Part shown: one piece after another, positions 1-64,000 of the stretch
How positions within the stretch are numbered: the stretch's first letter is position 1
How the letters are laid out: every line of letters begins with the position of its first letter
Assembly: GCF_003334305.1 (NCBI RefSeq)
Contig: NZ_QOWS01000001.1
Reading direction: 5' to 3' (one strand)
From: Escherichia coli
Lineage (GTDB): Bacteria > Pseudomonadota > Gammaproteobacteria > Enterobacterales > Enterobacteriaceae
Length of the DNA stretch: 64,000 nt
Position numbers and translations under genes: made by a program
The notes under the pieces: model-generated
The model's input: the letters and a program-made list of their open reading frames with translations, nothing else
Told to the model about the DNA's origin: nothing
Databases searched by the model: none

Positions 1-267
1 ATTGCCGTCCGCACCTTTTTCCAGCACGGTATATAAATGGTTCTGTGCGCGGAGCTGGCTCATCAGTTGATCACCGCTGAACAAGCTGATTTCACAGATC
101 CCCCAGTCGCCGCCCTGGGCATTCAGCACACGATCGGTCAGTAACGCCTGATGAGCGCGGTGAAAGGCGCCAAAGCCAAAATGAACGATACGTGATTGCA
201 ACTGCTGGCGATCGTAGCGTGGAGCGTGTACATGATGCGGGAGCGTAACGGAGGCAATTGTCTTCAT
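1..267 (-). CDS. yeiQ: Mannitol dehydrogenase-family oxidoreductase YeiQ, N-terminal 89 codons only (gene continues beyond window start)
   Basis: Minus-strand ATG at 265-267; translation MKTIASVTLPHHVHAPRYDRQQLQSRIVHFGFGAFHRAHQA shows a Rossmann GxGxxxRxH motif; sits next to yeiP as in E. coli. Not in the ORF track because no stop lies inside the window. Confidence 0.75.
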   Translation of the reverse strand, partial: MKTIASVTLPHHVHAPRYDRQQLQSRIVHFGFGAFHRAHQALLTDRVLNAQGGDWGICEISLFSGDQLMSQLRAQNHLYTVLEKGADGN

Positions 268-489
268 AGGAGTCACGTCTTAGTAACGATAAATTAACAA
301 TGACAGTGTAAAGTTATATGACAGCAATTGAAATTGGTCTGGATTGTTAATGCGATGAAGTGTGAGGGCGATCAATCAACGAGTGAAAATTGAGGGCGTA
401 AGGTGTTCAGGAAGCGCAAAATAGAAGATTGGTATAATAAATTAAAAAAGGGACAGCCTGAGCTATCCCTTTTCTGCATGCGGCTGAAG

Positions 490-1062
490 TTAGTCAGCAC
501 GCCCCATATAACGGCGTTCTTCGATATGGATACGAATTTTTTCGCCCGGGCTTAAGTATTCTGGTACCTGAATCACCAGACCAGTGCTCAATGTCGCCGG
601 TTTGTTACGGGCGCTGGCAGATGCCCCTTTGATGCCTGGTGCGGTTTCAACGATTTCCAGATCAACGGTCTGCGGCAGCTCAAGCGCCAGCAGTTGACCG
701 TCCCAGGTCAGCACCTGCATGTCCGGCATGCCGCCCTCTGGCATAAACAGCAACTCTTCTTCAATCTGATCTTTGGTGAAGGTATACGGGGTATAGTCTT
801 CTTTATCCATAAAGACATATTCGTTGCCATCGACATAGGAGAAGTCAACGTAACGGCGGGTCAGCGTCACGGTGTCAACGATATCATCACCTTTGAAACG
901 CTCTTCTACTTTCAGCCCGGTACGGACATCAGAAAAACGCATTTTGTACAGCGTAGCGGCACCGCGGGCAGTGGGCGACTGAATATCAATATCCTTAACC
1001 AGCAGCAGTTTGCCGTTGTAATTCAGTACCATACCTTTTTTAATTTCGTTCGCTCTTGGCAT
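490..1062 (-). CDS. yeiP: Elongation factor P-like protein YeiP (EfpL), 190 aa
   Basis: ORF 490..1317 minus; internal start [22 protein letters not shown] at 1062 matches the EF-P family N-terminus and expected length. Confidence 0.9.
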
Positions 1063-1216
1063 CGAAAAATTCCTGTAGTCGAAAATGTCAAAAATATCGC
1101 GACAAAGTACTCGCGACGGGCCTTTCGGGCAAGTGGTATTCGCACTTTTGCTGGTGCAAAAAAGGTGGTACTGTGCGCGCTCATCAATCCGGTGGTTAAC
1201 CTTAAGAGAACAACGT

Positions 1217-1471
1217 ATGAAATGCCGTCTGGGTTGCGGGGCGTGTTGCACTGCCCCTTCAATTTCCAGCCCTATTCCCGGTATGCCAGATGGCAAGCCC
1301 GCCAATACGCCCTGCATTCAGCTTGATGAACAGCAACGCTGTAAAATTTTCACCTCGCCACTGCGACCGAAAGTCTGTGCAGGCTTACAAGCCAGCGCTG
1401 AAATGTGCGGTAACTCGCGTCAGCAGGCCATGACCTGGCTTATCGATCTGGAAATGCTGACCGCGCCTTAA
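1217..1471 (+). CDS. yeiW: Small Cys-rich protein YeiW (UPF0153 family), 84 aa
   Basis: ORF 1085..1471; internal ATG at 1217 gives [14 protein letters not shown]...; AAGAG Shine-Dalgarno upstream; 3' end overlaps setB by 4 nt convergently. Confidence 0.75.
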
Positions 1472-2649
1472 ACATCTTTAATCCGCAGTAAGCAAAACAG
1501 AGTGGCGATAATCATCACCATCGCAAACCAGAACACAGCGTGATAATTCCAGATCTCGGCGACGATGCCCGCCACTGATCCTGCGATGATCCAGCCCACG
1601 CGCGACGTGTTGGTATAGAGCGTGGTGGCTGAACCCGCCTGACCGGGCATCAGATCCTGAAAATAGAGCATCCCGATGCCGCCCAGAATGCCAATAAAAA
1701 TAGCATTTAGCAGCTGCAAGCCCAACAGAATGACAGGTGAATGCGCCATCAGCATTCCTGCGTAAAAACAGACGCCACCCACGGCAGCAACGCGCATTAA
1801 GAAACGCTTACCCAGACGTTTGGCGAAATATCCGGCAATCAACATCGTCGGGATTTCCAGCCCGGCGGCGGTCCCCATCATCACACCGGCCAGTTTCTCG
1901 GGAAGATGCAGTTCGTTGATAATAAATAGCGGCATGTTGATGATGTACAGGCTGTTCGAGCCCCACATCAATGTACAAATGACAAACAGCAGCAGCGTAT
2001 CGCGACGGTTACGGCGCGGCGCTTCGATCGTGCCGGTCGCCAGCGGAAGCTCTTTTTGCATCGACGGTAAAAACAGCCACACCATCACACCGCAAACAAT
2101 AAACGCTACCGCTGCGCTCAGATACATTACCGTAAAGCTGAAACCCATCGCTAAGGCATAAGCCAGCGGTGGGCCAATGACCCATGCCAGTGAAACCTGA
2201 GCGCGTAAAAAAGAGCTGAACATCACCGCCTCACGTCCGGTTTTGTCGGCATGTTCACGGGCAAGGGCAAACATTTGCGGGTTAGCGGTCGAGCCAAAGC
2301 TGCTAAGAAAGACGCCAACGAATAGCAAAACAAAGTAGTTGCGATTCCAGGCAAAAAGGGTGCAGGCCAGCACGCCTAACAGGCAGCAAAAGACAATCAG
2401 CGATTTGCGATCGCCGCGCTTATCAGAGCGCCCGGCGAGAAACTGACTTACCAGAATCCCAATGACAGCGCTGCCGGTAAAGAAGAATCCCACCATCGCC
2501 GGACGAGCATGTACTTCATCAGTAAGAAAAATACTGAGTGTCGGGGTTTGCAGAGCGCCCGCAATACCGGTGAGAAAGGCAACGATTAAAAACGCCGTCG
2601 AGGTCAGGTCAAACGATTTCGCGCTGGAGACTGCGGGGGAGTTATGCAT
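1468..2649 (-). CDS. setB: Sugar efflux transporter SetB (MFS), 393 aa
   Basis: 393-aa polytopic membrane ORF with MFS character; position between yeiW and fruB as in E. coli. Confidence 0.9.
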
Positions 2650-2914
2650 GCTGGTCGATCACTGGAAGAGGAAGACGCGGAGTTTACGCTGCTTGTCAGA
2701 AAATAAACAGACAGCGAAATCAAAAGCGCCACGAATAATCAAAATGCCATTTCACTGTTGCTGATTGGCTGCTGACGCTGCTGAAATGAAATTGCTGATA
2801 ACGGATTTTCCCATCAGCAATTAGGAAAAATGGCAAAAAATTGTGCAGCACATCAAACTTTTGCTCATAACTTTACGGCTTTCCTTGCGTGCTGAAACAG
2901 AAGTATTATGCTTT

Positions 2915-2930
2915 CTTGAAACGTTTCAGC
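2915..2930. promoter_or_regulatory. Cra (FruR) operator-like palindrome upstream of fruB
   Basis: cTTGAAACGTTTCAgc perfect palindrome 87 bp upstream of the fruB ATG; a GCTGAAAC half-site also occurs at 2891-2898. Matches the remembered Cra box TGAAACGTTTCA. Confidence 0.55.
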
Positions 2931-3016
2931 GCGATCTTGTCTTTAACCCTAAGCCAGGTTGGCGCTTTTTTTCTCATAGAGGCTGAATCGTTTCAATTCA
3001 GCAAGAGAGGAGAACT

Positions 3017-4147
3017 ATGTTCCAGTTATCCGTACAGGACATCCATCCGGGCGAAAAGGCCGGAGACAAAGAAGAGGCGATTCGCCAGGTCGCTGCGGCG
3101 CTGGTGCAGGCCGGTAATGTAGCAGAAGGCTACGTCAATGGCATGCTGGCGCGCGAACAGCAAACCTCAACGTTCCTCGGCAATGGTATTGCTATTCCAC
3201 ACGGCACTACCGACACCCGCGATCAGGTGCTGAAAACCGGCGTTCAGGTATTTCAGTTCCCGGAAGGCGTCACCTGGGGTGACGGTCAGGTAGCGTACGT
3301 GGCAATCGGTATTGCTGCCAGCTCGGATGAACATCTGGGCCTGCTACGCCAGCTGACCCACGTACTGAGCGATGATTCCGTTGCTGAACAACTGAAGTCA
3401 GCAACAACAGCAGAAGAACTTCGCGCATTACTGATGGGCGAAAAGCAGAGTGAGCAGCTGAAGCTCGACAACGAAATGCTGACGCTGGATATCGTCGCCA
3501 GCGATCTGCTGACTCTTCAGGCGCTGAACGCTGCGCGTCTGAAAGAGGCGGGGGCAGTTGACGCCACTTTCGTCACCAAAGCCATCAATGAACAACCGCT
3601 GAATCTCGGACAGGGTATCTGGCTGAGCGATAGCGCCGAAGGCAATCTGCGTAGCGCGATTGCGGTAAGCCGTGCGGCAAATGCTTTTGATGTGGACGGC
3701 GAAACGGCAGCCATGCTGGTGAGTGTGGCGATGAATGACGATCAGCCCATCGCGGTTCTTAAGCGTCTCGCTGATTTATTGCTCGACAATAAAGCTGACC
3801 GCTTGCTGAAAGCGGATGCGGCAACGTTGCTGGCGCTGCTGACCAGCGATGATGCGCCGACCGACGACGTGTTAAGCGCGGAGTTTGTGGTGCGCAATGA
3901 ACACGGCCTGCATGCTCGTCCAGGTACCATGCTGGTCAATACCATTAAACAATTTAACAGTGATATTACCGTGACAAACCTTGATGGTACCGGCAAACCG
4001 GCAAACGGACGTAGTCTGATGAAAGTTGTGGCACTTGGCGTTAAGAAAGGTCATCGCCTACGCTTTACCGCCCAGGGTGCAGATGCTGAACAGGCGCTGA
4101 AAGCAATCGGCGACGCTATCGCTGCTGGTCTTGGGGAGGGCGCATAA
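3017..4147 (+). CDS. fruB: Fructose PTS diphosphoryl transfer protein FPr (FruB), 376 aa
   Basis: 376-aa ORF with an EIIA-like N-terminus and HPr-like C-terminus (GLHARPGT motif); first gene of the fruBKA order. Confidence 0.93.
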
Positions 4148-5085
4148 TGAGCAGACGTGTTGCTACTATCACCCTTAATCCGGCTTATGACCTTGTTGGT
4201 TTCTGCCCGGAAATTGAACGCGGCGAAGTGAACCTGGTGAAAACCACCGGTCTGCATGCGGCGGGTAAAGGCATCAACGTGGCCAAAGTATTAAAAGACC
4301 TGGGAATTGATGTCACCGTTGGCGGCTTCCTGGGTAAAGACAATCAGGATGGTTTTCAGCAACTGTTCAGCGAGCTGGGCATTGCCAACCGTTTCCAGGT
4401 TGTACAGGGGCGCACCCGAATTAACGTTAAGCTGACGGAAAAAGACGGCGAAGTGACCGACTTCAACTTCTCGGGTTTTGAAGTCACCCCCGCCGACTGG
4501 GAACGCTTTGTGACTGATTCTCTGAGCTGGCTCGGTCAGTTCGATATGGTCTGTGTCAGCGGAAGCTTACCGTCAGGCGTCAGCCCGGAAGCGTTCACCG
4601 ACTGGATGACTCGCCTGCGTAGTCAGTGTCCTTGCATTATCTTTGATAGTAGCCGTGAAGCGTTAGTAGCAGGTTTGAAAGCGGCACCGTGGCTGGTGAA
4701 ACCTAACCGCCGCGAGTTGGAAATCTGGGCAGGCCGTAAACTGCCTGAAATGAAAGATGTGATTGAAGCTGCACATGCGCTACGTGAACAAGGTATTGCG
4801 CATGTTGTTATTTCACTGGGTGCCGAAGGCGCGCTTTGGGTTAATGCCTCCGGCGAATGGATCGCCAAACCACCGTCAGTCGATGTCGTAAGCACCGTTG
4901 GCGCAGGGGATTCTATGGTTGGTGGCCTGATTTATGGCTTGCTGATGCGTGAATCCAGTGAACACACACTGCGTCTGGCGACTGCTGTTGCAGCCCTGGC
5001 GGTAAGTCAAAGCAATGTGGGTATTACCGATCGTCCGCAGTTGGCCGCAATGATGGCGCGCGTCGACTTACAACCTTTTAACTGA
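4147..5085 (+). CDS. fruK: 1-phosphofructokinase FruK, 312 aa
   Basis: pfkB-family kinase ORF; start overlaps the fruB stop (ATGA coupling). Confidence 0.93.
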   Translation: MSRRVATITLNPAYDLVGFCPEIERGEVNLVKTTGLHAAGKGINVAKVLKDLGIDVTVGGFLGKDNQDGFQQLFSELGIANRFQVVQGRTRINVKLTEKDGEVTDFNFSGFEVTPADWERFVTDSLSWLGQFDMVCVSGSLPSGVSPEAFTDWMTRLRSQCPCIIFDSSREALVAGLKAAPWLVKPNRRELEIWAGRKLPEMKDVIEAAHALREQGIAHVVISLGAEGALWVNASGEWIAKPPSVDVVSTVGAGDSMVGGLIYGLLMRESSEHTLRLATAVAALAVSQSNVGITDRPQLAAMMARVDLQPFN

Positions 5086-5101
5086 CAGCAGGAGAGGCAT
5101 A

Positions 5102-6793
5102 ATGAAAACGCTGCTGATTATTGACGCTAATCTCGGTCAGGCACGCGCCTATATGGCGAAGACCCTGCTGGGCGCGGCGGCGCGAAAAGCAAAACTGGAA
5201 ATCATCGACAATCCGAACGACGCAGAAATGGCGATTGTTCTCGGTGATTCCATCCCGAATGACAGCGCGCTGAACGGTAAAAATGTCTGGCTGGGTGATA
5301 TTTCCCGGGCAGTTGCGCACCCTGAGCTGTTCCTGAGTGAAGCCAAAGGCCATGCGAAACCTTACACTGCGCCGGTCACTGCGACAGCACCGGTTGCCGC
5401 CAGCGGTCCGAAACGCGTAGTTGCGGTGACTGCTTGCCCGACTGGCGTAGCACACACCTTTATGGCGGCTGAAGCCATTGAAACCGAAGCGAAAAAACGT
5501 GGCTGGTGGGTGAAAGTTGAAACCCGTGGTTCTGTTGGCGCGGGTAATGCAATCACTCCCGAGGAAGTAGCCGCAGCGGATCTGGTGATTGTGGCGGCAG
5601 ATATCGAAGTGGATCTGGCGAAATTTGCTGGTAAACCGATGTATCGTACCTCTACCGGTCTGGCGCTGAAGAAAACCGCGCAGGAACTGGATAAAGCGGT
5701 TGCTGAAGCAACGCCGTATGAACCGGCGGGCAAAACTCAAACGGCGACCACTGAAGGTAAGAAAGAGAGTGCAGGCGCTTATCGTCACTTGCTAACGGGC
5801 GTCTCTTACATGCTGCCGATGGTCGTTGCTGGTGGTCTGTGTATCGCGCTTTCTTTTGCTTTTGGTATCGAAGCGTTTAAAGAGCCGGGTACGTTGGCAG
5901 CGGCGCTGATGCAGATTGGTGGTGGTTCAGCCTTTGCGCTGATGGTACCGGTACTGGCAGGTTATATTGCCTTTTCCATTGCCGATCGTCCGGGCCTCAC
6001 GCCGGGTCTGATTGGCGGTATGCTGGCGGTCAGCACCGGTTCTGGCTTCATTGGTGGTATTATTGCGGGCTTCCTGGCTGGTTACATTGCGAAGTTAATC
6101 AGTACGCAATTGAAACTGCCACAGAGTATGGAGGCGCTGAAACCGATCCTGATCATTCCGCTAATTTCCAGTCTGGTGGTCGGTCTGGCGATGATCTACC
6201 TGATCGGTAAACCGGTTGCTGGCATTCTCGAAGGGTTGACTCACTGGCTGCAGACCATGGGGACTGCGAATGCGGTTCTGCTGGGGGCGATCCTCGGTGG
6301 CATGATGTGTACTGACATGGGCGGTCCGGTAAATAAAGCAGCGTACGCATTCGGTGTGGGTCTGCTGAGTACTCAAACCTATGGCCCGATGGCGGCGATT
6401 ATGGCGGCAGGTATGGTGCCACCGCTGGCAATGGGCCTGGCAACAATGGTGGCGCGTCGCAAATTCGACAAAGCGCAGCAGGAAGGTGGCAAAGCCGCTC
6501 TGGTACTGGGACTGTGCTTTATTTCGGAAGGTGCAATTCCGTTTGCTGCTCGTGATCCGATGCGTGTGCTGCCGTGCTGTATCGTGGGTGGGGCGCTGAC
6601 TGGCGCAATCTCAATGGCGATTGGTGCGAAACTGATGGCACCGCACGGTGGTCTGTTTGTTCTGCTGATCCCTGGCGCTATTACGCCGGTATTGGGTTAC
6701 CTGGTAGCAATTATTGCCGGTACGCTGGTGGCGGGTTTGGCCTATGCCTTCCTGAAACGTCCGGAAGTGGACGCAGTAGCGAAAGCAGCGTAA
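5102..6793 (+). CDS. fruA: Fructose-specific PTS EIIB'BC component FruA, 563 aa
   Basis: 563-aa ORF with an N-terminal EIIB-like region and a C-terminal polytopic membrane domain. Confidence 0.93.
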   Translation: MKTLLIIDANLGQARAYMAKTLLGAAARKAKLEIIDNPNDAEMAIVLGDSIPNDSALNGKNVWLGDISRAVAHPELFLSEAKGHAKPYTAPVTATAPVAASGPKRVVAVTACPTGVAHTFMAAEAIETEAKKRGWWVKVETRGSVGAGNAITPEEVAAADLVIVAADIEVDLAKFAGKPMYRTSTGLALKKTAQELDKAVAEATPYEPAGKTQTATTEGKKESAGAYRHLLTGVSYMLPMVVAGGLCIALSFAFGIEAFKEPGTLAAALMQIGGGSAFALMVPVLAGYIAFSIADRPGLTPGLIGGMLAVSTGSGFIGGIIAGFLAGYIAKLISTQLKLPQSMEALKPILIIPLISSLVVGLAMIYLIGKPVAGILEGLTHWLQTMGTANAVLLGAILGGMMCTDMGGPVNKAAYAFGVGLLSTQTYGPMAAIMAAGMVPPLAMGLATMVARRKFDKAQQEGGKAALVLGLCFISEGAIPFAARDPMRVLPCCIVGGALTGAISMAIGAKLMAPHGGLFVLLIPGAITPVLGYLVAIIAGTLVAGLAYAFLKRPEVDAVAKAA

Positions 6794-6950
6794 TAAAAGG
6801 TGTGTTACAGGGCAGAAATTTCCTGCCCTGTATCATTGGATGAGCGCAAAGGGAATGACCGGTTTGTAAATGTAATTTTATGAATTTAAATGGTTTTATC
6901 TTTCAGTAGAAACCTGAAACGTTCATCAAACACTAAGGTTATTTCCTCAA

Positions 6951-6976
6951 GGGCAGATTATTTTCTGCCCTTTTTT
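6951..6976 (+). terminator. Rho-independent terminator downstream of fruA
   Basis: GGGCAGA-ttatttt-TCTGCCC hairpin followed by TTTTTT. Confidence 0.6.
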
Positions 6977-7116
6977 AGTGTTCCTGTTCTGTGCATCCCG
7001 TCACAAATTCCTCGCTTTTGTAATTCAGGCATTTAATCGCATTTTGTGAGCCTGCTCAAATCTGCCCATTTTGCCTCTCTGGCGGTAATTTACTTTACGT
7101 AAAACATGCATACTAT

Positions 7117-7150
7117 GAGCACATGTTTAAATATGAACACATGTTTAAAC
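7117..7150. promoter_or_regulatory. Tandem direct repeat (2 x 16 bp) in the psuK upstream region, candidate regulator binding site
   Basis: gagcACATGTTTAAAt and gaacACATGTTTAAAc, 2 bp apart, about 70 bp upstream of the psuK ATG; function unknown. Confidence 0.3.
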
Positions 7151-7216
7151 CGTCTTTGCAGTATCTATATTCTTGTGGATTGACAGGGTTGGTAATTTTT
7201 TACCAGAGGACGTGCT

Positions 7217-8158
7217 ATGCGCGAAAAGGATTATGTCGTAATTATAGGTTCGGCGAATATTGATGTCGCCGGATATTCACATGAATCATTAAATTATGCG
7301 GATTCAAATCCAGGTAAAATAAAATTTACGCCTGGTGGAGTAGGGCGCAATATTGCACAAAACCTGGCGTTGCTGGGTAACAAAGCCTGGCTACTGAGCG
7401 CAGTAGGCAGTGATTTTTATGGTCAATCGCTGCTAACGCAAACCAATCAATCTGGCGTTTATGTCGATAAATGCCTGATTGTGCCGGGAGAAAATACGTC
7501 TAGTTATTTATCATTACTCGATAATACCGGTGAAATGCTGGTTGCTATAAATGACATGAATATTAGCAACGCTATTACAGCTGAATATCTCGCACAGCAC
7601 CGTGAATTTATTCAGAGGGCAAAGGTCATTGTCGCAGACTGTAATATCAGTGAAGAGGCACTGGCATGGATTCTGGATAATGCCGCCAACGTACCCGTAT
7701 TTGTCGATCCGGTTTCAGCGTGGAAATGTGTCAAAGTGCGCGACCGTCTAAATCAGATCCACACTCTGAATCCAAACCGCCTTGAAGCGGAAACACTGAG
7801 TGGGATTGCGCTGTCAGGGCGTGAAGATGTGGCAAAAGTTGCTGCCTGGTTCCATCAACATGGCCTGAACCGACTGGTATTGAGCATGGGCGGCGATGGC
7901 GTTTATTACAGTGATATCAGCGGTGAAAGTGGCTGGTCTGCCCCGATCAAAACCAATGTTATTAATGTTACCGGAGCGGGCGATGCCATGATGGCGGGAC
8001 TTGCTTCGTGTTGGGTAGACGGAATGCCGTTTGCCGAATCTGTTCGTTTCGCACAGGGATGTTCGTCAATGGCGCTCTCCTGTGAATACACCAATAACCC
8101 CGATTTATCGATTGCCAACGTTATATCGTTAGTGGAGAACGCAGAATGTCTGAATTAA
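7217..8158 (+). CDS. psuK: Pseudouridine kinase PsuK (YeiC), 313 aa
   Basis: pfkB-family sugar/nucleoside kinase (GAGDAMMAG motif); overlaps psuG. Confidence 0.9.
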   Translation: MREKDYVVIIGSANIDVAGYSHESLNYADSNPGKIKFTPGGVGRNIAQNLALLGNKAWLLSAVGSDFYGQSLLTQTNQSGVYVDKCLIVPGENTSSYLSLLDNTGEMLVAINDMNISNAITAEYLAQHREFIQRAKVIVADCNISEEALAWILDNAANVPVFVDPVSAWKCVKVRDRLNQIHTLNPNRLEAETLSGIALSGREDVAKVAAWFHQHGLNRLVLSMGGDGVYYSDISGESGWSAPIKTNVINVTGAGDAMMAGLASCWVDGMPFAESVRFAQGCSSMALSCEYTNNPDLSIANVISLVENAECLN

Positions 8159-9084
8159 AAATTTCCCCTGAATTATTACAAATTTCCCCGGAAGTGCAGG
8201 ACGCTTTAAAAAACAAAAAACCGGTTGTGGCGCTGGAATCGACCATTATTTCTCACGGGATGCCGTTCCCACAAAATGCCCAGACCGCAATTGAAGTAGA
8301 AGAAACTATTCGTAAACAGGGCGCAGTACCTGCCACTATCGCCATTATTGGCGGCGTGATGAAAGTGGGTTTAAGCAAAGAAGAAATTGAATTACTGGGT
8401 CGTGAAGGGCATAACGTGACCAAAGTTAGTCGTCGCGATTTACCTTTTGTTGTTGCCGCCGGAAAAAATGGCGCAACCACTGTGGCTTCAACGATGATTA
8501 TTGCGGCGCTTGCCGGAATTAAAGTATTTGCCACCGGGGGAATTGGTGGTGTGCATCGCGGGGCGGAACATACCTTCGATATTTCTGCCGATTTGCAAGA
8601 ACTGGCAAATACTAATGTCACCGTTGTTTGTGCCGGGGCGAAATCTATTCTCGATTTAGGATTAACAACAGAATATTTAGAAACCTTCGGTGTGCCGTTA
8701 ATTGGCTATCAGACAAAAGCGCTGCCTGCGTTTTTCTGCCGTACCAGCCCATTTGAAGTCAGTATTCGCCTTGATAGTGCCACGGAAATCGCTCGTGCAA
8801 TGGCAGTGAAATGGCAAACCGGTTTGAACGGCGGCCTGGTAGTGGCGAATCCGATCCCGGAACAGTTTGCGATGCCGGAGGAATCTATCAATGCAGCCAT
8901 AGATCAAGCCGTCGCCGAAGCCGAAGAGCAGGGCGTTATTGGTAAAGAAAGTACACCGTTCCTGCTGGCGCGCGTTGCTGAGCTGACCGGCGGTGACAGC
9001 CTGAAATCCAATATCCAGCTGGTGTTCAACAACGCCATTCTGGCGAGTGAAATTGCCAAAGAATACCAGCGTCTCGCGGGTTAA
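8146..9084 (+). CDS. psuG: Pseudouridine-5'-phosphate glycosidase PsuG (YeiN), 312 aa
   Basis: 312-aa ORF overlapping the psuK 3' end by 13 nt; position and length match YeiN. Confidence 0.9.
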   Translation: MSELKISPELLQISPEVQDALKNKKPVVALESTIISHGMPFPQNAQTAIEVEETIRKQGAVPATIAIIGGVMKVGLSKEEIELLGREGHNVTKVSRRDLPFVVAAGKNGATTVASTMIIAALAGIKVFATGGIGGVHRGAEHTFDISADLQELANTNVTVVCAGAKSILDLGLTTEYLETFGVPLIGYQTKALPAFFCRTSPFEVSIRLDSATEIARAMAVKWQTGLNGGLVVANPIPEQFAMPEESINAAIDQAVAEAEEQGVIGKESTPFLLARVAELTGGDSLKSNIQLVFNNAILASEIAKEYQRLAG

Positions 9085-9177
9085 TTTCTGACGGGCAGAA
9101 AGCCGTCGCCCGTACTCATCAAGCATACCAAAACCTGGCGCTGACGCCGGGTTTACTGGCATGAAGGGAAAATCATT

Positions 9178-10428
9178 ATGGATATAATGAGAAGTGTTGT
9201 GGGGATGGTGGTGTTACTGGCAATAGCATTTCTGTTGTCAGTGAATAAAAAGAGCATCAGTTTGCGCACGGTTGGAGCCGCACTGCTGCTGCAAATCGCT
9301 ATTGGTGGCATCATGCTCTACTTCCCACCGGGAAAGTGGGCAGTAGAACAGGCGGCATTAGGCGTTCATAAAGTGATGTCTTACAGTGATGCCGGTAGCG
9401 CCTTCATTTTTGGTTCGCTGGTTGGGCCGAAAATGGATGTCCTGTTTGACGGTGCGGGTTTTATCTTCGCCTTTCGCGTACTTCCGGCGATTATTTTCGT
9501 TACTGCGCTCATCAGTCTGCTGTACTACATTGGCGTGATGGGGCTGCTGATTCGCATCCTTGGCAGCATTTTCCAGAAAGCTCTTAACATCAGCAAAATC
9601 GAATCTTTTGTCGCAGTCACAACTATTTTCCTCGGGCAAAATGAGATCCCGGCGATCGTTAAACCGTTTATCGATCGCATGAATCGCAACGAGTTGTTTA
9701 CCGCAATTTGTAGCGGGATGGCGTCCATTGCTGGTTCGATGATGATTGGTTATGCCGGAATGGGCGTACCAATTGACTACCTGTTAGCGGCATCGCTGAT
9801 GGCGATCCCAGGTGGTATTTTGTTTGCACGTATTCTTAGCCCGGCCACCGAGCCTTCACAGGTCACATTTGAAAATCTGTCGTTCAGCGAAACGCCGCCA
9901 AAAAGCTTTATCGAAGCGGCGGCGAGCGGTGCGATGACCGGGCTGAAAATCGCCGCTGGTGTAGCGACGGTGGTAATGGCGTTTGTCGCAATTATTGCGC
10001 TGATCAACGGCATTATCGGCGGAATTGGTGGCTGGTTTGGTTTCGCCAATGCCTCTCTGGAAAGTATTTTTGGCTATGTGCTGGCACCGCTGGCGTGGAT
10101 CATGGGTGTGGACTGGAGTGATGCCAATCTTGCGGGTAGCCTGATTGGGCAGAAACTGGCGATTAACGAATTCGTCGCTTACCTGAGTTTCTCCCCATAC
10201 CTGCAAACGGGCGGCACGCTGGAAGTGAAAACCATTGCGATTATCTCCTTTGCGCTTTGTGGTTTTGCTAACTTTGGTTCTATCGGTGTTGTCGTTGGCG
10301 CATTTTCGGCTATTTCGCCAAAACGCGCGCCGGAAATCGCCCAGCTTGGTTTACGGGCGCTGGCAGCAGCAACGCTTTCCAACCTGATGAGTGCGACCAT
10401 TGCCGGGTTCTTTATTGGTTTAGCTTGA
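9178..10428 (+). CDS. psuT: NupC-family nucleoside transporter PsuT (YeiM), 416 aa
   Basis: 416-aa polytopic membrane protein; very similar to the ORF at 12365..13615. Confidence 0.9.
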   Translation: MDIMRSVVGMVVLLAIAFLLSVNKKSISLRTVGAALLLQIAIGGIMLYFPPGKWAVEQAALGVHKVMSYSDAGSAFIFGSLVGPKMDVLFDGAGFIFAFRVLPAIIFVTALISLLYYIGVMGLLIRILGSIFQKALNISKIESFVAVTTIFLGQNEIPAIVKPFIDRMNRNELFTAICSGMASIAGSMMIGYAGMGVPIDYLLAASLMAIPGGILFARILSPATEPSQVTFENLSFSETPPKSFIEAAASGAMTGLKIAAGVATVVMAFVAIIALINGIIGGIGGWFGFANASLESIFGYVLAPLAWIMGVDWSDANLAGSLIGQKLAINEFVAYLSFSPYLQTGGTLEVKTIAIISFALCGFANFGSIGVVVGAFSAISPKRAPEIAQLGLRALAAATLSNLMSATIAGFFIGLA

Positions 10429-10433
10429 GTTTC

Positions 10434-10473
10434 ATTGCCGGATGTATGCGCTTATTAAGTGTTGCATCCGGCA
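10434..10473. repeat. REP-like palindromic element between convergent psuT and yeiL
   Basis: TTGCCGGATG ... CATCCGGCAA inverted repeat typical of REP units. Confidence 0.5.
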
Positions 10474-10495
10474 ATCGCGCTATTGCAAATAATTT

Positions 10496-11155
10496 TTACT
10501 GCATCATCCCGGAGAATTTATTCTCCGGGTCCATCTCCAGCGCCAGTCCTGACAACTGCTTTCTGTTTTTAATTAGATACCCTTTCTTGCTTTTAATTAA
10601 TAAACCGTCGTGAATGAATTGCGCGAGAACATATAAAAGATGTCGATAAGAAACGCCTAAATACTCTGCCGCTTGCGTATGCTTTTCGTGATAAAGATCA
10701 CCTTCCTGCGAGAGTAATATAAATGCTGCCAGGCGATTCACTAACGGAAATGATTGATTCTGAGTTAAAGAAACAATATTACGATAATTTTTATGACTTA
10801 AGGTGACGCAGAGTTTTCGTAAAAATAGCGTGTCGTTTAATAACCGCGGGCGGTAATGTTTCATAGGGAGCGCAAGGCACCAACACTCTTCAATAGCCTG
10901 CACCGCACGCGGTTCATGGTCTTTGTCAATTAACTCAATCTCGCCAATAAAACAGGGGGCGGCAAAGAAATCGATCAGCGACACGCGACCATTAGCTAGC
11001 GTGGCGTAAAGCCTGGCGCGGCCTCGCGTCAGGTAAAACAGCCAGGACGGCTGTTGCCCTTCCTGCACAATGTAGTCACGCGCTAAAAAATGAAACAGCC
11101 GCGTATCGGCTGAAACATCCGTTAAAAAGCAATCCTTAAACGCGGATTCACTCAT
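10496..11155 (-). CDS. yeiL: CRP/FNR-family transcriptional regulator YeiL, 219 aa
   Basis: ORF 10496..11194; start placed at internal ATG 11155 ([10 protein letters not shown]...) to give the expected 219 aa; cNMP-binding fold followed by an HTH. Confidence 0.85.
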
Positions 11156-11323
11156 CAATTGCTGCTTAAGATCATTATTGTGGATTTCTTTCACGATGTT
11201 TATCCGCTATGAGATTTCTCATATTTAGCATACGTACGCGGTTGGTAAGATTCAATCATCGGCCCGGTCGAATTTTCTTTGCTGTAGAAAAAATAACGCA
11301 ACTGGAAACAGAGGAAATAAACA

Positions 11324-12265
11324 ATGGAAAAGAGAAAAATTATTCTGGATTGTGATCCGGGTCATGATGATGCTATTGCAATGATGATGGCAGCGAAACA
11401 TCCGGCAATAGATTTATTAGGCATCACTATTGTAGCGGGTAATCAGACGCTTGATAAAACATTAATTAATGGCCTGAATGTTTGCCAGAAACTGGAGATT
11501 AATGTTCCGGTTTATGCGGGGATGCCGCAACCCATTATGCGTAAACAAATCGTTGCCGATAATATTCACGGTGAAACCGGACTGGATGGCCCGGTATTCG
11601 AGCCGCTGACCCGCCAGGCAGAAAGTACCCACGCGGTGAAATACATCATTGATACCCTGATGGCAAGCGATGGCGATATCACTCTGGTGCCGGTTGGTCC
11701 GCTTTCAAATATCGCGGTGGCAATGCGTATGCAACCCGCGATCCTGCCCAAAATCCGTGAAATTGTGCTAATGGGCGGCGCTTACGGTACAGGCAACTTC
11801 ACGCCATCTGCCGAGTTCAACATCTTTGCTGACCCGGAAGCAGCCCGCGTGGTGTTCACCTCTGGCGTTCCATTAGTGATGATGGGCCTCGATCTTACCA
11901 ACCAGACCGTTTGCACCCCGGACGTGATTGCTCGGATGGAAAGGGCAGGCGGCCCTGCCGGAGAGCTGTTCAGCGACATCATGAACTTCACTCTCAAAAC
12001 GCAGTTCGAAAACTACGGCCTGGCTGGCGGCCCGGTGCACGACGCCACCTGCATCGGTTATCTGATTAACCCTGATGGCATTAAAACCCAGGAGATGTAC
12101 GTCGAAGTGGACGTCAACAGTGGCCCTTGCTATGGGCGCACCGTCTGCGACGAGCTGGGCGTTCTTGGCAAGCCCGCCAATACCAAAGTCGGCATCACTA
12201 TTGATACCGACTGGTTCTGGGGCTTAGTCGAAGAGTGCGTGCGCGGCTACATCAAAACCCATTAA
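11324..12265 (+). CDS. rihB: Pyrimidine-specific ribonucleoside hydrolase RihB (YeiK), 313 aa
   Basis: N-terminal DCDPGHDDA nucleoside hydrolase signature. Confidence 0.9.
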
Positions 12266-12364
12266 GCGTTGATAACAAGCCGGGCCGATAGCGCAAGATG
12301 CAGGCCCGGCTATCTCTGATGGGCAGAAAGCCGTCGCCCAATATGACATGAAGAGATAATCACT

Positions 12365-13615
12365 ATGGATGTCATGAGAAGTGTTCTGGGAATGGTGGTA
12401 TTGCTGGCAATTGCATTTTTGCTGTCAGTAAACAAGAAGAAGATCAGCCTGCGTACCGTTGGCGCGGCGTTAGTGTTACAGGTTGTGATTGGCGGCATTA
12501 TGCTTTGGTTACCGCCAGGGCGTTGGGTCGCTGAAAAAGTCGCTTTTGGCGTGCATAAAGTGATGGCGTACAGCGACGCGGGTAGCGCATTTATCTTCGG
12601 TTCGCTGGTCGGTCCGAAAATGGACACGCTGTTTGATGGCGCAGGATTTATCTTTGGTTTCAGAGTATTACCGGCAATTATCTTCGTTACAGCACTGGTG
12701 AGTATTCTCTACTACATCGGTGTGATGGGGATTTTAATTCGCATTCTCGGCGGTATCTTCCAGAAAGCGTTAAATATCAGCAAGATCGAGTCATTCGTCG
12801 CGGTCACTACCATTTTCCTCGGGCAAAACGAAATTCCGGCAATCGTCAAACCCTTTATCGATCGGCTGAATCGCAATGAATTATTTACAGCGATTTGTAG
12901 TGGCATGGCCTCGATTGCTGGTTCGACAATGATTGGTTACGCCGCACTGGGCGTGCCTGTGGAATATCTGCTGGCGGCATCGTTAATGGCGATCCCTGGC
13001 GGGATCTTGTTTGCCCGCCTGTTAAGTCCGGCAACGGAATCTTCTCAGGTTTCCTTTAATAACCTCTCTTTCACCGAAACACCGCCAAAAAGCATTATTG
13101 AAGCCGCTGCGACAGGGGCAATGACCGGGCTGAAAATCGCCGCCGGTGTAGCGACAGTTGTTATGGCATTTGTCGCCATCATTGCGTTAATTAACGGTAT
13201 TATCGGCGGCGTTGGCGGCTGGTTTGGTTTTGAACATGCCTCGCTGGAGTCCATTTTAGGTTACCTGCTGGCCCCACTTGCGTGGGTAATGGGTGTTGAC
13301 TGGAGTGATGCAAATCTTGCCGGGAGTTTGATTGGACAGAAACTGGCAATAAATGAATTTGTCGCTTATCTCAATTTCTCACCCTATCTGCAAACGGCTG
13401 GCACTCTGGATGCTAAAACCGTGGCGATTATTTCCTTCGCGTTGTGCGGTTTCGCTAACTTTGGTTCTATCGGGGTGGTGGTGGGGGCGTTTTCTGCGGT
13501 TGCGCCACACCGTGCGCCGGAAATCGCCCAGCTTGGTTTACGCGCGCTGGCGGCGGCGACACTTTCTAATCTGATGAGTGCCACCATTGCCGGGTTCTTT
13601 ATTGGTTTAGCGTAG
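12365..13615 (+). CDS. nupX: NupC-family nucleoside transporter NupX (YeiJ), 416 aa
   Basis: 416-aa paralogue of psuT with near-identical sequence along its length. Confidence 0.9.
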   Translation: MDVMRSVLGMVVLLAIAFLLSVNKKKISLRTVGAALVLQVVIGGIMLWLPPGRWVAEKVAFGVHKVMAYSDAGSAFIFGSLVGPKMDTLFDGAGFIFGFRVLPAIIFVTALVSILYYIGVMGILIRILGGIFQKALNISKIESFVAVTTIFLGQNEIPAIVKPFIDRLNRNELFTAICSGMASIAGSTMIGYAALGVPVEYLLAASLMAIPGGILFARLLSPATESSQVSFNNLSFTETPPKSIIEAAATGAMTGLKIAAGVATVVMAFVAIIALINGIIGGVGGWFGFEHASLESILGYLLAPLAWVMGVDWSDANLAGSLIGQKLAINEFVAYLNFSPYLQTAGTLDAKTVAIISFALCGFANFGSIGVVVGAFSAVAPHRAPEIAQLGLRALAAATLSNLMSATIAGFFIGLA

Positions 13616-13639
13616 TGCGCAATTTATGAGCCGGATAAG

Positions 13640-13674
13640 ATGCGGTCAAGCGTCGAATCCGGCAACATTGTTAC
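13640..13674. repeat. REP-like palindromic element between convergent nupX and yeiI
   Basis: GCCGGATAAG ... ATCCGGCA inverted repeat. Confidence 0.5.
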
Positions 13675-14759
13675 ACCATTGGCACTAATGAAAGCGCGTT
13701 ATCGGCAGACAGGGTAGGGTTGTTTAAGCTGCCGCTGGCGCGCGAAATTGCCGCGCAGGCTACCGCAAAACGGGCGCTGTCGCGGAAACTGTATCCTTCA
13801 AGAAAGCTATATACCAAGCCCGCCATAAAACCATCGTCAGCACCAAAACTGTCTACTGTCGTATGCGCTGGCGCGGTCAGCAAAAATTGTTCTCCATCCT
13901 TTTCGCTGCAATAAACTGACTCATCGGGCAAATAAACAAACAGTTGCTGAACACCTTGCTGATGCAATGCATTCACTGCGGCATTACGGTCAGCATCGCT
14001 GGTGATCGCCTGTCCCCATAAAATTTCCAGCTCCGGTAAAGTGGGTTTCAGGGTGTGAATATGCGCCAGCCAGTGTTTGATTTTGCCCGCTTTGAATTCT
14101 GAAACGGTATCGACAAACACCGGGATTTCATCAGCGAGGGTAAAGACCCATTCCAGCGCCTCGGCTGTCAGGTTGCAATCAGCCAGTACCACGCCCGCAT
14201 GACGAAGTAAATCGCGCGACCCGTTCAGTAGTTGCGGTGTCAACTGTTCCAGCAGATGGGTATCGTTAATCGCCAGCACGGTTTGATCGTCTCGATTGGC
14301 AATTGCCAGATACGTCGATGTGCTTTGACCATGCAAACGAACGCAGCCGGAGACATTCACGCCGGCACGGCGCGTTTCTTCCAGGAGCATTTCGCCATAA
14401 AAGTCATCGCCAATCACTGAAAGCAAATGGACGTCACGGCCTAACAGCGCCAGATTGTGGGCGATGTTGCGTCCCACGCCGCCCGCCGAGCAATGAATTG
14501 TACCGGGATGAGAAGCCGCTTGCGGGTAACGGATATCCGCCATCCCGCGAATATCCATATTGATTGTCCCCACCACTACGCAGTATTCCTGCTCGGTGAG
14601 AATGTAACCTTTGCCTTTAATCCGCCCTTTGCGCATTAAATCCATAATATGCGCCGCAACGCGCGAACGACTGATTTGCAGCATGTCCGCAATTTCGTTC
14701 TGCTGAATCAGCGGGTTACGCCGTAAAATTGCAAGGATCTCCTTTTCCCGGTTATTCAT
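13671..14759 (-). CDS. yeiI: HTH-domain plus pfkB-family kinase YeiI, 362 aa
   Basis: N-terminal HTH (MNNREKEILAILRRNP...) fused to a pfkB kinase domain resembling PsuK. Confidence 0.9.
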   Translation of the reverse strand: MNNREKEILAILRRNPLIQQNEIADMLQISRSRVAAHIMDLMRKGRIKGKGYILTEQEYCVVVGTINMDIRGMADIRYPQAASHPGTIHCSAGGVGRNIAHNLALLGRDVHLLSVIGDDFYGEMLLEETRRAGVNVSGCVRLHGQSTSTYLAIANRDDQTVLAINDTHLLEQLTPQLLNGSRDLLRHAGVVLADCNLTAEALEWVFTLADEIPVFVDTVSEFKAGKIKHWLAHIHTLKPTLPELEILWGQAITSDADRNAAVNALHQQGVQQLFVYLPDESVYCSEKDGEQFLLTAPAHTTVDSFGADDGFMAGLVYSFLEGYSFRDSARFAVACAAISRASGSLNNPTLSADNALSLVPMV

Positions 14760-14761
14760 CT

Positions 14762-15619
14762 TCAGGCTACCGCTTTTTCAGTTTGTTGCGCTTTCAGCCA
14801 GGCGATCTCTTCTGCCCAGATATCCGGGTTGATGGTTTCAAGGATCAGCGGAATGCCGTCGAAACGGTCGTCTTGCATGATCCAGCGGAACGCATCATGA
14901 CCGATATTGCCTTCACCGAGGCTATGATGGCGGTCAACGCGGCTGCCAAAGGTACTTTTCGCATCGTTAAGGTGCATCCCGCGCAGATACTTAAAGCCAA
15001 CAATACGGGCAAAATCCGCGAACGTTTTCTCGCATTCGGCTGGAGTACGCAAATCATACCCGGCAGCGAAAGCATGGCAGGTATCAATGCAGACGCCGAC
15101 ACGGGATTTATCTTCCACGCCGTCGATAATCGCCGCGAGATGTTCGAATTTAAACCCTAAGTTACTGCCCTGACCGGCGGTGTTTTCAATCACCGCTGTT
15201 ACACCTTGAGTTTTATCCAGCGCAATGTTGATGGATTCGGCAATACGCGCAAGGCAATCCTCTTCTGAAATCTGCATCAGATGGCTGCCAGGGTGGAAGT
15301 TGAGCAAAGAAAGCCCCAGTTGTTCGCAACGCTGCATTTCATCTATAAAGGCATCGCGCGATTTTTCCAGAGCTTCAGTGACCGGATGTCCGAGGTTAAT
15401 CAGATAGCTGTCGTGGGGAAGAATTTGCGCCGATGTGTAGTGATATTTTTCACAGGCCGCTTTGAATTCATCGATGGTTTGCGTCGTGAGCGGTGCGGCA
15501 CGCCACTGACGTTGGTTTTTGGTGAACAAGGCAAACGCGGTTGCGTCGATTTCGGCGGCGCGAATTGCGGCATTTGCCAGACCGCCAGCAGCACTAACGT
15601 GCGCTCCAATGTATTTCAT
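14762..15619 (-). CDS. nfo: Endonuclease IV (Nfo), 285 aa
   Basis: [14 protein letters not shown]... AP endonuclease family 2 N-terminus; length 285 aa. Confidence 0.93.
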
Positions 15620-15692
15620 GCGAGGACTCCTGTTAAACCCGCTGGAGGAAAACGGTAATGATAGCGGGTTAACAGGAGCAAGATGTAGTGGT

Positions 15693-16742
15693 TTATGCGA
15701 TGACGCTTTGAATCACATAGTTAATCGCACCACCACCAACAATCAGCCAGGCAAACAGTACCAGTGCCATCAGCAGAGGTTTCGCCCCGGCTTTTTTCAG
15801 CGCGCTGACGTGAGTGGTCAGACCCAGCGCCGCCATCGCCATTGCCAGCAGGAAGGTATCCAGCGTTACCAGCATGTTCACCACGCTCTGCGGTAACAGG
15901 TGGAACGAGTTAAAGATGGCAACGACGATGAACAAGATGGCAAACCACGGAATAGTGATTTTGCTTTTCTCGCCGCTGTTCGCCCCAGACAGCTGTTTAA
16001 CACGCGCCGCCAGCAGGATGAGGAACGGAGCCAGCATCATCACGCGCAGCATTTTGGAAATAACTGCTGCGTTTTCCGCATCCGGGCTGATGGCATGACC
16101 TGCCGCCACCACCTGCGCCACTTCGTGCACAGTAGAACCAATGTAGATACCGAAAGTTTCCGGACTAAACCATTGAGACATCAGCGGATATATCGCCGGG
16201 TAGAGGAAAATCGCGACGGTCCCGAAGATAACAACGGTTGCAACAGCCACGGTTACTTTACTGGCTTCCGCTTTCACTACCGGCTCAGTCGCCAGTACCG
16301 CGGCAGCACCACAGATACTGCTACCGGCACCGATCAACCAGCTGGTGTGCTTATCCAGACCAAACACTTTCTGCCCCAGGAAGCAAGCCAGCAGGAAGGT
16401 ACTGGACAGCGTCAACACGTCAATGATGATCCCACTGATACCGACATCGGCAATTTGCGAGAACGTCAGACGGAAGCCATAAAGAATGATACCCAGACGT
16501 AATAAATATTGCTTGGCAAACAGCACACCACCGTCACAGCTTTTCCAGATGTGCGGATAGATGGTGTTGCCTAAAACCATCCCCAACAAGATTGCGAGGG
16601 TGAGGGCACTAAACCCGGCACCCGCAACCGCGGGAATGGAACCACCCCACAGGGCGACCCCGGTGATAACTGCACTCAGGGCTAACCCCGGAATAAAATG
16701 CCACAGTGTACGATGTTGTTTCTGTAAGGTGATATTCGTCAT
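15693..16742 (-). CDS. yeiH: Inner membrane protein YeiH (UPF0324), 349 aa
   Basis: 349-aa polytopic membrane ORF divergent from the LysR-type regulator yeiE. Confidence 0.9.
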
Positions 16743-16840
16743 AACCCTCTCCTTTAACCGGGCATAAGGTTACGACTAACTGGTTTAAAAATAAAATTGA
16801 TTATATATTTATAATTAATCTTTATAAGTGGTAAGCGACT

Positions 16841-17722
16841 ATGCACATCACCCTCCGGCAGTTGGAAGTTTTTGCAGAAGTATTGAAAAGTGGATCAACC
16901 ACCCAGGCGTCGGTGATGCTGGCGTTGTCGCAATCAGCAGTGAGCGCAGCCTTGACCGACCTGGAAGGGCAGCTTGGCGTGCAACTGTTTGATCGCGTGG
17001 GGAAAAGACTGGTTGTTAATGAACACGGGCGGCTGCTCTATCCGCGTGCGTTGGCCTTGCTTGAACAGGCGGTTGAAATCGAACAACTGTTTCGCGAAGA
17101 CAACGGCGCGATTCGTATCTATGCCAGTAGTACCATCGGTAACTACATTCTGCCTGCAGTTATCGCCCGTTATCGCCATGATTATCCGCAGTTACCGATT
17201 GAACTTAGCGTTGGGAACAGCCAGGACGTGATGCAAGCGGTGCTGGATTTCCGCGTTGATATTGGTTTTATTGAAGGACCGTGCCACAGCACTGAAATTA
17301 TTTCTGAACCGTGGCTGGAAGACGAGCTGGTGGTTTTCGCCGCGCCGACTTCGCCGTTGGCCCGTGGTCCGGTCACCTTAGAGCAGCTGGCCGCTGCGCC
17401 GTGGATCCTGCGTGAACGCGGTTCCGGCACGCGGGAGATTGTCGATTATCTATTGCTGTCACATTTACCGAAGTTTGAGATGGCGATGGAATTAGGTAAC
17501 TCCGAGGCAATCAAACATGCGGTGCGTCATGGGTTGGGAATTAGTTGCCTGTCGCGACGGGTGATTGAAGATCAATTGCAGGCAGGCACATTAAGTGAAG
17601 TTGCGGTCCCTCTGCCGCGCCTGATGCGTACGTTGTGGCGTATACATCATCGGCAAAAACACCTTTCCAACGCGCTACGGCGCTTTCTGGACTATTGCGA
17701 TCCCGCGAATGTACCGCGTTAA
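16841..17722 (+). CDS. yeiE: LysR-family transcriptional regulator YeiE, 293 aa
   Basis: N-terminal LysR HTH ([20 protein letters not shown]); divergent from yeiH. Confidence 0.9.
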
Positions 17723-17926
17723 GTTGCTGTACAAGAACATGCTGGTGCTGTGTCGATTTCGTGACGCAGCGCCCTCAGCATGCATTCGCCAGAAAAGAGA
17801 TTGGCTGCTTTACTTATAATCCCTGGGCGATCATGAAGGTGTCTTATAACCGTGTATTTCTGCCGGAAGGATTGCCAATCGTCTGCTACAATCGCGCCTC
17901 ATTTTTAAGATGGATAGCATTTTTGT

Positions 17927-19396
17927 ATGGTTTCCGAAACTAAAACCACAGAAGCGCCGGGCTTACGCCGTGAATTAAAGGCGCGTCACCTGACGATGAT
18001 TGCCATTGGCGGTTCCATCGGTACAGGTCTTTTTGTTGCCTCTGGCGCAACGATTTCTCAGGCAGGTCCGGGCGGGGCATTGCTCTCGTATATGCTGATT
18101 GGCTTGATGGTTTACTTCCTGATGACCAGTCTCGGTGAACTGGCTGCATATATGCCGGTTTCCGGTTCGTTTGCCACTTACGGTCAGAACTATGTTGAAG
18201 AAGGCTTTGGCTTCGCGCTGGGCTGGAACTACTGGTACAACTGGGCGGTGACTATCGCCGTTGACCTGGTTGCAGCTCAGCTGGTCATGAGCTGGTGGTT
18301 CCCGGATACACCGGGCTGGATCTGGAGTGCGTTGTTCCTCGGCGTTATCTTCCTGCTGAACTACATCTCAGTTCGTGGCTTTGGTGAAGCGGAATACTGG
18401 TTCTCACTGATCAAAGTCACGACAGTTATTGTCTTTATCATCGTTGGCGTGCTGATGATTATCGGTATCTTCAAAGGCGCGCAGCCTGCGGGCTGGAGCA
18501 ACTGGACAATCGGCGAAGCGCCGTTTGCTGGTGGTTTTGCGGCGATGATCGGCGTAGCTATGATTGTCGGCTTCTCTTTCCAGGGAACCGAGCTGATCGG
18601 TATTGCTGCAGGCGAGTCCGAAGATCCGGCGAAAAACATTCCACGCGCGGTACGTCAGGTGTTCTGGCGAATCCTGTTGTTCTATGTGTTCGCGATCCTG
18701 ATTATCAGCCTGATTATTCCGTACACCGATCCGAGCCTGCTGCGTAACGATGTTAAAGACATCAGCGTTAGTCCGTTCACCCTGGTGTTCCAGCACGCGG
18801 GTCTGCTCTCTGCGGCGGCGGTGATGAACGCAGTTATTCTGACGGCGGTGCTGTCAGCGGGTAACTCCGGTATGTATGCGTCTACTCGTATGCTGTACAC
18901 CCTGGCGTGTGACGGTAAAGCGCCGCGCATTTTCGCTAAACTGTCGCGTGGTGGCGTGCCGCGTAATGCGCTGTATGCGACGACGGTGATTGCCGGTCTG
19001 TGCTTCCTGACCTCCATGTTTGGCAACCAGACGGTATACCTGTGGCTGCTGAACACCTCCGGGATGACGGGTTTTATCGCCTGGCTGGGGATTGCCATTA
19101 GCCACTATCGCTTCCGTCGCGGTTACGTATTGCAGGGACACGACATTAACGATCTGCCGTACCGTTCAGGTTTCTTCCCACTGGGGCCGATCTTCGCATT
19201 CATTCTGTGTCTGATTATCACTTTGGGCCAGAACTACGAAGCGTTCCTGAAAGATACCATTGACTGGGGCGGCGTAGCGGCAACGTATATTGGTATCCCG
19301 CTGTTCCTGATTATTTGGTTCGGCTACAAGCTGATTAAAGGAACTCACTTCGTACGCTACAGCGAAATGAAGTTCCCGCAGAACGATAAGAAATAA
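17927..19396 (+). CDS. lysP: Lysine-specific permease LysP (APC family), 489 aa
   Basis: 489-aa amino acid permease ORF with an APC-type N-terminus. Confidence 0.93.
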   Translation: MVSETKTTEAPGLRRELKARHLTMIAIGGSIGTGLFVASGATISQAGPGGALLSYMLIGLMVYFLMTSLGELAAYMPVSGSFATYGQNYVEEGFGFALGWNYWYNWAVTIAVDLVAAQLVMSWWFPDTPGWIWSALFLGVIFLLNYISVRGFGEAEYWFSLIKVTTVIVFIIVGVLMIIGIFKGAQPAGWSNWTIGEAPFAGGFAAMIGVAMIVGFSFQGTELIGIAAGESEDPAKNIPRAVRQVFWRILLFYVFAILIISLIIPYTDPSLLRNDVKDISVSPFTLVFQHAGLLSAAAVMNAVILTAVLSAGNSGMYASTRMLYTLACDGKAPRIFAKLSRGGVPRNALYATTVIAGLCFLTSMFGNQTVYLWLLNTSGMTGFIAWLGIAISHYRFRRGYVLQGHDINDLPYRSGFFPLGPIFAFILCLIITLGQNYEAFLKDTIDWGGVAATYIGIPLFLIIWFGYKLIKGTHFVRYSEMKFPQNDKK

Positions 19397-19415
19397 GTTT
19401 CCTCCCTTCCTTGCT

Positions 19416-19443
19416 AAGCCCTCTCAACCGAGAGGGCTTTTTC
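19416..19443 (+). terminator. Rho-independent terminator downstream of lysP
   Basis: AAGCCCTCTC-aacc-GAGAGGGCTT hairpin followed by TTTTT. Confidence 0.6.
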
Positions 19444-19490
19444 AATTCCATTTCCCTGACAAATCATGCGGATATAAAATTTAACATTTG

Positions 19491-19522
19491 GATTGATAAT
19501 TGTTATCGTTTGCATTATCGTT
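19491..19522. promoter_or_regulatory. Fur box(es) in the cirA promoter region
   Basis: GATTGATAATTGTTATCGTTTGCATTATCGTT contains overlapping GATAAT/ATTATC hexamers resembling the Fur consensus, about 170 bp upstream of cirA. Confidence 0.55.
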
Positions 19523-19688
19523 ACGCCGCAATCAAAAAAGGCTGACAAATCAGAGGCTGTTCCGGCTTTCTGGGATGATCACCTGCATACAAATAAGTCC
19601 ACCGCGATGCTGCCGTACGCAAGGGGACGTGAAGAAGATGTGAGCGATAACCCATTTTATTTTCGTAGTTACCTCATGGAGATATGGA

Positions 19689-21680
19689 ATGTTTAGGTTG
19701 AACCCTTTCGTACGGGTCGGGCTGTGTTTGTCCGCTATTTCTTGTGCATGGCCTGTGTTAGCGGTCGATGATGATGGCGAAACGATGGTTGTCACTGCAT
19801 CTTCCGTTGAACAAAACCTCAAAGATGCACCCGCCAGTATCAGCGTCATTACCCAGGAAGACCTGCAGCGAAAACCGGTACAGAATCTGAAGGATGTCCT
19901 CAAAGAAGTGCCTGGCGTACAACTGACGAACGAAGGGGATAACCGTAAGGGCGTTAGTATTCGTGGTCTGGACAGCAGCTACACCCTGATTCTCGTCGAC
20001 GGTAAACGCGTTAACTCCCGCAATGCCGTCTTCCGCCACAATGATTTCGATCTGAACTGGATCCCGGTCGATTCCATCGAACGTATTGAAGTGGTTCGTG
20101 GCCCGATGTCGTCGCTATACGGCTCCGATGCGCTCGGCGGTGTAGTGAATATCATCACCAAAAAAATCGGTCAGAAATGGTCGGGTACCGTTACCGTCGA
20201 TACCACCATTCAGGAACATCGCGATCGCGGTGATACCTATAACGGTCAGTTCTTTACCAGTGGACCATTAATTGATGGTGTGCTGGGAATGAAAGCTTAC
20301 GGCAGCCTGGCAAAACGTGAAAAGGATGACCCGCAAAACTCAACGACCACCGATACCGGAGAAACGCCGCGTATTGAAGGATTCTCCAGCCGCGACGGCA
20401 ATGTCGAATTTGCCTGGACACCGAATCAAAATCACGATTTTACTGCCGGATACGGTTTCGACCGTCAGGATCGTGATTCCGACTCGCTGGACAAAAACCG
20501 CCTGGAACGCCAGAACTACTCCGTCAGCCATAATGGGCGTTGGGATTACGGCACCAGCGAACTGAAATACTACGGTGAGAAAGTCGAGAACAAAAACCCT
20601 GGCAACAGCAGCCCGATAACTTCCGAAAGCAATACGGTCGACGGCAAATACACGTTGCCGCTGACGGCGATTAATCAGTTTCTCACGGTTGGCGGTGAAT
20701 GGCGTCACGACAAACTTAGCGATGCGGTGAACCTGACCGGGGGAACCAGCTCCAAAACGTCTGCCAGCCAGTACGCGCTATTTGTGGAAGATGAATGGCG
20801 GATCTTCGAGCCGCTGGCGCTGACGACCGGCGTGCGTATGGACGATCACGAAACCTACGGTGAACACTGGAGTCCGCGTGCCTACCTGGTTTATAACGCC
20901 ACCGACACCGTAACGGTGAAAGGGGGCTGGGCGACGGCATTTAAAGCACCTTCTCTGTTGCAACTTAGCCCTGACTGGACGAGCAATTCCTGCCGTGGCG
21001 CATGTAAGATTGTGGGTAGCCCGGATCTGAAACCAGAAACCAGCGAAAGTTGGGAGCTGGGGCTTTACTACATGGGTGAAGAAGGCTGGCTGGAAGGGGT
21101 TGAATCCAGCGTTACCGTTTTCCGTAACGATGTGAAAGATCGCATCAGCATCAGCCGTACGTCTGACGTCAATGCTGCACCGGGCTACCAAAACTTTGTT
21201 GGTTTTGAGACGGGCGCTAACGGACGGCGCATACCGGTATTTAGCTACTACAACGTTAACAAAGCTCGTATTCAGGGCGTGGAAACCGAACTGAAAATTC
21301 CGTTCAACGATGAATGGAAACTGTCGATCAACTACACCTACAACGATGGTCGTGATGTCAGCAACGGCGAAAACAAACCGCTATCCGATCTGCCGTTCCA
21401 TACTGCTAACGGTACGCTGGACTGGAAACCGCTGGCGCTGGAAGACTGGTCATTCTATGTTTCTGGTCACTATACCGGGCAGAAACGCGCCGACAGCGCG
21501 ACGGCTAAAACACCGGGCGGTTATACCATCTGGAATACCGGCGCGGCCTGGCAGGTGACTAAAGACGTCAAACTGCGCGCAGGCGTGCTGAACCTTGGCG
21601 ACAAGGATCTCAGTCGTGACGACTACAGCTATAACGAAGACGGACGTCGTTACTTTATGGCAGTGGATTATCGCTTCTGA
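19689..21680 (+). CDS. cirA: Colicin I receptor / catecholate siderophore TonB-dependent receptor CirA, 663 aa
   Basis: Signal peptide, TonB box (ETMVVTAS), plug and beta-barrel, C-terminal aromatic residue (…AVDYRF). Confidence 0.93.
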
Positions 21681-21711
21681 TGAGAAGATGCCCGGCGAAC
21701 CGGGCGGACTT

Positions 21712-22581
<870 letters not shown>

Positions 22582-22805
22582 TCATCATACCGTTTATTCA
22601 ATGTGCTGTGAGTAACTTTCACTTCCGTATTTGCATAACGATGTTTTAACATCTGCTGATGAAAGGCAGCGGCAATTACAATAATTATCGCTGTGAATAC
22701 TGGATTATGTGCGCCGCCTCACGCACAATAATCAGGCTGTAAATCAGCTTAATAACTTTGCCCCCACGCAGGGCGGAGGCGTCACACCTGCAGGAGAAAT
22801 CATAA

Positions 22806-23474
22806 ATGCCATCACTCAGTAAAGAAGCGGCCCTGGTTCATGAAGCGTTAGTTGCGCGAGGACTGGAAACACCGCTGCGCCCGCCCGTGCATGAAATGGA
22901 TAACGAAACGCGCAAAAGCCTTATTGCTGGTCATATGACCGAAATCATGCAGCTGCTGAATCTCGACCTGGCTGATGACAGTTTGATGGAAACGCCGCAT
23001 CGCATCGCTAAAATGTATGTCGATGAAATTTTCTCCGGTCTGGATTACGCCAACTTCCCGAAAATCACCCTCATTGAAAACAAAATGAAGGTCGATGAAA
23101 TGGTCACCGTGCGCGATATCACTCTGACCAGTACCTGTGAACACCATTTTGTTACCATCGATGGCAAAGCGACGGTGGCTTATATCCCGAAAGATTCGGT
23201 GATCGGTCTGTCAAAAATTAACCGTATCGTGCAGTTCTTTGCCCAGCGTCCGCAGGTGCAGGAACGTCTGACGCAGCAAATTCTTATTGCGCTACAAACG
23301 CTGCTGGGCACCAATAACGTGGCTGTCTCGATCGACGCGGTGCATTACTGCGTGAAGGCGCGTGGCATCCGCGATGCAACCAGTGCCACAACAACGACCT
23401 CTCTTGGTGGATTGTTCAAATCCAGTCAGAATACGCGCCACGAGTTTCTGCGCGCTGTGCGTCATCACAACTGA
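22806..23474 (+). CDS. folE: GTP cyclohydrolase I (FolE), 222 aa
   Basis: 222-aa ORF; length and position match FolE. Confidence 0.93.
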
Positions 23475-23490
23475 TTAAAAGGCAGGAACC

Positions 23491-24648
23491 ATGGAGCGCA
23501 ACGTCACGCTCGATTTTGTTCGCGGCGTCGCCATTCTGGGGATCCTGCTATTAAACATCAGCGCCTTTGGGCTACCAAAGGCGGCTTATCTCAATCCCGC
23601 CTGGTACGGTGCTATTACGCCGCAGGATGCATGGACCTGGGCATTTCTTGATCTCATCGGCCAGGTGAAATTCCTCACGCTTTTTGCGCTGCTGTTTGGT
23701 GCTGGACTGCAAATGTTGCTGCCCCGTGGCAGACGCTGGATCCAGTCGCGGTTAACGCTGTTAGTCTTATTGGGCTTTATTCACGGTTTATTGTTCTGGG
23801 ACGGCGATATTCTGCTGGCTTACGGGCTGGTGGGCTTAATCTGCTGGCGGCTGGTGCGCGATGCGCCATCGGTAAAAAGCCTGTTTAATACCGGCGTCAT
23901 GCTTTATCTGGTGGGGCTTGGCGTTTTGCTGTTATTGGGGCTGATTTCCGACAGCCAGACCAGCCGCGCCTGGACGCCGGATGCATCGGCTATTTTGTAT
24001 GAAAAATACTGGAAGCTTCACGGCGGCGTTGATGCGATCAGTAATCGTGCCGATGGTGTTGGCAACAGTTTACTGGCACTGGGCGCACAGTATGGCTGGC
24101 AACTGGCTGGGATGATGCTCATTGGTGCGGCGCTGATGCGCAGCGGCTGGCTGAAAGGGCAGTTCAGCTTACGTCACTATCGTCGTACTGGTTTTGTGCT
24201 GGTGGCGATTGGGGTGACCATTAACCTTCCTGCCATCGCCCTGCAATGGCAGCTGGACTGGGCGTATCGCTGGTGTGCCTTCTTACTTCAAATGCCGCGG
24301 GAACTGAGTGCGCCGTTTCAGGCGATTGGCTATGCGTCGCTGTTTTATGGCTTCTGGCCGCAATTAAGCCGCTTTAAGCTGGTGCTGGCAATCGCCTGCG
24401 TCGGACGGATGGCGCTGACCAACTATCTATTGCAAACGCTGATTTGTACCACGCTTTTTTACCACCTCGGTTTGTTTATGCATTTTGATCGCCTGGAGCT
24501 GCTGGCGTTTGTTATTCCGGTATGGCTGGCGAATATCCTCTTCTCTGTTATCTGGCTGCGTTACTTCCGCCAGGGGCCGGTGGAATGGCTCTGGCGTCAG
24601 TTAACTTTGCGTGCTGCCGGAACGGCAATATCTAAAACATCAAGATAA
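23491..24648 (+). CDS. yeiB: Inner membrane protein YeiB (DUF418), 385 aa
   Basis: 385-aa polytopic membrane ORF immediately downstream of folE. Confidence 0.9.
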   Translation: MERNVTLDFVRGVAILGILLLNISAFGLPKAAYLNPAWYGAITPQDAWTWAFLDLIGQVKFLTLFALLFGAGLQMLLPRGRRWIQSRLTLLVLLGFIHGLLFWDGDILLAYGLVGLICWRLVRDAPSVKSLFNTGVMLYLVGLGVLLLLGLISDSQTSRAWTPDASAILYEKYWKLHGGVDAISNRADGVGNSLLALGAQYGWQLAGMMLIGAALMRSGWLKGQFSLRHYRRTGFVLVAIGVTINLPAIALQWQLDWAYRWCAFLLQMPRELSAPFQAIGYASLFYGFWPQLSRFKLVLAIACVGRMALTNYLLQTLICTTLFYHLGLFMHFDRLELLAFVIPVWLANILFSVIWLRYFRQGPVEWLWRQLTLRAAGTAISKTSR

Positions 24649-24789
24649 CGATCTGGATCACATTCGTTAACAAAACGGCTGTAACCGTTTCCATTGCTGT
24701 GACTCGATTCACGAAGTCCTGTATTCAGTGCTGACAAAATAGCCGCCAGCAAGCAGTCATTTACTGCAATCTCATAACAGGTAGTGAAT

Positions 24790-25830
24790 ATGATCACCAT
24801 TCGTGATGTAGCGCGTCAGGCTGGCGTCTCTGTGGCAACGGTTTCCCGGGTGCTCAATAACAGCACGCTGGTCAGTGCCGACACGCGTGAAGCAGTAATG
24901 AAAGCCGTGAGTGAGCTGGATTATCGGCCAAATGCCAATGCCCAGGCGCTGGCAACTCAGGTTAGCGATACCATTGGCGTGGTGGTGATGGACGTTTCTG
25001 ATGCTTTTTTCGGCGCGCTGGTAAAAGCGGTGGATCTGGTCGCCCAGCAGCATCAGAAATACGTGCTAATCGGCAATAGCTATCATGAAGCGGAAAAAGA
25101 GCGTCACGCCATTGAGGTGTTAATTCGCCAGCGTTGTAATGCGTTGATTGTTCACTCAAAAGCATTGAGTGACGATGAACTGGCGCAATTTATGGATAAC
25201 ATTCCCGGTATGGTGTTAATCAACCGCGTTGTGCCGGGGTACGCCCATCGTTGCGTTTGCCTGGATAATCTCAGCGGTGCCCGAATGGCGACGCGCATGT
25301 TGCTGAATAACGGTCATCAACGTATTGGTTATCTTTCTTCCAGCCACGGCATTGAAGATGACGCCATGCGTAAAGCAGGCTGGATGAGTGCGTTGAAAGA
25401 GCAGGATATTATTCCGCCGGAAAGCTGGATTGGCACTGGTACGCCGGACATGCCGGGCGGTGAGGCGGCGATGGTTGAACTGCTGGGGCGCAATCTACAA
25501 CTTACCGCTGTATTTGCTTATAACGACAATATGGCCGCTGGCGCACTGACAGCATTAAAAGATAATGGCATTGCGATTCCGTTACATCTCTCAATCATCG
25601 GTTTCGATGATATTCCCATCGCCCGTTACACCGACCCGCAATTAACGACCGTGCGTTATCCCATTGCTTCAATGGCTAAATTAGCCACCGAACTGGCCTT
25701 GCAGGGGGCAGCAGGCAATATTGATCCTCGTGCTAGCCACTGTTTTATGCCGACGTTAGTGCGTCGCCATTCTGTCGCAACACGCCAGAATGCGGCGACG
25801 ATCACTAACTCAACAAATCAGGCGATGTAA
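24790..25830 (+). CDS. galS: LacI/GalR-family repressor GalS, 346 aa
   Basis: ORF 24784..25830; start set at the third codon ([23 protein letters not shown]); LacI-family HTH. Confidence 0.9.
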
Positions 25831-25842
25831 CCGCTTTCAATC

Positions 25843-25858
25843 TGTGAGTGATTTCACA
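25843..25858. promoter_or_regulatory. CRP-like site (TGTGA-N6-TCACA) in the galS-mglB intergenic region
   Basis: TGTGAgtgattTCACA perfect half-sites; a Gal-operator-like motif tgtaaccgctttca lies just upstream. Relation to the mglB promoter not resolved. Confidence 0.4.
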
Positions 25859-26109
25859 GTATCTTAACAATGTGATAGCTATGATTGCACCGTTTTAACG
25901 TTGTAACCCGTATGTAACAGTGAATAATCACTTTCACCGAGGTAATAGCGTCATAACAACAATTAAAGCCGTTTTCTGGAGCGTTACCGGGCATGGAAGA
26001 ACGAATTTTAAAAAGTGAGCTTCGGCGTTCAGTAACACTTCATTAACTCTACTGCCCCGCCGAGCATTTATCTCAAGCACTACCCTGCATAAGAAAAACC
26101 GGAGATACC

Positions 26110-27108
26110 ATGAATAAGAAGGTGTTAACCCTGTCTGCTGTGATGGCCAGCATGTTATTCGGTGCCGCTGCACACGCTGCTGATACTCGCATTGGTGTAA
26201 CAATCTATAAGTACGACGATAACTTTATGTCTGTAGTGCGCAAGGCTATTGAGCAAGATGCGAAAGCCGCGCCAGATGTTCAGCTGCTGATGAATGATTC
26301 TCAGAATGACCAGTCCAAGCAGAACGATCAGATCGACGTATTGCTGGCGAAAGGGGTGAAGGCACTGGCAATCAACCTGGTTGACCCGGCAGCTGCGGGT
26401 ACGGTGATTGAGAAAGCGCGTGGGCAAAACGTGCCGGTGGTTTTCTTCAACAAAGAACCGTCTCGTAAGGCGCTGGATAGCTACGACAAAGCATACTACG
26501 TTGGCACTGACTCCAAAGAGTCCGGCATTATTCAAGGCGATTTGATTGCTAAACACTGGGCGGCGAATCAGGGTTGGGATCTGAACAAAGACGGTCAGAT
26601 TCAATTCGTATTGCTGAAAGGTGAACCGGGCCATCCGGATGCAGAAGCACGTACCACTTACGTGATTAAAGAGCTGAACGACAAAGGCATTAAAACTGAA
26701 CAGTTACAGTTAGATACCGCTATGTGGGATACCGCTCAGGCGAAAGATAAGATGGACGCCTGGCTGTCTGGCCCGAACGCCAACAAAATCGAAGTGGTTA
26801 TCGCCAACAACGATGCGATGGCAATGGGCGCGGTAGAAGCACTGAAAGCACACAACAAGTCCAGCATTCCGGTGTTTGGCGTCGATGCGCTGCCAGAAGC
26901 GCTGGCGCTGGTGAAATCCGGTGCACTGGCGGGCACCGTACTGAACGATGCTAACAACCAGGCGAAAGCGACCTTTGATCTGGCGAAAAACCTGGCCGAT
27001 GGCAAAGGTGCGGCTGATGGCACCAACTGGAAAATCGACAACAAAGTGGTCCGCGTTCCTTATGTTGGCGTAGATAAAGACAACCTGGCTGAATTCAGCA
27101 AGAAATAA
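26110..27108 (+). CDS. mglB: D-galactose/D-glucose-binding periplasmic protein MglB, 332 aa
   Basis: Signal peptide and periplasmic binding protein fold; precedes the mglA ATPase. Confidence 0.93.
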
Positions 27109-27117
27109 GACTGACTG

Positions 27118-27146
27118 GGCGCAGTCTATTACTGCGCCCTTATTGT
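27118..27146 (+). terminator. Stem-loop in the mglB-mglA intercistronic region (partial terminator or mRNA stabiliser)
   Basis: GGGCGCAGT-ctatt-ACTGCGCCC followed by TTATTG. Confidence 0.45.
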
Positions 27147-27168
27147 ATGGCCAACAAGGTAAAATTAT

Positions 27169-28689
27169 ATGGTCAGCTCAACGACTCCGTCTTCCGGGGA
27201 ATACTTGTTGGAAATGAGCGGTATCAACAAGTCCTTTCCTGGTGTTAAGGCACTTGATAACGTTAATTTAAAAGTCCGGCCACATTCTATCCATGCATTA
27301 ATGGGGGAAAACGGTGCAGGAAAATCAACATTATTAAAATGCCTGTTTGGTATTTATCAAAAAGACTCCGGCACCATTTTATTCCAGGGTAAAGAGATCG
27401 ATTTCCATTCTGCCAAAGAAGCACTGGAAAATGGTATTTCGATGGTACACCAGGAGTTAAACCTGGTATTACAACGTTCGGTGATGGATAACATGTGGCT
27501 GGGGCGATATCCCACCAAAGGCATGTTTGTCGATCAGGACAAAATGTACCGCGAAACCAAAGCGATTTTTGACGAACTGGATATTGATATCGATCCGCGT
27601 GCGCGCGTCGGCACATTATCCGTTTCGCAAATGCAGATGATCGAAATCGCCAAAGCGTTTTCCTATAACGCGAAAATTGTGATTATGGATGAACCGACTT
27701 CTTCGTTAACCGAAAAAGAGGTCAATCATCTGTTCACTATTATTCGTAAATTAAAAGAGCGCGGCTGCGGTATTGTTTATATCTCGCATAAAATGGAAGA
27801 AATCTTCCAGTTATGTGATGAAGTTACCGTATTGCGCGACGGTCAGTGGATCGCCACCGAACCGCTGGCAGGACTGACGATGGACAAGATCATCGCCATG
27901 ATGGTTGGGCGTTCTCTTAATCAGCGTTTTCCTGACAAAGAAAACAAGCCGGGCGAAGTCATCCTCGAGGTGCGTAACCTAACGTCACTGCGCCAGCCGT
28001 CGATTCGCGATGTCTCGTTTGATCTGCATAAAGGGGAGATCCTCGGTATTGCCGGGCTGGTGGGGGCGAAACGTACCGATATTGTTGAGACGTTATTTGG
28101 TATTCGCGAGAAATCGGCTGGCACCATTACGTTGCACGGCAAACAGATCAATAACCATAATGCCAACGAAGCCATAAACCACGGATTTGCACTGGTAACT
28201 GAGGAGCGCCGCTCAACGGGAATTTATGCCTATCTGGATATTAGTTTTAACTCGTTAATTTCCAATATTCGCAACTACAAAAATAAAGTTGGTTTACTGG
28301 ATAACTCGCGGATGAAAAGCGATACCCAGTGGGTGATTGATTCGATGCGGGTAAAAACGCCGGGTCATCGGACGCAAATTGGTTCGCTCTCCGGTGGTAA
28401 TCAGCAAAAGGTGATTATTGGTCGCTGGCTACTAACGCAACCAGAAATATTAATGCTCGATGAACCGACGCGCGGTATTGATGTCGGGGCGAAGTTTGAA
28501 ATTTATCAGTTAATTGCCGAACTGGCGAAGAAAGGCAAGGGGATTATTATTATCTCCTCTGAAATGCCTGAGTTGTTAGGGATAACAGACCGTATTCTGG
28601 TCATGAGCAATGGTCTCGTTTCCGGAATTGTCGATACAAAAACAACAACGCAAAAAGAAATTCTGCGTCTTGCGTCTTTGCACCTTTAA
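27169..28689 (+). CDS. mglA: Galactose/methyl galactoside ABC transporter ATP-binding protein MglA, 506 aa
   Basis: Duplicated ABC ATPase with two Walker A motifs. Confidence 0.93.
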
Positions 28690-28704
28690 GATTAGGGGCT
28701 TCCC

Positions 28705-29715
28705 ATGAGTGCGTTAAATAAGAAAAGTTTTCTTACTTACCTGAAAGAGGGCGGTATTTACGTCGTTCTTTTAGTTTTGCTGGCGATTATTATTTTCCAG
28801 GACCCAACATTTTTAAGTCTGTTGAACTTAAGTAATATTCTCACCCAGTCATCGGTGCGTATTATTATCGCGCTCGGTGTGGCAGGGTTAATTGTCACCC
28901 AGGGGACCGATCTTTCTGCTGGTCGTCAGGTAGGGCTGGCGGCAGTGGTGGCTGCGACATTATTGCAGTCCATGGATAACGCCAACAAAGTGTTCCCGGA
29001 AATGGCGACGATGCCGATTGCGCTGGTTATTCTGATTGTCTGTGCCATTGGTGCGGTGATCGGTTTGATCAACGGTCTGATTATCGCTTATCTCAACGTG
29101 ACGCCGTTCATTACCACGCTCGGCACGATGATCATCGTCTATGGAATCAACTCGCTCTATTACGACTTTGTCGGGGCGTCGCCAATTTCTGGTTTTGACA
29201 GTGGCTTTTCTACCTTTGCTCAGGGCTTTGTCGCGCTGGGGAGTTTCCGTCTCTCTTACATCACCTTCTACGCGTTGATTGCGGTGGCGTTCGTCTGGGT
29301 GTTGTGGAACAAAACCCGCTTCGGTAAGAACATTTTTGCCATTGGCGGTAACCCGGAAGCGGCAAAAGTATCTGGTGTCAACGTCGGCCTGAACCTGCTG
29401 ATGATCTACGCGTTGTCTGGCGTGTTCTATGCCTTTGGCGGGATGTTAGAAGCCGGACGTATCGGCTCTGCCACCAACAACCTCGGCTTTATGTATGAGC
29501 TGGATGCTATCGCGGCGTGCGTGGTAGGCGGTGTATCGTTCAGCGGCGGTGTGGGGACGGTGATTGGCGTGGTGACCGGGGTAATTATTTTTACCGTCAT
29601 CAACTATGGCCTGACGTATATCGGCGTAAACCCATACTGGCAGTACATCATCAAAGGGGCGATTATTATCTTCGCCGTAGCGCTGGATTCACTGAAATAC
29701 GCGCGTAAGAAGTGA
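28705..29715 (+). CDS. mglC: Galactose/methyl galactoside ABC transporter permease MglC, 336 aa
   Basis: Polytopic permease ORF directly downstream of mglA. Confidence 0.93.
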   Translation: MSALNKKSFLTYLKEGGIYVVLLVLLAIIIFQDPTFLSLLNLSNILTQSSVRIIIALGVAGLIVTQGTDLSAGRQVGLAAVVAATLLQSMDNANKVFPEMATMPIALVILIVCAIGAVIGLINGLIIAYLNVTPFITTLGTMIIVYGINSLYYDFVGASPISGFDSGFSTFAQGFVALGSFRLSYITFYALIAVAFVWVLWNKTRFGKNIFAIGGNPEAAKVSGVNVGLNLLMIYALSGVFYAFGGMLEAGRIGSATNNLGFMYELDAIAACVVGGVSFSGGVGTVIGVVTGVIIFTVINYGLTYIGVNPYWQYIIKGAIIIFAVALDSLKYARKK

Positions 29716-29730
29716 TGTGATTGTGGATAT

Positions 29731-29780
29731 TGCCGGATGCGCTGCATCCGGCAATCGGTGCCAAATGCCGGATGCGTCTC
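29731..29780. repeat. REP-like palindromic elements between convergent mglC and preA
   Basis: TGCCGGATGCGCTGCATCCGGCA and a second GCCGGATGCG unit. Confidence 0.5.
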
Positions 29781-29785
29781 TGGTT

Positions 29786-31021
29786 TTACAACGTTACCGG
29801 GTGTTCTTTCTCGCCTTTCTTAAACTTCACTTCCCCGAGCTCAATACAACCCACCGGGCAGACGTGACCACAAAGCAGACAACCCACACATTTCTCGGTA
29901 TTACAATGCGGTGTGCGGGTTTTCTCGCTCCATTCCATCGCCTGGTGACCGCCGTCGTAACAGGAAATATAACAGCGTCCACAGCCAACACATTTATCAA
30001 GATTGATACGGGGATAGACAATATAACTGCGGTCTAAATCTTCCGCCGGGACAATATTGTTATTCGCCAGACCTACCATCTCCTGCAGCGAATCAAATCC
30101 CTGATCGGCGAGATAATGCGACAACCCGCTTGCCATATCTTCCACTATCCGATACCCGTACTGCATGATGCCGGTGGTCACCTGTAACGTTGCTGCGCCG
30201 AGCAATAAAAACTCAGCCGCATCCTCCCAGGTTTCAATGCCGCCGATACCGCTGATTGGGAAATCGCGCAGTTCTGGATGGGTGCGCATCTGCTGAATGA
30301 AGCGCAGGGCGATCGGTTTTACCGCTTTACCGGAATATCCGGAAATACTCGATTTTCCGTTAACGATCGGCATACCGATTTTCTGATTAAGATCGATATT
30401 GGTGATGGATTTAACGGTGTTAATCGCCGCAATGCCATCTGCGCCGCCGCGCTTCGCCGCCAGCGCCACTTCGCACATATCACCGATATTCGGCGTCATC
30501 TTCGCCAGCATTGGCAGCGTGGAACCCCGTTTCACTGCCCGACAATATTTTTCTACCAGCTCCGGGCTTTGCCCGACATCGCTACCCATCGCATGAGAAG
30601 TCATTTGCGGACAGGAGAAGTTACACTCGATCATATCCGCGCCAGCTTCTTGCACCAGGCGCGCCAGCTCCTCCCATTGCTGCTCATTTTCCCCCATGAT
30701 CGAAGCGATCAATACTTTGTCCGGGTAATCTTCCTTCAGCTGACGCAGGGCGGCCAGATTCTCTTCCAACGGATGTTCAGCAATCTGCTCCATATTTTTG
30801 AAGCCGATAAAACCGGTATCTTCTTTCACCAGATGATCAAAACGCGGCGAGACTTCGTTGGCGATAAAAAAGCCGATCGTTTTAAACACCACGCCGCCCC
30901 AACCTGTGTCGTAGGCTTTGGCACACATCTCATAGCAGTTGCCTACAGGCGAAGAAGAGAGGCAGAACGGGTTGGGAAACTTCACGCCGCAAAAAGTAAT
31001 CGAAAGATCTTTCGTTAACAT
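29786..31021 (-). CDS. preA: NAD-dependent dihydropyrimidine dehydrogenase subunit PreA (YeiA), 411 aa
   Basis: ORF 29786..31027; start set at 31021 ([19 protein letters not shown]); DHODH-like TIM barrel plus C-terminal 4Fe-4S cysteine clusters. Confidence 0.9.
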
Positions 31022-32253
31022 GAGCAAGCTCCCTCTAAATAGTGATGAATCGCCTCGGCGGCTTCTTTCCCGGTTTTCACGGCATAGACCACGGTTTTGT
31101 CACCCTCAACAATATCGCCAGCAGCAAAGACTTGCGGATCGCGGGTCTGATAATTTTGTGTTTTGATGGTGTTACGCTGCGGCTCTAACTCCGCAAAGGC
31201 ATCCAGTCTGGCATGCTGACCGACGGCGAGAATAATTTTATCTGCCGCCATCGTCAGTTCGCCCGGTAACCGTACATGCTTAAACGTGACTTTATTGCCT
31301 TCCACGGCTACTGGCGTGAATCCATCGATGATCGAAACGCCCAGCTCCCGGGCGCTGGCAAACTCTTTTTCGCTTGCCGGAAACTCATCTAACTCTTCAC
31401 GCGCTATGCAGGTTACCGCCTGACAGCCGAGAACTTTCAGCGTGCTGGCTACGTCCATCGCGACATCACCGCCGCCGATAATTAATGCGCTTTGTGGAAT
31501 GCTGATATCGCCTTGCGCCTGTCGTGCACGTTGCAGGAAGTCGACGGCAATCTCAACGTCGCTATGCTCAAACAGCGATAACCCCGAACCGCTCGATAAC
31601 CCCACGGTGACCAGTACCGCGCGGTTTTCCGCTTTCAGTTGCTCCAGGGTGAGTGTTTTACCGACTTCGTTGTTGCACTTAATGGTCACGCCCATTTTTT
31701 CAATACGGGCGATTTCTGCATCCAGCACTGATTGCGGTAACCGAAATTGCGGAATACCGTTACGCAACCAGCCACCGGGGTGCGCTTCTTTCTCATAAAT
31801 CGTGACGTCATAACCCTGGTTTGTCAGTGTCACACTGGCCTGCAATCCGGCAGGACCTGCGCCAATAATCGCGACTTTGCCGAGCGTTTTAGTACCGGGC
31901 TGATAAATTTCCATCCCAGTTTGTTGTTCAAAATCAGTAACAAAACGCTGTAAGCGACCGATATCAATGGGAGCATCAACACCGGCACGGGTACAACCGC
32001 TTTGGCATAATTTCTCCGTCGGGCACACTCTGGCACAAACGGCACCGAGGGCATTATTTTCGCGAATTGTCTCGGCAGCGCCTTTAAAATTACGAAAGTA
32101 GATTGAGCGAATAAATTTCCCCGGATCGGTCTGTGCCGGGCAAGCCTGACTACAGGGAGCGTCGTGACATAATAAACAGCGAGAGGCTTCTTTAATCGCC
32201 AGTAAAGGCGTAAAAGCCGGAGTGAGTTCATCCAGATAATTTTGTTGCGGCAT
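31015..32253 (-). CDS. preT: NAD-dependent dihydropyrimidine dehydrogenase subunit PreT (YeiT), 412 aa
   Basis: GltD-like FAD/NAD-binding protein (GAGPAG motif); overlaps the preA start. Confidence 0.9.
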
Positions 32254-32296
32254 GTGATCTTCCTTAATGCTATGAGTAATTAAGGCGAACGCTAAA

Positions 32297-32423
32297 TATA
32301 CTCGTCATACTTCAAGTTGCATGTGCTGCGTCTGCGTTCGCTCACCCCAGTCACTTACTTATGTAAGCTCCTGGGGACTCACTCACTTGTCGCCTTCCTG
32401 CAACTCGAATTATTTAGAGTATA
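32297..32423. repeat. ERIC (IRU) element, about 127 bp
   Basis: Hallmark TATACTCGTCATACTTCAAGTTGCATGTGCTGCG ... GCTCACCCCAGTCACTTACTTATGTAAGCTCCTGGGGA ... TGCAACTCGAATTATTTAGAGTATA with terminal inverted repeats. Confidence 0.7.
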
Positions 32424-32571
32424 AATATTGCGTGCTGATATTAAGGCTATGCGCGTGGGGAAATTTAAACTGTGAAAGGATTCACAAATAGCTGCGGTTC
32501 AGAATGTTACATCCGCAGCTTATTGAGTGAAGTAATAATTATTCTCAATAATTAACATAAAAGAGAAAATA

Positions 32572-34567
<1,996 letters not shown>

Positions 34568-34696
34568 GGCGTTGCCTCATAATCATGTAATGGGATAACA
34601 GTTTACGAACCCGTTATGGCTTTATATGTGATCTGAATCTCATTAATTATGCAACGCGTGAAACTTACATCAAAAATGCGCGACGCATCGCAAATT

Positions 34697-35823
<1,127 letters not shown>

Positions 35824-36025
35824 TTAATTCGTAAAACGTGCTACCGATCACATTAAGAAATCAGCGCTTATTTTTTCGCTCCCCGGCATTACGCAATGCG
35901 CAACGAACTCAGGCATACATCAAGCATAGAGAGGGATTACAGTTTGCAGCAATCCCTCTTTGCAGACCTTTAATCCGTTGACCATAGGCGCTAACATGGC
36001 GCCTCATTTTTTTGCGGGTGAAGAT

Positions 36026-36976
36026 ATGCGTGTGTTACTGGCTCCGATGGAGGGTGTGCTTGACTCTCTGGTGCGTGAATTGCTGACCGAAGTTAACGAC
36101 TACGATCTGTGCATCACCGAGTTTGTCCGCGTGGTGGATCAACTGCTGCCGGTAAAAGTCTTTCATCGCATTTGCCCTGAGCTACAAAACGCCAGCCGGA
36201 CACCATCTGGTACGCTGGTGCGCGTGCAGTTGTTAGGTCAGTTCCCACAATGGCTGGCAGAGAACGCCGCCCGTGCGGTGGAGTTAGGTTCCTGGGGCGT
36301 GGATCTCAATTGCGGCTGCCCGTCGAAAACGGTTAACGGTAGCGGCGGCGGCGCGACGTTACTCAAAGATCCTGAACTCATCTACCAGGGTGCAAAAGCG
36401 ATGCGTGAAGCTGTACCAGCGCATTTGCCCGTCAGCGTAAAAGTGCGTCTGGGCTGGGACAGCGGTGAGAAGAAATTTGAAATCGCCGATGCGGTTCAAC
36501 AGGCTGGCGCTACGGAGCTGGTGGTGCATGGACGGACAAAAGAGCAGGGTTACCGCGCGGAGCATATTGACTGGCAGGCGATTGGCGAGATTCGCCAGCG
36601 GCTGAATATTCCGGTGATTGCCAACGGCGAAATCTGGGACTGGCAGAGCGCGCAACAATGCATTGCGATCAGCGGCTGCGACGCAGTGATGATTGGTCGC
36701 GGGGCGCTCAATATTCCCAACCTGAGCCGGGTAGTAAAATATAACGAACCGCGAATGCCGTGGCCGGAGGTGGTTGCTTTGCTGCAAAAATATACCCGTC
36801 TGGAAAAGCAGGGCGATACCGGGTTATATCACGTTGCGCGGATTAAACAGTGGTTGAGTTATTTGCGTAAAAAATACGATGAAGCAACGGAATTATTTCA
36901 GCATGTTCGGGTGTTGAATAATTCCCCTGATATTGCAAGGGCTATTCAGGCAATTGATATCGATAAGCTGCGATAA
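36026..36976 (+). CDS. dusC: tRNA-dihydrouridine(16) synthase DusC, about 316 aa
   Basis: ORF 35960..36976; start set at ATG 36026 ([13 protein letters not shown]); Dus-family TIM barrel. Confidence 0.9.
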
Positions 36977-37059
36977 TAGTGGAATCGCAGTTTATCAGAG
37001 ACAATGAATCGCTTATTCAGCTTCATCATCTTGTTGCGCTCCTTTCATGAGCTAAGCCA

Positions 37060-37290
37060 CATATTGCCACTGGCGCAAGGAGCGCGCAGGGGGAGGACAA
37101 TCGCCTCCTCCCCCTGCACCCCCGGGCTCTGGCGAACAAAATCGCCGCTGCGCGGTACCTTCAGCTTATCCCCTTCGTCTACCGGGTCGGGCGCGAGGTA
37201 ACGTCCTTGTAAGACGCGCCCTCAGCCCACATCCATGTGGGCTGCCCCGGCCTTCGGGGAACGCTTCAGCGATTTTGACGCCACCAACAC
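37060..37290. repeat. GC-rich cluster of perfect hairpins in the dusC-yohP intergenic region (unclassified element)
   Basis: AGGGGGAGG-acaatcg-CCTCCCCCT, CAGCCCACA-tcca-TGTGGGCTG and CCCCGG-cctt-CGGGG stems; GC content well above the flanking AT-rich DNA. Confidence 0.35.
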
Positions 37291-37363
37291 CGGAGCTGTT
37301 TGCAAATCAAGTACACAAAATATCTAGTTCCTGACCTGACAACTTATATGCCATATCTGATTT

Positions 37364-37447
37364 TTAAAATATCATCTTAAATACGCCAGTCACCACCAGT
37401 AGCCCAATCAGGAAAATAATCAATACAGCCCAGAGTATAATTTTCAT
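37364..37447 (-). CDS. yohP: Small membrane protein YohP, 27 aa
   Basis: Minus-strand ORF, hand-translated as MKIILWAVLIIFLIGLLVVTGVFKMIF; absent from the ORF track because of its size. Confidence 0.7.
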   Translation of the reverse strand: MKIILWAVLIIFLIGLLVVTGVFKMIF

Positions 37448-37670
37448 TGGCGTTCCTTTATTTGTGAGTGCTGAATAAGTATAGGAAAAAACGAAGCCCT
37501 TTGCCGTTATCCATAAACGATTAAGATAAATCGGAAGATATCATTTACTTAGTCTATATTTTTCTGGATATGTCGTTTTATTGCTACTGATGTATTGCCA
37601 CGCGAAACTAAAAAATATATCGCAACACACGGTAATCTCCGCGCACCTTTTCTTACCTGATTATTCCCCC

Positions 37671-39107
37671 ATGAATCGTGATTCCTTTTATCCAGCCATC
37701 GCCTGTTTTCCGCTGTTACTGATGCTGGCCGGGTGTGCACCTATGCATGAAACCCGCCAGGCGTTAAGCCAGCAAACGCCTGCTGCACAAGTTGACACCG
37801 CATTACCCACGGCGCTGAAAAATGGTTGGCCAGACAGCCAATGGTGGCTGGAGTATCACGATAATCAACTCACTTCCTTAATTAACAATGCACTACAGAA
37901 CGCACCGGATATGCAGGTGGCTGAACAGCGCATTCAGCTAGCTGAAGCCCAGGCGAAGGCAATTGCTACTCAGGATGGTCCGCAGATCGACTTTTCTGCG
38001 GATATGGAGCGGCAAAAAATGTCGGCAGAAGGCTTAATGGGGCCGTTTGCTCTGAACGATCCGGCCGCAGGTACGACCGGTCCGTGGTACACCAACGGAA
38101 CTTTTGGCTTAACGGCGGGCTGGCATCTCGATATCTGGGGAAAGAATCGGGCGGAGGTTACTGCCCGCCTGGGTACGGTTAAAGCACGGGCGGCGGAACG
38201 CGAGCAAACCCGCCAATTGCTGGCTGGCAGCGTAGCCCGCCTGTACTGGGAGTGGCAAACCCAGGCGGCGTTAAACACGGTCTTGCAGCAAATAGAAAAA
38301 GAGCAGAACACCATTATCGCGACCGATCGCCAGCTATATCAGAACGGGATTACTTCTTCAGTTGAAGGTGTGGAAACCGATATTAATGCCAGCAAAACCC
38401 GGCAGCAGCTCAACGATGTCGCGGGGAAAATGAAAATTATTGAGGCACGGTTAAGCGCACTTACAAATAACCAGACAAAGTCATTGAAGCTTAAACCGGT
38501 CGCGTTGCCGAAAGTGGCAAGCCAGCTTCCTGATGAACTGGGGTACTCCTTACTGGCCCGGCGGGCAGATTTGCAGGCGGCGCACTGGTACGTTGAGTCA
38601 TCGCTAAGCACCATTGATGCGGCAAAAGCGGCATTTTATCCTGACATCAACCTGATGGCCTTCCTGCAACAGGATGCGTTGCACTTAAGCGATCTGTTCC
38701 GTCATTCCGCGCAGCAAATGGGCGTTACGGCAGGCCTGACGCTACCCATTTTCGATAGTGGTCGTCTTAACGCCAATCTCGATATCGCAAAAGCCGAAAG
38801 CAACTTGTCTATCGCCAGCTACAACAAAGCGGTGGTTGAAGCGGTGAATGACGTGGCGCGGGCAGCCAGTCAGGTTCAGACACTTGCGGAGAAAAACCAG
38901 CATCAGGCGCAAATTGAGCGCGATGCCTTGCGTGTGGTAGGTCTTGCGCAGGCGCGCTTTAACGCGGGCATCATTGCTGGTTCCCGCGTCAGCGAAGCCA
39001 GAATCCCCGCGCTGCGTGAGCGGGCCAATGGCCTGTTATTGCAAGGGCAGTGGCTGGATGCTTCCATTCAACTCACTGGTGCGTTGGGCGGGGGTTACAA
39101 ACGCTGA
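37671..39107 (+). CDS. mdtQ: Outer membrane efflux lipoprotein MdtQ (OMF family), 478 aa, apparently intact
   Basis: ORF 37581..39107; start set at ATG 37671 giving a lipoprotein signal (…LLMLAGCAPM). Confidence 0.85.
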   Translation: MNRDSFYPAIACFPLLLMLAGCAPMHETRQALSQQTPAAQVDTALPTALKNGWPDSQWWLEYHDNQLTSLINNALQNAPDMQVAEQRIQLAEAQAKAIATQDGPQIDFSADMERQKMSAEGLMGPFALNDPAAGTTGPWYTNGTFGLTAGWHLDIWGKNRAEVTARLGTVKARAAEREQTRQLLAGSVARLYWEWQTQAALNTVLQQIEKEQNTIIATDRQLYQNGITSSVEGVETDINASKTRQQLNDVAGKMKIIEARLSALTNNQTKSLKLKPVALPKVASQLPDELGYSLLARRADLQAAHWYVESSLSTIDAAKAAFYPDINLMAFLQQDALHLSDLFRHSAQQMGVTAGLTLPIFDSGRLNANLDIAKAESNLSIASYNKAVVEAVNDVARAASQVQTLAEKNQHQAQIERDALRVVGLAQARFNAGIIAGSRVSEARIPALRERANGLLLQGQWLDASIQLTGALGGGYKR

Positions 39108-39159
39108 TGATATGCGCCTTCTATACTTAACGTTTATTCAGCGTTAAGTGGAGAACTCG

Positions 39160-39921
39160 ATGGCACAGGTTGCGATTATTACCGCCTCCGATTCGGGGAT
39201 CGGCAAAGAGTGCGCGTTATTACTGGCGCAGCAGGGGTTTGATATTGGCATTACCTGGCACTCAGATGAAGAAGGGGCAAAAGATACCGCGCGTGAGGTA
39301 GTTAGCCACGGCGTACGTGCGGAGATCGTGCAGCTGGATCTCGGTAAACTGCCAGAAGGTGCGCAGGCGCTGGAGAAACTCATTCAACGGCTGGGGCGTA
39401 TTGATGTGCTGGTGAATAATGCGGGCGCAATGACCAAAGCGCCGTTTCTTGATATGGCTTTCGATGAGTGGCGCAAGATTTTTACCGTTGATGTCGATGG
39501 TGCATTTTTATGCTCACAAATTGCGGCCCGCCAGATGGTGAAACAAGGGCAGGGCGGTCGCATCATCAACATTACGTCGGTACATGAACATACGCCGCTG
39601 CCGGATGCCAGCGCCTACACAGCCGCTAAACATGCGCTCGGTGGGTTAACCAAAGCGATGGCGCTGGAGCTGGTCAGGCATAAGATTTTGGTGAACGCAG
39701 TCGCGCCTGGGGCGATCGCCACGCCAATGAATGGCATGGATGACAGCGACGTGAAGCCCGACGCGGAGCCTTCGATTCCTCTGCGGCGTTTTGGCGCAAC
39801 GCATGAGATTGCCAGCCTGGTAGCGTGGCTGTGCTCAGAGGGCGCAAATTACACCACCGGGCAGTCGTTGATAGTGGATGGCGGCTTTATGTTGGCGAAT
39901 CCGCAGTTCAACCCAGAATAG
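39160..39921 (+). CDS. yohF: Short-chain dehydrogenase/reductase YohF, 253 aa
   Basis: ORF begins at a GTG at 39148; ATG at 39160 (MAQVAIITASDSGIGKE) with an upstream GGAG; SDR glycine motif. Confidence 0.9.
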   Translation: MAQVAIITASDSGIGKECALLLAQQGFDIGITWHSDEEGAKDTAREVVSHGVRAEIVQLDLGKLPEGAQALEKLIQRLGRIDVLVNNAGAMTKAPFLDMAFDEWRKIFTVDVDGAFLCSQIAARQMVKQGQGGRIINITSVHEHTPLPDASAYTAAKHALGGLTKAMALELVRHKILVNAVAPGAIATPMNGMDDSDVKPDAEPSIPLRRFGATHEIASLVAWLCSEGANYTTGQSLIVDGGFMLANPQFNPE

Positions 39922-39960
39922 CGCAGTGAGGTGCGTGGTTATTTCAATGGGTAAAATTTT

Positions 39961-40040
39961 GGTAGGCATGATAAGACGCACAAGCGTCGCATCAGGCATG
40001 GTGCACCGGATGTCGGATGCGGCGCGAACGCCTTACCCAG
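39961..40040. repeat. REP/BIME cluster between convergent yohF and yohD
   Basis: AGGCATGATAAGACGCACAAGCGTCGCATCAGGCATG and GCACCGGATGTCGGATGCGGCGCGAACGCCTTACCC, classic REP-type sequences. Confidence 0.6.
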
Positions 40041-40050
40041 GGCAATGGTT

Positions 40051-40629
40051 TTACGCCTGATGATCCGGCTTTTTCTTCCCGCGCCGTTTCAGCCACCAGC
40101 GCACGCCCACCACCAGAACCACGACCAGAATCAACCAGACCCAGTGCTTCAAATGCTGGTCGAGATTGTGCAACCACGGCGCAATCACCTGACCACCAGC
40201 GTAACCAATAGTGGTAAAAATCAACGCCCAGGCAAATGCGCCGAGAATATTCAGCGGCAGAAAGATTTTCGGCGGCAGCTGGCTGGCACCAATCAGCGTC
40301 GGGCCAATCACCCGAAAGCCATACATAAAGCGCGTACCAATGACAAACAGATACGGATGGCGTTGGATAAGTTTCTGCGCCCGCTCAATTTTATCCTGAT
40401 GTTTCGAGAAACGGCGTAACAGCTTGCCGCCAAACCGCCGCCCGCACAGATAAAGCACCTGGTCGCCAATCATGCCGCCAAGCGCCACAGAAAGTACCAC
40501 CAGCGGGAACTTTAATAGCCCCTGATGTGCCGCAACGCCTCCCAGCAAAGTCACGGTTTCACCTTCCGCCAGGCTACCGATCACCAGCGCGGCATAACCA
40601 TATTGTGAGATGAGTGTATTGAGATCCAT
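40051..40629 (-). CDS. yohD: DedA-family inner membrane protein YohD, 192 aa
   Basis: ORF 40051..40665; start set at 40629 (MDLNTLISQYGYAALVIGSL). Confidence 0.88.
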   Translation of the reverse strand: MDLNTLISQYGYAALVIGSLAEGETVTLLGGVAAHQGLLKFPLVVLSVALGGMIGDQVLYLCGRRFGGKLLRRFSKHQDKIERAQKLIQRHPYLFVIGTRFMYGFRVIGPTLIGASQLPPKIFLPLNILGAFAWALIFTTIGYAGGQVIAPWLHNLDQHLKHWVWLILVVVLVVGVRWWLKRRGKKKPDHQA

Positions 40630-40798
40630 AGGCCAGTCTGTCTCCCTTTGGTTGCCTGTAAGCATACACCCTGGAAATCATTCACGCTGAAAAAGGACAT
40701 ACATCAGACGGTGCAAATTACATGGATGAACAAAAAATAATCACAAGCTGACTTATACTTGAACTGTCAGGTTCATGAACTCACAACAAGGGGGCGGT

Positions 40799-41386
40799 AT
40801 GAGCCATGTCTGGGGACTGTTTTCCCATCCCGATCGTGAAATGCAGGTGATTAATCGCGAAAACGAAACGATTTCTCACCATTACACCCACCACGTTTTG
40901 CTGATGGCGGCGATTCCGGTGATTTGCGCCTTCATTGGCACTACACAGATTGGCTGGAATTTTGGCGATGGCACTATCCTGAAGTTATCCTGGTTTACCG
41001 GACTGGCGCTGGCTGTCCTGTTTTATGGCGTTATGCTGGCTGGGGTTGCGGTAATGGGGCGGGTCATCTGGTGGATGGCGCGTAATTATCCGCAGCGTCC
41101 GTCACTTGCGCACTGCATGGTCTTCGCGGGCTACGTTGCAACTCCGCTGTTTTTAAGCGGTCTGGTGGCGCTTTATCCGCTGGTCTGGTTGTGTGCGCTG
41201 GTCGGCACGGTGGCGCTGTTTTACACCGGCTACCTGCTTTACCTTGGTATTCCGAGCTTCCTGAATATCAACAAAGAGGAAGGCCTTAGCTTCTCTAGTT
41301 CGACGCTGGCGATTGGCGTGCTGGTACTGGAAGTGCTGCTCGCCCTAACCGTTATACTATGGGGCTACGGTTATCGTTTGTTCTAG
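40799..41386 (+). CDS. yohC: Yip1-family inner membrane protein YohC, 195 aa
   Basis: ORF 40775..41386; ATG at 40799 preceded by AAGGGGG (MSHVWGLFSHPDRE). Confidence 0.88.
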   Translation: MSHVWGLFSHPDREMQVINRENETISHHYTHHVLLMAAIPVICAFIGTTQIGWNFGDGTILKLSWFTGLALAVLFYGVMLAGVAVMGRVIWWMARNYPQRPSLAHCMVFAGYVATPLFLSGLVALYPLVWLCALVGTVALFYTGYLLYLGIPSFLNINKEEGLSFSSSTLAIGVLVLEVLLALTVILWGYGYRLF

Positions 41387-41559
41387 AAAGTTCTTTGACG
41401 TTGCATTGCTGGCGTAAATGTCAGCAATGCAGCATTTCCTCACGATTCTCCTTTGACGATCGCACTTTTTGCTCGTTATGATGGCGTCGCTAGCCTCAGT
41501 AAATCCTTACTCCGGCGGTGCGCAACCCGTGCGCGTGAACCACTATCTGAATGCTCATC

Positions 41560-42492
41560 ATGCCGAAATTTCGAGTTTCTTTATTTAGCCTGGCCCTGAT
41601 GCTGGCTGTGCCTTTGGCACCGCAGGCCGTTGCGAAAACGGCAGCCGCTACCACCGCTTCACAACCGGAAATTGCCTCCGGTAGCGCGATGATTGTTGAT
41701 CTGAATACCAACAAAGTGATCTATTCGAACCACCCGGATCTGGTGCGTCCGATTGCGTCTATCAGCAAATTAATGACCGCGATGGTTGTGCTGGATGCAC
41801 GACTGCCGCTGGATGAAAAACTAAAAGTGGATATCAGCCAGACGCCGGAGATGAAAGGGGTCTATTCGCGCGTACGACTGAATAGCGAAATCAGCCGTAA
41901 AGATATGCTGTTGCTGGCGCTGATGTCTTCAGAAAACCGCGCGGCGGCAAGCCTTGCACACCATTATCCCGGTGGTTACAAAGCCTTTATTAAGGCAATG
42001 AATGCGAAAGCGAAATCGCTCGGAATGAACAACACGCGCTTTGTTGAACCTACCGGATTGTCGGTGCATAACGTTTCAACTGCCCGTGACTTAACCAAAC
42101 TGCTCATTGCCAGCAAACAATATCCGTTGATCGGGCAGTTAAGTACTACCCGGGAAGATATGGCAACCTTCTCTAACCCGACGTATACGCTGCCGTTCCG
42201 CAATACTAATCATCTGGTGTATCGCGATAACTGGAATATTCAGTTAACCAAAACCGGCTTTACCAATGCGGCGGGCCATTGTCTGGTGATGCGTACGGTT
42301 ATCAATAATAAACCGGTGGCGCTGGTAGTGATGGACGCGTTTGGCAAATATACCCATTTTGCCGATGCCAGCCGCCTGCGTACCTGGATTGAAACCGGTA
42401 AAGTGATGCCTGTGCCGGCAGCAGCGTTGAGCTATAAAAAACAAAAAGCCGCCCAAATGGCGGCGGCGGGGCAGACGGCACAGAACGATTAA
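41560..42492 (+). CDS. pbpG: D-alanyl-D-alanine endopeptidase PBP7 (PbpG), 310 aa
   Basis: ORF 41551..42492; start at 41560 ([25 protein letters not shown] signal peptide); SxxK motif ASISKLMT. Confidence 0.9.
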
Positions 42493-42529
42493 GTGAATTC
42501 GGATGGCGATACTCTGCCATCCGTAATTT

Positions 42530-44245
42530 TTACTCCACTTCCTGCCAGTTTTTCCGTTTACTGGTTTTACCGATCCCCGGATTCATGCTGTTGGTCGGAT
42601 CGTTCTCGCGATAGAACTTCTGCAACGTCTCCGGTGCTTTATACAAATGACCGACGTTATGCTCGGCAGGGTATTGCGCGCCGCGCTGCTGTAGCAGTTC
42701 CAGCATCTGTTCTTTTAACGCATGCACATCCACGCCTTTTTTCACTATGTAATCCTGATGGAAGACATAGCACATAAAATGGCCGTAATAGAGCTTGTGC
42801 ACCAGCTGGCTGTCGATCTCCGGCGGTAAATGCTCATACCACTCGGTGTCGTTACGCCGCAGAGCGATATCCAACGCCAGAATGTCTTCGACTTCATCGG
42901 AATGCACCGCCTGATAACGAATTGCTGCGCCCGCAGCGGCGAAACGGTGTAAAAACGCTTTGCTGCCTTCCTCCGGCGTACAGACAAAGAAATCGCCTTC
43001 GGCCTGTTTGAAATAATCCACCAACCACGATTTGGCTTCGCCCACGCCATCGCCCGCCATTTTTAACAGCAGATGATGCTCGTATTTATCGCGCCAGTTT
43101 TTCATGCGCGGCGGTAAATGGCTGGGGAACAGGTGACCGAATTTTTGCATCGCACGGTCAGTAAAATGCGGACGGAAGAATTTCACTTTCTCCAGCATCG
43201 CATCGGTGCGTCCCTTGAGATTAAAGAAGAACGGCATCTTGTCGGTGCCTAACTTATCAATCATCAGGAAGGTGTCTTTGCCGTATTTTTCCGCAATATC
43301 GTAGATATCCCGGTGCATATATTCCCCGGCAACCGGCAGATTTTCGAAGTTAGCCAGAATATGACGGCGGATTTCGGTCAGCACTTCCGGCTGGTTGGTG
43401 CCGATATAAAACACCTGCTGATTTTTTTCCGCTTCGAAGGTATCTAGACGTACCGCAAAGACGGCCAGCTTCCCGGCGCAACCAGAAGATTCAAATAACC
43501 GATCCGGATCGGCGTTATAACGTGCGGGCGTGTCGGCTTCAATATCACGAACGCGGTGGACATAGTCATAATCGTGGGCGTGACGACCATCGTGACGCAC
43601 ATCGTCATCTTTGATGCGATCATCATCCAGCTTGCTAAGGATCTGCTCCGGCGTTTCGCCCAGATCAATCCCCAGATGGTTCACCAGCGTCAGTTTGCCG
43701 TCTTCATTTATACGCGCGAATAACGACATTTCGGTATACGCCGGGCCACGTTGCACCAGCGAGCCGCCGGAGTTGTTACAAATACCGCCGATAACCGATG
43801 CGCCTATACACGACGATCCAATCACCGAGTGCGGTTCGCGTCCCAGCGGTTTGAGGGCTTTTTCCAGCGAATAGAGCGTGGTGCCCGGATAGGCCAGCAC
43901 CTGTTCGCCCTTGCCAAGAACGTGCAGCTTGTCGAGACGCAGGGTGCTGATGATCACGATATCGCGATCATAGTCGTTACCGTTTGGCGTCGATCCTTCG
44001 GTCAGGCCTGTATTGGCAGCCTGCATCAGAATAATTTTGTCGGCGGTGACACAGGCTTTCAGCACCCGCCACAATTCCAGTAGTGAGCCAGGGAAAACGA
44101 CAGCCAGCGCGTCGCCCTGACCAGAACGGAAGCCCTTGCGATAGCGGGCCGTTTTTGCGGGATCGGTGAGCAGGTGTGAATGACCGACCAGACGGGCAAG
44201 TTCATTCAAAAAGGCTTTATTATCAGTTGTTGTCATGGAAGACAT
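42530..44245 (-). CDS. dld: FAD-dependent D-lactate dehydrogenase Dld, 571 aa
   Basis: ORF 42530..44278; start at 44245 (MSSMTTTDNKAFLNEL) with an upstream GGAG. Confidence 0.93.
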   Translation of the reverse strand: MSSMTTTDNKAFLNELARLVGHSHLLTDPAKTARYRKGFRSGQGDALAVVFPGSLLELWRVLKACVTADKIILMQAANTGLTEGSTPNGNDYDRDIVIISTLRLDKLHVLGKGEQVLAYPGTTLYSLEKALKPLGREPHSVIGSSCIGASVIGGICNNSGGSLVQRGPAYTEMSLFARINEDGKLTLVNHLGIDLGETPEQILSKLDDDRIKDDDVRHDGRHAHDYDYVHRVRDIEADTPARYNADPDRLFESSGCAGKLAVFAVRLDTFEAEKNQQVFYIGTNQPEVLTEIRRHILANFENLPVAGEYMHRDIYDIAEKYGKDTFLMIDKLGTDKMPFFFNLKGRTDAMLEKVKFFRPHFTDRAMQKFGHLFPSHLPPRMKNWRDKYEHHLLLKMAGDGVGEAKSWLVDYFKQAEGDFFVCTPEEGSKAFLHRFAAAGAAIRYQAVHSDEVEDILALDIALRRNDTEWYEHLPPEIDSQLVHKLYYGHFMCYVFHQDYIVKKGVDVHALKEQMLELLQQRGAQYPAEHNVGHLYKAPETLQKFYRENDPTNSMNPGIGKTSKRKNWQEVE

Positions 44246-44440
44246 TTTCCACTCCTTGTGGTGGCGAAAAAATATCACAAACTAGAATAGCGCCTTGTAT
44301 GACAATTCAGCGAGTGAATATTTTGAAAATTCAGACAATAAACTGAGCATTCTTTTTCTCTCTCCATCATGCTTATGGCAAACTACGGTTTTTGCACCAT
44401 TTTCGCTGCCTCGTCGGGCAACAGAGGAAGAAAAATCCAT

Positions 44441-46738
44441 ATGAAATGGCTATGTTCAGTAGGAATCGCGGTGAGTCTGGCCCTGCAGCCAGCACTGGCG
44501 GATGATTTATTCGGCAACCATCCATTAACGCCCGAAGCGCGGGATGCGTTCGTCACCGAACTGCTTAAGAAAATGACAGTTGATGAGAAAATTGGTCAGC
44601 TGCGCTTAATCAGCGTCGGCCCGGATAACCCGAAAGAGGCGATCCGCGAGATGATCAAAGACGGTCAGGTTGGGGCGATTTTCAACACCGTAACCCGTCA
44701 GGATATCCGCGCCATGCAGGATCAGGTGATGGAATTAAGCCGCCTGAAAATTCCTCTTTTCTTTGCTTACGACGTGCTGCACGGTCAGCGCACGGTGTTC
44801 CCGATTAGCCTCGGTCTGGCCTCGTCTTTTAACCTCGATGCAGTGAAAACGGTCGGACGTGTCTCTGCTTATGAAGCGGCAGATGATGGCCTGAATATGA
44901 CCTGGGCACCGATGGTCGATGTCTCGCGCGATCCGCGCTGGGGACGTGCTTCCGAAGGTTTTGGCGAAGATACGTATCTCACCTCAACAATGGGTAAAAC
45001 CATGGTGGAAGCGATGCAGGGTAAAAGCCCGGCAGATCGCTACTCGGTGATGACCAGCGTCAAACACTTTGCCGCATACGGCGCGGTAGAAGGCGGTAAA
45101 GAGTACAACACCGTCGATATGAGTCCGCAGCGCCTGTTTAATGATTATATGCCGCCGTACAAAGCGGGGCTGGACGCAGGCAGCGGCGCGGTGATGGTGG
45201 CGCTGAACTCGCTGAACGGCACGCCAGCCACCTCCGATTCCTGGCTGCTGAAAGATGTTCTGCGCGACCAGTGGGGCTTTAAAGGCATCACCGTTTCCGA
45301 TCACGGTGCAATCAAAGAGCTGATTAAACATGGCACGGCGGCAGACCCGGAAGATGCGGTGCGCGTGGCGCTGAAATCCGGAATCAACATGAGTATGAGC
45401 GACGAGTATTACTCGAAGTATCTGCCTGGGTTGATCAAATCCGGCAAAGTGACGATGGAAGAGCTGGACGATGCTGCCCGCCATGTACTGAACGTTAAAT
45501 ATGATATGGGATTGTTTAACGACCCATACAGCCATTTGGGGCCGAAAGAGTCTGACCCGGTGGATACCAATGCCGAAAGCCGCCTGCACCGTAAAGAAGC
45601 GCGTGAAGTGGCGCGCGAAAGCCTGGTGTTGCTGAAAAACCGTCTCGAAACGTTACCGCTGAAAAAATCGGCCACCATTGCGGTGGTTGGGCCACTGGCG
45701 GACAGTAAACGTGACGTGATGGGCAGCTGGTCCGCAGCCGGTGTTGCCGATCAATCCGTGACCGTACTGACCGGGATTAAAAATTCCGTCGGTGAAAACG
45801 GTAAAGTGCTGTATGCCAAAGGGGCGAACGTTACCAGTGACAAAGGCATTATCGATTTCCTGAATCAGTATGAAGAAGCGGTCAAAGTCGATCCGCGTTC
45901 GCCGCAAGAGATGATTGATGAAGCGGTGCAGACGGCGAAACAATCTGATGTGGTGGTGGCTGTAGTCGGTGAAGCACAGGGGATGGCGCACGAAGCCTCC
46001 AGCCGGACCGATATCACTATTCCGCAAAGCCAACGTGACTTGATTGCGGCGCTGAAAGCCACCGGTAAACCGCTGGTGCTGGTGCTGATGAACGGGCGTC
46101 CGCTGGCGCTGGTGAAAGAAGATCAGCAGGCTGATGCGATTCTGGAAACCTGGTTTGCGGGGACTGAAGGCGGTAATGCAATTGCCGATGTATTGTTTGG
46201 CGATTACAACCCGTCCGGCAAGCTGCCAATGTCCTTCCCGCGTTCTGTCGGGCAGATCCCGGTGTACTACAGCCATCTGAATACCGGTCGCCCGTATAAT
46301 GCCGACAAGCCGAACAAATACACTTCGCGTTATTTTGATGAAGCTAACGGGGCGTTGTATCCGTTCGGCTATGGGCTGAGCTACACCACTTTCACCGTCT
46401 CTGATGTGAAACTTTCTGCGCCGACCATGAAGCGTGACGGCAAAGTGACTGCCAGCGTGCAGGTGACGAACACCGGTAAGCGCGAGGGGGCCACGGTAGT
46501 GCAGATGTACTTGCAGGATGTGACGGCTTCCATGAGTCGCCCTGTGAAACAGCTGAAAGGCTTTGAGAAAATCACCCTGAAACCGGGCGAAACTCAGACT
46601 GTCAGCTTCCCGATCGATATTGAGGCGCTGAAGTTCTGGAATCAACAGATGAAATATGACGCCGAGCCTGGCAAGTTCAATGTATTTATCGGCACTGATT
46701 CCGCACGCGTTAAGAAAGGCGAGTTTGAGTTGCTGTAA
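44441..46738 (+). CDS. bglX: Periplasmic beta-glucosidase BglX (GH3), 765 aa
   Basis: ORF 44369..46738; start at 44441 (MKWLCSVGIAVSLALQPALA signal peptide) with upstream GAGGAAG. Confidence 0.93.
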   Translation: MKWLCSVGIAVSLALQPALADDLFGNHPLTPEARDAFVTELLKKMTVDEKIGQLRLISVGPDNPKEAIREMIKDGQVGAIFNTVTRQDIRAMQDQVMELSRLKIPLFFAYDVLHGQRTVFPISLGLASSFNLDAVKTVGRVSAYEAADDGLNMTWAPMVDVSRDPRWGRASEGFGEDTYLTSTMGKTMVEAMQGKSPADRYSVMTSVKHFAAYGAVEGGKEYNTVDMSPQRLFNDYMPPYKAGLDAGSGAVMVALNSLNGTPATSDSWLLKDVLRDQWGFKGITVSDHGAIKELIKHGTAADPEDAVRVALKSGINMSMSDEYYSKYLPGLIKSGKVTMEELDDAARHVLNVKYDMGLFNDPYSHLGPKESDPVDTNAESRLHRKEAREVARESLVLLKNRLETLPLKKSATIAVVGPLADSKRDVMGSWSAAGVADQSVTVLTGIKNSVGENGKVLYAKGANVTSDKGIIDFLNQYEEAVKVDPRSPQEMIDEAVQTAKQSDVVVAVVGEAQGMAHEASSRTDITIPQSQRDLIAALKATGKPLVLVLMNGRPLALVKEDQQADAILETWFAGTEGGNAIADVLFGDYNPSGKLPMSFPRSVGQIPVYYSHLNTGRPYNADKPNKYTSRYFDEANGALYPFGYGLSYTTFTVSDVKLSAPTMKRDGKVTASVQVTNTGKREGATVVQMYLQDVTASMSRPVKQLKGFEKITLKPGETQTVSFPIDIEALKFWNQQMKYDAEPGKFNVFIGTDSARVKKGEFELL

Positions 46739-46771
46739 TGCTTTAGTAAGGGCGCGACGTTTGCGCCCTTT

Positions 46772-46825
46772 GTAGGCCGGATAAGGCGCTCGCGCCGCAT
46801 CCGGCAGGAAACGCCGGACCGAATA
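46772..46825. repeat. REP element(s) between bglX and osmF
   Basis: GTAGGCCGGATAAGGCGCTCGCGCCGCATCCGGCAGG plus an adjacent AACGCCGGACC unit; a GC hairpin at 46749-46770 precedes it. Confidence 0.55.
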
Positions 46826-46948
46826 TGCCTCTTAAGTATTTATCTGATTCTGCAACTGAATCCTTCCGCTCAAGCTAACCCCGCCATTATCAACTATGCT
46901 TTTCTCTTAATTCGCTGAAAACAACAGTAAAAGAATGAGGAAAGCATC

Positions 46949-47866
46949 ATGCCACTCTTAAAGCTCTGGGCAGGTTCACTGGTTATGTTGGCAGCCGTGA
47001 GCCTGCCGCTACAGGCGGCTTCCCCCGTTAAAGTCGGTTCAAAAATCGATACCGAAGGTGCGCTACTCGGCAATATCATTTTGCAGGTGCTGGAAAGCCA
47101 CGGCGTACCGACGGTGAATAAAGTGCAACTCGGAACGACTCCTGTGGTGCGCGGGGCGATTACTTCCGGTGAACTGGATATCTATCCGGAATATACCGGC
47201 AATGGCGCTTTCTTCTTTAAAGATGAAAACGATGCAGCGTGGAAAAACGCGCAGCAAGGTTACGAGAAAGTCAAAAAGCTCGATTCGGAGCACAACAAGT
47301 TAATCTGGCTGACGCCCGCGCCTGCAAATAACACCTGGACTATCGCCGTGCGTCAGGATGTGGCAGAGAAAAATAAACTCACTTCGCTTGCCGACCTGAG
47401 TCGTTATCTGCAAGAGGGCGGCACCTTCAAACTGGCAGCCTCGGCAGAGTTTATCGAACGCGCCGATGCGTTACCCGCGTTTGAAAAAGCCTATGGCTTT
47501 AAGCTCGGTCAGGATCAGTTGCTGTCACTGGCTGGTGGCGACACGGCGGTGACGATCAAAGCCGCTGCCCAGCAAACCTCTGGCGTTAATGCTGCAATGG
47601 CTTACGGCACTGACGGCCCGGTAGCGGCGCTGGGGCTGCAAACCTTAAGCGATCCGCAAGGCGTGCAACCTATCTATGCGCCTGCACCAGTGGTGCGTGA
47701 ATCGGTGTTGAAGGAGTATCCGCAAATGGCACAGTGGCTACAGCCAGTCTTCGCCAGCCTCGATGCAAAAACATTGCAGCAACTGAATGCCAGCATTGCA
47801 GTTGAAGGACTGGATGCCAAAAAAGTGGCTGCCGACTACCTGAAACAAAAAGGGTGGACGAAGTAA
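46949..47866 (+). CDS. osmF: Glycine betaine-binding periplasmic protein OsmF (YehZ), 305 aa
   Basis: Signal peptide and substrate-binding protein; first gene of the yehZYXW ABC operon. Confidence 0.9.
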   Translation: MPLLKLWAGSLVMLAAVSLPLQAASPVKVGSKIDTEGALLGNIILQVLESHGVPTVNKVQLGTTPVVRGAITSGELDIYPEYTGNGAFFFKDENDAAWKNAQQGYEKVKKLDSEHNKLIWLTPAPANNTWTIAVRQDVAEKNKLTSLADLSRYLQEGGTFKLAASAEFIERADALPAFEKAYGFKLGQDQLLSLAGGDTAVTIKAAAQQTSGVNAAMAYGTDGPVAALGLQTLSDPQGVQPIYAPAPVVRESVLKEYPQMAQWLQPVFASLDAKTLQQLNASIAVEGLDAKKVAADYLKQKGWTK

Positions 47867-47872
47867 TTTCCC

Positions 47873-49030
47873 GTGACTTATCTACGTATTAATCCTGTTC
47901 TGGCGCTGCTGCTGTTGCTGACGGTAATCGCAGCGGCGCTGCCGTTTATCAGTTACGCGCCTAATCGTTTAGTTTCGGGTGAGGGGCGTCATCTCTGGCA
48001 GCTGTGGCCGCAAACGATCTGGATGCTGGTGGGCGTTGGTTGCGCCTGGCTGACGGCCTGTTTTATTCCCGGTAAAAAAGGCAGCATTTGTGCACTCATT
48101 CTGGCGCAATTCGTCTTCGTATTGCTGGTGTGGGGCGCGGGAAAGGCGGCGACACAACTGGCGCAAAATGGCAGTGCGCTGGCGCGTACCAGCCTCGGCA
48201 GTGGTTTCTGGCTGGCTGCGGCGCTGGCATTGCTGGCCTGTAGCGATGCCATCCGCCGAATCTCCACGCATCCGCTGTGGCGCTGGTTGTTGCATATGCA
48301 GATTGCCATTATTCCGCTGTGGTTGCTGTACTCCGGCACGCTTAACGATCTCTCACTAATGAAAGAATACGCCAACCGTCAGGATGTGTTTGACGACGCG
48401 CTGGCACAACATCTGACGTTGCTGTTTGGTGCGGTGCTGCCTGCGTTAGTGATTGGTGTGCCGTTGGGCATCTGGTGCTACTTTTCCACTGCTCGGCAGG
48501 GGGCAATTTTTTCTCTGCTCAATGTCATTCAGACCGTGCCTTCGGTGGCGCTCTTTGGCCTGTTGATTGCGCCGCTTGCCGCGCTGGTGACGGCCTTTCC
48601 GTGGCTGGGGAAGCTCGGCATAGCAGGAACCGGAATGACACCCGCACTGATTGCGCTGGTGCTCTATGCCTTGCTGCCGCTGGTGCGCGGCGTGGTAGTC
48701 GGTTTGAACCAGATCCCGCGCGATGTGCTGGAGAGCGCTAGAGCGATGGGCATGAGCGGGGCGCAGCGATTCCTGCATGTTCAGTTACCACTGGCGTTAC
48801 CGGTATTTCTGCGCAGCCTGCGGGTGGTGATGGTGCAAACTGTAGGTATGGCGGTGATTGCGGCGTTAATCGGCGCAGGCGGTTTTGGTGCGCTGGTTTT
48901 CCAGGGGCTGCTAAGCAGCGCCATTGATTTAGTGTTGCTGGGGGTGATCCCGGTAATTGTTCTGGCGGTGCTGATCGATGCCCTGTTCGATTTGCTTATC
49001 GCACTGCTGAAGGTGAAACGTAATGATTGA
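47873..49030 (+). CDS. yehY: ABC transporter permease YehY, 385 aa
   Basis: GTG start 7 nt after the osmF stop; polytopic permease with an EAA-like loop. Confidence 0.9.
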
Positions 49031-49949
49031 ATTTAGCCATGTCAGCAAACTGTTTGGCGCACAAAAAGCCGTTAACGATCTTAATCTCAATTTTCAGGAA
49101 GGGAGTTTTTCGGTGCTGATTGGCACATCTGGCTCCGGCAAATCCACCACCTTGAAAATGATTAACCGCCTGGTGGAACATGACAGCGGAGAGATCCGCT
49201 TTGCCGGAGAAGAAATTCGCTCGCTGCCAGTACTGGAGTTGCGCCGCCGGATGGGCTATGCCATTCAATCTATTGGCCTATTCCCCCACTGGAGCGTGGC
49301 GCAAAACATCGCTACCGTGCCGCAATTACAAAAATGGTCGCGGGCACGGATTGACGATCGTATCGACGAATTAATGACGCTACTGGGGCTGGAGTCAAAT
49401 TTGCGTGAGCGTTATCCGCATCAGCTTTCCGGTGGTCAGCAGCAACGTGTGGGAGTGGCGCGCGCACTGGCTGCCGATCCGCAAGTCTTACTGATGGATG
49501 AACCTTTTGGCGCACTGGACCCGGTAACGCGCGGCGCGTTGCAACAAGAGATGACGCGCATTCACCGTTTGCTGGGGCGCACTATTGTGCTGGTCACTCA
49601 TGATATTGATGAGGCGCTACGGCTGGCTGAACATCTGGTATTGATGGATCACGGTGAAGTGGTGCAGCAGGGCAATCCGCTGACGATGCTGACTCGTCCG
49701 GCGAATGATTTTGTCCGCCAGTTTTTTGGACGTAGCGAACTGGGTGTGCGTCTGCTTTCGTTACGTAGTGTGGCGGATTACGTGCGTCGCGAAGAACGGG
49801 CAGAAGGTGAGGCACTGGCAGAAGAGATGACGCTACGCGATGCGCTCTCCCTGTTTGTCGCGCGGGGTTGCGAGGTGCTGCCGGTGGTGAACACGCAGGG
49901 CCAGCCTTGCGGTACGCTGCATTTTCAGGATCTGCTGGTGGAGGCGTAA
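49023..49949 (+). CDS. yehX: ABC transporter ATP-binding protein YehX, 308 aa
   Basis: Walker [10 protein letters not shown], signature LSGGQQQR; overlaps the yehY stop. Confidence 0.9.
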
Positions 49950-49953
49950 GCGT

Positions 49954-50685
49954 ATGAAGATGTTGCGCGATCCGCTGTTCTGGCTCATTGCTTTGTTTGT
50001 GGCACTGATTTTCTGGCTGCCTTACAGCCAGCCGCTGTTTGCTGCCTTGTTCCCACAACTGCCACGACCCGTTTATCAGCAAGAAAGTTTTGCAGCTCTG
50101 GCACTGGCTCATTTCTGGCTGGTGGGAATTTCGAGTTTGTTTGCGGTGATCATTGGCACTGGTGCCGGAATTGCTGTCACTCGCCCGTGGGGCGCGGAAT
50201 TTCGCCCACTGGTGGAAACTATTGCCGCCGTTGGACAGACTTTTCCGCCTGTCGCAGTGCTGGCGATTGCCGTTCCGGTGATCGGCTTTGGTCTGCAACC
50301 AGCGATTATCGCCTTGATCCTTTACGGTGTGCTGCCCGTCCTGCAGGCGACACTTGCCGGGCTGGGAGCGATCGATGCCAGCGTGACAGAAGTTGCGAAA
50401 GGTATGGGAATGAGTCGTGGTCAGCGACTGCGTAAGGTCGAGCTACCGCTGGCGGCTCCGGTGATTCTGGCGGGCGTGCGAACTTCGGTGATTATCAACA
50501 TTGGTACGGCGACGATCGCCTCAACGGTAGGGGCCAGCACGCTGGGTACGCCCATCATCATCGGGCTTAGCGGATTTAATACCGCGTATGTGATCCAGGG
50601 GGCGTTACTGGTGGCACTGGCGGCGATCATCGCAGACCGCCTGTTTGAAAGGCTGTTGCAGGCGCTTAGCCAGCACGCAAAATAA
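49954..50685 (+). CDS. yehW: ABC transporter permease YehW, 243 aa
   Basis: Polytopic permease directly after yehX. Confidence 0.9.
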
Positions 50686-50773
50686 AGGTATAACCTGCGA
50701 GCATGACGCCACCAATTCCGCCGAACGCCATAAACAGGAACAGGGCGATGACCCCAATTTTAGCTATGCGCAT
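50666..50773 (-). CDS. yohO: Small membrane protein YohO, 35 aa
   Basis: Hand-translated minus-strand [38 protein letters not shown]; its 3' end overlaps the yehW 3' end by about 20 nt. Confidence 0.65.
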
Positions 50774-50832
50774 AATGCACTCCTTATGTTAACGAAAGGA
50801 TTGTACAGTAAAGCGCATTTGTTAACGAATCA

Positions 50833-51564
50833 TTAAATGCCGAGTGGGAAAATATCATGGCCTTGTTCTTGCCAACTGGTGAGTTGCTGCTGTTGGGCGG
50901 AGGTTCGATTTTCACCGCACCACACCAGCAATGTACGACCTTCGAATAGTTCAGGGCGTAGTTGATTGAGCGAGTGGGCGAGGACATCAATGCGCCATCC
51001 TTGTTGACTGGCAATCCAGCCCTCCAGCCACAGACGGGTGGTATCCTGAATATTCCAGCCAACCACCAGCGCATCTTTACCCTGTTTTTTACGTGCCGAA
51101 GCCAGACAAATGGCGATGTAGTTGATCAGTACGCCGTCGAGGATCGCCAGCAGCGCCTGGAGAGTCGGTTGTTGGCATTGAAGTCGTCGGCGCAGAGGAA
51201 TAAACAGATGTGTGGTGAGTGTCTGGGCGGGGTAATCCTGACCGCGCTCTTTGATCCACGTTCGCAGGCTATGCAGATTGCCGCTTTGCAGGTAGGTCAG
51301 TAATGTTTCTTGCTGATCGCGCCAGCCGTTCTGCACATCAACATTTTCATTACTGAGCAGCATTTTAACTTTGCTGACCTGCACGCCGTTGTCGATCCAG
51401 CGTTTGATCTCGCGGATACGGTCAATATCGGCATCGTTGAACAGTCGATGACCGCCGTCTGTCCGTTGCGGTTTCAGCAACCCGTAACGCCTCTGCCACG
51501 CGCGTAACGTGACAGGGTTAATATCACAAAGCAACGCCACTTCACCAATTGTGTAAAGCGCCAT
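50833..51564 (-). CDS. mlrA: MerR-family regulator MlrA (YehV), 243 aa
   Basis: N-terminal MerR HTH (MALYTIGEVALLCDINPVTLRAWQRRYGL). Confidence 0.9.
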   Translation of the reverse strand: MALYTIGEVALLCDINPVTLRAWQRRYGLLKPQRTDGGHRLFNDADIDRIREIKRWIDNGVQVSKVKMLLSNENVDVQNGWRDQQETLLTYLQSGNLHSLRTWIKERGQDYPAQTLTTHLFIPLRRRLQCQQPTLQALLAILDGVLINYIAICLASARKKQGKDALVVGWNIQDTTRLWLEGWIASQQGWRIDVLAHSLNQLRPELFEGRTLLVWCGENRTSAQQQQLTSWQEQGHDIFPLGI

Positions 51565-51785
51565 CGTCTCACCCTTGCTCGCGAGGTCCCGGTTTAACTT
51601 TAGACGCAGTTTTGCGAACCAGGTAGTTTTGCCCGTTTTTTGTGCATCTATAGGGTGATTTTATTTTTGCCAGGCGATTTTGAGTGATCGTACTCACGAA
51701 TTCTCATTTTTCTGCAAGAGTTCAAAGAAAGTTAAACGCAGGCAATGTATGTTACGCGTTTTAAAGGGAAGTGTGGTTTGCGGGT

Positions 51786-53471
51786 ATGTACGATTTTAAT
51801 CTGGTGTTGCTGCTGCTTCAGCAGATGTGCGTTTTTTTAGTCATTGCGTGGTTAATGAGTAAAACGCCATTATTCATACCGTTAATGCAGGTCACGGTTC
51901 GTCTGCCGCATAAATTTCTCTGCTACATCGTCTTTTCCATCTTCTGCATCATGGGCACCTGGTTTGGGTTGCACATTGACGATTCTATTGCCAATACCCG
52001 TGCGATAGGCGCGGTAATGGGCGGCTTACTCGGCGGTCCGGTCGTCGGTGGGCTGGTTGGTCTGACCGGCGGCTTACATCGATATTCGATGGGGGGCATG
52101 ACCGCGCTAAGTTGCATGATCTCAACCATCGTTGAAGGATTGCTCGGCGGCCTGGTACACAGCATCCTGATCCGTCGCGGGCGCACTGATAAAGTCTTTA
52201 ACCCCATTACCGCCGGTGCCGTCACGTTCGTCGCTGAAATGGTGCAAATGCTGATCATCCTTGCGATCGCCCGACCTTATGAAGATGCGGTGCGTCTGGT
52301 GAGTAATATTGCTGCACCAATGATGGTCACCAATACCGTCGGCGCGGCGCTGTTTATGCGTATATTGCTCGATAAACGCGCGATGTTTGAAAAATACACT
52401 TCTGCTTTTTCTGCCACTGCGCTGAAAGTGGCAGCCTCGACGGAAGGCATTTTGCGACAGGGGTTTAACGAAGTGAACAGCATGAAAGTGGCTCAGGTGC
52501 TGTATCAGGAGCTGGATATTGGTGCAGTCGCGATTACCGATCGAGAGAAATTGCTGGCCTTTACCGGAATTGGTGACGACCACCATTTACCCGGCAAACC
52601 GATTTCTTCGACTTACACCTTAAAAGCGATTGAAACCGGTGAAGTGGTCTACGCTGATGGCAACGAAGTACCTTATCGTTGCTCTTTGCATCCGCAATGC
52701 AAACTGGGGTCGACGCTGGTAATTCCGTTGCGTGGCGAAAATCAGCGCGTGATGGGCACCATCAAATTGTATGAAGCCAAAAACCGTTTATTCAGTTCAA
52801 TAAACCGCACGCTGGGCGAGGGGATTGCGCAACTGCTTTCGGCGCAGATTCTTGCCGGGCAATATGAGCGGCAAAAAGCGATGCTCACCCAGTCAGAAAT
52901 CAAACTGCTTCACGCCCAGGTGAATCCTCATTTTTTGTTTAATGCGCTTAACACCATTAAAGCGGTGATCCGCCGCGACAGCGAACAGGCCAGCCAGCTG
53001 GTGCAGTATCTTTCCACTTTTTTCCGCAAAAACTTAAAGCGGCCTTCGGAGTTTGTTACTCTCGCCGACGAAATTGAACATGTGAACGCTTATCTGCAAA
53101 TTGAAAAGGCGCGCTTCCAGTCGCGGTTGCAGGTCAACATTGCTATTCCGCAAGAATTATCCCAGCAGCAATTGCCCGCGTTTACCCTGCAACCGATAGT
53201 GGAAAACGCCATTAAACATGGGACATCACAACTGCTGGATACAGGGCGAGTGGCAATCAGCGCCCGACGTGAGGGGCAACATTTGATGCTGGAGATCGAA
53301 GACAATGCCGGTTTGTATCAACCGGTAACCAATGCCAGTGGGCTGGGGATGAATCTGGTGGATAAGCGTTTACGTGAACGGTTTGGCGATGACTATGGAA
53401 TAAGCGTCGCCTGTGAGCCTGATAGTTACACCCGAATAACGTTACGACTACCATGGAGGGACGAGGCATGA
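51786..53471 (+). CDS. btsS: Sensor histidine kinase BtsS (YehU), 561 aa
   Basis: ORF 51771..53471; start at ATG 51786 ([11 protein letters not shown]); 5TM/GAF/His-kinase organisation ([15 protein letters not shown]). Confidence 0.9.
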
Positions 53472-54187
53472 TTAAAGTCTTAATTGTCGATGATGAACCG
53501 TTAGCACGGGAGAACCTGCGCGTATTTTTGCAGGAGCAGAGCGATATTGAAATCGTTGGAGAGTGTTCAAACGCCGTGGAAGGGATCGGCGCGGTGCATA
53601 AACTGCGCCCGGATGTGCTGTTTCTCGATATCCAGATGCCGCGCATCAGTGGTCTGGAAATGGTGGGGATGCTTGACCCGGAACATCGCCCGTATATTGT
53701 TTTTCTCACTGCGTTTGACGAATACGCTATTAAAGCCTTTGAAGAACATGCCTTTGATTATCTGCTGAAGCCAATTGATGAAGCGCGACTGGAGAAAACG
53801 CTGGCGCGATTGCGTCAGGAGCGCAGCAAGCAGGATGTTTCGCTGTTACCGGAAAATCAACAGGCGCTGAAATTTATCCCTTGTACGGGGCATAGTCGGA
53901 TTTATTTGCTGCAAATGAAAGATGTGGCATTTGTCAGCAGTCGGATGAGCGGTGTCTACGTTACCAGCCACGAAGGGAAAGAGGGCTTTACCGAATTGAC
54001 ATTACGTACCCTGGAAAGTCGTACACCACTACTGCGCTGCCATCGTCAGTATCTGGTTAACCTCGCGCATTTACAGGAGATTCGTCTGGAAGATAACGGC
54101 CAGGCCGAGTTGATTTTGCGTAATGGCTTAACCGTGCCGGTCAGCCGCCGTTATCTGAAAAGCTTAAAAGAGGCGATTGGCCTGTAA
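53468..54187 (+). CDS. btsR: LytTR-family response regulator BtsR (YehT), 239 aa
   Basis: ORF 53453..54187; start at 53468 ([11 protein letters not shown]), overlapping the btsS stop. Confidence 0.9.
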
Positions 54188-54233
54188 AAGACTGCTAAAA
54201 TGGCTTTTTGCCTCATCAACACCTGAAGGCCTC

Positions 54234-54704
54234 ATGCTAAGTAACGATATTCTGCGCAGCGTGCGCTACATTTTGAAAGCCAATAATAATGACCTGGTGC
54301 GTATTCTGGCGCTGGGTAATGTCGAAGCCACCGCGGAACAGATCGCCGTCTGGCTACGTAAAGAAGACGAAGAGGGTTTTCAGCGTTGTCCGGACATTGT
54401 TTTGTCGTCATTCCTCAACGGCCTGATTTATGAAAAACGCGGCAAGGATGAGTCTGCTCCGGCACTGGAGCCGGAACGTCGCATTAATAACAACATCGTG
54501 CTGAAAAAATTACGCATCGCGTTTTCGCTGAAAACCGATGACATTCTGGCTATCCTCACCGAACAGCAGTTCCGCGTTTCGATGCCGGAAATTACAGCGA
54601 TGATGCGCGCACCGGATCATAAAAACTTCCGCGAATGCGGCGATCAATTTTTACGTTATTTTCTGCGTGGACTGGCAGCGCGCCAGCATGTGAAGAAAAG
54701 CTAA
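54234..54704 (+). CDS. yehS: DUF1456 protein YehS, 156 aa
   Basis: ORF 54177..54704; start set at ATG 54234 (MLSNDILRSVRY). Confidence 0.85.
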   Translation: MLSNDILRSVRYILKANNNDLVRILALGNVEATAEQIAVWLRKEDEEGFQRCPDIVLSSFLNGLIYEKRGKDESAPALEPERRINNNIVLKKLRIAFSLKTDDILAILTEQQFRVSMPEITAMMRAPDHKNFRECGDQFLRYFLRGLAARQHVKKS

Positions 54705-54713
54705 GACGGGTAT

Positions 54714-54738
54714 GGCGGCCATGCGAAACATGGCCGCC
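54714..54738. terminator. Perfect 10-bp palindromic hairpin between convergent yehS and yehR (possible bidirectional terminator, no U-tract)
   Basis: GGCGGCCATG-cgaaa-CATGGCCGCC. Confidence 0.35.
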
Positions 54739-54744
54739 GACAGA

Positions 54745-55206
54745 TTATTTCACTTCTTTAAAACCAGCGGCTTTCATCACCAGTTCCATTTGCGCCATAG
54801 TGATACCTTTTTTGGCATCTTCAGCAGAAACGTTGATTCCTGAAATACCCTGCAGGGCTTTAAAATCCACTTTTTCCATATCGATAGTCACGTTTTCCTG
54901 CGCGTAGGTATCTGTATAGGTTAATTTTTCTTCAACACCCGCGATGTTTTTGTATTTGGCGCTTAACGGCTCAAGTGTCTTGGCAGCGTCTTCTTTGGTG
55001 GTTGCACCAATAGAAGCAAATTGAATTTTGGTTTCAGAAGATTGCTTAAGCACCTTGTCACCTTTGTAGACATAGGTAATGGCAATTTCAGTGCCGTTCA
55101 GATTGGCGCTGAATTTCTTCGATTCTTCTTTGTCACCGCAGCCAGCAAGAGAGAAAACCAGAACAGATGCAACAACGAGGGAAAACAGCTTATTGAAAGC
55201 CTTCAT
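54745..55206 (-). CDS. yehR: Lipoprotein YehR (DUF1307), 153 aa
   Basis: ORF 54745..55218; start at 55206 (MKAFNKLFSLVVASVLVFSLAGC lipobox). Confidence 0.85.
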   Translation of the reverse strand: MKAFNKLFSLVVASVLVFSLAGCGDKEESKKFSANLNGTEIAITYVYKGDKVLKQSSETKIQFASIGATTKEDAAKTLEPLSAKYKNIAGVEEKLTYTDTYAQENVTIDMEKVDFKALQGISGINVSAEDAKKGITMAQMELVMKAAGFKEVK

Positions 55207-55330
55207 GTAAAACTCCATTTTATTTAATCAAGAAACTGGTGACTCTCACCAGGGGCTATATAGAATATGCCTAATACCGTGACGTGAGCAGTCCGGAACT
55301 GGAGTAGAACTCTTAGTAAAAAGCACTATT

Positions 55331-57331
55331 TCATCCTTGTTGCTGAAGCATGGGGAATAATTGTTCGCAAAGTAAAACACCGTTATTCATTGCTTCTACC
55401 CGTGCCTCGCTTTCTGTATTACGAAATTGTCCCAACACATGTGCCAGCCGATAAAAACCGACCGCGGAGAGGTCATTCGCCAGCAACTCTGCCTGACTAA
55501 TAGCGCTCTGTTCCTGATAGCGCCAGCCGTTATGGAGCAGTTGAATAAGTAACGCCTGGCAGCGCATCAGCAACTGATGAGCGGTAGACGGCACAGGCAA
55601 AACGCTGGCAGAAGGTAGCGGTGCCACAGGCGCAGTTTCTGCGTCCAGCGCCCAGGCGCGGGTTTTTGTCATCATCACCCGTGGTTCCAGTGTCAATTGC
55701 CCATCAACAAAACTGACAAAGCCAGAAACCAGACTCACGGGGTCGTCTGTTTGTTGCAAAAGCGCCGCCATGCGTTCAACGGCAAAAGGAGAACAGGCAG
55801 ATGCCGGAAGGGATAACGTCAGGAGATTATCTTCACCTTCGCCGCTGATTACCTGCGCATCCAGCGTCTGGCGGCTGCTATCCCAACCGAGCGAAATACA
55901 CTCAGCGACCGGCAGAATAAATAAGTTATCGACCTGATTAAGAGGCCGTATGCAGGCGGGGGGACGCTGGCGTAAATATTCCCGCAAAGCCACAATGCCC
56001 GGCTGGCGTAACGGCGCGCTCAACATTTGCCAGGCATCAGGCGACAGCGGCACAACGCTGCTTAAGCGGTTGCGGGTAGCTAACAGCAGCTCGCCATCGG
56101 CACTGCGTTTTGCTGCTTGTGAAACAATTTGCCCACCCGCCAGTGCGCCAGCCTGAAAACTAAACAGCCGACGCGTAGCTGCCGGTGAGTTTTCCTGTTC
56201 ACTTCGCGGCCAACTGCGCGAAAGGTGCAAAATACTGCCGGTGTCGGGATCGGTAAACCAGATGCGTAAACCATAATGCTCAATATCCTGCCAGCAACGC
56301 ATACCTAAAGACACCAGCCGCAGATGATCAAGCTTTGCTTCTCCGGCAATGCCAGAGCCAACGACCGTGCGCCACGGCACAGGAGGAACTTCACCAACAC
56401 TGTCGCGCCGGGCCATCTCTTGTGCGCAATTTAATCGACTGTTTAATGCCGCAAGCTGACGTAAGCATTCTCCGGCATGATAGTGGCTGGCGCGGGCGTG
56501 GAAGGCATCAACGCTTGCCCGTAGCTGTCGTAGTGATTCACTCACCCATCGCCAGTTGCAGCGTTCCGCCGCCTGCTGCGCGCGACTGAAAGCGGCCTCG
56601 TAGTGAATAAGCGGCTGGCTGATGCCGCCCAGCCATAATGCCTGGCTTAATTGCTGAACATATTGACGACACGCGTTACCCTCGTCGTTGGCAAACGGAT
56701 CGTCAGATGATGTGACGTGTTCGCTGCGCATCTGCCAGATTAAATGAGTAAATTCCGCTTGCTGAGTTTTGGCCTCGACGAAGGCCTGCACAGCCAGTAC
56801 GACATGTTCGCAAAGTGTGCCTTCAATACAATCACAACGGGCGAAACGAATACTGCTGCGGGAATAAAAACGCACATCGCTCATCGGTAAGCGGGCAGAG
56901 GGAATTTCGCCCGGCGTACAGAACAACTCAATGGTGATGCCTTTAGCGACCAACGCCTGTGCGCGTTTGCGGGTGGCATCGGGCAGGGTAGCCAGTTCTT
57001 CCAGCCAGATTGCCGGATCCCACGCTTCTTCTTTTTCCGTAGGCTGGGCGGTAGTACAAAGTCGTTGATAACTTAACACAAGCATCACGCGATGACGGCA
57101 CATACCGCTGGCCCCGCAGCTGCACTGAGCCTCTTTCAGTGCCTGGCTGTTCGCCAGCTGGGTACGGACACCGTCACTGAAGGTGGCGATTAAAGCGCTG
57201 TTCTCATGGCTGATTTCCGGGACGTTGCCATTTTCCAGTTCCTTAAGACTGCGCTTAACAAAACCGGCATTGCTTAACGCCGTCAGGGCCTGCGGTGTCA
57301 GTTCTAATAATTCCGGACGTAGTGAATTCAT
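55331..57331 (-). CDS. yehQ: SWIM zinc-finger domain protein YehQ, 666 aa from this start
   Basis: ORF 55331..57355; start assigned to ATG 57331 because it forms an ATGA overlap with the yehP stop; Cys/His cluster near the N-terminus (CSCGASGMCRH). Confidence 0.85.
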   Translation of the reverse strand: MNSLRPELLELTPQALTALSNAGFVKRSLKELENGNVPEISHENSALIATFSDGVRTQLANSQALKEAQCSCGASGMCRHRVMLVLSYQRLCTTAQPTEKEEAWDPAIWLEELATLPDATRKRAQALVAKGITIELFCTPGEIPSARLPMSDVRFYSRSSIRFARCDCIEGTLCEHVVLAVQAFVEAKTQQAEFTHLIWQMRSEHVTSSDDPFANDEGNACRQYVQQLSQALWLGGISQPLIHYEAAFSRAQQAAERCNWRWVSESLRQLRASVDAFHARASHYHAGECLRQLAALNSRLNCAQEMARRDSVGEVPPVPWRTVVGSGIAGEAKLDHLRLVSLGMRCWQDIEHYGLRIWFTDPDTGSILHLSRSWPRSEQENSPAATRRLFSFQAGALAGGQIVSQAAKRSADGELLLATRNRLSSVVPLSPDAWQMLSAPLRQPGIVALREYLRQRPPACIRPLNQVDNLFILPVAECISLGWDSSRQTLDAQVISGEGEDNLLTLSLPASACSPFAVERMAALLQQTDDPVSLVSGFVSFVDGQLTLEPRVMMTKTRAWALDAETAPVAPLPSASVLPVPSTAHQLLMRCQALLIQLLHNGWRYQEQSAISQAELLANDLSAVGFYRLAHVLGQFRNTESEARVEAMNNGVLLCEQLFPMLQQQG

Positions 57332-58464
57332 GACTGAAGATTCTCCGCAAGCCATGATGCCAGCTCGCCCGGTGTCATGGCGGCTATTTGTGCGCCGACA
57401 TTTACCAGCGCCTGGGCCGTATCGTGGTCATAGCAAGGTGTTGCTGTGCTATCGAGCGCTGCCAGTCCCAGCACTTTGATGCAGCTCTGGACACACTTTT
57501 TCACCTGATGCGTCAGTAATGATGATGAACCCCCTTCGTAAAAATCGCTCACGAGGATAATGACGCTTTTCGCTGGTTGTTCAATAAGTTGCCGACCATA
57601 CTCCACGGCACTGGCGATATTGGTCCCGCCGCCCAACTGTACTTTCATTAATAACTCTACCGGATCGGCAACGTCTGCCGTGAGATCAACGACGCTTGTG
57701 TCAAACGCCACCAGATGGGTACGAATGCCGGGTAACTGCCACAAACAGGCCGCCATCACCGCAGAGTGGATCACCGAATCGACCATCGATCCGCTTTGAT
57801 CAACCAGTAAGACCAGTTGCCATTGTTCGCTTTGGCGTTTAATGCGGCTGTTAAAGCGGGGGGATTCGATATACAACTTGCCGTGTTGCGGGTGCCAGTG
57901 TTGCAGGTTGGCGCGCAGAGTACTTTTGAAATCAAAGTTTCGCGCCAGTGGAATAAATGAACGGCGACGGCGATCGCGGACACCAGAAAAAGCCTGACGA
58001 ACTTCCTTTGCCAGTCGCGCCATAATTTCTTCAACAACCTGGCGCACTATCTGGCGGGCGGCAGCCAGTACTTCGGGATTCATCAGATGTTTGGTGTGCA
58101 AAACGGCGCGTAGCAGGCTTTCCGAAGGCTGCATACGTTCCAGCACGTCGAGATTTGTCACCACATCTTCAATGCCGTAGCGCAGTACGGCATCGCTTTC
58201 CAGCCGCTCAATCACCTGTTGCGGAAACAGCGTGTGGATACTGTTGATCCACTCAGGAGTGGTGAGATTTGAGCCACCTAATCCACCAGAGCGTTCACCA
58301 CGCTGGAGCCGTTCAGGATCGCGCCCATACAGCCACTCCAGCGCGTGATCTATCTGCCGGGCGTTGTCATCCAGCCCACAAAGCGTCGTTTCTGCCGCTT
58401 CGCCAAGAATTAATCGCCAGCGTTGTAGCTCACGGGTGGTCAGAAGATCGTTCAGTTCAGACAT
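57328..58464 (-). CDS. yehP: von Willebrand factor A (VWA) domain protein YehP, 378 aa
   Basis: ORF 57328..58692; start at 58464 (MSELNDLLTTRELQRW); VWA/MIDAS-like region (LLVDQSGSM). Confidence 0.88.
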   Translation of the reverse strand: MSELNDLLTTRELQRWRLILGEAAETTLCGLDDNARQIDHALEWLYGRDPERLQRGERSGGLGGSNLTTPEWINSIHTLFPQQVIERLESDAVLRYGIEDVVTNLDVLERMQPSESLLRAVLHTKHLMNPEVLAAARQIVRQVVEEIMARLAKEVRQAFSGVRDRRRRSFIPLARNFDFKSTLRANLQHWHPQHGKLYIESPRFNSRIKRQSEQWQLVLLVDQSGSMVDSVIHSAVMAACLWQLPGIRTHLVAFDTSVVDLTADVADPVELLMKVQLGGGTNIASAVEYGRQLIEQPAKSVIILVSDFYEGGSSSLLTHQVKKCVQSCIKVLGLAALDSTATPCYDHDTAQALVNVGAQIAAMTPGELASWLAENLQS

Positions 58465-60735
58465 GGAAAACTCCCCAGTGTTGCAGCGATGCCAGTGCCT
58501 GCTGTTCGAGTTGTTGATGATGTGCAATGGCTTGCGGTGGACAATGCAACGGCATTTGCAGTGCCGAAACGGGAAGTTGCGCCAGTTGATAATGCTCAAG
58601 CACCTGATGCGCCAGCGTTCCGCGTTCTCGTGGCGGTAGCCAGGCCATCGCCGCGCGTAAATCGGGCAGGGCATTGATAAAATCGGCATCACTTAGTTGA
58701 TTTAAATGACTGCTGAAACCGGCGATAAATGTCGGCTGACAGGCCAGTTGATGACGGGCTAATGCCAGCAAACCTTGCAGCGCCTCGCCGGATTGTGCCG
58801 GGGATAACTGCGCCAGCATCGTCAGCGCCGCTTCGGCACTGGCGTTGGGATGTTCCAGACGCATTAGTGCGCCAAGAACCGCGCCGCGATCCAGCGCCGG
58901 GGCATGAATCGCCTGACTGCGTCGCTCCAGTAAGGCTACCGCCGCAGAAAGCGAAACGCCGGATAAATTAACGCCGCTATGTAGATCGCGCAGAATATGG
59001 CAAAGCGCTTGCCAGCTATGCAGGTGAGCGTGAAACTCCTTTTCATCCGGTCTGCCGTTAGATTCACACAGCCACAGCGTGCGATCGATAGCGCGCATAA
59101 CGTCGTTTGTAATATCTGCGCGCCTTGCATACCGCTAATTTCATCCAGCCGCCATAAGGCATATAGCACTTCCAGCGCCTGGCCCATTTCGGCAAATTGA
59201 TTTTCCTGGGCGATTAATAATGTGAGTTGCTCCAGTAATTGTTGACTGAAGGACGCCAGACCCGCTAACGCCGCCTGGCTAAGACATGTGGTGATACTGC
59301 CGATTCCACCCGCGTCCAGCATATCGGCTTCTAATTTATGGCGTGCGGCTTCCTGGAGTGTTGCACCAAAGCAGGCGGCCTCAATCAATGCCGCATGCTG
59401 GCTAAGCGGGCGGGTTAATTTCCAGCGTTCTTCACCGTTGCCTGCAAGTGTCAGTGTGCTTCCCTGCTGGCGTACAATCCCTGGGATCTCCAGTATTGCC
59501 AGCCGATGTAACACCTGACTTTGCGCTAGTCCATTGGGGTTAAAGCGATTTAAGGTAAGCTCCGCCGGAAGAGAGATTGCGGTACGTTCCAGTTCGCAGG
59601 TGACATCTTTTGGCAGAGGCGGTTGTGGCGTAGAAGGGGCAAGTTTACCGAATCCGTCACCCGCTAATGTGTCTATCAACGTTAGCAGAATCGGATCGGT
59701 ATCGGGATGAATAACGCCGCGATAGCTCCACGGCAACGGCGCATTCAGGGCTTCTTTAATCAGCGAGCCTGCTATGGCATCCAGCCAGTCAGTGCGTAAC
59801 GGTAGTGTATGACCGCGCAACTGTGCCAGCGCCATCGCATGCAGATGAGCGGCAGCCATATCCGCGGTCGAAGCAGGCAACTTGTGCTGGCGCAAACGGG
59901 TGAGAACCGTTTTTAGCAGTTGTTCTCCCGCCTGCTGTAAGCCCCACTGCCAGCACCAGTTTTGCCAGACCGGGGCAGGCATTCCGGAAAGGTATCCTGC
60001 CAGCACATCAAGGCGCTTTTCACTGTAGGGGGTGAGATAACAACCTGTAACGGCATCTGCCAGCGACGGCAATTCTGGCGTGTTAATTTCCTGCGGGCAT
60101 TCGCGCCACATTTTTGCCAGTACCGGAGCGTGCCAGCCACCGCAGACAACTAACACGTCGCCATTATTTTGCTGCATCGCCCATCCAATCCAGCGGGCCA
60201 TAAAGGCTTCGCGCAGACGATTGAGAGCATCTCCGGGGGAGTCGCCCCGCAGTTGGGCAAAATAGTGCGCCAGTGCAGAGGGTAATGCAGTTTGCTGGCT
60301 TTCATCTTCGAACAAGTGATCCCACAGGGTGTCGCTGTTATCCATGCGGGTGGCACGCAGCAGCAAGGCCTGGCTTTCCTCTTGCGTATCAGGCGAATCG
60401 TCCACTTCTTCACTCTGCGCCCAGCAAGGCAAATCGATGAAGTAAGTTTGTGCCTGAATACGACGTGCGGCTTGTAGCGCCTGCCACTCCGGCGAAAATT
60501 CAGCAAATGGCGTCCAGGCACCACGCCCGGGGGCTGCACCGTCCTGATACTGGCAATAACTGTAAATAGCTACCGGAAGCTGGTGGGCTAAAAACAGTTC
60601 GTCTACCCGGTCATTAAAATCAGCCGGGCCTTCAATCAATACGTATCGTGGCCGCTGGCTTTCGATTAACGATTTCACCAGCCGGGCGCAGGCCGGACTA
60701 TGATGCCGGATGCCGACAATTAACGGCTCGCTCAT
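58457..60735 (-). CDS. yehM: YehM, interrupted by an apparent frameshift (fragments 58936..60735 and 58457..59098 in different frames)
   Basis: Two overlapping minus-strand ORFs span 2279 nt (not a multiple of 3); N-terminal fragment starts MSEPLIVGIRHH at 60735; the C-terminal fragment ends overlapping the yehP start. Either a pseudogene or a sequence indel. Confidence 0.7.
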
Positions 60736-60745
60736 GCATCTTTCC

Positions 60746-61834
60746 TCACGGCAGGCGGTGGCGGGCTTGATAATAAGCCTGCCAGTGAGCTTCTTTATGT
60801 GTGGCGACTCGTTGTTCGAAGTAACGGCGCAGACGAGCGCGATCTTCTTCGTTATCTTTGACGATGGTTCCGGCAATGCAGTCCACCAGGTCGGCTGGCT
60901 CACCTGCGCGATTCGCTAAAAACCAGGCGCGGACGCCTACGGCGTGGGCCACGTTCACGGCTTCAGCGGTGGACATAATCGCTGTTAGTGTATCCATTGA
61001 CGTTTTCTTTTCGCCGTTGGCACGCAGATCGCGGAAGGTGCGGACCAGTAACTCCAGTACCGCGTCAGGCACTTTATGCGGAATACCGCTATGGGCCAGC
61101 AAACGCGCCGAAGCACTGGCGACAAGCTCCAGCTCCTGGGCGAAATCCATAATCGGAAAGACAGTTTCAAAATCGAAGCGACGCTTTAGCGCAGCACTCA
61201 TTTCATTGACGCCGCGATCTCGGGTATTGGCAGTGGCAATAATATTAAAGCCTTCTCGCGCATAGAGCTGACTGGCTTCACCAGTGAGTTCCGGCACCGT
61301 CATCACCCTGTCAGAAAGCATACCTAACAGACAGTCTTGCACTTCCAGCGGTGTACGCGTTATCTCTTCAAAACGGACGATTTTGCCGTCGCGCATTCCC
61401 TGGTAAAGCGGGGCAGGGACCAGCGCTTCCGTTGATGGACCATGATTGATAAGCAGGGCGTAGTTCCAGCCGTACTTGATTTGATCTTCGGTAGTAGATG
61501 CGCCGCCCTGGATGGTTAACCCGGCATCGCCGCTAATAGCGGTTGCCAGTAATTCAGACAGGAGAGATTTTGCGGTGCCAGGTTCCCCCACCAACATCAA
61601 ACCGCGCCCGGTGGCAAGAGTGACTAACATGCGTTCGACAGCGGAGGGACTAATCACCACTTTACGGCTAATATTTTGCGCGCTATCGCCAAGGATAAAA
61701 GCACGGGCCGCAGGCAAACTTAACTGCCAACCGGGCGGGCAAGGAGCGTTATCATTTTGTTTTAATTTTGCCAGTTCATCGGCGTATAACACAGCAGCAG
61801 GCGGACGCTGCAGATGATTATTCTGCGGTGACAT
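60746..61834 (-). CDS. yehL: MoxR-like AAA+ ATPase YehL, 362 aa
   Basis: ORF 60746..61915; start at 61834 (MSPQNNHLQRPPAA); Walker A GEPGTAKS. Confidence 0.9.
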   Translation of the reverse strand: MSPQNNHLQRPPAAVLYADELAKLKQNDNAPCPPGWQLSLPAARAFILGDSAQNISRKVVISPSAVERMLVTLATGRGLMLVGEPGTAKSLLSELLATAISGDAGLTIQGGASTTEDQIKYGWNYALLINHGPSTEALVPAPLYQGMRDGKIVRFEEITRTPLEVQDCLLGMLSDRVMTVPELTGEASQLYAREGFNIIATANTRDRGVNEMSAALKRRFDFETVFPIMDFAQELELVASASARLLAHSGIPHKVPDAVLELLVRTFRDLRANGEKKTSMDTLTAIMSTAEAVNVAHAVGVRAWFLANRAGEPADLVDCIAGTIVKDNEEDRARLRRYFEQRVATHKEAHWQAYYQARHRLP

Positions 61835-61944
61835 ATATTCATCCCTGAAATGTATTAATGAAATAAACGATATTTTACGCGCAATAAATGTTTGGCGCAT
61901 TAGTTGTTTGAGCAAAAAATATCTGGAAAGCAGATCGCAGTAAA

Positions 61945-62028
61945 TAAAAAAACCTGCTGGTGAGGCAGGTTCTTTTATTTACTATTTTCAGGCCTAACAC
62001 CACAGCCTGTGCAACATCGTGTTCCAAC
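61945..62028 (-). ncRNA. Candidate antisense sRNA antitoxin (OrzO/OrzP-type), about 84 nt
   Basis: Minus-strand TTGCAA-17 bp-TATAAT promoter (-10 at plus 62035-62040); predicted 5' end near 62028; strong terminator (AACCTGC-loop-GCAGGTT then TTTTT on minus); first ~20 nt complementary to the toxin leader at 62175-62194. Confidence 0.6.
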
Positions 62029-62034
62029 GAACGA

Positions 62035-62085
62035 ATTATAACCACGGCTGGACCCCGTTGCAATTAAGATAATGAGATTTATAAT
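62035..62085. promoter_or_regulatory. Back-to-back sigma70-like promoters sharing one palindromic -35 hexamer (toxin mRNA rightward, antisense sRNA leftward)
   Basis: Shared TTGCAA at 62058-62063; plus-strand TATAAT at 62080-62085 (16-bp spacer); minus-strand TATAAT at 62035-62040 (17-bp spacer). Confidence 0.55.
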
Positions 62086-62266
62086 CCAGACCGTTGGGAC
62101 GTTGCGCCGGATCGAACCTATTTCAAGTCCTGGCTACCGGACGGGGGGTGCTGCAGGTGGTGCCCTGATCCGGAGTGCAACATCGTGGTCCAACATACGT
62201 AAACCAGTATCGACAGGCAGTGTAAGGGTAAGGTGCTGGTGTTGCGCTCCTTAATAAGGAGAGCGG

Positions 62267-62356
62267 ATGGACTCGCTGACACAAAAGTTAACCGTGCTCA
62301 TTGCTGTACTGGAGCTATTAGTGGCTCTGTTACGGTTGATTGATTTGTTGAAGTAA
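62267..62356 (+). CDS. zorO/zorP: 29-aa hydrophobic peptide, type I toxin candidate (ZorO/ZorP-type)
   Basis: ATG 62267, AAGGAG 5 nt upstream; MDSLTQKLTVLIAVLELLVALLRLIDLLK, one predicted TM helix with charged ends; about 174-nt leader from the predicted start near 62093. Family name is from memory; which copy is zorO and which zorP is not resolved. Confidence 0.75.
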   Translation: MDSLTQKLTVLIAVLELLVALLRLIDLLK

Positions 62357-62377
62357 CGGGCAAATTGAAACGCATCT

Positions 62378-62402
62378 AAGGGGGAAAACCGCTTCCCCCT
62401 TT
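62378..62402 (+). terminator. Terminator hairpin of toxin mRNA copy 1
   Basis: AAGGGGGAA-aaccgc-TTCCCCCTT perfect 9-bp stem 22 nt after the stop; short U-tract. Confidence 0.5.
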
Positions 62403-62554
62403 AATAAAATGATTACTGTTTTTATTAATTCATCATATAACTCATTTTTATTTATAAATTCATCGATTTTATATTCAACGCACCATTTGACCGGGATGTG
62501 AATATTTATGTTGGGCTATTGGCAAAAAATATCTGGAAAGTAGATCGCAGAAAA

Positions 62555-62636
62555 TAAAAAAACCTGCTGGTGAGGCAGGTTCTTTTATTTACTACAGTGA
62601 CGCTAACTTGCTGATTGTGCAACATTTCGTACCAAC
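62555..62636 (-). ncRNA. Candidate antisense sRNA antitoxin, copy 2 (OrzO/OrzP-type), about 82 nt
   Basis: Minus-strand -10 TATAAT at plus 62643-62648 and shared -35 TTGCAA at 62666-62671; terminator 62561-62581 with U-tract; 5' region complementary to the copy-2 leader at 62783-62802. Confidence 0.6.
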
Positions 62637-62642
62637 GAATAA

Positions 62643-62693
62643 ATTATAACCATATCCACACTCCATTGCAATTCAGTGAGTGAGATTTATAAT
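62643..62693. promoter_or_regulatory. Back-to-back promoters of copy 2 sharing a palindromic -35
   Basis: TTGCAA at 62666-62671; plus-strand TATAAT 62688-62693; minus-strand TATAAT at plus 62643-62648. Confidence 0.5.
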
Positions 62694-62874
62694 CCTGCCC
62701 GTTGGGAGGTTGTGCCGGATCGGACCAATTTTAAGTCCTGGCTGCCGGACGGGTGGTGCCGCAGGCGGTGCCCTGATCCGGAGAGCAACGTTTCGTACCA
62801 ACATACGTAAACCAGTATCAACAGGCAGTGTAAGGGTAAGGTGCTGGTGTTGCGCTCCTTAATAAGGAGAGCGG

Positions 62875-62964
62875 ATGGACACGCTGACACAAAAGTTAAC
62901 CGTGCTCATTGCCGTACTGGAGTTATTAGTGGCTCTGTTACGGTTGATTGATTTGTTGAAGTAA
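62875..62964 (+). CDS. zorO/zorP: 29-aa hydrophobic peptide, type I toxin candidate copy 2 (ZorO/ZorP-type)
   Basis: ATG 62875 with AAGGAG upstream; MDTLTQKLTVLIAVLELLVALLRLIDLLK, differing from copy 1 only at residue 3 (S to T). Confidence 0.75.
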   Translation: MDTLTQKLTVLIAVLELLVALLRLIDLLK

Positions 62965-62985
62965 CGGGCAAATTGAAACGCATCT

Positions 62986-63010
62986 AAGGGGGAATACCGT
63001 TTCCCCCTTT
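62986..63010 (+). terminator. Terminator hairpin of toxin mRNA copy 2
   Basis: AAGGGGGAA-taccgt-TTCCCCCTT stem. Confidence 0.5.
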
Positions 63011-63018
63011 AAGAAAGC

Positions 63019-63073
63019 TATACTCGTCATACTTCAAGTTGCATGTGCTGCGACTTTAATTATCTAGAGTATA
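63019..63073. repeat. Truncated ERIC-like element abutting the yehK 3' end
   Basis: TATACTCGTCATACTTCAAGTTGCATGTGCTGCG ... AATTATCTAGAGTATA: ERIC terminal arms with the central part missing. Confidence 0.55.
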
Positions 63074-63391
63074 TTATTCTATTTCTTGGTTGAATATATT
63101 CTGTAGTTCACGATTAAAAATTGCTATTACAGTTTCAGGTGATTCACCTCGTAATTTCCGCTCATCAATACACTCATCTCTTATATAAATCAACGCATCA
63201 TTTATTAGCGGGTCAGCATCTTCTCGATCACGTTGATGAAATGTTGGATGTAGCCGGAATCGCTCCAGTCGATAGACGGAACCTGTAAATAATTCAGAGC
63301 ATTTATGGATCTCAAGTCTGAAGGAAAACGGATCTTCAGGTACAGGGACCTCATAATCGTAAATAGCAACTAGCTCTTTTTGCACGATCAT
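63074..63391 (-). CDS. yehK: Uncharacterised protein YehK, 105 aa
   Basis: 105-aa ORF (MIVQKELVAIYDYEVPVPEDPF...) between yehI and the repeat island. Confidence 0.85.
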   Translation of the reverse strand: MIVQKELVAIYDYEVPVPEDPFSFRLEIHKCSELFTGSVYRLERFRLHPTFHQRDREDADPLINDALIYIRDECIDERKLRGESPETVIAIFNRELQNIFNQEIE

Positions 63392-63451
63392 CGCTTTCCC
63401 CGCTGGTAAGTCGTGTAGATAACGGGCAGTCGCATCACTGCCCGCTGTGTT

Positions 63452-64000
63452 TTAATGGAAAATGACGTCAGGTGCGCTTAACGCCTCACTCAAATCAAAC
63501 ACATCAAGTTCGGCAAAAGTGACGGATTTATTGTCACGGTACACTCGAAGAGAACGGAAGCTCATTAGCGCTTTGCTATCAACATTGTAGTGGTTAAAAC
63601 CGGGTGAAAACTTAAGGACCAGCCGGTACTCGCCCAGGTCATAGACAAATGCATCCTCATAGCCTGACTCCCAGCCTTTGTATCGCATTCCCATAAGCTG
63701 CCCAACGGTAGCGGATTTACCTTCCCAGCGAGTCAGGCTGTTACTGGTTGACTCATCAGGTGTGAGCAGCACCGTGCACCGCGCCAACTGGCGAAAAGGC
63801 GGCATAATTTCGTAATCGGCAAAAAGCTGTGCAAATTCACTGCGCATTTCTACTGTCATTTCTAACGGGTGGGCAATGCCAATCAGAGCGTCCGCAGGCA
63901 GGTCAATTGGCTCATCTTGCGCATTGCAGAACTCCCCCTCTGCGGCCACACGAAAGGCGTTGAGTAAACAACGCGGTTCATTTGCCGGATAAGCCCCCCA
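63452..64000 (-). CDS. yehI: YehI (DUF4132 protein), C-terminal part only (gene continues beyond window end)
   Basis: Minus-strand open frame from the window edge to the stop at 63452; the track ORF 63452..63949 is its C-terminal portion; position before yehK. Confidence 0.8.
   Translation of the reverse strand, partial: WGAYPANEPRCLLNAFRVAAEGEFCNAQDEPIDLPADALIGIAHPLEMTVEMRSEFAQLFADYEIMPPFRQLARCTVLLTPDESTSNSLTRWEGKSATVGQLMGMRYKGWESGYEDAFVYDLGEYRLVLKFSPGFNHYNVDSKALMSFRSLRVYRDNKSVTFAELDVFDLSEALSAPDVIFH

Follow-up and report, generated by a model that had tools for sequence, protein, structure and literature searches.

The window, by which we mean the whole 64-kb stretch of Escherichia coli DNA analyzed here, carries fruBKA on the plus strand, followed by a 423-bp spacer, psuK, psuG, psuT, yeiL (minus strand), rihB, nupX, yeiI (minus strand) and nfo; the gene identities were confirmed by the RefSeq annotation of a strain identical across the fruA-psuK spacer. 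The operon under the psuK promoter (psuKp) occupies positions 7217–10428 of the plus strand and consists of psuK (7217–8158), psuG (8146–9084) and psuT (9178–10428). The gene yeiI (13671–14759, minus strand) is located directly after nfo, 3 nt from the nfo stop codon. Two terminator-like hairpins follow fruA (6803–6835 and 6949–6972); they have GGGCAGA/TCTGCCC arms in common and lie 142 nt apart, and strain NCTC9022 has between them an extra insert of about 150 nt that looked REP/BIME-like by eye. Also, the yeiL-rihB spacer contains a perfect 16-bp palindrome, TATGAGATTTCTCATA (11208–11223), with the CRP/FNR-type geometry TATGA-N6-TCATA. The start codon of yeiL (GTG at position 11194 of the list of open reading frames) is 14 nt away, and the palindrome is a candidate site for YeiL autoregulation or for the control of rihB.

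Upstream of psuK, a repeat search revealed an 18-bp tandem duplication on the plus strand. The first unit, TATGAGCACATGTTTAAA, is located at 7114–7131 and the second, TATGAACACATGTTTAAA, at 7132–7149, and the two are identical at 17 of 18 positions. Their common exact core of 12 nt, CACATGTTTAAA, occurs twice in the 64-kb window, both times within the repeat. The 423-bp fruA-psuK spacer was shuffled 1000 times with its dinucleotides preserved, and 18-mer repeats were sought within 18–30 nt. The best direct repeat then reached at most 15 of 18 matching positions, and no shuffle (0/1000) attained the 17 observed. The 3′ end of the repeat is 67 nt upstream of the psuK ATG (7217). An earlier note on this DNA had reported a 16-bp direct repeat, about 70 bp upstream of psuK, with an internal ACATGT palindrome in each unit; the repeat, its distance and the palindrome were all found again, and the period was corrected from 16 to 18 bp. 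The head-to-tail sites with a 10–11 bp period that are typical of OmpR/PhoB-type response regulators were not observed, the period here being 18 bp.

A K-12-type spacer was present in 4232 of 5426 complete E. coli genomes. In this haplotype, the right half and the flanks of unit 2 match unit 1. Strain NCTC9022 represents a divergent haplotype, with about 81% nucleotide identity for psuK and yeiI alike, whose units read TATGAACATGTGTTTAAA and TCTGAACACGTGCTCTAA: both of the boxes described below are kept and the near-perfect direct repeat is gone. The direct-repeat register has likewise disappeared in E. albertii, Citrobacter and others, and NCTC9022, E. albertii and Citrobacter present TGCTC or TGTTC followed by TAA at unit 2 instead of the K-12-type right half. 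In strain EA7 (NZ_CP069709.1), an exact 18-bp deletion (about 7120–7137) leaves a single unit. The same strain carries an IS5 inserted just upstream of a CRP-like site (about 7036), which recalls the activation of cryptic operons by IS5.

More generally, E. coli contains two deeply divergent allele classes, with about 81% nucleotide identity between them, for yeiI and for psuK together with its promoter; for yeiI, 2060 of 5423 genomes fell in the 80–90% identity band. The window is a mosaic in this respect, its psuK promoter being identical to that of strain 120899 and its yeiI being of the K-12 type, whereas strain 120899 has the other yeiI class. We dropped gene loss as the explanation for the 1200 E. 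coli genomes that gave no megablast match to psuK, at least part of which have the allele of about 81% identity. As a separate observation, a deletion in E. coli ER1709 fuses a truncated fruB to a point 60 nt upstream of psuK, with loss of fruK, fruA, psuKp and both boxes, and fused PfkB and PTS_EIIA_2 reading frames similar to this deletion were present among the database matches.

What persists across genera is a pair of 12-bp inverted repeats, RAACA-NN-TGTTY, 18–19 bp apart, which was found in Escherichia, Citrobacter, Klebsiella, Enterobacter, Salmonella, Yersinia, Serratia, Pasteurella, Shewanella and Aliivibrio. In the window, box 1 (GAGCA-CA-TGTTT, 7117–7128) shows one mismatch to this pattern and box 2 (GAACA-CA-TGTTT, 7135–7146) shows none, so that both boxes have dyad-symmetric half-sites. 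An alignment of psuK upstream regions from Escherichia spp., E. albertii, Citrobacter, a metagenome-assembled genome (MAG) labelled Raoultella, and Buttiauxella gave the footprint GArCA-yr-TGTTy, 6 nt, GAACA-yr-TGyTy after the −10 hexamer, conserved above the neutral background of these orthologous promoters. The order of the conserved elements was a CRP-like site, the −35 TTTAC, the −10, box 1, box 2, about 40 unconserved nucleotides, and then a hairpin with the Shine-Dalgarno sequence. All four half-sites are conserved, the outer ones included. Positions A2, A3, C4, A5, G9, T10 and T11 of box 1 were conserved in 13/13 aligned taxa, and a count matrix of 26 boxes gave 25/26 for A2, A3, C4 and A5, 26/26 for G9 and 24/26 for T11. 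The start-to-start spacing is 18 nt in Enterobacterales and Pasteurella and 19 nt in Shewanella and Aliivibrio; in Klebsiella, two perfect boxes are 18 nt apart. Box 1 adjoins the −10 hexamer in every member of the Enterobacterales that we examined.

Only Escherichia, Citrobacter and Buttiauxella served to define the box pattern, which was then sought in the 150 nt upstream of the HTH-PfkB-psuG operons of six more distant genera (Yersinia, Serratia, Pasteurella, Xenorhabdus, Shewanella and Aliivibrio). It was found again as a pair at 18–19 nt in five of the six. The eight box matches obtained compare with 0.44 expected, and the five pairs at 18–19 nt with 0.027 expected; neither number was reached in any of 5000 shuffles (0/5000 in both cases). 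In Xenorhabdus, the proximal boxes were absent and a single far-upstream box was present, and single far-upstream boxes were also seen in Yersinia and Serratia. Within the 64-kb window, the pair at psuKp is the only one of its kind. The one other exact RAACA-NN-TGTTY match lies within the yeiE coding sequence, and the scan of the window revealed no box motif near yeiI, yeiL, rihB, nupX or nfo. While comparing these loci, we observed that the HTH-psuK genes of Yersinia and Serratia have been given a start (MFK...) that falls inside box 1 (positions 8001–8030 of their own loci), and that the conserved N-terminus MTSREKQIL begins 30 nt downstream of it. Judging by the sequence, the public gene calls are thus probably 10 codons too long.

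The earlier note had taken the tandem direct repeat itself as a functional signature. This did not hold, as the units are two 5-2-5 inverted repeats outside the K-12-type haplotype, and we dropped recognition of a direct repeat, its register being confined to one haplotype. ACATGT as a functional core was also dropped: the palindrome is present in the window and is not conserved as an element, since the flanking half-sites are fixed and the central dinucleotide varies across taxa (CA, TG, CG, TA, GA or AA). We propose that the tandem repeat is the form that a conserved operator-box pair takes in K-12-type E. coli, and that the right half and flanks of the K-12-type box 2 were overwritten to match box 1; the near-perfect direct repeat would then reflect a recent homogenization of box 2 to box 1 and no functional requirement. 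It could be argued that the duplication arose by neutral slippage and has no function at all, given that its direct-repeat form is particular to one haplotype and that it is deletion-prone, with one unit left in EA7. We regard this as very improbable: the underlying box pair is kept across orders with fixed spacing and promoter position, and the 67-nt segment containing promoter and operator repeat is identical in 3688 of 4213 genomes with a K-12-type spacer.

The position of the promoter was given by a recurrent adaptive mutation. Evolution experiments in the mouse gut by the Gordo laboratory have repeatedly given one single SNP, psuK/fruA A-to-C at 2257444 (NC_000913.2), in most independent mice (PMC7518454, PMC9509342). 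Four srlR mutations listed in the same tables served to calibrate the offset between NC_000913.2 and NC_000913.3, and only +1978 fits all four. The SNP then corresponds to window position 7091, 126 nt upstream of the psuK ATG, in a stretch where K-12 and the window are identical. It is a T-to-G change on the window strand (A-to-C on the K-12 reference strand), converting TTTACT into TTGACT. As the SNP hits the third T of TTTACT, the −35 hexamer of psuKp is fixed at 7089–7094 and the −10 hexamer TACTAT, after a 16-nt spacer, at 7111–7116, both on the plus strand. TTTAC is invariant across genera within a conserved island, ATTTAC (7088–7093), and the −10 is conserved as TAyyAT, with TATTAT in NCTC9022 and E. 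albertii. The promoter that precedes box 1 in Yersinia and Serratia is likewise of the form TTTACT-N15-17-TAnAAn. The recurrent psuK/fruA SNP is therefore a −35 up-mutation. In long-term stationary phase, one psuKp A-to-C allele was reported in three populations (PMC7858067), with no position stated; it is probably the same change. The source papers, as far as their available sections go, term the SNP intergenic or located in the 'promoter region' and do not place it in a hexamer.

With this placement, the start site of psuKp would fall at about 7122–7124, and the boxes would be centered at about +1 (box 1, center 7122.5) and +19 (box 2, center 7140.5). Box 1 begins 1 nt after the −10, and the pair overlaps the −10/start region and the early transcribed region, which is the position expected of a repressor if the start site deduced from the sequence is correct. 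The idea of a candidate operator in the psuK promoter was borne out, no other stretch from the −10 hexamer to the ribosome-binding site having so strong a phylogenetic footprint. An upstream site of the activator type was not, as the repeat extends over the presumed start site and the 3′ edge of the −10. The literature searched contained neither a measured psuK start site nor binding, footprint or ChIP results at the boxes.

A predicted CRP-like site, TGTGA-gcctgc-TCAAA, is located at 7045–7060; following from the same −35/−10 placement, its center (7052.5) would be at about −70.5, a class I position. Its TTGTGA and TCA were invariant in 12 sequences, the alignment giving TTGTGA-N6-TCAwA, and the site is also present in Enterobacter, Salmonella and Klebsiella. 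A second, weaker CRP-like site, TGTGC-atcccg-TCACA (6990–7005, center about −125.5), is partly conserved as TGTG...TC.C.A and lies 55 bp upstream of the first. We presume that tandem CRP-like sites at this spacing resemble those of CytR-type nucleoside promoters. A published table of in vitro CRP footprints has no entry for the psuK CRP-like site (PMC12871828).

Another element of the transcribed leader is a predicted hairpin, UUGGUAA-UUUU-UUACCAG (7189–7206, plus strand), whose 3′ arm enters the Shine-Dalgarno sequence AGAGGA (7205–7210). In an alignment of 11 distinct sequences, 98.5% of the cells were paired and two pairs had changed on both sides. The arms read GGTAA..TTACC in E. coli, GGCAA..TTGCC in Citrobacter and GGCAT..ATGCC in Salmonella, with a G-U pair in E. 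albertii. Control of mRNA stability or of translation are possible roles of this hairpin. A sigma-54 reading of the TGGCAA-N-TTGCC hairpin was dropped upon inspection of the alignment by eye, the spacing being genus-variable and the K-12-type sequence having no −12 GC.

The boxes themselves can also pair. If the element acted in the mRNA leader, an 11-bp AU-rich hairpin (7125–7135 with 7140–7150) near the 5′ end of the transcript would affect stability or translation; its predicted energy is −9 kcal/mol (z = −4.5), and similar box 1:box 2 hairpins were predicted in NCTC9022, Citrobacter and Yersinia. However, two palindromes of one consensus always pair, as RNA or as a DNA hairpin, whether or not this has a function. 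The pairing register differs between haplotypes, and the central and terminal box positions present no covariation. Moreover, the left half of box 1 adjoins the −10 and is thus expected upstream of the start site, and the single far-upstream boxes of Yersinia, Serratia and Xenorhabdus fit DNA binding better. Rfam gave no family match, the best being at chance level (E = 0.44). Altogether, we judge a role in RNA distinctly unlikely and consider the boxes as DNA sites in what follows.

The earlier note had proposed the local regulators YeiL and YeiI as binders. YeiL belongs to the CRP/FNR family and is encoded 3 kb away, and each unit begins with TATGA, the half-site of the palindrome in the yeiL-rihB spacer. 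Its candidacy is nevertheless scarcely credible, and we dropped it on site geometry and co-occurrence: the boxes are 5-N2-5 and not the 5-N6-5 of the family (TGTGA-N6-TCACA type), TATGA has no TCATA partner half, and the boxes are present without an adjacent yeiL in the loci of Citrobacter, Enterobacter, Klebsiella, Yersinia, Serratia, Pasteurella, Shewanella and Aliivibrio, being kept where yeiL, rihB and nupX are not inserted beside the operon.

YeiI, in contrast, became a credible binder. It is composed of a winged helix-turn-helix (wHTH; HTH_24, residues 1–48) and a PfkB kinase-like domain (residues 58–348). The HTH_24 match had an E-value of 2e-10 in Pfam, which supports a DNA-binding domain, and the AF2 model of the N-terminal part (residues 1–59) had a pLDDT of 85. 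Foldseek matches of this model were wHTH domains of Lrp/AsnC, MarR and LexA proteins (TM 0.75–0.86), and the N-terminal profile gave LrpA as its best match (E = 8e-6), with weak matches to BirA wHTH chains (E about 4e-3). The gene is directly beside psuKGT in Citrobacter, Buttiauxella, Enterobacter, Klebsiella and a mobile Salmonella island, with no yeiL-rihB-nupX between. A separate psuK is missing from Yersinia, Serratia, Pasteurella, Xenorhabdus, Shewanella and Aliivibrio: their operon opens with an HTH-PfkB gene, behind which come psuG and, in most of the six genera, psuT. The recognition-helix residues SRS-VA-HIM are invariant across YeiI and these fused kinases. In Salmonella enterica, yeiI and psuT-psuG-psuK make up a module of four genes, which lies apart from fruBKA and has a transposase and a RelB/ParE toxin-antitoxin pair as neighbors; this suggests that regulator and operon move together.

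Paired boxes were found at 15 of 16 loci with an HTH-PfkB gene in cis and at 0 of 3 without one, a co-occurrence that involves few independent lineages and gave p = 0.004 by locus and p = 0.048 once collapsed to lineages (Fisher tests). The three loci without the gene are the HTH-less psuK-psuG-psuT operons of Aeromonas, a Pasteurellaceae MAG and Bartonella sp., where no box was detected within about 400 nt.

The kinase domains point to a division of roles. PsuK shares 57–60% identity with the kinase domains found in the fused proteins and only 38% with YeiI, and the NCBIfam PsuK model scored 458 bits with the Yersinia protein and 258 bits with YeiI. The motif GAGD is present in PsuK and in every fused kinase, whereas YeiI and its Enterobacter and Salmonella orthologues have GADD. 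Ser30, Asn143 and Lys170 are pseudouridine-specific contacts (PMC9061257), and in our alignment their equivalents are invariant, YeiI included. Since YeiI keeps the residues that contact pseudouridine and has a non-canonical phosphoryl-transfer motif (GADD for GAGD), we propose for it a sensor role, in which PsuK would be the enzyme and YeiI the sensor-regulator, as far as their sequences indicate.

On balance, we think it probable that the box pair at psuKp is a repressor operator, with YeiI as its binder and as a sensor of pseudouridine or pseudouridine-5′-phosphate; the repressive mode, the binder and the identity of the ligand are what we infer. In this mechanism, a dimeric regulator bound to the boxes would block RNA polymerase binding or promoter escape and so repress psuKp, a sigma-70 promoter that may be activated from the conserved CRP-like site at about −70.5. 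The likeliest binder would be YeiI, a winged-helix-PfkB protein and paralogue of the pseudouridine kinase, whose orthologues in Yersinia, Serratia, Pasteurella, Shewanella and Aliivibrio are encoded by the first gene of the operon, straight behind the same box pair. Binding of pseudouridine or pseudouridine-5′-phosphate would release YeiI from the operator. Two observations speak against this reading: the Xenorhabdus operon has no proximal boxes, and yeiI, which in E. coli closely follows nfo and has no box pair near it in the window, gives no sign of autoregulation. In the literature searched, we found no regulator of psuKGT, no regulation of the operon by YeiI or YeiL, and no regulator role for a PfkB ribokinase-fold kinase.

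The boxes could also be a real operator pair bound by another transcription factor, of the DeoR/GlpR type, IclR/KdgR-like or some other conserved gammaproteobacterial regulator, YeiI being merely a kinase paralogue. A DeoR/GlpR-type protein would recognize the inner TGTTT-N6-GAACA. The inner 16-mer, TGTTTAAATATGAACA, resembles the DeoR operator, TGTTAGAATTCTAACA, at 11/16 positions, and the Citrobacter version, TGTTTGATAGTGAACA, resembles the GlpR consensus; the match to DeoR and GlpR operators would thus be a partial one (11/16 and 13–15/20). Furthermore, if YeiI limited expression, knockouts of yeiI would be expected among adaptive changes as a larger mutational target, as is the case for frlR, dgoR and srlR. 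Among the gut and stationary-phase adaptive changes given in the available parts of the source papers, no yeiI mutation was seen, and the −35 promoter SNP was the sole psu-linked target and the only one to recur. This absence is unexpected if YeiI alone limits expression, at least for the changes that these sources report. On the other hand, the outer half-sites are conserved too, and a single 16-bp site of the DeoR/GlpR type would have no need of them; moreover, in four orders the boxes go together with the HTH-PfkB gene, and the three operons without it have none. We therefore hold a different binder to be unlikely, and retain YeiI as the preferred one.

The proposed system can be compared with several known ones. 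Like YeiI, the biotin ligase/repressor BirA, NadR and the ROK proteins NagC and Mlc combine an N-terminal winged helix with an enzyme-like metabolite-binding domain, and in such systems, as at psuKp, a palindromic operator lies across the promoter of the operon that it controls. However, the sensor domain of YeiI is a PfkB ribokinase-fold kinase, and the psuK operator consists of two 12-bp boxes 18 bp apart where BirA has the single 40-bp bioO. The arrangement also follows a lac-type logic, in which a class I CRP site is combined with an operator at or after +1: psuKp has a CRP-like site at about −70.5 and palindromes at about +1 and +19, its −35 and −10 are weak, and up-promoter mutations are selected when the substrate is useful. 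In contrast to lac-type systems, the proposed psuK repressor is not of the LacI family, and the boxes have a 5-2-5 geometry and no central CG. As in the psuK boxes, DeoR/GlpR operators are AT-rich TGTT...AACA inverted repeats, present as multiple adjacent sites in a context of nucleoside catabolism; they differ in that the outer half-sites are conserved at psuK and that the boxes follow the HTH-PfkB gene and no DeoR-family gene. Finally, the YeiI N-terminal domain matches the winged helices of the Lrp/AsnC and MarR types best, both in sequence and in fold, but YeiI has neither a RAM nor a MarR dimerization domain, and dimerization would come from its PfkB domain.

The comparison of fused and separate genes also allows a broader, more tentative proposal, which seems to us plausible though short of probable: wHTH-PfkB proteins may form an undescribed family of metabolite-sensing kinases/repressors. 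In most Gammaproteobacteria, one fused protein would phosphorylate pseudouridine and also repress its own operon via two RAACA-NN-TGTTY boxes, and a duplication in the Escherichia-Citrobacter-Klebsiella group would have split these roles, PsuK losing the HTH and YeiI changing GAGD to GADD and turning into a dedicated sensor-repressor. Also, the K-12-type repeat would render the operator deletion-prone and thereby able to switch between two boxes and one box.

When E. coli adapts to the mouse gut, the psuK/fruA spacer is one of the targets hit most repeatably, and in long-term stationary phase an A-to-C SNP of psuKp recurs as well. Our analysis supplies a map of this promoter, with its CRP-like site, −35, −10, two operator boxes and leader hairpin, and explains the recurrent SNP. 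Read from its sequence, the feature appears to be a pair of repressor operators whose predicted cognate regulator belongs to the uncharacterized wHTH-PfkB family, and YeiI, an E. coli protein without assigned function, is proposed to act as the regulator of the psuKGT operator. If true, this would add a new enzyme-derived sensor family to the bacterial transcription factors and would constitute a clear case of a bifunctional ancestor split into two specialized genes.

Follow-up and report, generated by a model that had tools for sequence, protein, structure and literature searches.

A conserved stem-loop upstream of psuT and nupX, a probable new control element of the two transporter genes

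Results

Two paralogous transporter genes share a hairpin in their leaders

The DNA analysed here (the window, 64,000 nucleotides of Escherichia coli) carries two short operons, psuKGT and rihB-nupX, each with a transporter gene as its last gene. The genes at the locus, from the list of open reading frames and the RefSeq annotation, are as follows.

7217-8158: psuK
8146-9084: psuG
9178-10428, plus strand: psuT, NupC-family (CNT) transporter of 416 aa, the final gene after psuK-psuG
10496-11194, minus strand: yeiL
11324-12265: rihB
12365-13615, plus strand: nupX, CNT transporter of 416 aa and paralogue of psuT, 3' of rihB in the yeiL-rihB-nupX module
13671-14759, minus strand: yeiI

In the literature that we found, PsuT and NupX are described only as putative or weak transporters (PMC11241209). 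The first-pass annotation of this DNA called the two proteins near-identical, which is too strong given that they share 368 of 416 residues (~88% amino-acid identity) and that their coding sequences are 78.7% identical. It also named PsuK and YeiI as a second paralogous pair and described YeiI as an HTH-kinase fusion. Both descriptions are borne out, as PsuK and YeiI are 39% identical over 307 residues (E = 8e-77) and YeiI orthologues match HTH_24 and PfkB.

The same annotation proposed that the two leaders share a motif, TGA(C/T)GGGCAGAAAGCCGTCGCCC, and we find it at 9089-9111 (psuT) and 12317-12339 (nupX). Its 19-nt core, GGGCAGAAAGCCGTCGCCC, is identical in both copies (9093-9111 and 12321-12339) and is separated from the start codon by 66 nt in psuT and 25 nt in nupX. 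Searching the 64 kb with up to three mismatches returned these two sites only, with 0.00 expected from 100 shuffles. Genome-wide, the motif was present in 5,425 of 5,426 complete E. coli genomes, at a median of two and a maximum of three sites per genome. The core falls within a predicted hairpin, here called HP1, and the leaders contain the following features.

9091..9113, plus strand: HP1, psuT copy, stem ACGGGC/GCCCGU with the 11-nt loop AGAAAGCCGUC
9118..9129, plus strand: linker block AUCAAGCAUACC, from the leader alignment and the raw leaders
9131..9154, plus strand: HP2, an A-tract, the stem CCUGGCG/CGCCGGG (9134-9151) with a 4-nt loop, then UUU
9161..9183, plus strand: psuT translation-initiation block, Shine-Dalgarno AAGGGA, spacer, AUG GAU
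9351..9356, plus strand: GGCGGC, psuT nt +174 to +179, codons Q58-A59-A60
12278..12311, plus strand: rihB-proximal hairpin, AGCCGGGCC...GGCCCGGCU, directly past the rihB stop
12320..12340, plus strand: HP1, nupX copy, stem UGGGC/GCCCA, loop identical to that of the psuT copy
12348..12370, plus strand: nupX translation-initiation block, Shine-Dalgarno AAGAGA, spacer, AUG GAU

The psuT copy of HP1 begins 7 nt past the psuG stop and ends 64 nt short of the psuT AUG, with a predicted fold of -11.1 kcal/mol (z = -2.4) and a covariance-model match of 40.5 bits. The nupX copy ends 24 nt before the nupX AUG, has a predicted fold of -8.3 kcal/mol, matches the model at 35.5 bits, and has U-A as its closing pair in place of the C-G of psuT. 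A promoter scan found no sigma-70-like promoter in either leader. Neither intergenic region has a 3' end in the E. coli Term-seq tables; laboratory expression of these operons is poor. True REP-like palindromes sit 3' of psuT and nupX, not 5'.

HP1 forms the 5' boundary of the duplicated unit. The E. coli leaders also have an upstream TCTGA in common. Between this first block and a second shared block lie 49 nt in psuT, where HP2 is found, and 8 nt in nupX. The second block, ATGAAG(G/A)GA(A/T)AATCA(T/C)TATGGAT, is present at both sites (9161-9183 and 12348-12370) but amounts to no more than the Shine-Dalgarno sequence with codons 1 and 2; in K-12 nupX it falls within a predicted hairpin, AUGACAU/AUGUCAU. 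The suggestion of a regulatory site or RNA element kept after duplication is supported in part, by the first block, which is selected and varies as a hairpin does; the second is simply a ribosome-binding site and coding start.

HP1 is retained in both paralogue lineages

Judged from the coding sequences, the psuT/nupX duplication is old: only 91 of 193 fourfold-degenerate sites (47%) are identical, and in an amino-acid tree the psuT and nupX sequences of the different genera fall into separate clades. Our comparison covered 22 leaders of psuT and nupX from nine or more genera of Enterobacteriaceae (Escherichia, Citrobacter, Enterobacter, Klebsiella, Kluyvera, Leclercia, Buttiauxella, Superficieibacter and Entomohabitans), together with metagenome contigs. 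Across the 22 leaders HP1 has a G+C-rich stem of 5-7 bp and an 11-nt loop with the consensus A G W N N G C N G U C. Mean pairwise identity is 0.94 over four invariant G-C pairs and an adjacent covarying G/A-C/U pair and 0.71 in the loop, against 0.39 in the 5' flank and 0.32 in the 3' flank. Within the loop, G6, G10, C11, G13 and U14 each have a pairwise identity of at least 0.83, whereas positions 7-9 and 12 are variable. HP1 is thus under selection in both lineages and at least nine genera, with flanks and synonymous sites near saturation. Part of the conservation reflects shared ancestry, because the sample is limited to closely related Enterobacteriaceae.

Could the similarity be a functionless leftover of the duplicated block, or have arisen in E. 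coli when one copy recently converted the other? Such a reading draws on the E. coli copies matching even at the four loop positions that vary elsewhere, positions at which the Kluyvera and E. hormaechei paralogue pairs differ, and on the shared TCTGA upstream. We regard it as extremely improbable. Since the paralogues are old and have nevertheless kept the motif, HP1 is not a passive remnant of duplication, and both lineages retain it across genera at ~50% synonymous difference. The flanks, about 35% identical, likewise argue against residual similarity of a longer duplicated block. No coding-sequence window places the paralogues clearly nearer to each other than to their orthologues, and no long conversion tract was seen. 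If neutral identity is 0.47, 22 matches in 23 positions would arise by chance with a probability of the order of 1e-6. The 19/19 match in E. coli is tighter than constraint demands, because the four loop positions vary freely in other genera, and may be partly chance or a very short conversion tract.

The distribution of HP1 is narrow. Its covariance model, R1, matched only psuT and nupX leaders in 857 kb searched, and all six true matches of a metagenome pattern scan were leaders of these genes. HP1 was not found in the psuT leaders of Serratia and Hafnia, which have another long hairpin instead, nor at ~70 more distant NupC-family loci. It occurs after psuG or after rihB, at different genomic positions of the yeiL-rihB-nupX module, and its distance to the start codon ranges from about 25 to 66 nt. 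HP1 would predate the duplication and would have followed the transporter gene rather than the enzyme gene that precedes it.

Variation in HP1 fits an RNA hairpin

The way in which HP1 varies fits an RNA hairpin. Standard pairs fill 92.6% of cells, compared with 31-58% when partners are shifted by 1-3 columns, and none of 500 shuffles matched the observed covariation score. Three pairs (10 cells) have changed on both sides; pair counts include G-C 19 / A-U 3, C-G 14 / U-A 4 / U.G 3, and A-U 13 / G-C 3 / G.U 1. The covariation comes from few independent events in a short helix, in which three of eight pairs are invariant. Strain variants within E. coli at the base of the stem (A-U to G.U, C-G to U.G) preserve pairing. 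An inner wobble, G6.U14, is kept in 21 of 22 sequences, where the opposite strand would give a C.A mismatch. Predicted folds range from -8 to -12 kcal/mol, apart from the E. hormaechei nupX hairpin (-19.5 kcal/mol), in which the entire top is canonically paired; elsewhere the top above the 5-7 bp stem would consist of an A.C mismatch, the conserved G.U, usually a U.G, and a small loop with G10 and C11. The structure of HP1 is conserved through compatible substitutions, as in a cis-regulatory mRNA leader stem-loop. Its flanking genes share one orientation, and neither a promoter nor a terminator was called in the interval; this position and the sense-specific G.U pairs favour a place in the sense-strand leader, and we infer that HP1 is transcribed as RNA.

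The dyad GGGC-N11-GCCC could alternatively be a double-stranded DNA operator bound by YeiL (CRP/FNR family), YeiI (HTH-PfkB) or YeiE (LysR). It adjoins regulator genes, and the symmetric G-C to A-T changes would also keep a DNA palindrome. However, HP1 is intra-operonic and 3' of coding genes rather than at promoters, no related site was found in the psuK or yeiL-rihB promoter regions or elsewhere in the window, and HP1 is retained where yeiL or yeiI is not adjacent. The T..G intermediates and conserved G.U suit RNA rather than duplex symmetry, and only 4-5 bp per arm are symmetric, with arm centres ~15-16 bp apart. This is wider than CRP/FNR-type sites, which are 5-N4/6-5. An operator is, on this evidence, very improbable. 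A CRP/FNR-type site for YeiL was provisionally rejected on the 11-bp separation of the GGGC/GCCC arms and the lack of a leader promoter; the actual YeiL site may differ from this consensus.

Neighbouring hairpins serve as points of comparison

HP2 is found in all psuT leaders and in the nupX leader of K. spallanzanii, and is deleted from most nupX leaders. Its loop is freely variable, and the substitutions in its stem are of a kind that wobble pairing allows (U.G to C-G, C-G to U.G). The linker AUCAAGCAUACC is kept in psuT leaders and some nupX leaders (K. spallanzanii, Superficieibacter, Entomohabitans) but deleted from that of E. coli. HP2 is terminator-like with a short U-run; a terminator scan requiring at least five T did not call it, and with only UUU or UUUU we rejected it as an intrinsic terminator. 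HP1, also unlisted in the scan, was rejected too, as it is followed by GUACUCAU (psuT) or AAUAUGAC (nupX) and no U-run.

Together, HP1 and HP2 might still form a transcription attenuator that fixes read-through into the transporter gene, either because ribosomes ending at the psuG stop 7-10 nt upstream open HP1 or because HP1 recruits a factor that alters RNA polymerase, by analogy with processive antitermination of the nut or put type. The ancestral leader of both paralogues had HP1, linker, HP2 and U-run, an arrangement that persists in all psuT leaders and K. spallanzanii nupX. The psuG stop is 6-10 nt 5' of HP1 in psuT leaders, and the HP1 3' arm (CGCC) could, from a reading of the sequence, pair with GGCG of the HP2 5' arm. 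Yet most nupX leaders, including that of E. coli, have HP1 without HP2, and there HP1 is 50-70 nt from the rihB stop. The U-run is 3-4 nt only, and the alternative 2:3 pairing is just 4 bp and unconserved in E. hormaechei or Leclercia. We consider attenuation decidedly unlikely.

The rihB-proximal hairpin provides an internal control for an unconstrained hairpin, with one at the same place in every nupX leader but of a sequence that differs between genera. It bears on whether HP1 is a generic hairpin with no specific partner, which would keep 3' exonucleases off the psuKG or rihB RNA upstream or stop 5'-end-dependent scanning by RNase E into the transporter cistron, so that the two parts of the operon decay separately. 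Hairpins are established obstacles to RNase E scanning, and HP1 has a stable G+C-rich stem (-8 to -12 kcal/mol) in all leaders and an intercistronic position in a leader without a promoter. Moreover, the Serratia and Hafnia psuT leaders have another long hairpin. Entomohabitans psuT has an unrelated hairpin in the place of HP1, and the loop of E. hormaechei nupX has diverged, so the loop sequence is not indispensable. Nonetheless, a generic hairpin should not hold five loop bases near-invariant in two paralogue lineages, and both control hairpins of these leaders vary freely, HP2 in its loop and the rihB-proximal one throughout. A purely stabilising role is therefore unlikely.

HP1 matches none of the catalogued element classes compared

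A search of Rfam 15 (4,227 models) over positions 7000-15000 of the window, at E up to 10, found no family near its gathering threshold at the leaders; the sole overlap was isrJ at 9081-9155, which reached 18.9 bits (E = 7.5) where the gathering score is 37. At the gathering threshold, ten homologous loci gave only a tRNA elsewhere.

HP1 resembles mRNA-leader operator hairpins (lambda boxB/nut, the MS2 coat-protein operator, PyrR or BglG hairpins), by functional analogy only. Like them it has a short stem and specific conserved loop bases on the sense strand, 5' of the gene to be controlled; like nut sites it tolerates a variable distance to the gene; and in the ancestral leader a terminator-like hairpin comes next. 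However, its loop consensus matches none of them, and it is not known to have a cognate binding protein, nor do the neighbouring genes encode one. Intercistronic stabilisers and REP elements (e.g. malE-malF), as well as obstacles to RNase E scanning, are like HP1 in being G+C-rich hairpins that separate the genes of a single operon, where they could let the RNA on either side decay independently. REP sequences are multi-copy, whereas two or at most three HP1 sites per genome rule out a REP/BIME, and stabilisers need no loop constraint of the kind seen in HP1.

The 3' half of HP1, G-C-N-G-T-C-G-C-C-C-G, resembles the ops element GGCGGTAGnnTG of JUMPStart (RfaH; RF01707), with an NGTN turn enclosed by a C..G pair and with G/T where RfaH reads, and it fits the consensus pause G(-10) Y(-1) G(+1). 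We rejected this identity: the E. coli sequence G-C-C-G-T-C-G-C-C-C-G has C at ops positions 4, 7 and 11, where GGCGGTAGnnTG needs G4, G5, T6, A7, G8 and T11. RfaH is no longer recruited to ops with the G4C or A7T change, and T11G causes a strong defect (PMC5995543). JUMPStart had no match in the Rfam search of the 7000-15000 region, HP1 lies between the second or third and last gene of short operons rather than at the start of a long one, and its 5' arm covaries, whereas ops has no role for a 5' arm.

Small hairpin riboswitches (mini-ykkC/guanidine-II, preQ1-I) are likewise tiny hairpins with invariant loop bases upstream of a transporter, with a second hairpin past a variable linker, and the 11-nt loop is preQ1-I-like in size. 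HP1, however, lacks an ACGR loop and a conserved pseudoknot partner, and HP2 has an unconserved loop and is often absent. A known riboswitch class was rejected, with no Rfam riboswitch match in the window or the ten loci and no conserved alternative pairing of HP1 with the Shine-Dalgarno region or HP2. The GGCGGC in psuT is complementary to HP1 loop bases G10-C15 and is a possible long-range partner in psuT only, although chance is possible too.

Discussion

HP1 is probably a newly noted element of a familiar type, a cis-acting leader RNA. Because certain of its loop bases are kept and its distance to the start codon varies, we infer that it is recognised sequence-specifically by a partner in trans, either protein or RNA. 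Our preferred reading, to which we give about an even chance (0.5), is that HP1 is a sense-strand, cis-acting mRNA stem-loop of the transporter cistron, bound by this putative partner and setting the amount of transporter. Through the partner, HP1 would determine how much transporter the psuKGT and rihB-nupX mRNAs yield, separately from the enzymes encoded upstream, acting on mRNA processing or stability or on transcript elongation into the transporter gene. A bolder version, in which HP1 serves as sensor in a riboregulatory system not described before, being a minimal aptamer or a protein-operator hairpin which answers a pyrimidine nucleoside signal (pseudouridine, uridine or cytidine) and gates expression of the importers PsuT and NupX, is speculative and improbable; in psuT, a covarying long-range pairing of G10-C15 with codons 58-60 might be involved.

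Should HP1 be only a stabilising hairpin, the finding would be a routine annotation detail. Uncatalogued conserved structured RNA elements are uncommon in E. coli, and almost nothing is on record about regulation of the pseudouridine catabolic operon psuKGT or the rihB-nupX pair. As a defined element of 21-23 nt with clear mutational targets, HP1 would make post-transcriptional control of these importers directly testable, and it could serve as a handle to tune psuT in strains engineered for pseudouridine production.

Locus and shared leader blocks

Comparison of the psuT and nupX leaders indicates that the first of the two sequence blocks they share is an RNA hairpin, here called HP1, that is real, under selection and not catalogued before. 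The gene order in the window, from ORF calls and the RefSeq annotation of the K-12 MG1655 record, is fruA-psuK-psuG-psuT-yeiL-rihB-nupX-yeiI-nfo. The features that bear on the comparison are listed below.

9178-10428, psuT, co-linear paralogue of nupX
12365-13615, nupX, co-linear paralogue of psuT
9091..9113 (psuT leader) and 12320..12340 (nupX leader), + strand, HP1
9093-9111 and 12321-12339, block 1, exact copies of the 19-mer GGGCAGAAAGCCGTCGCCC
9161-9183 and 12348-12370, block 2, Shine-Dalgarno sequence, spacer and codons 1-2
9134-9151, HP2, the terminator-like second hairpin of psuT leaders, with an A-tract 5' and UUU 3'

PsuT and NupX are identical at 368 of 416 residues, while the genes share 78.7% of their nucleotides and 47% (91/193) of their fourfold-degenerate sites. 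Both leader blocks were found by sequence comparison in the window as the first-pass annotation had described them. They are separated by 49 nt in psuT and by 8 nt in nupX. When up to three mismatches were allowed, GGGCAGAAAGCCGTCGCCC had no third site in the 64 kb, and shuffles gave 0 matches. The accompanying suggestion of a shared regulatory site or RNA element retained after duplication is partly supported: block 1 is a selected element, and block 2 proved to be the translation-initiation region. An upstream ORF or leader peptide at ATGAAGGGA was rejected, as it would have eight codons in psuT and only three in nupX, and is absent from psuT of K. michiganensis and E. hormaechei. ATGAAGGGA is a Shine-Dalgarno sequence rather than a leader-peptide start.

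The second paralogous pair that had been remarked upon, PsuK and YeiI, is borne out by 39% identity across 307 residues and by an N-terminal HTH_24 match in YeiI orthologues. YeiI (13671-14759, - strand) aligns with PsuK along the whole kinase domain, has FGADDGFMAG in place of the PfkB GAGD motif, which in PsuK is TGAGDAMMAG, and carries an additional N-terminal HTH of about 50 residues according to Pfam matches. YeiI might be a ligand-sensing regulator instead of an active kinase.

Age of the duplication and selection on HP1

Loci for comparison came from a genome-collection scan and a metagenome pattern scan (one each), from twelve contig look-ups and from four E. coli records. In the amino-acid tree, a psuT clade is separate from a nupX clade across genera, and the synonymous-site difference between paralogues equals that between genera, at about 50%. 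The duplication is therefore older than the divergence of these genera. HP1 is kept in both paralogue lineages among 22 leaders, which come from Escherichia, Citrobacter, Enterobacter, Klebsiella, Kluyvera, Leclercia, Buttiauxella, Superficieibacter, Entomohabitans and metagenome contigs, and is more than a leftover of duplication. Across these leaders, mean pairwise identity is 0.94 for the four invariant G-C pairs together with the adjacent covarying G/A-C/U pair and 0.71 for the loop, and falls to 0.39 and 0.32 in the bases just outside the hairpin on either side. This conservation contradicts the reading of HP1 as functionless.

The 19/19 identity within E. coli exceeds the constraint on HP1, since four of the loop positions differ elsewhere among genera. 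No long gene-conversion tract was seen in the E. coli psuT and nupX coding sequences, and the exact match may reflect a very short conversion tract or chance.

Structure and covariation of HP1

The consensus is a stem (A)CGGGC/GCCCG(U) of 5–7 pairs enclosing an 11-nt loop. Standard pairs occupy 92.6% of cells in the 22 sequences, compared with 31–58% when the 3' partners are slid by 1–3 columns. The three inner G-C pairs are invariant, and the three outer pairs vary on both sides (G-C 19, A-U 3; C-G 14, U-A 4, U.G 3; A-U 13, G-C 3, G.U 1). None of 500 shuffles reached the observed paired fraction or covariation score. At the stem base, strains of E. coli show further A-U to G.U and C-G to U.G changes. 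An RNA structure for HP1 is thus well supported but, with few independent substitution events, not proven.

Inside the loop, G6 lies opposite U14 in 21 of 22 sequences, position 7 is mostly U and lies opposite G13, and in E. hormaechei nupX the facing loop positions all form canonical pairs (−19.5 kcal/mol). At its top, HP1 probably forms an irregular helix (A.C, G.U, U.G) with a small cap loop that contains G10 and C11.

The G.U pairs and U.G intermediates argue for an RNA of the sense strand, and against a duplex DNA palindrome or an antisense transcript. Two minus-strand ORFs, 8698-9162 and 12310-12627, span HP1; the variable positions 7–9 and 12 are not third-codon positions in that frame, and we judged these ORFs spurious. 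In the minimum-free-energy fold of the E. coli sequence the linker sequesters the Shine-Dalgarno sequence, an arrangement that is not kept in Citrobacter and is absent in nupX.

Constraint on the loop

Pairwise identity is at least 0.83 at G6, G10, C11, G13 and U14, and positions 7–9 and 12 accept any base. Two other hairpins serve as internal controls. The stem of HP2 is maintained through wobble-compatible changes while its 4–5-nt loop is different in almost every genus, and all nupX leaders have a hairpin just 3' of the rihB stop (12278-12311 in the window) whose sequence is unrelated among genera. By comparison with these control hairpins, the HP1 loop is constrained in sequence and not in shape alone, and its pattern of conserved and variable positions points to sequence-specific recognition. 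A generic protective hairpin with no partner would be consistent with the position of HP1 and with the replacement hairpin found in Entomohabitans psuT, but it leaves the conserved loop unexplained.

Several known recognition elements were compared with HP1 and rejected. When the 3' half (GC-N-GT-C-GC) is read as an ops element for RfaH (GGCGGTAGnnTG), it mismatches at positions 4, 7 and 11, and the ops positions that fail are experimentally essential (PMC5995543). A SelB/SECIS-like (GC-GGUC-GC) and a Tgt/anticodon-loop-like (GUN) reading were dropped too, given the variability of position 12, the competition between the mini-stem and the main stem, and the non-coding context.

Distribution

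HP1 has a narrow distribution. A covariance model of it (R1), trained on 18 leaders and run on 88 loci plus the window (857 kb), matched psuT and nupX leaders only. These included one leader outside the training set, that of the divergent Escherichia locus L001 (7140-7170, 40.2 bits). Upstream of psuT in Serratia and Hafnia, where the gene is 73% identical, R1 found no match, and it found none upstream of about 70 more distant NupC-family genes, including those of Vibrio, Pasteurellaceae, Burkholderia and Halomonas. Elsewhere in the window, the best unrelated match scored 19 bits (E = 0.09, 46244-46299). The median number of motif copies per E. coli genome is two.

No Rfam 15 family matched HP1 in the window and ten homologous loci, and a text search of the literature found neither the motif sequence in the papers searched nor regulation data on psuT or nupX. 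The Salmonella sRNA family isrJ gave a full-length but weak match at 9081-9155 (18.9 bits against a gathering score of 37, E = 7.5), which is probably due to chance. The layout of 9081-9155 is sRNA-like, with a 5' hairpin, a C/A-rich linker and a terminator-like hairpin.

HP1 is missing from the leaders of psuT in Serratia, Hafnia and 'Klebsiella sp. BIGb0407' (loci L006, L007 and L008, about 3870-4000). These leaders have in common a different long hairpin, CCTGAAAGGTG...CACCTTTCAGG, together with a conserved block upstream, CGTTA(C/T)TCCTTAAGTTTTA, that is promoter-like in appearance.

Gene neighborhood and transcription

In psuT leaders HP1 lies 6–10 nt downstream of the psuG stop, and in nupX leaders 50–70 nt downstream of that of rihB; it ends 24–64 nt before the start codon. 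This latter distance varies because the linker and HP2 are deleted in nupX leaders. The genes yeiL-rihB-nupX (window 10496-13615; comparison loci L002-L005, L081-L088 and L099) behave as a movable three-gene module. They lie between psuT and yeiI in E. coli, Kluyvera and Entomohabitans, 5' of psuK in E. hormaechei, between fruA and nfo in Buttiauxella, and at other sites in K. spallanzanii, Superficieibacter and C. portucalensis. HP1 is retained at every location found, and by this distribution is associated with the transporter gene. The psuT-yeiI interval is without the three genes in E. albertii, two Citrobacter species, E. asburiae, K. michiganensis and Leclercia.

A promoter scan found no sigma-70-like promoter in either leader. 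One RpoS-holoenzyme peak in a published genomic SELEX table lies within psuG, at 2,255,672 in that paper's coordinates (PMC5493296). By our own conversion, using the yeiE/yeiH peak as anchor, it falls at about window 8750, some 420 nt upstream of the psuT start. There may be an internal psuT promoter some 400 nt upstream, and HP1 would still be in its transcript. The psuK promoter region and the yeiL-rihB intergenic region have no common motif above 9–10-mers. A DNA operator for YeiL, YeiI or YeiE would be in the wrong position at HP1, and is further opposed by the wobble intermediates and by promoters that have no second site.

HP1 could also be half of an attenuator together with HP2, a plausible reading of the ancestral leader and of psuT; in most nupX leaders, however, HP1 outlives HP2. 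The terminator scan of both leaders called neither hairpin, and Term-seq supplements gave no 3' end in the psuT or nupX leaders.

Other features of the region

A direct repeat at 7120-7149, two copies of CACATGTTTAAA 18 bp apart, overlaps the −35 hexamer of the sole promoter-like site upstream of psuK (7144-7171) and is a likely psu-operon operator. REP-type palindromes (GCCGGATG...CATCCGGC) lie 3' of both transporter genes, at 10437-10476 and 13629-13674, the second of which weakly matches naRNA4 (19.6 bits, E = 5.8). The K-12 nupX leader (window 12340-12375) is about 12 nt shorter than that of L001 (7164-7215), reading ATAACGGGATCAGACCTGACATG versus AATATGACATG. In K-12 nupX, AUGACAU pairs with AUGUCAU (codons 2–4), which places the Shine-Dalgarno sequence and AUG inside a predicted hairpin.

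The locus is decaying in some E. coli strains (L122 and L123, 6880-7047; L124, 2076-2846; L121, 6067-6836). Two strains retain nupX only as the remnant of an internal deletion, with an undamaged HP1. In one strain IS1 has taken out everything from psuG to the 5' part of rihB, and the nupX HP1 has GCCA instead of GCCC; in another, rihB is interrupted by IS1.

Possible loop pairing and proposed function

Loop bases G10-C15 (window 9102-9107) are complementary to psuT codons 58–60 (window 9351-9356; +174 to +179), the only site, specific to psuT, that recurred when RNAduplex was run with the HP1 loop against leader and early coding sequence. The variable base 12 is matched in 13 of 15 psuT sequences by the third, synonymous position of the Ala59 codon, in the combinations C-G, U-A, G-C, U.G and G.U. 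Of the 330 variable columns within the first 600 coding nt, this column is the single best partner of base 12; columns that track the mere split of Escherichia from the others score 8/10. The pairing reflects two or three independent events only, and nupX has no comparable pairing (3/10, chance level). We regard it as a lead, not a finding, that may be due to chance.

We infer that HP1 is a cis-acting mRNA element inside the operon, recognized by a trans-acting partner. The variable distance to the start codon argues against direct occlusion of the ribosome-binding site and for an effect on how the mRNA is processed, on its stability, or on elongation into the transporter gene. HP1 and its putative partner would in this way set transporter output apart from that of the upstream enzymes.

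Follow-up and report, generated by a model that had tools for sequence, protein, structure and literature searches.

An ERIC element in the yeiS–preT intergenic region of Escherichia coli is a strain-variable insertion upstream of preT

The repeats known as ERIC (enterobacterial repetitive intergenic consensus), also called IRU and RU-1, are reportedly the subject of work by Sharples and Lloyd in 1990, Hulton et al. in 1991 and Wilson and Sharp in 2006. ERIC has been known since 1990–91, and its variability from strain to strain is the basis of ERIC-PCR typing. Termini consisting of TA, together with a TA target duplication, are published hallmarks of the family (PMC2759123, PMC3184786), and PMC10969869 credits Wilson and Sharp with reporting 14 ERICs that occur in non-K-12 E. 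coli and that K-12 lacks. The one ERIC mechanism with experimental support is that of Yersinia (De Gregorio 2005), where, according to PMC2229807 and PMC10969869, an RNase E site in the 3′ terminal inverted repeat is laid open by ribosomes that terminate beside the element. The Correia/NEMIS elements of Neisseria provide a second comparison: they are MITEs found in 5′ leaders, with RNase III processing and promoter creation among their described effects, and gene expression can be changed by their leader hairpins or by promoters at their junctions (PMC10969869).

The element discussed here is located upstream of preT. The preTA genes specify the bacterial dihydropyrimidine dehydrogenase, which inactivates 5-fluorouracil and affects the efficacy and toxicity of capecitabine in mice and patients (bioRxiv 10.1101/820084; PMC11185696). 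Oxygen controls the transcription of preTA (bioRxiv 10.1101/820084), as does Fur (PMC4676285). In K-12, the region upstream of preT drives a lacZ fusion, binds Fur anaerobically, and is activated by Fur (PMC4676285). The papers on drug metabolism by preTA contained nothing on the preT promoter, and a text search of the literature pairing yeiS with preT returned only noise.

The window analysed is a stretch of 64,000 nucleotides of E. coli DNA. The sequence-only reading had placed a full-length ERIC with imperfect terminal inverted repeats between preT and yeiS, and this proved exact, including its coordinates (32297–32423, 127 bp, plus strand). The alignment to the published E. coli consensus, on which that reading had staked its claim, runs without gaps over the full length and matches at 113 of 127 positions (89%). 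The consensus used is the 127-nt sequence of Wilson and Sharp (2006), as reprinted in Delihas (2007; PMC2759123 Table 1a). Shuffled versions of the element gave a mean of 64 matches to it and a maximum of 75. The agreement is slightly better with the Salmonella SeRU-1 copy, at 117/127. We also made a consensus de novo from 61 independent full-length copies from other Enterobacterales, taken from the matches listed in a search with the core pattern in which one genome per bacterial species was scanned. This consensus has TA at both ends, and the window copy matches it at 112 of 127 positions, again with no gaps. The core pattern occurs at a minimum of 120 loci; the matches listed are all in Enterobacterales, and include Citrobacter, Yersinia, Serratia, Dickeya, Pectobacterium, Pantoea and Escherichia albertii. 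Within E. coli, megablast detects a median of six ERIC places per genome.

The anatomy of the element is equally typical. An inverted-repeat search identified a left arm TATACTCGTCATACTTCAAGTTGCA at 32297–32321, which pairs with a right arm TGCAACTCGAATTATTTAGAGTATA at 32399–32423; the arms are 25 nt long and 80% complementary, and the element starts with TATAC and finishes with GTATA. The conserved central core (32339–32382) carries the two sequences used as ERIC-PCR primers, namely the reverse complement of ERIC2 (22 of 22 positions) and ERIC1R (21 of 22), and it contains an inner palindrome of the form CCCCAG..GTAAG/CTTAC..CTGGGG, found by the inverted-repeat search as CCCCAGTCACTTAC/GTAAGCTCCTGGGG. 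There is one occurrence of the 38-nt core in the 64 kb of the window, where chance would give zero. The plus strand is the orientation of the published consensus, and a transcript in the preT sense (minus strand) would thus contain the reverse complement of ERIC. The window copy is like the rest of the ERIC/IRU/RU-1 family in its length of 127 bp, its terminal inverted repeats, its TA termini and TA duplication, its primer core, its intergenic place, its compensated hairpin, and its multicopy spread through the Enterobacterales. There is no structural difference from the family, and the copy falls into the strain-variable class, its locus being empty in K-12. It is concluded that 32297–32423 is an ordinary member of the family in every feature tested, and that it is a routine strain-variable copy of a known kind of element.

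At gathering thresholds, no Rfam family overlaps the element. The 129-position model RF02818 (V_AS5, Vibrio antisense RNA AS5) does align to it over its full length (32301–32424, minus strand, 46.7 bits, E 3e-9), but this score is far under the gathering threshold of 96 and membership was rejected: the resemblance comes through the shared repeat. The alignment is consistent with the report of ERIC in Vibrionaceae (PMC10969869), and suggests that the V_AS5 family may itself be an ERIC-derived repeat of Vibrio. A 56-codon open reading frame starts inside the element and runs from 32321 to 32491 on the plus strand (MCCVCVRSPQSLTYVSSWGLTHLSPSCNSNYLEY...), antisense to the local genes. It corresponds to the reading frame in ERIC/RU-1 noted by Delihas (PMC2759123), and is most likely not expressed.

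All open reading frames around the element are on the minus strand (from left to right: preA at 29786–31027, preT at 31015–32253, the element itself, yeiS at 32572–32811, sanA at 32814–33533 and cdd at 33683–34567). All five were assigned from their open reading frames. For preT, the NAD-dependent dihydropyrimidine dehydrogenase subunit, and yeiS, of the DUF2542 family, there is in addition RefSeq annotation, in the case of preT that of an identical locus, and homologues of YeiS match Pfam PF10808. Strain 05-3629 is 100% identical over 621 nt and has the same gene names in RefSeq, with no annotation of a repeat there. The element overlaps no annotated coding sequence. It is upstream of preT, with its end 43 nt from the preT start codon, while 148 nt separate its other end (32423) from the yeiS stop codon (32572–32574).

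The sequence on either side of the element has features of its own. After yeiS there is a terminator-like hairpin (32485–32525, minus strand), identified as an inverted repeat and by folding, with an 8-bp GC-rich stem AGCUGCGG/CCGCAGCU followed by AUUUGUG. The region 32470–32571 has a predicted folding energy of −23.8 kcal/mol (z −4.3), and in six alleles the stem is invariant and the loop variable. A strict terminator scan does not call this hairpin. On the preT side, a small 7-bp hairpin CCUUAAU(N10)AUUAAGG is predicted over part of the preT Shine–Dalgarno sequence (32262–32285, minus strand). Here too six alleles have the same stem and differ in the loop only, and the hairpin may provide translational control of preT. 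A second copy of CCTTAAT is found upstream of it, at about 32441–32447.

The sequence-only reading had remarked that ERIC copies vary between strains, and at this locus they do. A query made up of the element and 60 nt on either side was compared with 5426 complete E. coli genomes, and 2200 of them (40.5%) carry the element between yeiS and preT. The best match was at least 99% identical in 2181 genomes, nearly as many as there are carriers, which suggests a single origin for the insertion. The comparison with K-12 that had been proposed was also made: K-12 derivatives have a yeiS–preT spacer of 193 bp and no ERIC. The site is likewise empty in ETEC6335, O157:H7 TR01, Escherichia sp. E4208 and one further assembly. 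The empty sites fall into two flank haplotypes, one like the window (98.8% identical; for example ETEC6335 and O157:H7 TR01) and one like K-12 (94.6% identical), the latter being found also in Escherichia sp. E4208.

Among the 2200 carriers, 232 have an extra structured module of 78 nt inside the element, as in strain GTEN_97 (locus L003, approximately 538–616; GGTTATTCGGCCCATCCATGGGCC...AAATCCGCTCCATGCGGATTTG). Many ERIC copies in other genera contain this module as well; in Dickeya, Serratia and Citrobacter, and also in E. albertii, it occupies the corresponding internal position. It is the long-known internal insertion of "large" ERICs. Its presence and absence at a single orthologous locus implies a recent gain or loss of the module. 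One sampled carrier, strain HCP30S3_I2, has a further 113-bp MITE about 6 bp from the ERIC (locus L005, 361–473), with ends GGAAGGTGCGAATAAGT ... ACTTATTCGCACCTTCC and a CTAA target duplication, which from its ends and target is presumably of the IS5 type. This short stretch upstream of preT has thus taken up at least two different MITEs.

Comparison of filled and empty alleles defines the target site. When 125 nt are taken out of the window at this site, in any of the registers 32296 to 32299, the result is the empty allele of ETEC6335, with no mismatches in 120 nt. The difference of exactly 125 nt indicates that the insertion duplicated TA, or possibly ATA, the left copy being at 32296–32298 and the right copy at 32421–32423. 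A single insertion into the window-like haplotype is more parsimonious than a precise excision. As a source of outgroups, homologues of YeiS yielded only Escherichia-level sequences, with the K-12-like empty haplotype. We considered whether the window-like empty allele could have come from a deletion between 7-nt direct repeats TAAATAT, and rejected this: it predicts a difference of 129 nt, compared to the 125 nt observed. We know of no transposase for moving ERIC.

A stable structure in the transcribed element, which had been suggested from the sequence, is indeed predicted on both strands. The fold of the minus strand, which is the sense of yeiS and preT, has an energy of −52.7 kcal/mol (z −7.5), and that of the plus strand −38.9 kcal/mol (z −4.4). 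In an alignment of 38 non-identical copies from many genera the long hairpin is kept, with compensatory double changes in 8 of 31 pairs, the central pairs being uninformative in this respect as they are fixed by the search pattern. The positions of the terminal inverted repeats pair across the 38 copies and show compensatory changes; pair 6–122, for example, is U-A in the window copy and C-G in most copies. Folding within the flanking transcript, also proposed earlier, was carried out on a 261-nt leader model that extends from just past the yeiS hairpin into preT. In this model the ERIC forms its own hairpin as an independent module, with no pairing to the preT ribosome-binding site, and the Shine–Dalgarno hairpin CCUUAAU/AUUAAGG is predicted identically in filled and empty alleles.

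The element has no obvious transcription signals. A consensus scan found no sigma-70-like promoter on the minus strand of the ERIC or its junction, and a weighted scan for −35 and −10 sites in the filled, window-like empty and K-12 alleles found nothing above the shuffle background. The best candidate at the ERIC junction, ATGCAA-16-TATATT, scores 6.45, which is below the shuffle median of 8.3. By these scans of three alleles, the insertion neither gains nor loses a promoter-like site above background. A terminator scan does not call the ERIC on either strand; its hairpin has an AU-rich base, after which only UUU comes on the sense strand. Like the window ERIC, Correia/NEMIS elements are MITEs with a TA target duplication just upstream of a gene, but they belong to an unrelated sequence family, and neither an IHF site nor a promoter-like junction was detected at the window ERIC. 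Further upstream, right after the yeiS stop codon, there is a perfect AT-rich palindrome TAATTATTGAGAATAATTA (32534–32555), which is invariant in all aligned alleles. Positions 32534–32552 were the single hit of a Fur-box search and match at 13 of 19 positions, a weak match that is equalled by 8% of shuffles. We offer it as a lead only: it could be where Fur, as reported for K-12, binds anaerobically upstream of preT.

These observations suggest a simple picture, which we hold with considerable confidence: the ERIC inserted upstream of preT, where it would form a self-contained leader hairpin with a modest effect at most, and it probably persists as a near-neutral polymorphism. The element inserted at a TA dinucleotide in the yeiS–preT spacer, 43 nt upstream of the preT start, on one of two deep flank haplotypes of E. 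coli, and now segregates as a presence/absence polymorphism. Judging from the geometry, the preTA transcript in carriers most likely runs through the element, because 43 nt cannot comfortably hold a −35 site, a −10 site, a start site and a leader with the Shine–Dalgarno hairpin. The same would apply whether transcription starts at a promoter in the upstream region or reads through from sanA–yeiS. In the sense orientation the ERIC would then fold into a long self-contained hairpin within the leader, leaving the ribosome-binding site and its small hairpin unchanged. The insertion also shifts all upstream DNA, the Fur-box-like palindrome among it, away from preT by 125 bp. We expect preTA mRNA to differ no more than modestly in its level or stability. 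Both alleles are frequent, which suggests that the insertion is close to neutral.

An influence on preT or yeiS expression had been raised in the sequence-only reading. For preT, an effect is possible from position alone. We regard as unlikely the stronger proposal that the insertion changes preTA expression several-fold, either through the leader hairpin, by stabilization or by acting as a processing site for RNase III or RNase E, or by putting an extra 125 bp between the core promoter and a region bound by Fur or an activator. Carriers and non-carriers would in that case differ in dihydropyrimidine dehydrogenase activity. The position of the element 43 nt upstream of the ATG is inside the sole 193 bp available for the K-12 preT promoter, a region that Fur binds and activates (PMC4676285), its sense-orientation hairpin is very stable, and ERIC and other MITEs have been reported to alter transcript levels (PMC2229807, PMC10969869). 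However, the Shine–Dalgarno sequence and its local hairpin are untouched in the predicted fold, the insertion neither breaks nor makes a promoter-like site that exceeds background, and the two alleles are both common (40% vs 60%), which argues against a strong effect on fitness. An effect on yeiS looks unlikely, because the ERIC is 148 nt past the yeiS stop codon and downstream of the terminator-like hairpin. The mechanism described for Yersinia would act on the upstream gene: the element would be co-transcribed with yeiS, and terminating ribosomes would expose an RNase E site in the 3′ terminal inverted repeat and so destabilize the mRNA of yeiS (and sanA). The elements are of the same family, the preT copy likewise lies between two co-oriented genes and is downstream of yeiS on the same strand, and the mechanism is summarized in PMC2229807 and PMC10969869. 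However, the Yersinia elements adjoin the upstream stop codon and are a 3′ feature of the upstream gene, whereas the preT copy is a 5′ feature of the downstream gene. Ribosomes terminating 148 nt away cannot reach it, the hairpin intervenes, and its orientation is probably opposite, the AU-rich arm CUAAAUAAUUCG being the 5′ arm in the sense RNA and not the 3′ arm. The published mechanism does not fit the yeiS–preT geometry, and we consider its operation here highly improbable. Much the same low probability attaches to the idea that the ERIC hairpin is a terminator or insulator that blocks read-through from sanA–yeiS into preTA. The sense strand does have a long stable hairpin followed by UUUAGCGUU, but the base of the stem is AU-rich, the U run is just 3 nt, it goes uncalled in the terminator scan, and in all alleles yeiS already has a terminator-like hairpin of its own behind it. 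A self-contained leader hairpin of modest effect is the reading that we prefer.

How the copy reached this site is a related question, since insertion by transposition also has a rival. The closest relative of the window ERIC is the copy between fbaA and pgk in K-12, which is at a different locus and is 97% identical over the whole element. The two copies have 12 of 14 flank bases in common beyond the right end, of the form AA(A/T)ATTGCGTGCT: the window has AAATATTGCGTGCT at 32424–32436 and the fbaA–pgk flank (locus L006, 1628–1641) has GAAAAATTGCGTGCT, giving 10–13 nt in common. A right flank of this type was found in none of about 110 other ERIC copies examined. By rough estimate and not by computation, two copies would share an exact 10-mer at one offset by chance with a probability of about 1e-4. 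The shared bases are already there in the window-like empty allele, and the K-12-like allele differs at these positions. The fbaA–pgk copy appears to be fixed in E. coli and not polymorphic. In every sampled genome without the preT copy the best non-local match is a 140-nt match of the same extent as the fbaA–pgk one, the fbaA–pgk locus itself being confirmed only in DH10B. An E. albertii copy was checked as a possible orthologue of the fbaA–pgk element, and is not one. The shared right flank is unexplained by simple transposition. It is conceivable, if unlikely, that the preT copy arose by recombination that copied the fbaA–pgk ERIC, anchored on the short flank homology, and that the TA "duplication" is incidental. 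The close identity, the common right flank and its absence from the other copies would all fit, and the 10-mer pre-exists in the empty allele of the same haplotype and hence could have been the anchor. On the other hand, what the filled site has beyond the empty one is just the element and a TA/ATA repeat, which is the outcome that ERIC transposition should give, the left flanks show no homology, and 10 nt would be a very short anchor for RecA-dependent exchange. It is also possible that an ERIC was excised after a conversion tract had reached into the flank. Insertion at a TA dinucleotide remains our preferred account of the filled allele.

The element has wider relevance only through preTA, for which a common 125-bp polymorphism in the regulatory region is a candidate source of strain differences in the inactivation of 5-fluorouracil. 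In the most far-reaching version, which strikes us as quite unlikely, the insertion would be a natural cis-regulatory switch, such that the roughly 40% of strains that carry it express preTA differently, for example through lost Fur-dependent anaerobic activation or altered stability of the leader, and strains would differ in the rate at which they inactivate 5-fluorouracil in the gut. A separate possibility, placed at the same low level, is that the shared flank marks templated copying of ERIC, which would mean that ERIC spreads by copying rather than by transposition.

Several other features were seen in the window. A second ERIC-derived element, with an internal deletion and about 55 nt long, is found at 63019–63073, and consists of TATACTCGTCATACTTCAAGTTGCATGTGCTGCG joined to ACTTTAATTATCTAGAGTATA. 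Its identity to the preT copy is 97% over the left 37 nt and 85% in the right arm. It adjoins the zor–orz region, where two OrzO-P antitoxin RNAs (Rfam RF02083) are present on the minus strand at 61946–62021 and 62556–62629, with scores of 99.9 and 88.8 bits; this pair represents a tandem zor–orz type I toxin–antitoxin locus. Finally, a Peptidase-S11 RNA motif (Rfam RF03039) is located at 41475–41555 on the plus strand, with a score of 72.8 bits against a gathering score of 34.8.

Follow-up and report, generated by a model that had tools for sequence, protein, structure and literature searches.

The window (the whole stretch of Escherichia coli DNA that was analyzed, 64,000 nucleotides) carries mdtQ (yohG) in the gene order dusC-yohP-mdtQ-yohF-yohD-yohC-pbpG, which is also the order in K-12, in strains cq9 and A7, and in Salmonella. 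The Citrobacter locus has the same order without yohF. The gene and the features within and around it are the following.

37364 to 37447, reverse strand: yohP, the gene for a 27-residue small membrane protein, divergent from mdtQ (by the RefSeq annotation of cq9 and A7, with both its start and its stop codon read in the sequence)
37589 to 37615, forward strand: conserved upstream block GATGTATTGCCACGCGAAACTAAAAAA, at -82 to -56 from the mdtQ ATG (yohP-mdtQ intergenic alignment)
37671 to 39107, forward strand: mdtQ (yohG) coding sequence, 478 codons plus stop, intact (ORF and translation; NF008524; 100% identity to the mdtQ of cq9 and A7)
37671 to 37736, forward strand: predicted lipoprotein signal peptide with the lipobox L-A-G-C at residues 19-22, nt 37725-37736 (read from the sequence)
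37818 to 37822, forward strand: A5 run in codons Lys50-Asn51; K-12 has A4 here, an inactivating -1 frameshift (pairwise alignment with MG1655 and BW25113)
37875 to 38468, forward strand: OEP repeat 1, residues 69-266, with predicted strands 105-116 and 139-153 and predicted helices 158-224 and 230-265 (Pfam PF02321, E = 3.2e-17; AlphaFold2)
38547 to 39089, forward strand: OEP repeat 2, residues 293-473, with predicted strands 325-336 and 348-357 and predicted helices 359-431 and 437-471 (Pfam PF02321, E = 9.8e-13; AlphaFold2)
39160 to 39921, forward strand: yohF, an SDR oxidoreductase gene, 52 nt downstream of mdtQ (RefSeq annotation)

The mdtQ reading frame runs on the forward strand from an ATG at 37671 to a TGA at 39105-39107 (1437 nt) with zero internal stops, so that the continuous 478-codon ORF described in an earlier note on this DNA is indeed present. 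At the base composition of the window, 478 codons in a row would be free of stops with a probability of about 2e-10. The mechanical ORF that contains mdtQ opens further upstream, with a TTG at 37581. The start was nevertheless placed at 37671, because the NF008524 profile aligns over residues 1-478 of 1-478, because RefSeq annotates the same start in the genomes with an identical mdtQ (cq9 and A7), and because the N-terminus (MNR...) is conserved in Salmonella and Citrobacter.

The encoded protein is identical to WP_001078114.1, which is annotated in strains cq9 and A7. It scores 1023.9 bits against NF008524, the NCBIfam equivalog model for MdtQ, with residues 1-478 on profile positions 1-478 of 478; the curated cutoff is 650 bits, and membership calls for an end-to-end alignment of the whole protein. 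The window protein thus belongs to the MdtQ orthologous group by both score and chromosomal position. An identity as MdtP was rejected, as the full-length match to NF007390 reaches 356.1 bits, under its 597-bit cutoff, which marks the protein as a paralog of MdtP rather than a member of that family. At a broader level, TIGR01845, the model for the NodT subfamily of outer-membrane factors (OMFs), gives 273.8 bits against a trusted cutoff of 210.05. This score, together with two tandem OEP repeats, places MdtQ in the NodT family, and the alignment of residues 16-475 to profile positions 4-460 of 460 agrees with the full outer-membrane-factor length claimed earlier.

The N-terminus of MdtQ reads MNRDSFYPAIACFPLLLMLAGC, followed by APMHE, with an alanine at +2; mature MdtQ is predicted to begin with a lipidated Cys22. 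All 60 homologs in an alignment that extends down to 26% identity have this cysteine, and LAGC or MAGC followed by APMH is kept in the Salmonella and Citrobacter proteins. A lipobox and a conserved cysteine are what characterize NodT lipoproteins, and MdtQ has both as judged from its sequence alone; the lipoprotein signal peptide of the earlier note therefore holds.

An AlphaFold2 model of the MdtQ protomer, computed from the 60-sequence alignment, has a mean pLDDT of 84.8 and a pTM of 0.79. Its beta-strands, four in number, and its long helical hairpins (158-224/230-265 and 359-431/437-471) are arranged as in an OMF protomer, and the predicted structure accordingly falls within that fold. When the model was compared with the PDB by Foldseek, all matches at E <= 0.001 (44/44) were OMF channels, with VceC at the top, followed by OprN, CusC, CmeC, SilC, OprJ, OprM, MtrE, and TolC. 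PDB matches by sequence are VceC (1yc9, E = 1.1e-39, residues 51-477), OprM, CmeC, SilC, and CusC. The feature in the window is thus very probably an ordinary wild-type allele of mdtQ (yohG), encoding a NodT-family OMF lipoprotein of the TolC/OprM kind.

In K-12, mdtQ is annotated as a pseudogene; the RefSeq records of an MG1655 derivative, a BW25113 derivative, and W3110 each carry the gene as a 1436-nt "frameshifted" pseudogene. A 2025 paper on YohP likewise refers to "the mdtQ pseudogene" in K-12 (PMC12719787). The lesion was located by global pairwise alignment of the window mdtQ with the MG1655 and BW25113 copies, the check that the earlier note had named beforehand. Over 1437 nt, the window and K-12 genes differ by 10 substitutions and one gap. 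The gap is a single A lost from the A5 run at 37818-37822, where K-12 reads GCTGAAAATGG and the window reads GCTGAAAAATGG. The K-12 product consists of 50 native residues and 19 out-of-frame residues, with a stop after residue 69. A K-12-type pseudogene in the window was considered and rejected, as A5 stands at 37818-37822 and the frame is open through 39107. The window is therefore free of the K-12 disruption, and the K-12 copy is in fact frameshifted; both the identity of mdtQ and the nature of the K-12 lesion are close to certain.

Two ways in which the K-12 gene could be rescued were considered. Downstream of the lesion, the correct frame of K-12 mdtQ is open further, but it has no ATG before Met81, and a product reinitiated there would be without a signal peptide. 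Slippage was also rejected, as four A residues are too few for RNA polymerase to slip efficiently, and a -1 slip of tRNA-Lys would land on GAA. With no earlier ATG and no signal peptide in the downstream frame, K-12 mdtQ cannot give an exported channel. When the missing A is restored, the K-12 allele differs from that of the window by nine synonymous changes and one non-synonymous change (I98V), and it lies about one base from the intact alleles of ATCC 8739, E. coli C, BLR(DE3), and many field isolates. So few differences between K-12 and intact alleles show that the lesion is recent and lies on a common haplotype, without further decay.

Of 5426 complete E. coli genomes, 5391 contain at least 80% of mdtQ; the gene is chromosomal in every case and usually single-copy. 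Alleles were counted by a proxy, namely exact matches to a lesion-centered 64-mer (A4) or 65-mer (A5), for which one mismatch brings the identity below 99%. The window (A5) 65-mer is exact in 4587 of the 5426 genomes and the K-12 (A4) 64-mer in 355. About 470 other genomes carry SNP variants; these span the full 65 nt in the rows sampled, and hence have no deletion of the A. Among the A4 carriers listed (64 of the 355 in total), all 64 are K-12 laboratory derivatives, including MG1655 with its evolved and engineered descendants, C600, J53, DH5alpha, DH1, NCM3722, AG100, and RR1. Among these 64 of 355 carriers, the A4 lesion is apparently confined to K-12 laboratory derivatives. Intact mdtQ is the rule in E. 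coli, and K-12 is the exception.

A difference of one base in a homopolymer is the classic error type of some sequencing platforms, and the A5/A4 difference could in principle be a sequencing or assembly artefact, either in the window or in the K-12 reference. The probability of this is negligible. Independently assembled genomes reproduce both alleles exactly, 355 of them A4 and 4587 A5. The A5 run also gives back the reading frame that Salmonella (with A5) and Citrobacter (with A6) have kept, and the 24-kb core of the window is 100.0% identical to an independent complete genome.

That genome is strain A7, from orangutan faeces, which matches window positions 28000-52000 at 100.0% with the top bit score, while its identity to K-12, with which it is collinear, is 98.3-99.2% for the window. 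The "toxin island" previously noticed in the window is a tandem zorO-orzO/zorP-orzP type I toxin-antitoxin locus in the yehK-yehL gap; at this gap, K-12 keeps one OrzO-like RNA and is missing about 930 bp, including both toxin ORFs. One ERIC copy lies at 32297-32423, a site at which K-12 has no ERIC. The K-12 identity, the A7 match, the zor-orz locus, and the ERIC copy bear out the non-K-12 background that had been proposed. The earlier note also took intact mdtQ as a sign of this background. This is consistent with a non-K-12 strain, but intact mdtQ is a weak marker, being the normal state of the species and not notable for the strain; alone, it would not separate the strain from about 93% of sequenced E. 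coli. It is the sign of a normal non-K-12 chromosome, and its practical value is caution, not discovery. Intact mdtQ outside K-12 is already known in the literature, as a 2025 review describes mdtQ as a conserved member of the E. coli core genome, although it is annotated as a pseudogene (PMC11762307). The present analysis adds the exact lesion, its apparent confinement to K-12 among the listed carriers, estimates of selection, and the genomic context of the nearest relatives.

For the estimates of selection, eight divergent E. coli alleles were chosen across the range of 97.1-98.8% identity to the window. All eight are 1437 nt long and open. The mean pairwise dN/dS among them (Nei-Gojobori) is 0.098, with a range of 0.03-0.20, and the 97 variable sites fall at codon positions 1, 2, and 3 in the numbers 19, 12, and 66, respectively. 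MdtQ orthologs of 478-479 residues occur in E. albertii (94% identity), Salmonella (82%), and Citrobacter (80-81%). Comparisons between genera give a dN/dS of 0.05-0.06 (Salmonella and Citrobacter), with dS saturated, and the orthologs of these two genera share the locus, start, and lipobox of the E. coli gene. mdtQ is thus under purifying selection both within E. coli and between genera. It is also clearly dispensable, as K-12 thrives without it, as natural E. coli alleles exist that are shortened by in-frame deletions of 24-58 residues (454, 453, 435, and 420 aa), and as the gene has been truncated independently in Salmonella Typhi and Paratyphi A (PMC9241588).

The region upstream of mdtQ offers few conventional signals. 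A sigma-70 consensus scan of the yohP-mdtQ intergenic region returned no promoter, with hits in the scanned region at chance level, and no Shine-Dalgarno-like sequence precedes the mdtQ ATG, either in the window (CCCCCATG) or in Salmonella and Citrobacter (CCTCCATG and TCTCCATG). For these reasons, mdtQ expression may be low or conditional. Rfam, at gathering threshold, found no structured RNA family around mdtQ at 36900-39300. No terminator is predicted between mdtQ and yohF, and yohF is possibly co-transcribed with mdtQ. The block at 37589-37615 is conserved at 26 of its 27 positions in E. coli, Salmonella, and Citrobacter, the exception being position 17, which is A in E. coli and T in the other two; this conservation makes it a candidate regulatory site. 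A reading of the block as a marbox, prompted by co-induction with MarA, agrees by eye at about 10 of 14 specified positions and is not claimed. The co-induction was seen in an E. coli isolate from a pig: under paeonol treatment, MdtQ protein was up (log2 fold change 2.28), as were MarA and MarR (PMC12584432). In Salmonella, yohG is induced by hypochlorite (PMC9065344).

The missing Shine-Dalgarno and consensus promoter sequences fit an alternative in which intact mdtQ is a cryptic or near-redundant relic, rarely expressed, of little contribution because TolC serves the known pumps, and on its way to loss, with K-12 having gone first. The orphan state of mdtQ, which has no partner genes nearby, also speaks for a relic, as does its recurrent loss (the K-12 frameshift, the four shortened E. 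coli alleles, and the Typhi and Paratyphi A truncations), and a review states that the function of MdtQ has not been elucidated (PMC11762307). On the other hand, values of dN/dS near 0.1 within E. coli and near 0.05 between genera are incompatible with neutral drift. Also against a relic are the presence of at least 80% of the gene in 5391 of 5426 genomes, the conservation of its length, start, lipobox, and locus in Escherichia, Salmonella, and Citrobacter and of upstream blocks between genera, and the detection and induction of the protein in the field isolate (PMC12584432). The relic is therefore an unlikely explanation.

MdtQ probably makes a working OMF channel. Purifying selection, the predicted OMF fold, and detection of the protein in the porcine isolate (PMC12584432) lend support to the "potentially functional" efflux channel of the earlier note. 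By analogy with NodT-type OMFs, the path from gene to channel can be outlined. The MdtQ precursor would be exported by Sec, Cys22 would be lipidated and the signal peptide cleaved by signal peptidase II, and the alanine at +2 would route the lipoprotein via Lol to the outer membrane. Three protomers could then assemble into a barrel of 12 strands, extended into the periplasm by a tunnel of helices. This tunnel is proposed to dock on the periplasmic adaptor of an inner-membrane transporter encoded elsewhere, and thereby to serve as its exit duct.

No adaptor or pump gene lies within the 64-kb window, and the same orphan arrangement is found in Salmonella and Citrobacter. A 2025 review of TolC names CusC, MdtP, and MdtQ as three further OMFs of E. 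coli, with mdtQ encoded independently (PMC11762307). The class of partner was guessed from the genomic context of the nearest relatives outside the MdtQ cluster. Three of these (P0127, 42% identity; P0129, 37%; P0128, 35%) each lie downstream of genes for YtcA, for an adaptor resembling MdtN/AaeA, and for a FUSC-family permease resembling MdtO. A fourth (P0125, 42%) follows an MdtO-like permease on a short contig, and a fifth (P0131, 39%) lies between an MFS transporter and an EmrA-like adaptor. A closer relative (P0121, 60%) has a YohF-like SDR downstream of it, which identifies it as a true MdtQ ortholog, and has no adjoining pump gene; its contig, like that of P0126, has too little sequence to reveal partner genes.

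The nearest non-orphan relatives (35-42% identity) thus sit in YtcA-MdtN-MdtO-OMF operons, and the closest solved structure, VceC, serves an MFS-type pump. On this basis, the partner of MdtQ may tentatively be sought, at somewhat less than even odds, in an adaptor of the MdtN/EmrA/AaeA class together with a FUSC-family (MdtO/AaeB-like) or MFS transporter, rather than in an RND system. A wider reading, which is possible but doubtful, would have MdtQ induced under certain conditions and working in the outer membrane as the exit duct of a non-RND pump, either a FUSC system like MdtNO/AaeAB or an MFS system like EmrAB, with a role that was missed in K-12 work and with the block at 37589-37615 as the site of its regulator. 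The role would have gone unnoticed because nearly all E. coli efflux genetics used K-12, a natural mdtQ null.

MdtQ could instead be a backup exit duct for TolC-dependent pumps (AcrAB, EmrAB, MacAB, and others), not dedicated to a transporter of its own. This is improbable, as MdtQ shares only about 12-13% sequence identity with TolC and resembles lipoprotein OMFs of the MdtP/VceC type far more, and as those of its nearest relatives that have genomic context are tied to MdtNO-type systems. In addition, tolC mutants of Salmonella and of non-K-12 E. coli stay hypersusceptible despite an intact mdtQ.

The K-12 lesion has direct consequences for how efflux data are read. K-12 and its derivatives (MG1655, W3110, BW25113 and with it the Keio collection, DH5alpha, and J53) are natural mdtQ nulls by one missing A. 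Studies of efflux that used K-12 only therefore cannot reveal a role of MdtQ, and phenotypes of a K-12 "mdtQ knockout" should be read sceptically. The yohG knockout of Sulavik et al. 2001 reportedly had W3110 as its parent strain. As W3110 carries the frameshift, the drug-susceptibility phenotype cited for yohG, if it came from W3110, is not evidence for a channel function of MdtQ. If the reading of MdtQ as a dedicated, conditionally induced exit duct is true, the phenotype of yohG toward puromycin, acriflavine, and tetraphenylarsonium needs another cause, for instance polar or neighborhood effects on yohP or yohF, and the regulator that turns mdtQ on would bind to the 27-nt upstream block.

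Compared with known systems, the window gene is nearest to MdtQ of other non-K-12 strains (WP_001078114.1; UniProt Q8X659 in O157:H7), with which it shares locus, length, lipobox, and domains; nothing of substance differs, and the window protein is four residues away from the O157:H7 allele. The K-12 pseudogene (b2139; UniProt P33369, which is a conceptual translation) has the same locus and belongs to the same haplotype family, but has A4 and a stop after 69 residues. The closest paralog family in E. coli is that of MdtP (YjcP), the OMF of the ytcA-mdtNOP operon. Both proteins are NodT-type lipoproteins, whereas mdtQ stands alone with no adaptor or transporter gene adjoining. TolC (PDB 1ek9) is more distant in sequence (12-13% identity), is not a lipoprotein, and has many proven partners, in contrast to MdtQ, which has none. 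It does share the channel-tunnel fold with the MdtQ model (Foldseek E = 1.9e-14; TM-scores of 0.68 query-normalized and 0.76 target-normalized) and, like MdtQ, is encoded apart from its partner pumps. Among solved structures, the best relative by both sequence and fold is VceC of Vibrio cholerae (PDB 1yc9), the OMF of the MFS-type VceCAB pump. While vceC lies in an operon with its own pump and mdtQ does not, VceC matches the MdtQ model with a target-normalized TM-score of 0.86 at only 25% identity.

The frameshift of K-12 mdtQ (yohG) bears on how its knockout phenotype is to be read. W3110 carries the same frameshift as other K-12 strains (positions 4658-6093 of the W3110 locus L016; NC_007779.1 2230657-2232092), and BW25113 mdtQ is likewise frameshifted. 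The much-cited phenotype of a yohG knockout (puromycin, acriflavine, tetraphenylarsonium) was reportedly measured in W3110, by Sulavik in 2001. If the phenotype does come from W3110, it therefore arose in a strain that was already MdtQ-null, and because BW25113 is frameshifted, the Keio yohG mutant also descends from an MdtQ-null parent.

Other natural E. coli alleles encode MdtQ proteins with in-frame internal deletions, which leave 454, 453, 435, or 420 residues (variant proteins P0004, P0008, P0014, and P0025). For instance, GTVKARAAEREQTRQLLAGSVARL is missing in one example, and 43 residues are gone after NASK in another. The 435-residue variant is found on 43 contigs, one complete chromosome among them. 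Such deletions are likely to break the helical tunnel and would represent independent loss-of-function events.

Upstream of mdtQ, two sequence blocks are conserved among E. coli, Salmonella, and Citrobacter in an intergenic region that has otherwise diverged:

37589-37615, block 1, GATGTATTGCCACGCG[A/T]AACTAAAAAA, -82 to -56 from the ATG
37627-37654, block 2, GTAATCTC[C/T]GC[G/A]CA[C/T]CTTTT[C/T]TTA, about -44 to -17

The two blocks are candidate regulator or promoter elements. No Shine-Dalgarno-like sequence precedes the mdtQ ATG in E. coli, Salmonella, or Citrobacter.

Small repeat elements of the window also differ from those of K-12 and strain cq9:

37016-37292, TRIP1c element between dusC (yohI) and yohP
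32297-32423, ERIC/IRU element, 127 bp, its core (32339-32382) on the minus strand with 1 mismatch to the consensus core

The first of these is the TRIP1c element of PMC10888264, for which both orientations, as well as TRIP1a/1c exchanges, are on record (PMC10888264). Against K-12 and strain cq9, it matches only in the opposite orientation and at 87-88% identity, so it has been either inverted or swapped for another TRIP1 copy. K-12 lacks an ERIC/IRU copy at the site occupied in the window, and the syntenic region of cq9 has one that is 96.9% identical but lies elsewhere (window-equivalent about 10480-10492). In the mglC-preA gap, approximately 186 bp of K-12 (positions 32424-32611 of the concatenated K-12 loci L006 and L007) are absent from the window (29726-29741), probably reflecting another small repeat-element polymorphism.

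Two further features of the window involve structured RNAs, namely a Peptidase-S11 motif and a tandem zor-orz type I toxin-antitoxin locus, the latter in the yehK-yehL gap:

41475-41555, plus strand, Peptidase-S11 RNA motif (RF03039), Rfam 72.8 bits (gathering score 34.8)
61946-62964, tandem zor-orz locus
61946-62021, minus strand, OrzO-P antitoxin RNA 1, Rfam 99.9 bits
62267-62356, plus strand, toxin ORF 1, 29 residues, MDSLTQKLTVLIAVLELLVALLRLIDLLK
62556-62629, minus strand, OrzO-P antitoxin RNA 2, Rfam 88.8 bits
62875-62964, plus strand, toxin ORF 2, 29 residues, beginning MDTLTQ

The RF03039 motif lies directly upstream of pbpG, which encodes an S11-family D-alanyl-D-alanine endopeptidase (peptidase family S11), and this is the location expected for a Peptidase-S11 motif. 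Approximately 930 bp of the zor-orz region (62124-63054), including both toxin ORFs, are absent from the K-12 yehK-yehL gap, which retains one OrzO-P-like RNA (99.9 bits). The RefSeq annotation of strain A7 has no feature in this 1.2-kb gap.

In the yehLMPQ cluster, the pseudogene states of the window are the mirror image of those in K-12:

55331-57355, minus strand, yehQ, a single open 674-codon ORF
58457-60903, minus strand, yehM, split into two overlapping ORFs of 213 and 655 codons

The split of yehM agrees with the "frameshifted" flag on the yehM of strain A7. The yehQ gene is open in the window, whereas the K-12 copy has an internal stop; conversely, yehM is split in the window but intact in K-12.

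What the first reader, a model, noticed from the sequence alone, without database searches (positions are those of the whole stretch)
50666..50773. Small membrane-protein genes missed by the ORF track (yohO here, yohP at 37364-37447)
Hand translation finds a 35-codon minus-strand ORF whose 3' end overlaps yehW convergently, and a 27-codon ORF between dusC and mdtQ. Both encode single hydrophobic helices. They are known small proteins but fall below the track length cut-off, showing that the window contains coding capacity the track does not display.
Basis: partly seen in the sequence, partly recalled or inferred. Interest (0 to 1): 0.25.

Follow-up and report, generated by a model that had tools for sequence, protein, structure and literature searches.

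The report
Known small membrane proteins YohO, YohP
The two tiny open reading frames are real: they are the already annotated and experimentally detected E. coli small membrane-protein genes yohO (35 codons) and yohP (27 codons), so the finding is correct but ordinary.

Summary
Both ORFs sit exactly where stated: yohO at 50666-50773 (-) and yohP at 37364-37447 (-). yohO overlaps the 3' end of yehW convergently by 20 nt. The window holds 397 ATG-started ORFs of 27 codons or more, so an ORF of this size proves nothing alone. The other evidence is decisive. Both are annotated in RefSeq, pass the NCBIfam equivalog cut-offs, and occur in over 99.9% of 5,426 complete E. coli genomes. Both are conserved at the same position across many enterobacterial genera. 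The annotated frame shows clear purifying selection: pN/pS is 0.26 for YohO and 0.08 for YohP, and invariant residues use 2-5 synonymous codons. A Shine-Dalgarno site is conserved upstream of each. Published work reports a tagged YohP product, and Ribo-seq and top-down mass spectrometry for YohO. YohP is a stationary-phase, SRP-inserted single-helix protein that mildly depolarises the membrane. YohO's function is unknown. New details from this work are a yohO-yehW overlap conserved in all 54 informative loci, a conserved private yohO promoter, and a conserved sigma-S-type -10 box for yohP. The window also holds two more hidden small hydrophobic genes, the zorO/zorP type I toxins. Verdict: already known, low interest.

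The parts
50666..50773 (-). yohO coding sequence (35 codons plus stop): [35 protein letters not shown]
   Evidence: ORF list. RefSeq annotation 'protein YohO', WP_001216961.1. NCBIfam NF010225 scores 78.2 bits against a cut-off of 57. pN/pS is 0.26 over 54 orthologues. AlphaFold2 predicts a single helix over residues 3-34.
50666..50685 (.). Convergent 3'-end overlap of yohO (-) and yehW (+), 20 nt
   Evidence: An overlap of 17-26 nt is present in all 54 orthologous loci that contain both genes. The yohO-yehW pair is listed as a convergent excludon from RNA-seq in PMC12288877.
50780..50785 (-). Shine-Dalgarno AAGGAG, 6 nt upstream of the yohO ATG
   Evidence: Sequence. The (A)GGAG core at this distance is present in 50 of 55 orthologues and weakened to GGAA or GGTG in five.
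50800..50805 (-). Putative yohO -10 hexamer TACAAT (TATAAT in most other genera), inside the 59-nt mlrA-yohO spacer
   Evidence: Conserved block in the alignment of 19 genera. It is retained in six genera that lack mlrA. The promoter assignment is inferred; no transcription start data were examined.
50820..50843 (-). Conserved upstream block around the -35 region. It contains the first GTTAACA (50820-50826) and an inverted repeat TTAATG-N3-C(A/G)TTAA that spans the mlrA stop codon.
   Evidence: The block persists where mlrA is absent, so it is not just the end of mlrA. Its function is unknown.
50787..50793 (-). Second conserved GTTAACA, 33 nt downstream of the first and just 5' of the Shine-Dalgarno site
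   Evidence: Its function is unknown.
37364..37447 (-). yohP coding sequence (27 codons plus stop): MKIILWAVLIIFLIGLLVVTGVFKMIF
   Evidence: ORF list. RefSeq 'small membrane protein YohP', WP_000691708.1. NCBIfam NF011345 scores 67.3 bits against a cut-off of 58. pN/pS is 0.08. Residues 11-27 are invariant across 35 distinct DNA sequences with 2-5 synonymous codons at every codon that can vary.
37454..37458 (-). Shine-Dalgarno AAGGA, 6 nt upstream of the yohP ATG
   Evidence: A purine-rich GGA/GGAG is present upstream in nearly all orthologues.
37477..37484 (-). CTATACTT, a putative sigma-S-type -10 element of yohP
   Evidence: It is the only upstream block conserved across 22 representative loci, as CTA(Y/A)(A/G)CT. 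It matches the sigma-S -10 consensus as I recall it. It fits the published stationary-phase induction (PMC12719787). The assignment is inferred.

Best explanation
Both ORFs are genuine, translated genes for single-pass inner-membrane proteins in an E. coli chromosome that is not K-12. YohP (shown in the literature): it is made from its own promoter in stationary phase, on minimal medium and under oxygen limitation. It is too short for co-translational targeting, so SRP/FtsY binds it post-translationally and hands it to SecYEG or YidC. It sits mainly C-in/N-out and dimerises through a mid-helix glycine. At stationary-phase levels it partly dissipates the membrane potential. That triggers the Psp response, nucleoid condensation, ppGpp accumulation and reduced metabolism. 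My inference: transcription is sigma-S dependent through the conserved CTATACTT -10 box. The complete invariance of residues 11-27 points to a specific helix-helix contact (dimer or partner) rather than generic hydrophobicity. YohO (existence shown, function inferred): it is a 35-residue continuous helix with a basic N-terminus (R2, K5) and an invariant core G19-x-x-G22-V-M-L-x-G27-Y28. It is expressed from its own conserved promoter in the 59-nt spacer after mlrA, and its mRNA necessarily runs antisense into the end of yehW. I infer that the glycine-rich face packs against itself or a larger membrane protein and modulates that protein, as other enterobacterial small membrane proteins do. This last step is inference only, at roughly 0.3 confidence.
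For: Identity: the coordinates match RefSeq yohO and yohP exactly. NCBIfam equivalog scores exceed their cut-offs. The exact sequences are in public collections under these names. Population: the yohO region is in 5424 of 5426 complete E. coli genomes and yohP in 5422 of 5426. Selection: YohO was found in 54 and YohP in 37 loci from other species, at the syntenic position. Variable sites by codon position 1/2/3 are 21/15/31 of 35 for YohO and 11/1/24 of 27 for YohP. pN/pS is 0.26 and 0.08. The annotated frame is the best of six frames and stays open. Invariant residues are encoded by several synonymous codons. Start codons, Shine-Dalgarno sites and length (34-37 aa and 27 aa) are conserved. 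Structure: hydropathy ranks 1st and 4th of 246 small ORFs, and AlphaFold2 predicts one helix over residues 3-34 with pLDDT 89.9. Expression and function: YohP-SPA western blots and growth conditions (PMC12719787); depolarisation, Psp, ppGpp and metabolic silencing; SRP, SecYEG/YidC, topology and dimer (PMC7549839). YohO has Ribo-seq coverage in frame and is cited as a membrane-bound small protein from Hemm 2008, and it is detected by top-down MS. Promoters: conserved -10 blocks. yohO is kept with its upstream block in six genera that lack mlrA.
Against: I found no functional study of YohO. It matches no Pfam family and no PDB chain. MS coverage of YohO was below 50%. The primary tagging papers (Hemm 2008 and 2010, Fontaine 2011) are not held in the library, so they are cited second-hand. 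YohP effects were measured mostly after premature plasmid expression. The deletion mutant has only mild phenotypes, and the authors list this as a limitation. yohP is dispensable in nature: 15 loci with both mdtQ and dusC show no remnant of it. The promoter assignments rest on conservation and consensus resemblance only. The simple sigma-70 scan did not call either of them.
Confidence: 0.93

Rival explanations
1. The two ORFs are chance open frames in intergenic DNA and are not translated.
For: Short ORFs are abundant: 397 ATG ORFs of at least 27 aa in 64 kb. The consensus promoter scan did not call a promoter for either.
Against: Frame-specific purifying selection over many genera. Conserved ATG and Shine-Dalgarno sites. 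NCBIfam equivalog hits. Published tagged protein, Ribo-seq and MS detection.
Confidence: 0.01
2. Conservation of the yohO stretch reflects other overlapping functions rather than a YohO protein. Candidates are the 3' end of yehW, its terminator, or an antisense RNA acting on yehW.
For: 20 nt are shared with yehW. The overlap is conserved in 54 of 54 loci. The pair is listed as an excludon (PMC12288877). One antisense frame also shows a lowish pN/pS of 0.42.
Against: The most conserved residues (19-28, window 50690-50719) lie outside the yehW overlap and vary freely at third codon positions. The antisense frames carry stops in 30-54 of 54 orthologues. yohO stays intact in Escherichia sp. MOD1-EC7003, where osmF to yehW is largely deleted. 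The protein itself is detected. An antisense role could still exist in addition to the protein.
Confidence: 0.03
3. YohP is the toxin of an unrecognised type I toxin-antitoxin pair, like the zorO/orzO loci in the same window, and not a stress-response membrane protein.
For: It is small and hydrophobic, it depolarises the membrane and it slows growth when produced early. The authors themselves note the resemblance to membrane toxins.
Against: No antitoxin-like RNA family was found near yohP at gathering or E<=1 thresholds, whereas OrzO/OrzP were found at once in the same scan. The only antisense promoter-like match is a 9/12 consensus hit within chance expectation (1 found against 1.8 expected). 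The putative leader is short, with the -10 box about 30 nt from the ATG, unlike the 174-nt zorO 5' UTR. The native protein reaches high levels in stationary phase without killing cells. No homologue was found on plasmids.
Confidence: 0.05
4. YohO is functionally tied to the OsmF-YehYXW glycine-betaine ABC transporter. It could be an accessory helix of the YehW/YehY permease, or the overlapping convergent transcripts could make the two expression states mutually exclusive.
For: yohO accompanies orthologous yehW with overlapping stop regions in 54 of 54 loci across many genera. It stays with yehW in six genera that have lost mlrA. It appears in the excludon list.
Against: An overlap, once formed, is hard to undo, so its conservation may be passive. 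Convergent, mutually interfering transcription argues against a stoichiometric subunit. yohO is intact where the transporter operon is deleted. No PDB complex contains a YohO-like chain. No experiment links them.
Confidence: 0.15

Closest known systems
YohP, small membrane protein of E. coli K-12 (b4679; WP_000691708.1; NCBIfam NF011345)
   Same: 100% identical over all 27 residues, with the same neighbours dusC and mdtQ. It scores above the equivalog cut-off.
   Different: The gene itself does not differ. The flanks differ from K-12: mdtQ is intact here but a pseudogene in K-12.
YohO, UPF0387 family protein of E. coli (b4542; NCBIfam NF010225)
   Same: 35 aa in the same mlrA-yohO-yehW arrangement. 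It scores above the equivalog cut-off. The exact sequence is in public collections as 'protein YohO'.
   Different: Residue 17 is Phe here, where four of the five other Escherichia loci have Leu and most other genera have Ile. This is a conservative change within the helix.
Type I toxins such as ZorO/ZorP (29 aa, same window) and TisB
   Same: They are single hydrophobic helices of fewer than 40 residues. Membrane depolarisation is reported for YohP and for these toxins.
   Different: ZorO/ZorP have divergent Orz antitoxin sRNAs (Rfam RF02083 hits), and zorO has a long 5' UTR. No such RNA was found for yohP or yohO. Native YohP accumulates without lethality.
Small membrane-protein modulators of larger complexes (AcrZ-AcrB, MgtS-MgtA, CydX-CydAB, KdpF), recalled from my own knowledge
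   Same: Size, single helix and enterobacterial distribution. This is the working analogy for YohO.
   Different: No partner is known for YohO. No YohO-like chain appears in any solved structure. This is a resemblance only, not membership.

Membership tests
YohO (NCBIfam NF010225 / PRK13681, UPF0387) | Whole-protein HMM score at or above the curated equivalog cut-off (57 bits), full-length match | tested here: met
   78.2 bits, E 3.4e-22, residues 1-35 on profile positions 1-35 of 35
YohO (NCBIfam NF010225 / PRK13681, UPF0387) | Syntenic position downstream of mlrA and convergent with yehW | tested here: met
   mlrA stop to yohO ATG is 59 nt. The overlap with yehW is 20 nt. The layout is the same in K-12 and in 54 loci of other species.
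YohO (NCBIfam NF010225 / PRK13681, UPF0387) | Translated, membrane-associated product | not testable with these tools
   Literature only: Ribo-seq in frame and citation of Hemm 2008; top-down MS. Computationally, one predicted helix and hydropathy 2.36.
YohP (NCBIfam NF011345 / PRK14762) | Whole-protein HMM score at or above the curated equivalog cut-off (58 bits), full-length match | tested here: met
   67.3 bits, E 7.7e-19, residues 1-27 of 27. Annotated as WP_000691708.1 in 100%-identical records.
YohP (NCBIfam NF011345 / PRK14762) | Position between dusC and mdtQ (or yohF where mdtQ is absent) | tested here: met
YohP (NCBIfam NF011345 / PRK14762) | Integral membrane protein made in stationary phase | not testable with these tools
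   Literature: PMC12719787 and PMC7549839. Computationally, it has the highest hydropathy of all 246 small ORFs.
Type I toxin-antitoxin system (considered for YohP) | Cognate antisense or divergent sRNA antitoxin next to the toxin gene | tested here: not met
   No Rfam antitoxin family near yohP at gathering or E<=1 thresholds, while OrzO/OrzP were detected at 61946-62021 and 62556-62629 in the same scan. No above-chance antisense promoter. An undescribed sRNA cannot be excluded.
Type I toxin-antitoxin system (considered for YohP) | Over-production is toxic and is neutralised by the antitoxin | not testable with these tools
   The literature reports sublethal depolarisation and slower growth, with no antitoxin described.

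The most novel reading that the evidence does not exclude
The convergent 3' overlap of yohO with yehW is conserved at 17-26 nt in every informative locus, and yohO keeps it even in genera that have lost mlrA. This overlap could be a functional coupling device. On this reading, yohO transcription from its private promoter reads antisense into the osmF-yehYXW mRNA. That promoter is conserved and operator-flanked, and in Shigella yohO is repressed under anaerobiosis. Alternatively, YohO could bind the YehW/YehY permease. Either way, the tiny gene would gate the glycine-betaine ABC transporter. A second open reading is that the invariant 17 residues of YohP mark a specific protein partner rather than generic membrane perturbation.
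Probability: 0.15. Interest if true: 0.4.

Novelty: already known. Interest (0 to 1): 0.07.

Why it matters
It matters little as a discovery. Both genes are in the standard E. coli annotation, and YohP has become a model for post-translational SRP insertion and for stress-induced 'metabolic silencing'. The practical lesson is methodological. A length cut-off on an ORF track hides real genes, and in this window a simple hydropathy ranking of small ORFs recovers all four hidden ones (yohP, zorP, zorO, yohO). YohO remains one of the small proteins with proven existence and no known function. The conserved glycine-rich core, the private promoter and the locked overlap with yehW documented here give concrete handles for testing it.

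Tried and rejected
I replaced it with a Dld-anchored genome scan and an exhaustive phmmer search for YohO. That search found only 14 cluster representatives, all close enterobacterial relatives or frame-shifted artefacts.
2. The primary papers Hemm 2008, Hemm 2010, Fontaine 2011 and Weaver 2019 are not held. I cite them only through papers that are held.
3. Pfam gave no family for YohO. The PDB gave no chain for either protein. tblastn of YohP against plasmids gave nothing, possibly because of the low-complexity filter.
4. The simple promoter and terminator scans gave nothing above shuffle expectation near either gene. The promoter proposals therefore rest on cross-genus conservation instead.
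5. Thirteen loci seemed to have yehW without yohO. The hits turned out to be the paralogous permease YehY (33-39% identity) at the edge of the fetched DNA, so they say nothing about absence.
6. An MlrA-box reading of the yohO promoter: against AAAATTGTACA-N12-TGTACAATTTT (PMC9662190), the right half matches 9/11 but the left half only 5/11, and the right half is not conserved outside Escherichia. I rejected this as weak.
7. Two literature hits for 'yohO' were a reference-list artefact and a screening list without follow-up.

Full report
OBSERVATION. With the ORF cut-off lowered to 20 aa, the window contains the two ORFs exactly as described. The first is 50666..50773 (-), 35 aa, [35 protein letters not shown]. 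The second is 37364..37447 (-), 27 aa, MKIILWAVLIIFLIGLLVVTGVFKMIF. The 243-aa ORF at 49954..50685 (+) is yehW, so the two 3' ends overlap convergently by 20 nt, at 50666-50685. The 27-codon ORF lies between dusC (36026-36976, +) and mdtQ (37671-39107, +), divergent from mdtQ. The default threshold of the equivalent tool here is 60 aa, which would hide both.

IS IT MORE THAN CHANCE? ORF length is not. The window has 397 ATG-started ORFs of at least 27 aa and 309 of at least 35 aa. Everything else is.

- Among the 246 ATG ORFs of 27-60 aa, ranking by the best 19-residue Kyte-Doolittle window puts YohP first (2.96) and YohO fourth (2.36). Places two and three go to two 29-aa ORFs discussed below.
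- Both ORFs have a Shine-Dalgarno sequence 6 nt upstream: AAGGAG at 50780-50785 and AAGGA at 37454-37458.
- One scan of a species-representative genome collection, anchored on Dld (which lies between the two genes), returned 80 enterobacterial loci. YohO was found in 54 of them and YohP in 37, at the syntenic position. Genera include Escherichia, Salmonella, Citrobacter, Enterobacter, Lelliottia, Raoultella, Kosakonia, Siccibacter and Cedecea.
- Substitutions are strongly frame-specific. Variable sites at codon positions 1/2/3 are 21/15/31 of 35 for YohO and 11/1/24 of 27 for YohP. Pooled pN/pS against the window is 0.26 and 0.076, at pS of about 0.6.
- Among the six frames, the annotated one has the lowest pN/pS and stays open in the orthologues. 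For YohO it is the only such frame. For YohP one antisense frame is also stop-free in all 37, with a pN/pS of 0.31, which I attribute to shared wobble positions.
- Invariant residues are written with several synonymous codons. YohO G19, V23, A26 and G27 each use four. YohP residues 11-27 are invariant at the protein level, with 2-5 codons at every codon that can vary.
- The ATG, the Shine-Dalgarno site and the length are conserved. YohO is 34-37 aa. YohP is 27 aa, or probably 28 in Kosakonia and Phytobacter, where an ATG sits one codon upstream.
- An unbiased screen of all 54 intergenic small ORFs in the testable 21.7 kb ranked these two first and second for cross-genus conservation.

IDENTITY. 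Megablast against 5,426 complete E. coli genomes finds the yohO region in 5,424 and the yohP region in 5,422. RefSeq annotates them as 'protein YohO' and 'small membrane protein YohP' at exactly these coordinates. In K-12 MG1655 they are b4542 and b4679. Both pass the curated NCBIfam equivalog cut-offs: NF010225 at 78.2 against 57 bits, and NF011345 at 67.3 against 58 bits. Both exact sequences are in public protein collections under those names. The window is collinear with strain H15 and is not K-12: mdtQ is intact and the zor-orz locus is present.

WHAT IS KNOWN EXPERIMENTALLY. YohP has been studied in some depth.

- A chromosomal SPA-tagged allele under the native promoter gives a product that rises from early to late stationary phase, on minimal medium and under oxygen limitation (PMC12719787).
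- SRP binds YohP post-translationally and, with FtsY, delivers it to SecYEG or YidC.
- yohP mRNA localises to the membrane independently of translation.
- The protein is carbonate-resistant and mostly C-in/N-out. It dimerises through a single mid-helix glycine (PMC7549839).
- Production causes sublethal depolarisation, Psp induction, nucleoid condensation, ppGpp accumulation and metabolic down-shift. The deletion raises sensitivity to ciprofloxacin and oxidative stress but is otherwise mild (PMC12542507, PMC12719787).
- A weak two-hybrid signal with RNase E is regarded by its authors as possibly unspecific (PMC13232886).

YohO is far less studied. [quoted passage not shown] It is detected by top-down MS, with under 50% coverage (PMC12529367). 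In Shigella flexneri it falls about 8-fold (log2 -2.96) under anaerobiosis (PMC4229854). I found no functional study.

ANATOMY ADDED HERE. YohO is predicted as one continuous helix over residues 3-34, with pLDDT 89.9. Invariant positions in 24 distinct orthologues are M1, K5, G19, G22, V23, M24, L25, G27, Y28 and I31. Positions M15, A16, I20, G21 and A26 are nearly invariant. This is a contiguous glycine-rich core, not just one hydrophobic stripe. An exhaustive phmmer search of 1.84 billion representatives finds only 14 hits, all close enterobacterial relatives or frame-shifted calls, so the family is narrow. No Pfam family and no PDB chain match.

The stop regions of yohO and yehW overlap in all 54 loci that contain both: 20 nt in 22 of the 55 sequences counting the window, 26 nt in 29, and 17 or 23 nt in 4. 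RNA-seq-based work lists yohO-yehW as a convergent excludon (PMC12288877).

The mlrA-yohO spacer is about 59 nt in most loci. It contains a conserved TATAAT (TACAAT here, 50800-50805) and two conserved GTTAACA copies 33 nt apart (50820-50826 and 50787-50793). It also contains an inverted repeat TTAATG-N3-CATTAA around the -35 region. The whole block persists in six genera that lack mlrA, where yohO remains next to yehW. yohO therefore very probably has its own promoter, with an operator-like element. This is inferred; no transcription start data were examined. In Escherichia sp. MOD1-EC7003 most of osmF to yehW is deleted, yet yohO is intact.

For yohP, the only conserved upstream block besides the Shine-Dalgarno site is CTATACTT (37477-37484), seen as CTA(Y/A)(A/G)CT in 22 representative loci. 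It resembles the sigma-S-type -10 element with C at -13, as I recall that consensus, and it fits stationary-phase induction. yohP is missing, with no remnant, from 15 loci that have both mdtQ and dusC, including E. albertii and several Citrobacter. It is therefore strongly constrained where present but dispensable.

MECHANISM AND RIVALS. The best explanation is that both are bona fide single-pass inner-membrane proteins. YohP's pathway and effects are shown in the literature. Its sigma-S dependence and the idea of a specific helix-helix contact are my inferences. For YohO I commit, at low confidence (about 0.3), to a modulator model: the glycine-rich helix packs against itself or a polytopic partner.

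- Chance ORFs are excluded.
- An RNA- or DNA-only explanation for yohO conservation is excluded because the most conserved codons lie outside the yehW overlap and wobble freely, and because the peptide is detected. An additional antisense role remains possible.
- YohP as a type I toxin is not supported. No antitoxin RNA family appears near it, whereas OrzO and OrzP are found at once elsewhere in the window. There is no above-chance antisense promoter. The putative leader is short, and the native protein accumulates without killing cells.
- A functional link between YohO and the OsmF-YehYXW transporter is compatible with the locked synteny but is untested. The natural deletion weakens it.

COMPARISON AND NOVELTY. 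These are the known genes themselves, so the novelty class is 'already known'. The main omission is that the same criterion reveals two further small hydrophobic ORFs in the window.

VERDICT. There is no novelty and interest is low (0.07). The residual open question is the function of YohO and whether its conserved overlap with yehW has regulatory meaning (probability about 0.15; interest about 0.4 if true).

Noticed in passing
window 61836-63074 (between yehL and yehK): A duplicated zor-orz type I toxin-antitoxin locus. Rfam OrzO-P (RF02083) hits lie at 61946-62021 (-), 99.9 bits, and 62556-62629 (-), 88.8 bits. The 29-aa toxin ORFs lie at 62267-62356 (+), MDSLTQKLTVLIAVLELLVALLRLIDLLK, and 62875-62964 (+), MDTLTQKLTV.... 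Each is followed by a hairpin terminator. They rank 2nd and 3rd in hydropathy among small ORFs. The stretch carries no annotation in the RefSeq record of the identical strain, and in K-12 the yehK-yehL gap is only 306 nt. The system is known from PMC3919570, which reports it missing from MG1655. So the window hides four small membrane-protein genes, not two.
   Followed up: yes
window about 37016-37345, immediately 3' of yohP: An unannotated, GC-rich, highly structured repeat of about 280 bp (RNA fold z = -6.05 on the yohP strand). There are about 3 copies per E. coli genome, with a paralogue in the aqpZ-lysO spacer. It gives a sub-threshold full-length match to the TwoAYGGAY RNA motif, RF01731 (27.7 and 30.6 bits against a gathering score of 43), with two adjacent hairpins whose loops read AUGGAU and AGGGAU. 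In BL21 and in one other E. coli the element sits in the same spacer but in the opposite orientation, at about 88% identity. In many genomes homology breaks 2 nt past the yohP stop codon. It also occurs in a Klebsiella MAG (L058). It may form the yohP 3' UTR in some strains and the dusC 3' UTR in others. Its nature (mobile element or RNA motif) is unresolved.
   Followed up: partly
window 50787-50843 (-), mlrA-yohO spacer: A conserved promoter-like block: TTAATG-N3-C(A/G)TTAA inverted repeat, GTTAACA, 14 nt, TATAAT/TACAAT, then a second GTTAACA 33 nt after the first, then the Shine-Dalgarno site. It is kept in genera that lack mlrA. yohO drops log2 -2.96 anaerobically in Shigella with no FNR effect listed. 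The resemblance to the MlrA box is weak. No regulator was tested.
   Followed up: partly
window 37477-37484 (-): CTATACTT is the only conserved block upstream of yohP across 22 representative loci. It looks like a sigma-S-type -10 element. I did not find this stated in the YohP papers I read.
   Followed up: partly
window 37671-39107 (+): mdtQ is an intact 478-codon gene here and in strains H15 and BL21. In K-12 MG1655 and DH5alpha it is annotated as a pseudogene (internal stop in the DH5alpha record).
   Followed up: partly
window 41475-41555 (+): A Peptidase-S11 RNA motif (Rfam RF03039, 72.8 bits against a gathering score of 34.8) lies directly upstream of pbpG (41560-42492).
   Followed up: no
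L005 7141-7510 (Escherichia sp. MOD1-EC7003), equivalent to window 47062-50593: A natural deletion removes most of yehW, all of yehX and yehY, and most of osmF. It leaves yohO and the last roughly 90 nt of yehW intact.
   Followed up: partly
L006, L011, L012, L014, L015, L021-L023, L034, L035, L039, L043, L048, L050, L055 (mdtQ-dusC intervals): yohP is absent, with no recognisable remnant, in E. albertii NBRC 107761, several Citrobacter, Pseudocitrobacter and others. Yet it is nearly invariant wherever it is present.
   Followed up: partly
window 51549-51799 (+), mlrA-btsS spacer: Several short ORFs in this spacer give stop-free hits in 9-26 non-Escherichia loci. This most likely reflects conserved regulatory DNA of the divergent mlrA and btsS promoters. 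I did not apply a codon-position test.
   Followed up: no

Follow-up and report, generated by a model that had tools for sequence, protein, structure and literature searches.

A maintained RNA hairpin between the convergent genes yehS and yehR of Escherichia coli, probably a protective 3' stem-loop shared by both mRNAs

In intrinsic termination, the U residues closest to the stem matter most. SEnd-seq work by Ju et al. in 2019 reportedly described bidirectional terminators between convergent genes. Rho-dependent transcripts have been found to end directly downstream of stable stem-loops that have neither a U-tract nor an upstream A-tract (Dar & Sorek 2018, NAR, PMC6061677). Sequences downstream of these stem-loops show a mild enrichment of C over G, the ends are made by PNPase/RNase II trimming, and a switch between Rho-dependent and intrinsic 3' ends was considered conceivable simply through the uridine content past the stem (Dar & Sorek 2018, PMC6061677). 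Work from the Liu laboratory reported prevalent E. coli bidirectional terminators between convergent genes that differ from intrinsic terminators, encode a hairpin needed for defined collision sites, act independently of Rho and are most effective at highly expressed gene pairs (Wang et al. 2022, 10.1101/2022.10.23.513370). REP elements, finally, are extragenic palindromes of 3' UTRs, also found between convergent genes, which limit read-through and protect the upstream mRNA (10.64898/2026.03.23.713779).

Here we describe a hairpin between yehS and yehR in a 64,000-nt stretch of E. coli DNA (the window, meaning the whole stretch analysed), which diverges from K-12 by ~1.6% over the aligned 60 kb. 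The gene order is mlrA, btsS, btsR and yehS, followed by yehR, yehQ and yehP on the opposite strand; the names yehS and yehR are taken from the RefSeq annotation of 100%-identical E. coli sequences. Downstream of btsS-btsR, yehS (54234..54704, + strand) encodes a protein of the DUF1456/YehS family (156 aa), and the convergent yehR (54745..55206, - strand) encodes a YehR-family lipoprotein (153 aa). Their stop codons, TAA at 54702-54704 on the + strand for yehS and the complement of 54745-54747 for yehR, enclose a 40-bp gap (54705-54744). Farther along, yehQ (SWIM zinc-finger family, window 55331-57355, - strand) has an uninterrupted ORF of 674 aa; the annotation of K-12 C3026 lists a yehQ pseudogene containing an internal stop.

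The initial annotation had placed a palindrome in this gap, and both a direct reading of 54700-54760 (gctaagacgggtatGGCGGCCATGcgaaaCATGGCCGCCgacagattatttcac) and an inverted-repeat search confirm it. The two 10-nt arms, to which no strand is assigned, are 100% complementary and lie 5 nt apart: the 5' arm (54714..54723) reads GGCGGCCATG and is present in both mRNAs once transcribed, the loop (54724..54728) reads CGAAA on the + strand and UUUCG on the - strand, and the 3' arm (54729..54738) reads CATGGCCGCC. The stem begins 9 nt past the yehS stop and, on the - strand, 6 nt past the yehR stop, and it is the sole inverted repeat detected in 54500-54950. Folded as RNA, the element reaches -19.8 kcal/mol on the + strand and -21.0 kcal/mol on the - strand (z ~ -5.5), a stability attained by 0 of 200 shuffles, with a stem of 10-11 bp containing 8 G:C pairs and a loop of 3-5 nt. 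An Rfam scan of 53000-56500 (E<=10) returned three chance-level matches, none at the hairpin, and a promoter scan detected no promoter within ~500 bp of it. A short ORF that starts inside the hairpin (54712-54843, 43 aa) was treated as spurious because it overlaps yehR in antisense and has no support.

Perfect inverted repeats of at least 10 bp with a loop of 3-8 nt occur at five loci of the 64-kb window, against 0.47 expected under a first-order Markov model, and the 25-mer pattern of the hairpin, with up to three mismatches, matches once against 0.02 expected. Among the other perfect inverted repeats (arms of 9-12 bp), several have no T-tract (6806-6832, 10508-10529, 23562-23583, 37086-37117 and 37223-37244), so that U-less hairpins are common here; those at 6949-6972 and 19416-19439 have one, and a REP-like GCCGGATG lies at 29729-29755. 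The window also contains a tandem direct duplication of ~608-610 bp (61912-63100), whose matching parts are 62008-62307 and 62616-62915 (87%) and 61912-61984 and 62522-62594 (97%). Each copy carries a hairpin, AAGGGGGAA-(A/T)ACCG(C/T)-TTCCCCCTT (62378-62401 and 62986-63009), together with a terminator-like AAAAAAACCTGCTGGTGAGGCAGGTTCTTTTATTT, and K-12 appears to align with one copy only.

The stretches flanking the yehS/yehR stem are poor in U in the window allele. Two of the eight nucleotides after the stem are U on each strand; within the first 5-6 nt there is no U on the yehS strand and a single one on the yehR strand. The tail that follows the hairpin for yehR (54705..54713, - strand) reads AUACCCGUC, which is not a U-tract, and the K-12 allele has AAUUUUUU at this place. 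The upstream flank, GACGGGTAT, contains no A-tract. On the yehS strand a U-rich stretch, AUUAUUUCACUUCUUU, begins 6 nt past the stem and corresponds to the antisense of the last codons of yehR. A terminator scan of the window called the hairpin on neither strand; the claim that neither strand carries a U-tract thus holds for this allele, and a hairpin of this kind explains a miss by a terminator predictor that requires one. The K-12 allele has U at six of the eight positions past the stem in the yehR direction. The scan of K-12 listed its hairpin on the yehS strand only, although UUUUUU follows the stem on the yehR strand, and this U-tract was therefore judged from the sequence itself rather than from the scan.

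For K-12, the position of the yehS 3' end can be read from published data. The MG1655 Term-seq study of Adams et al. 2021 (eLife, PMC7815308) records a 3' end at 2211688 (-) that is primary for yehS and antisense to yehR, averages 48,943 reads and has the context GAAAAAAGGCTAAAAAATTGGCGGTCATGTTTAGAGCATGACCGCCAACCGATTATTTCAC (Supplementary file 1). The context strings of that study are 61 nt long, and calibration on the rows for thrL, sgrS, dapD and 20763 places the 3' end at nucleotide 51; the K-12 yehS mRNA therefore ends ...CAUGACCGCCAACCG, 5 nt past the homologous stem. A 3' end at the hairpin was the check named beforehand for this element, and for yehS in K-12 it is borne out. By homology, the steady-state yehS mRNA of the window strain is predicted to end at ~54743, after GACAG (54739..54743, + strand). 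For yehR, the K-12 listing contains no 3' end in any of the three conditions (PMC7815308).

Data from the same study bear on what polymerases do beyond this end. Direct RNA-seq with and without bicyclomycin (BCM) located Rho termination in a region at 2211443 (-), which is antisense to yehR and follows the yehS end at a distance of 245 nt (PMC7815308, Supplementary file 2). Coverage upstream and downstream of it was 101 and 31 without BCM and 185 and 261 with BCM (PMC7815308), and the Rho score of 4.6 (p = 7.9e-13) was computed over 800-nt windows, so that the Rho-sensitive RNA could partly come from another antisense start inside yehR. Together with the mapped 3' end, the bicyclomycin data indicate that on the yehS strand polymerases pass the K-12 hairpin and are stopped by Rho in antisense yehR, while the abundant end is at the hairpin. 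We found no paper on the hairpin itself, the K-12 yehS end being known only as a supplementary-table row (PMC7815308). The TERMITe supplements hold no yehS/yehR entry, the literature that names yehS and yehR together is silent on their 3' ends, and no usable table turned up for Term-seq of EHEC, in which the window-type allele would be represented; the arms of the O157 hairpin are identical to those of the window allele.

The locus is present in all 5426 complete E. coli genomes surveyed, and its 40-bp gap falls into two allele classes that split them exactly: 3999 genomes (74%) are of the window type, 3029 of them identical across all 40 bp, and 1427 (26%) are of the K-12 type. In K-12 and W the gap reads AAAATT-GGCGGTCATG-TTTAGAG-CATGACCGCC-AACCGA. 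Relative to the window allele, both arms are altered at stem position 6, where T:A replaces C:G, the loop has 7 instead of 5 nt and the upstream flank is now an A-tract. Read in the yehR direction, the K-12 allele ends ...CAUGACCGCCAAUUUUUUAGCC and the window allele ...CAUGGCCGCCAUACCCGUCUUAGC; judged by its letters, the former has the make-up of a textbook intrinsic terminator. A U-less flank, GAC(G/A)GGT(A/C)T, occurs in every other Escherichia species or clade sampled (E. albertii, E. whittamii, Escherichia sp. MOD1-EC7003 and E1V33, and strains E69 and SCPM-O-B-8794), which indicates that the window type is ancestral and the U-tract allele derived. Strains '35' and CREC_5 carry intermediate or mosaic forms.

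The divergence between the two alleles is sharply localized. The window strain and K-12 show 24 differences over the 985 nt of yehS, gap and yehR, 19 of them inside 54695-54742. In the blastn alignment this 48-bp patch has 17 mismatches, which places it in the top three for divergence out of 59,659 stretches of that length (mean 0.76 mismatches; 99.9th percentile, 15). The K-12/W lineage would have acquired these ~17-19 changes as a burst within 48 bp, a compensatory pair retaining the stem. The allele pair fits the published remark on switching by uridine content, and a tentative, rather doubtful reading is that the yehS/yehR gap represents a natural within-species switch of terminator mechanism, in which an ancestral U-less hairpin was rebuilt with a U6 tail for yehR in the K-12/W lineage. 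If this were true and due to selection, be it on yehR/yehS expression or on head-on polymerase traffic, the alleles should be measurably different in how far they let polymerase read through, how much they depend on Rho and how stable their mRNAs are; instead of selection, relaxed drift or a patch of micro-recombination may account for the change. Other 48-bp patches highly divergent from K-12 (14-20 mismatches) lie at ~28024, 10420, 56562 and 37021. The one at ~10420 extends over the end of a gene and the gap that follows, ahead of a convergent ORF, a hint that rapid divergence of such gaps may be general.

Within Escherichia, it is the pairing of the arms that is conserved. In an alignment of 13 Escherichia sequences, 99.3% of the stem cells are paired; shifting the 3' partners by 1-3 columns lowers this share to 20-59%. 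Changes on both sides are seen in two of the 11 stem pairs, positions 3 and 6 being compensatory: a C:G pair became U:A in the K-12 lineage and another became A:U in strain E69, whose arms, GGAGGCCATGC/GCATGGCCTCC, provide a second, independent compensatory pair. Loop and flanks are variable, in keeping with loops such as CGCAAA, CAAAAA, CGAAGAG and TTTAA between intact arms in other strains, and the spacer measures 5, 6 or 7 nt among strains that keep the arms. This substitution pattern shows that the stem is under selection for base pairing.

The same position is occupied by a hairpin well beyond Escherichia. All 23 lineages with a convergent yehS/YehR-like gap of 37-59 bp have one that nearly fills the gap, with folding energies of -17 to -28 kcal/mol, and its sequence is often unrelated from lineage to lineage. 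Citrobacter has GGCGACC.../...GGTCGCC (GGCGACC(A)CGAT.../...ATCGGGTCGCC), with one internal mismatch in the stem, so that these hairpins were missed by the search without bulges and recovered by RNAfold; other unrelated pairs are GACGACCAGGC/GCCTGGTCGTC, GCCCGGCA/TGCCGGGC and CCCGGGC/GCCCGGG. The variable spacing, the complementary substitutions and the turnover of sequence at a fixed position point to an RNA structure rather than to a protein operator or a repeat family. Collectively, these observations identify the palindrome as a real, evolutionarily maintained RNA hairpin.

Rearranged loci offer further observations. In E. coli KTa005 (NZ_CP147084.1; L002 3146-4170), an IS1X2 element has entered the locus at the yehR stop codon, right behind ...CATGACCGCCAACCGATTATT. 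The strain keeps the hairpin beside yehS, and metG follows directly after the IS, where K-12 has yehR through yehI and a DUF4132 pseudogene in between. The survey of other Enterobacteriaceae (L013-L086) covered the first 110 nt past yehS. Where yehR is missing (Enterobacter, Kluyvera, Lelliottia, Leclercia and other genera), the gene facing yehS ends TTATTTCACCTGCTGACC and may be metG, and the gap after yehS contains REP-like sequences and a canonical bidirectional terminator, AAAAAAGCCGGAGAnnnnTCTCCGGCTTTTT. Downstream of yehS, Salmonella arizonae/diarizonae has REP-like palindromes and only a fragment resembling yehR.

We consider it probable that both mRNAs share the hairpin as a stem-loop of the Rho-dependent type, which defines their 3' ends and blocks exonucleases. 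The yehS (+) and yehR (-) transcripts would both cross the palindrome, and each would thereby gain a stable, GC-rich stem-loop of 10-11 bp 6-9 nt past its stop codon; since the palindrome is self-complementary, one element serves both genes. Efficient release of RNA polymerase by the hairpin alone is improbable in the window allele, given the missing U-tract. Polymerase probably continues into the untranslated antisense of the opposing gene, where Rho would terminate it. The tail would then be degraded by the 3'-to-5' exonucleases PNPase and RNase II as far as the hairpin, which would block them and leave a sharp, stable mRNA 3' end. On the yehS strand, the untranslated, U-rich RNA antisense to yehR (54739..54938, + strand), in which C exceeds G, is a candidate zone for Rho loading and termination: over the 200 nt past the hairpin the C/G ratio is 1.3-1.75, the window having a median of 1.0 and a 90th percentile of 1.53. 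Past the hairpin on the yehR strand, C exceeds G only in the first ~80 nt. Both the same behaviour in the window allele and for yehR and the exonuclease trimming itself we infer by analogy with the K-12 yehS end and the published stem-loops.

The alternatives differ in where they would have the hairpin act. It could itself be the site of termination, as a non-canonical bidirectional terminator that is either weakly intrinsic, with a distal U-rich tail, or a pausing element of the collision type, at which a hairpin-paused polymerase would block the oncoming one until trailing polymerases dislodge it. Its place exactly between the convergent stop codons, 9 and 6 nt away, kept across genera, suits this proposal, and the K-12 yehS 3' end at +5 also fits termination near the stem. 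The U-rich stretch 6 nt downstream on the yehS strand works in the same direction, and because the K-12 allele was scored as terminator-like on that strand, some intrinsic termination may take place at the hairpin. The scarcity of U in the first 5-6 nt past the stem (none for yehS, one for yehR) speaks against the intrinsic form. The collision form sits uneasily with the Rho-sensitive read-through downstream on the K-12 yehS strand, the class having been described as Rho-independent, and with its preference for highly expressed pairs, given that yehR yielded no called 3' end in three conditions. We regard termination at the hairpin itself as possible but unlikely.

That a dimeric DNA-binding protein, such as a regulator linked to BtsS/BtsR, might bind the palindrome as DNA is suggested by the perfect 10-bp dyad adjoining the two-component genes btsS-btsR, and a protein binding site had been offered as an option in the initial annotation. 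A palindromic operator requires conserved half-sites at a fixed spacing; here the half-sites lie 5, 6 or 7 bp apart among strains that keep the arms, and arm changes come as complementary pairs that preserve pairing and alter both half-site sequences. Other genera have an unrelated hairpin sequence at the same position, and the site lies between two stop codons rather than near a promoter. For BtsR/YehT, the binding site consists of a directly repeated ACC[G/A]CT[C/T]A, and the motif in this form is absent from the window allele. The data thus lend no support to the option of a binding site, and we judge it very improbable. Just as remote is a dispersed REP/BIME-like repeat or a chance palindrome devoid of its own function, even if E. 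coli 3' UTRs often contain REP hairpins and REP-like sequences follow yehS in Salmonella and several other genera. Members of the REP/BIME families exist in many dispersed copies with a REP consensus, and the yehS/yehR element is single-copy (a median of 1 place per genome across the 5426 E. coli genomes; one match in the window with three mismatches allowed) and therefore not a REP. As to chance, ~0.5 such palindromes are expected per 64 kb, the stem is compensatory and no Rfam family matches at the hairpin.

The protective stem-loop shared by both mRNAs is accordingly the reading we prefer, and it agrees with one part of what had been proposed from the letters of the locus, namely a bidirectional stabilizing hairpin rather than a classical terminator. 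The stabilizing, bidirectional part is favoured by the compensatory stem, the drifting loop, the missing U-tract, the K-12 yehS end and the Rho region. The words 'not a classical terminator' have to be restricted to the window-type allele, because 26% of E. coli genomes, K-12 included, have a U6 tail in the yehR direction. For annotation, the palindrome would mark the ends of the yehS transcript, downstream of btsS-btsR, and of the yehR transcript. It would also offer a clean case in which a single self-complementary element serves two convergent genes and compensatory evolution is visible within one species, and the natural pair of alleles with and without a U-tract could serve, in an isogenic background, for a comparison between intrinsic and Rho-assisted formation of 3' ends.

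Set against the described systems, the window hairpin shares with canonical intrinsic terminators a GC-rich stem-loop (~5-14 bp, short loop) of typical length, loop size and energy, and lacks their U-rich tract of ~7-8 nt directly 3' of the stem; the K-12 allele has acquired this feature for yehR, AAAAAA upstream of the stem providing the U6 tail. Canonical bidirectional intrinsic terminators are exemplified by AAAAAAGCCGGAGA...TCTCCGGCTTTTT, found in the gap of genera where yehS faces a different gene. Like REP elements, the hairpin is an extragenic palindrome in a 3' UTR between convergent genes; unlike them, it is non-repetitive, consists of a single unit and shows no match to the REP consensus. 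With collision-type terminators it has in common a hairpin between convergent stop codons without canonical intrinsic features, but that class produces overlapping sharp 3' ends of both transcripts, whereas at yehS/yehR only the yehS end is documented, in K-12. With the protective stem-loops of Dar & Sorek the window hairpin shares a stable stem without a U-rich tail or an upstream A-tract, and its K-12 homologue adds a 3' end a few nucleotides past the stem and bicyclomycin-sensitive read-through; the difference is that one palindrome would here serve two convergent mRNAs. Most likely, then, the behaviour of the hairpin is closest to that of the protective 3' stem-loops of Rho-dependent transcripts, an ordinary and well-described kind of element.
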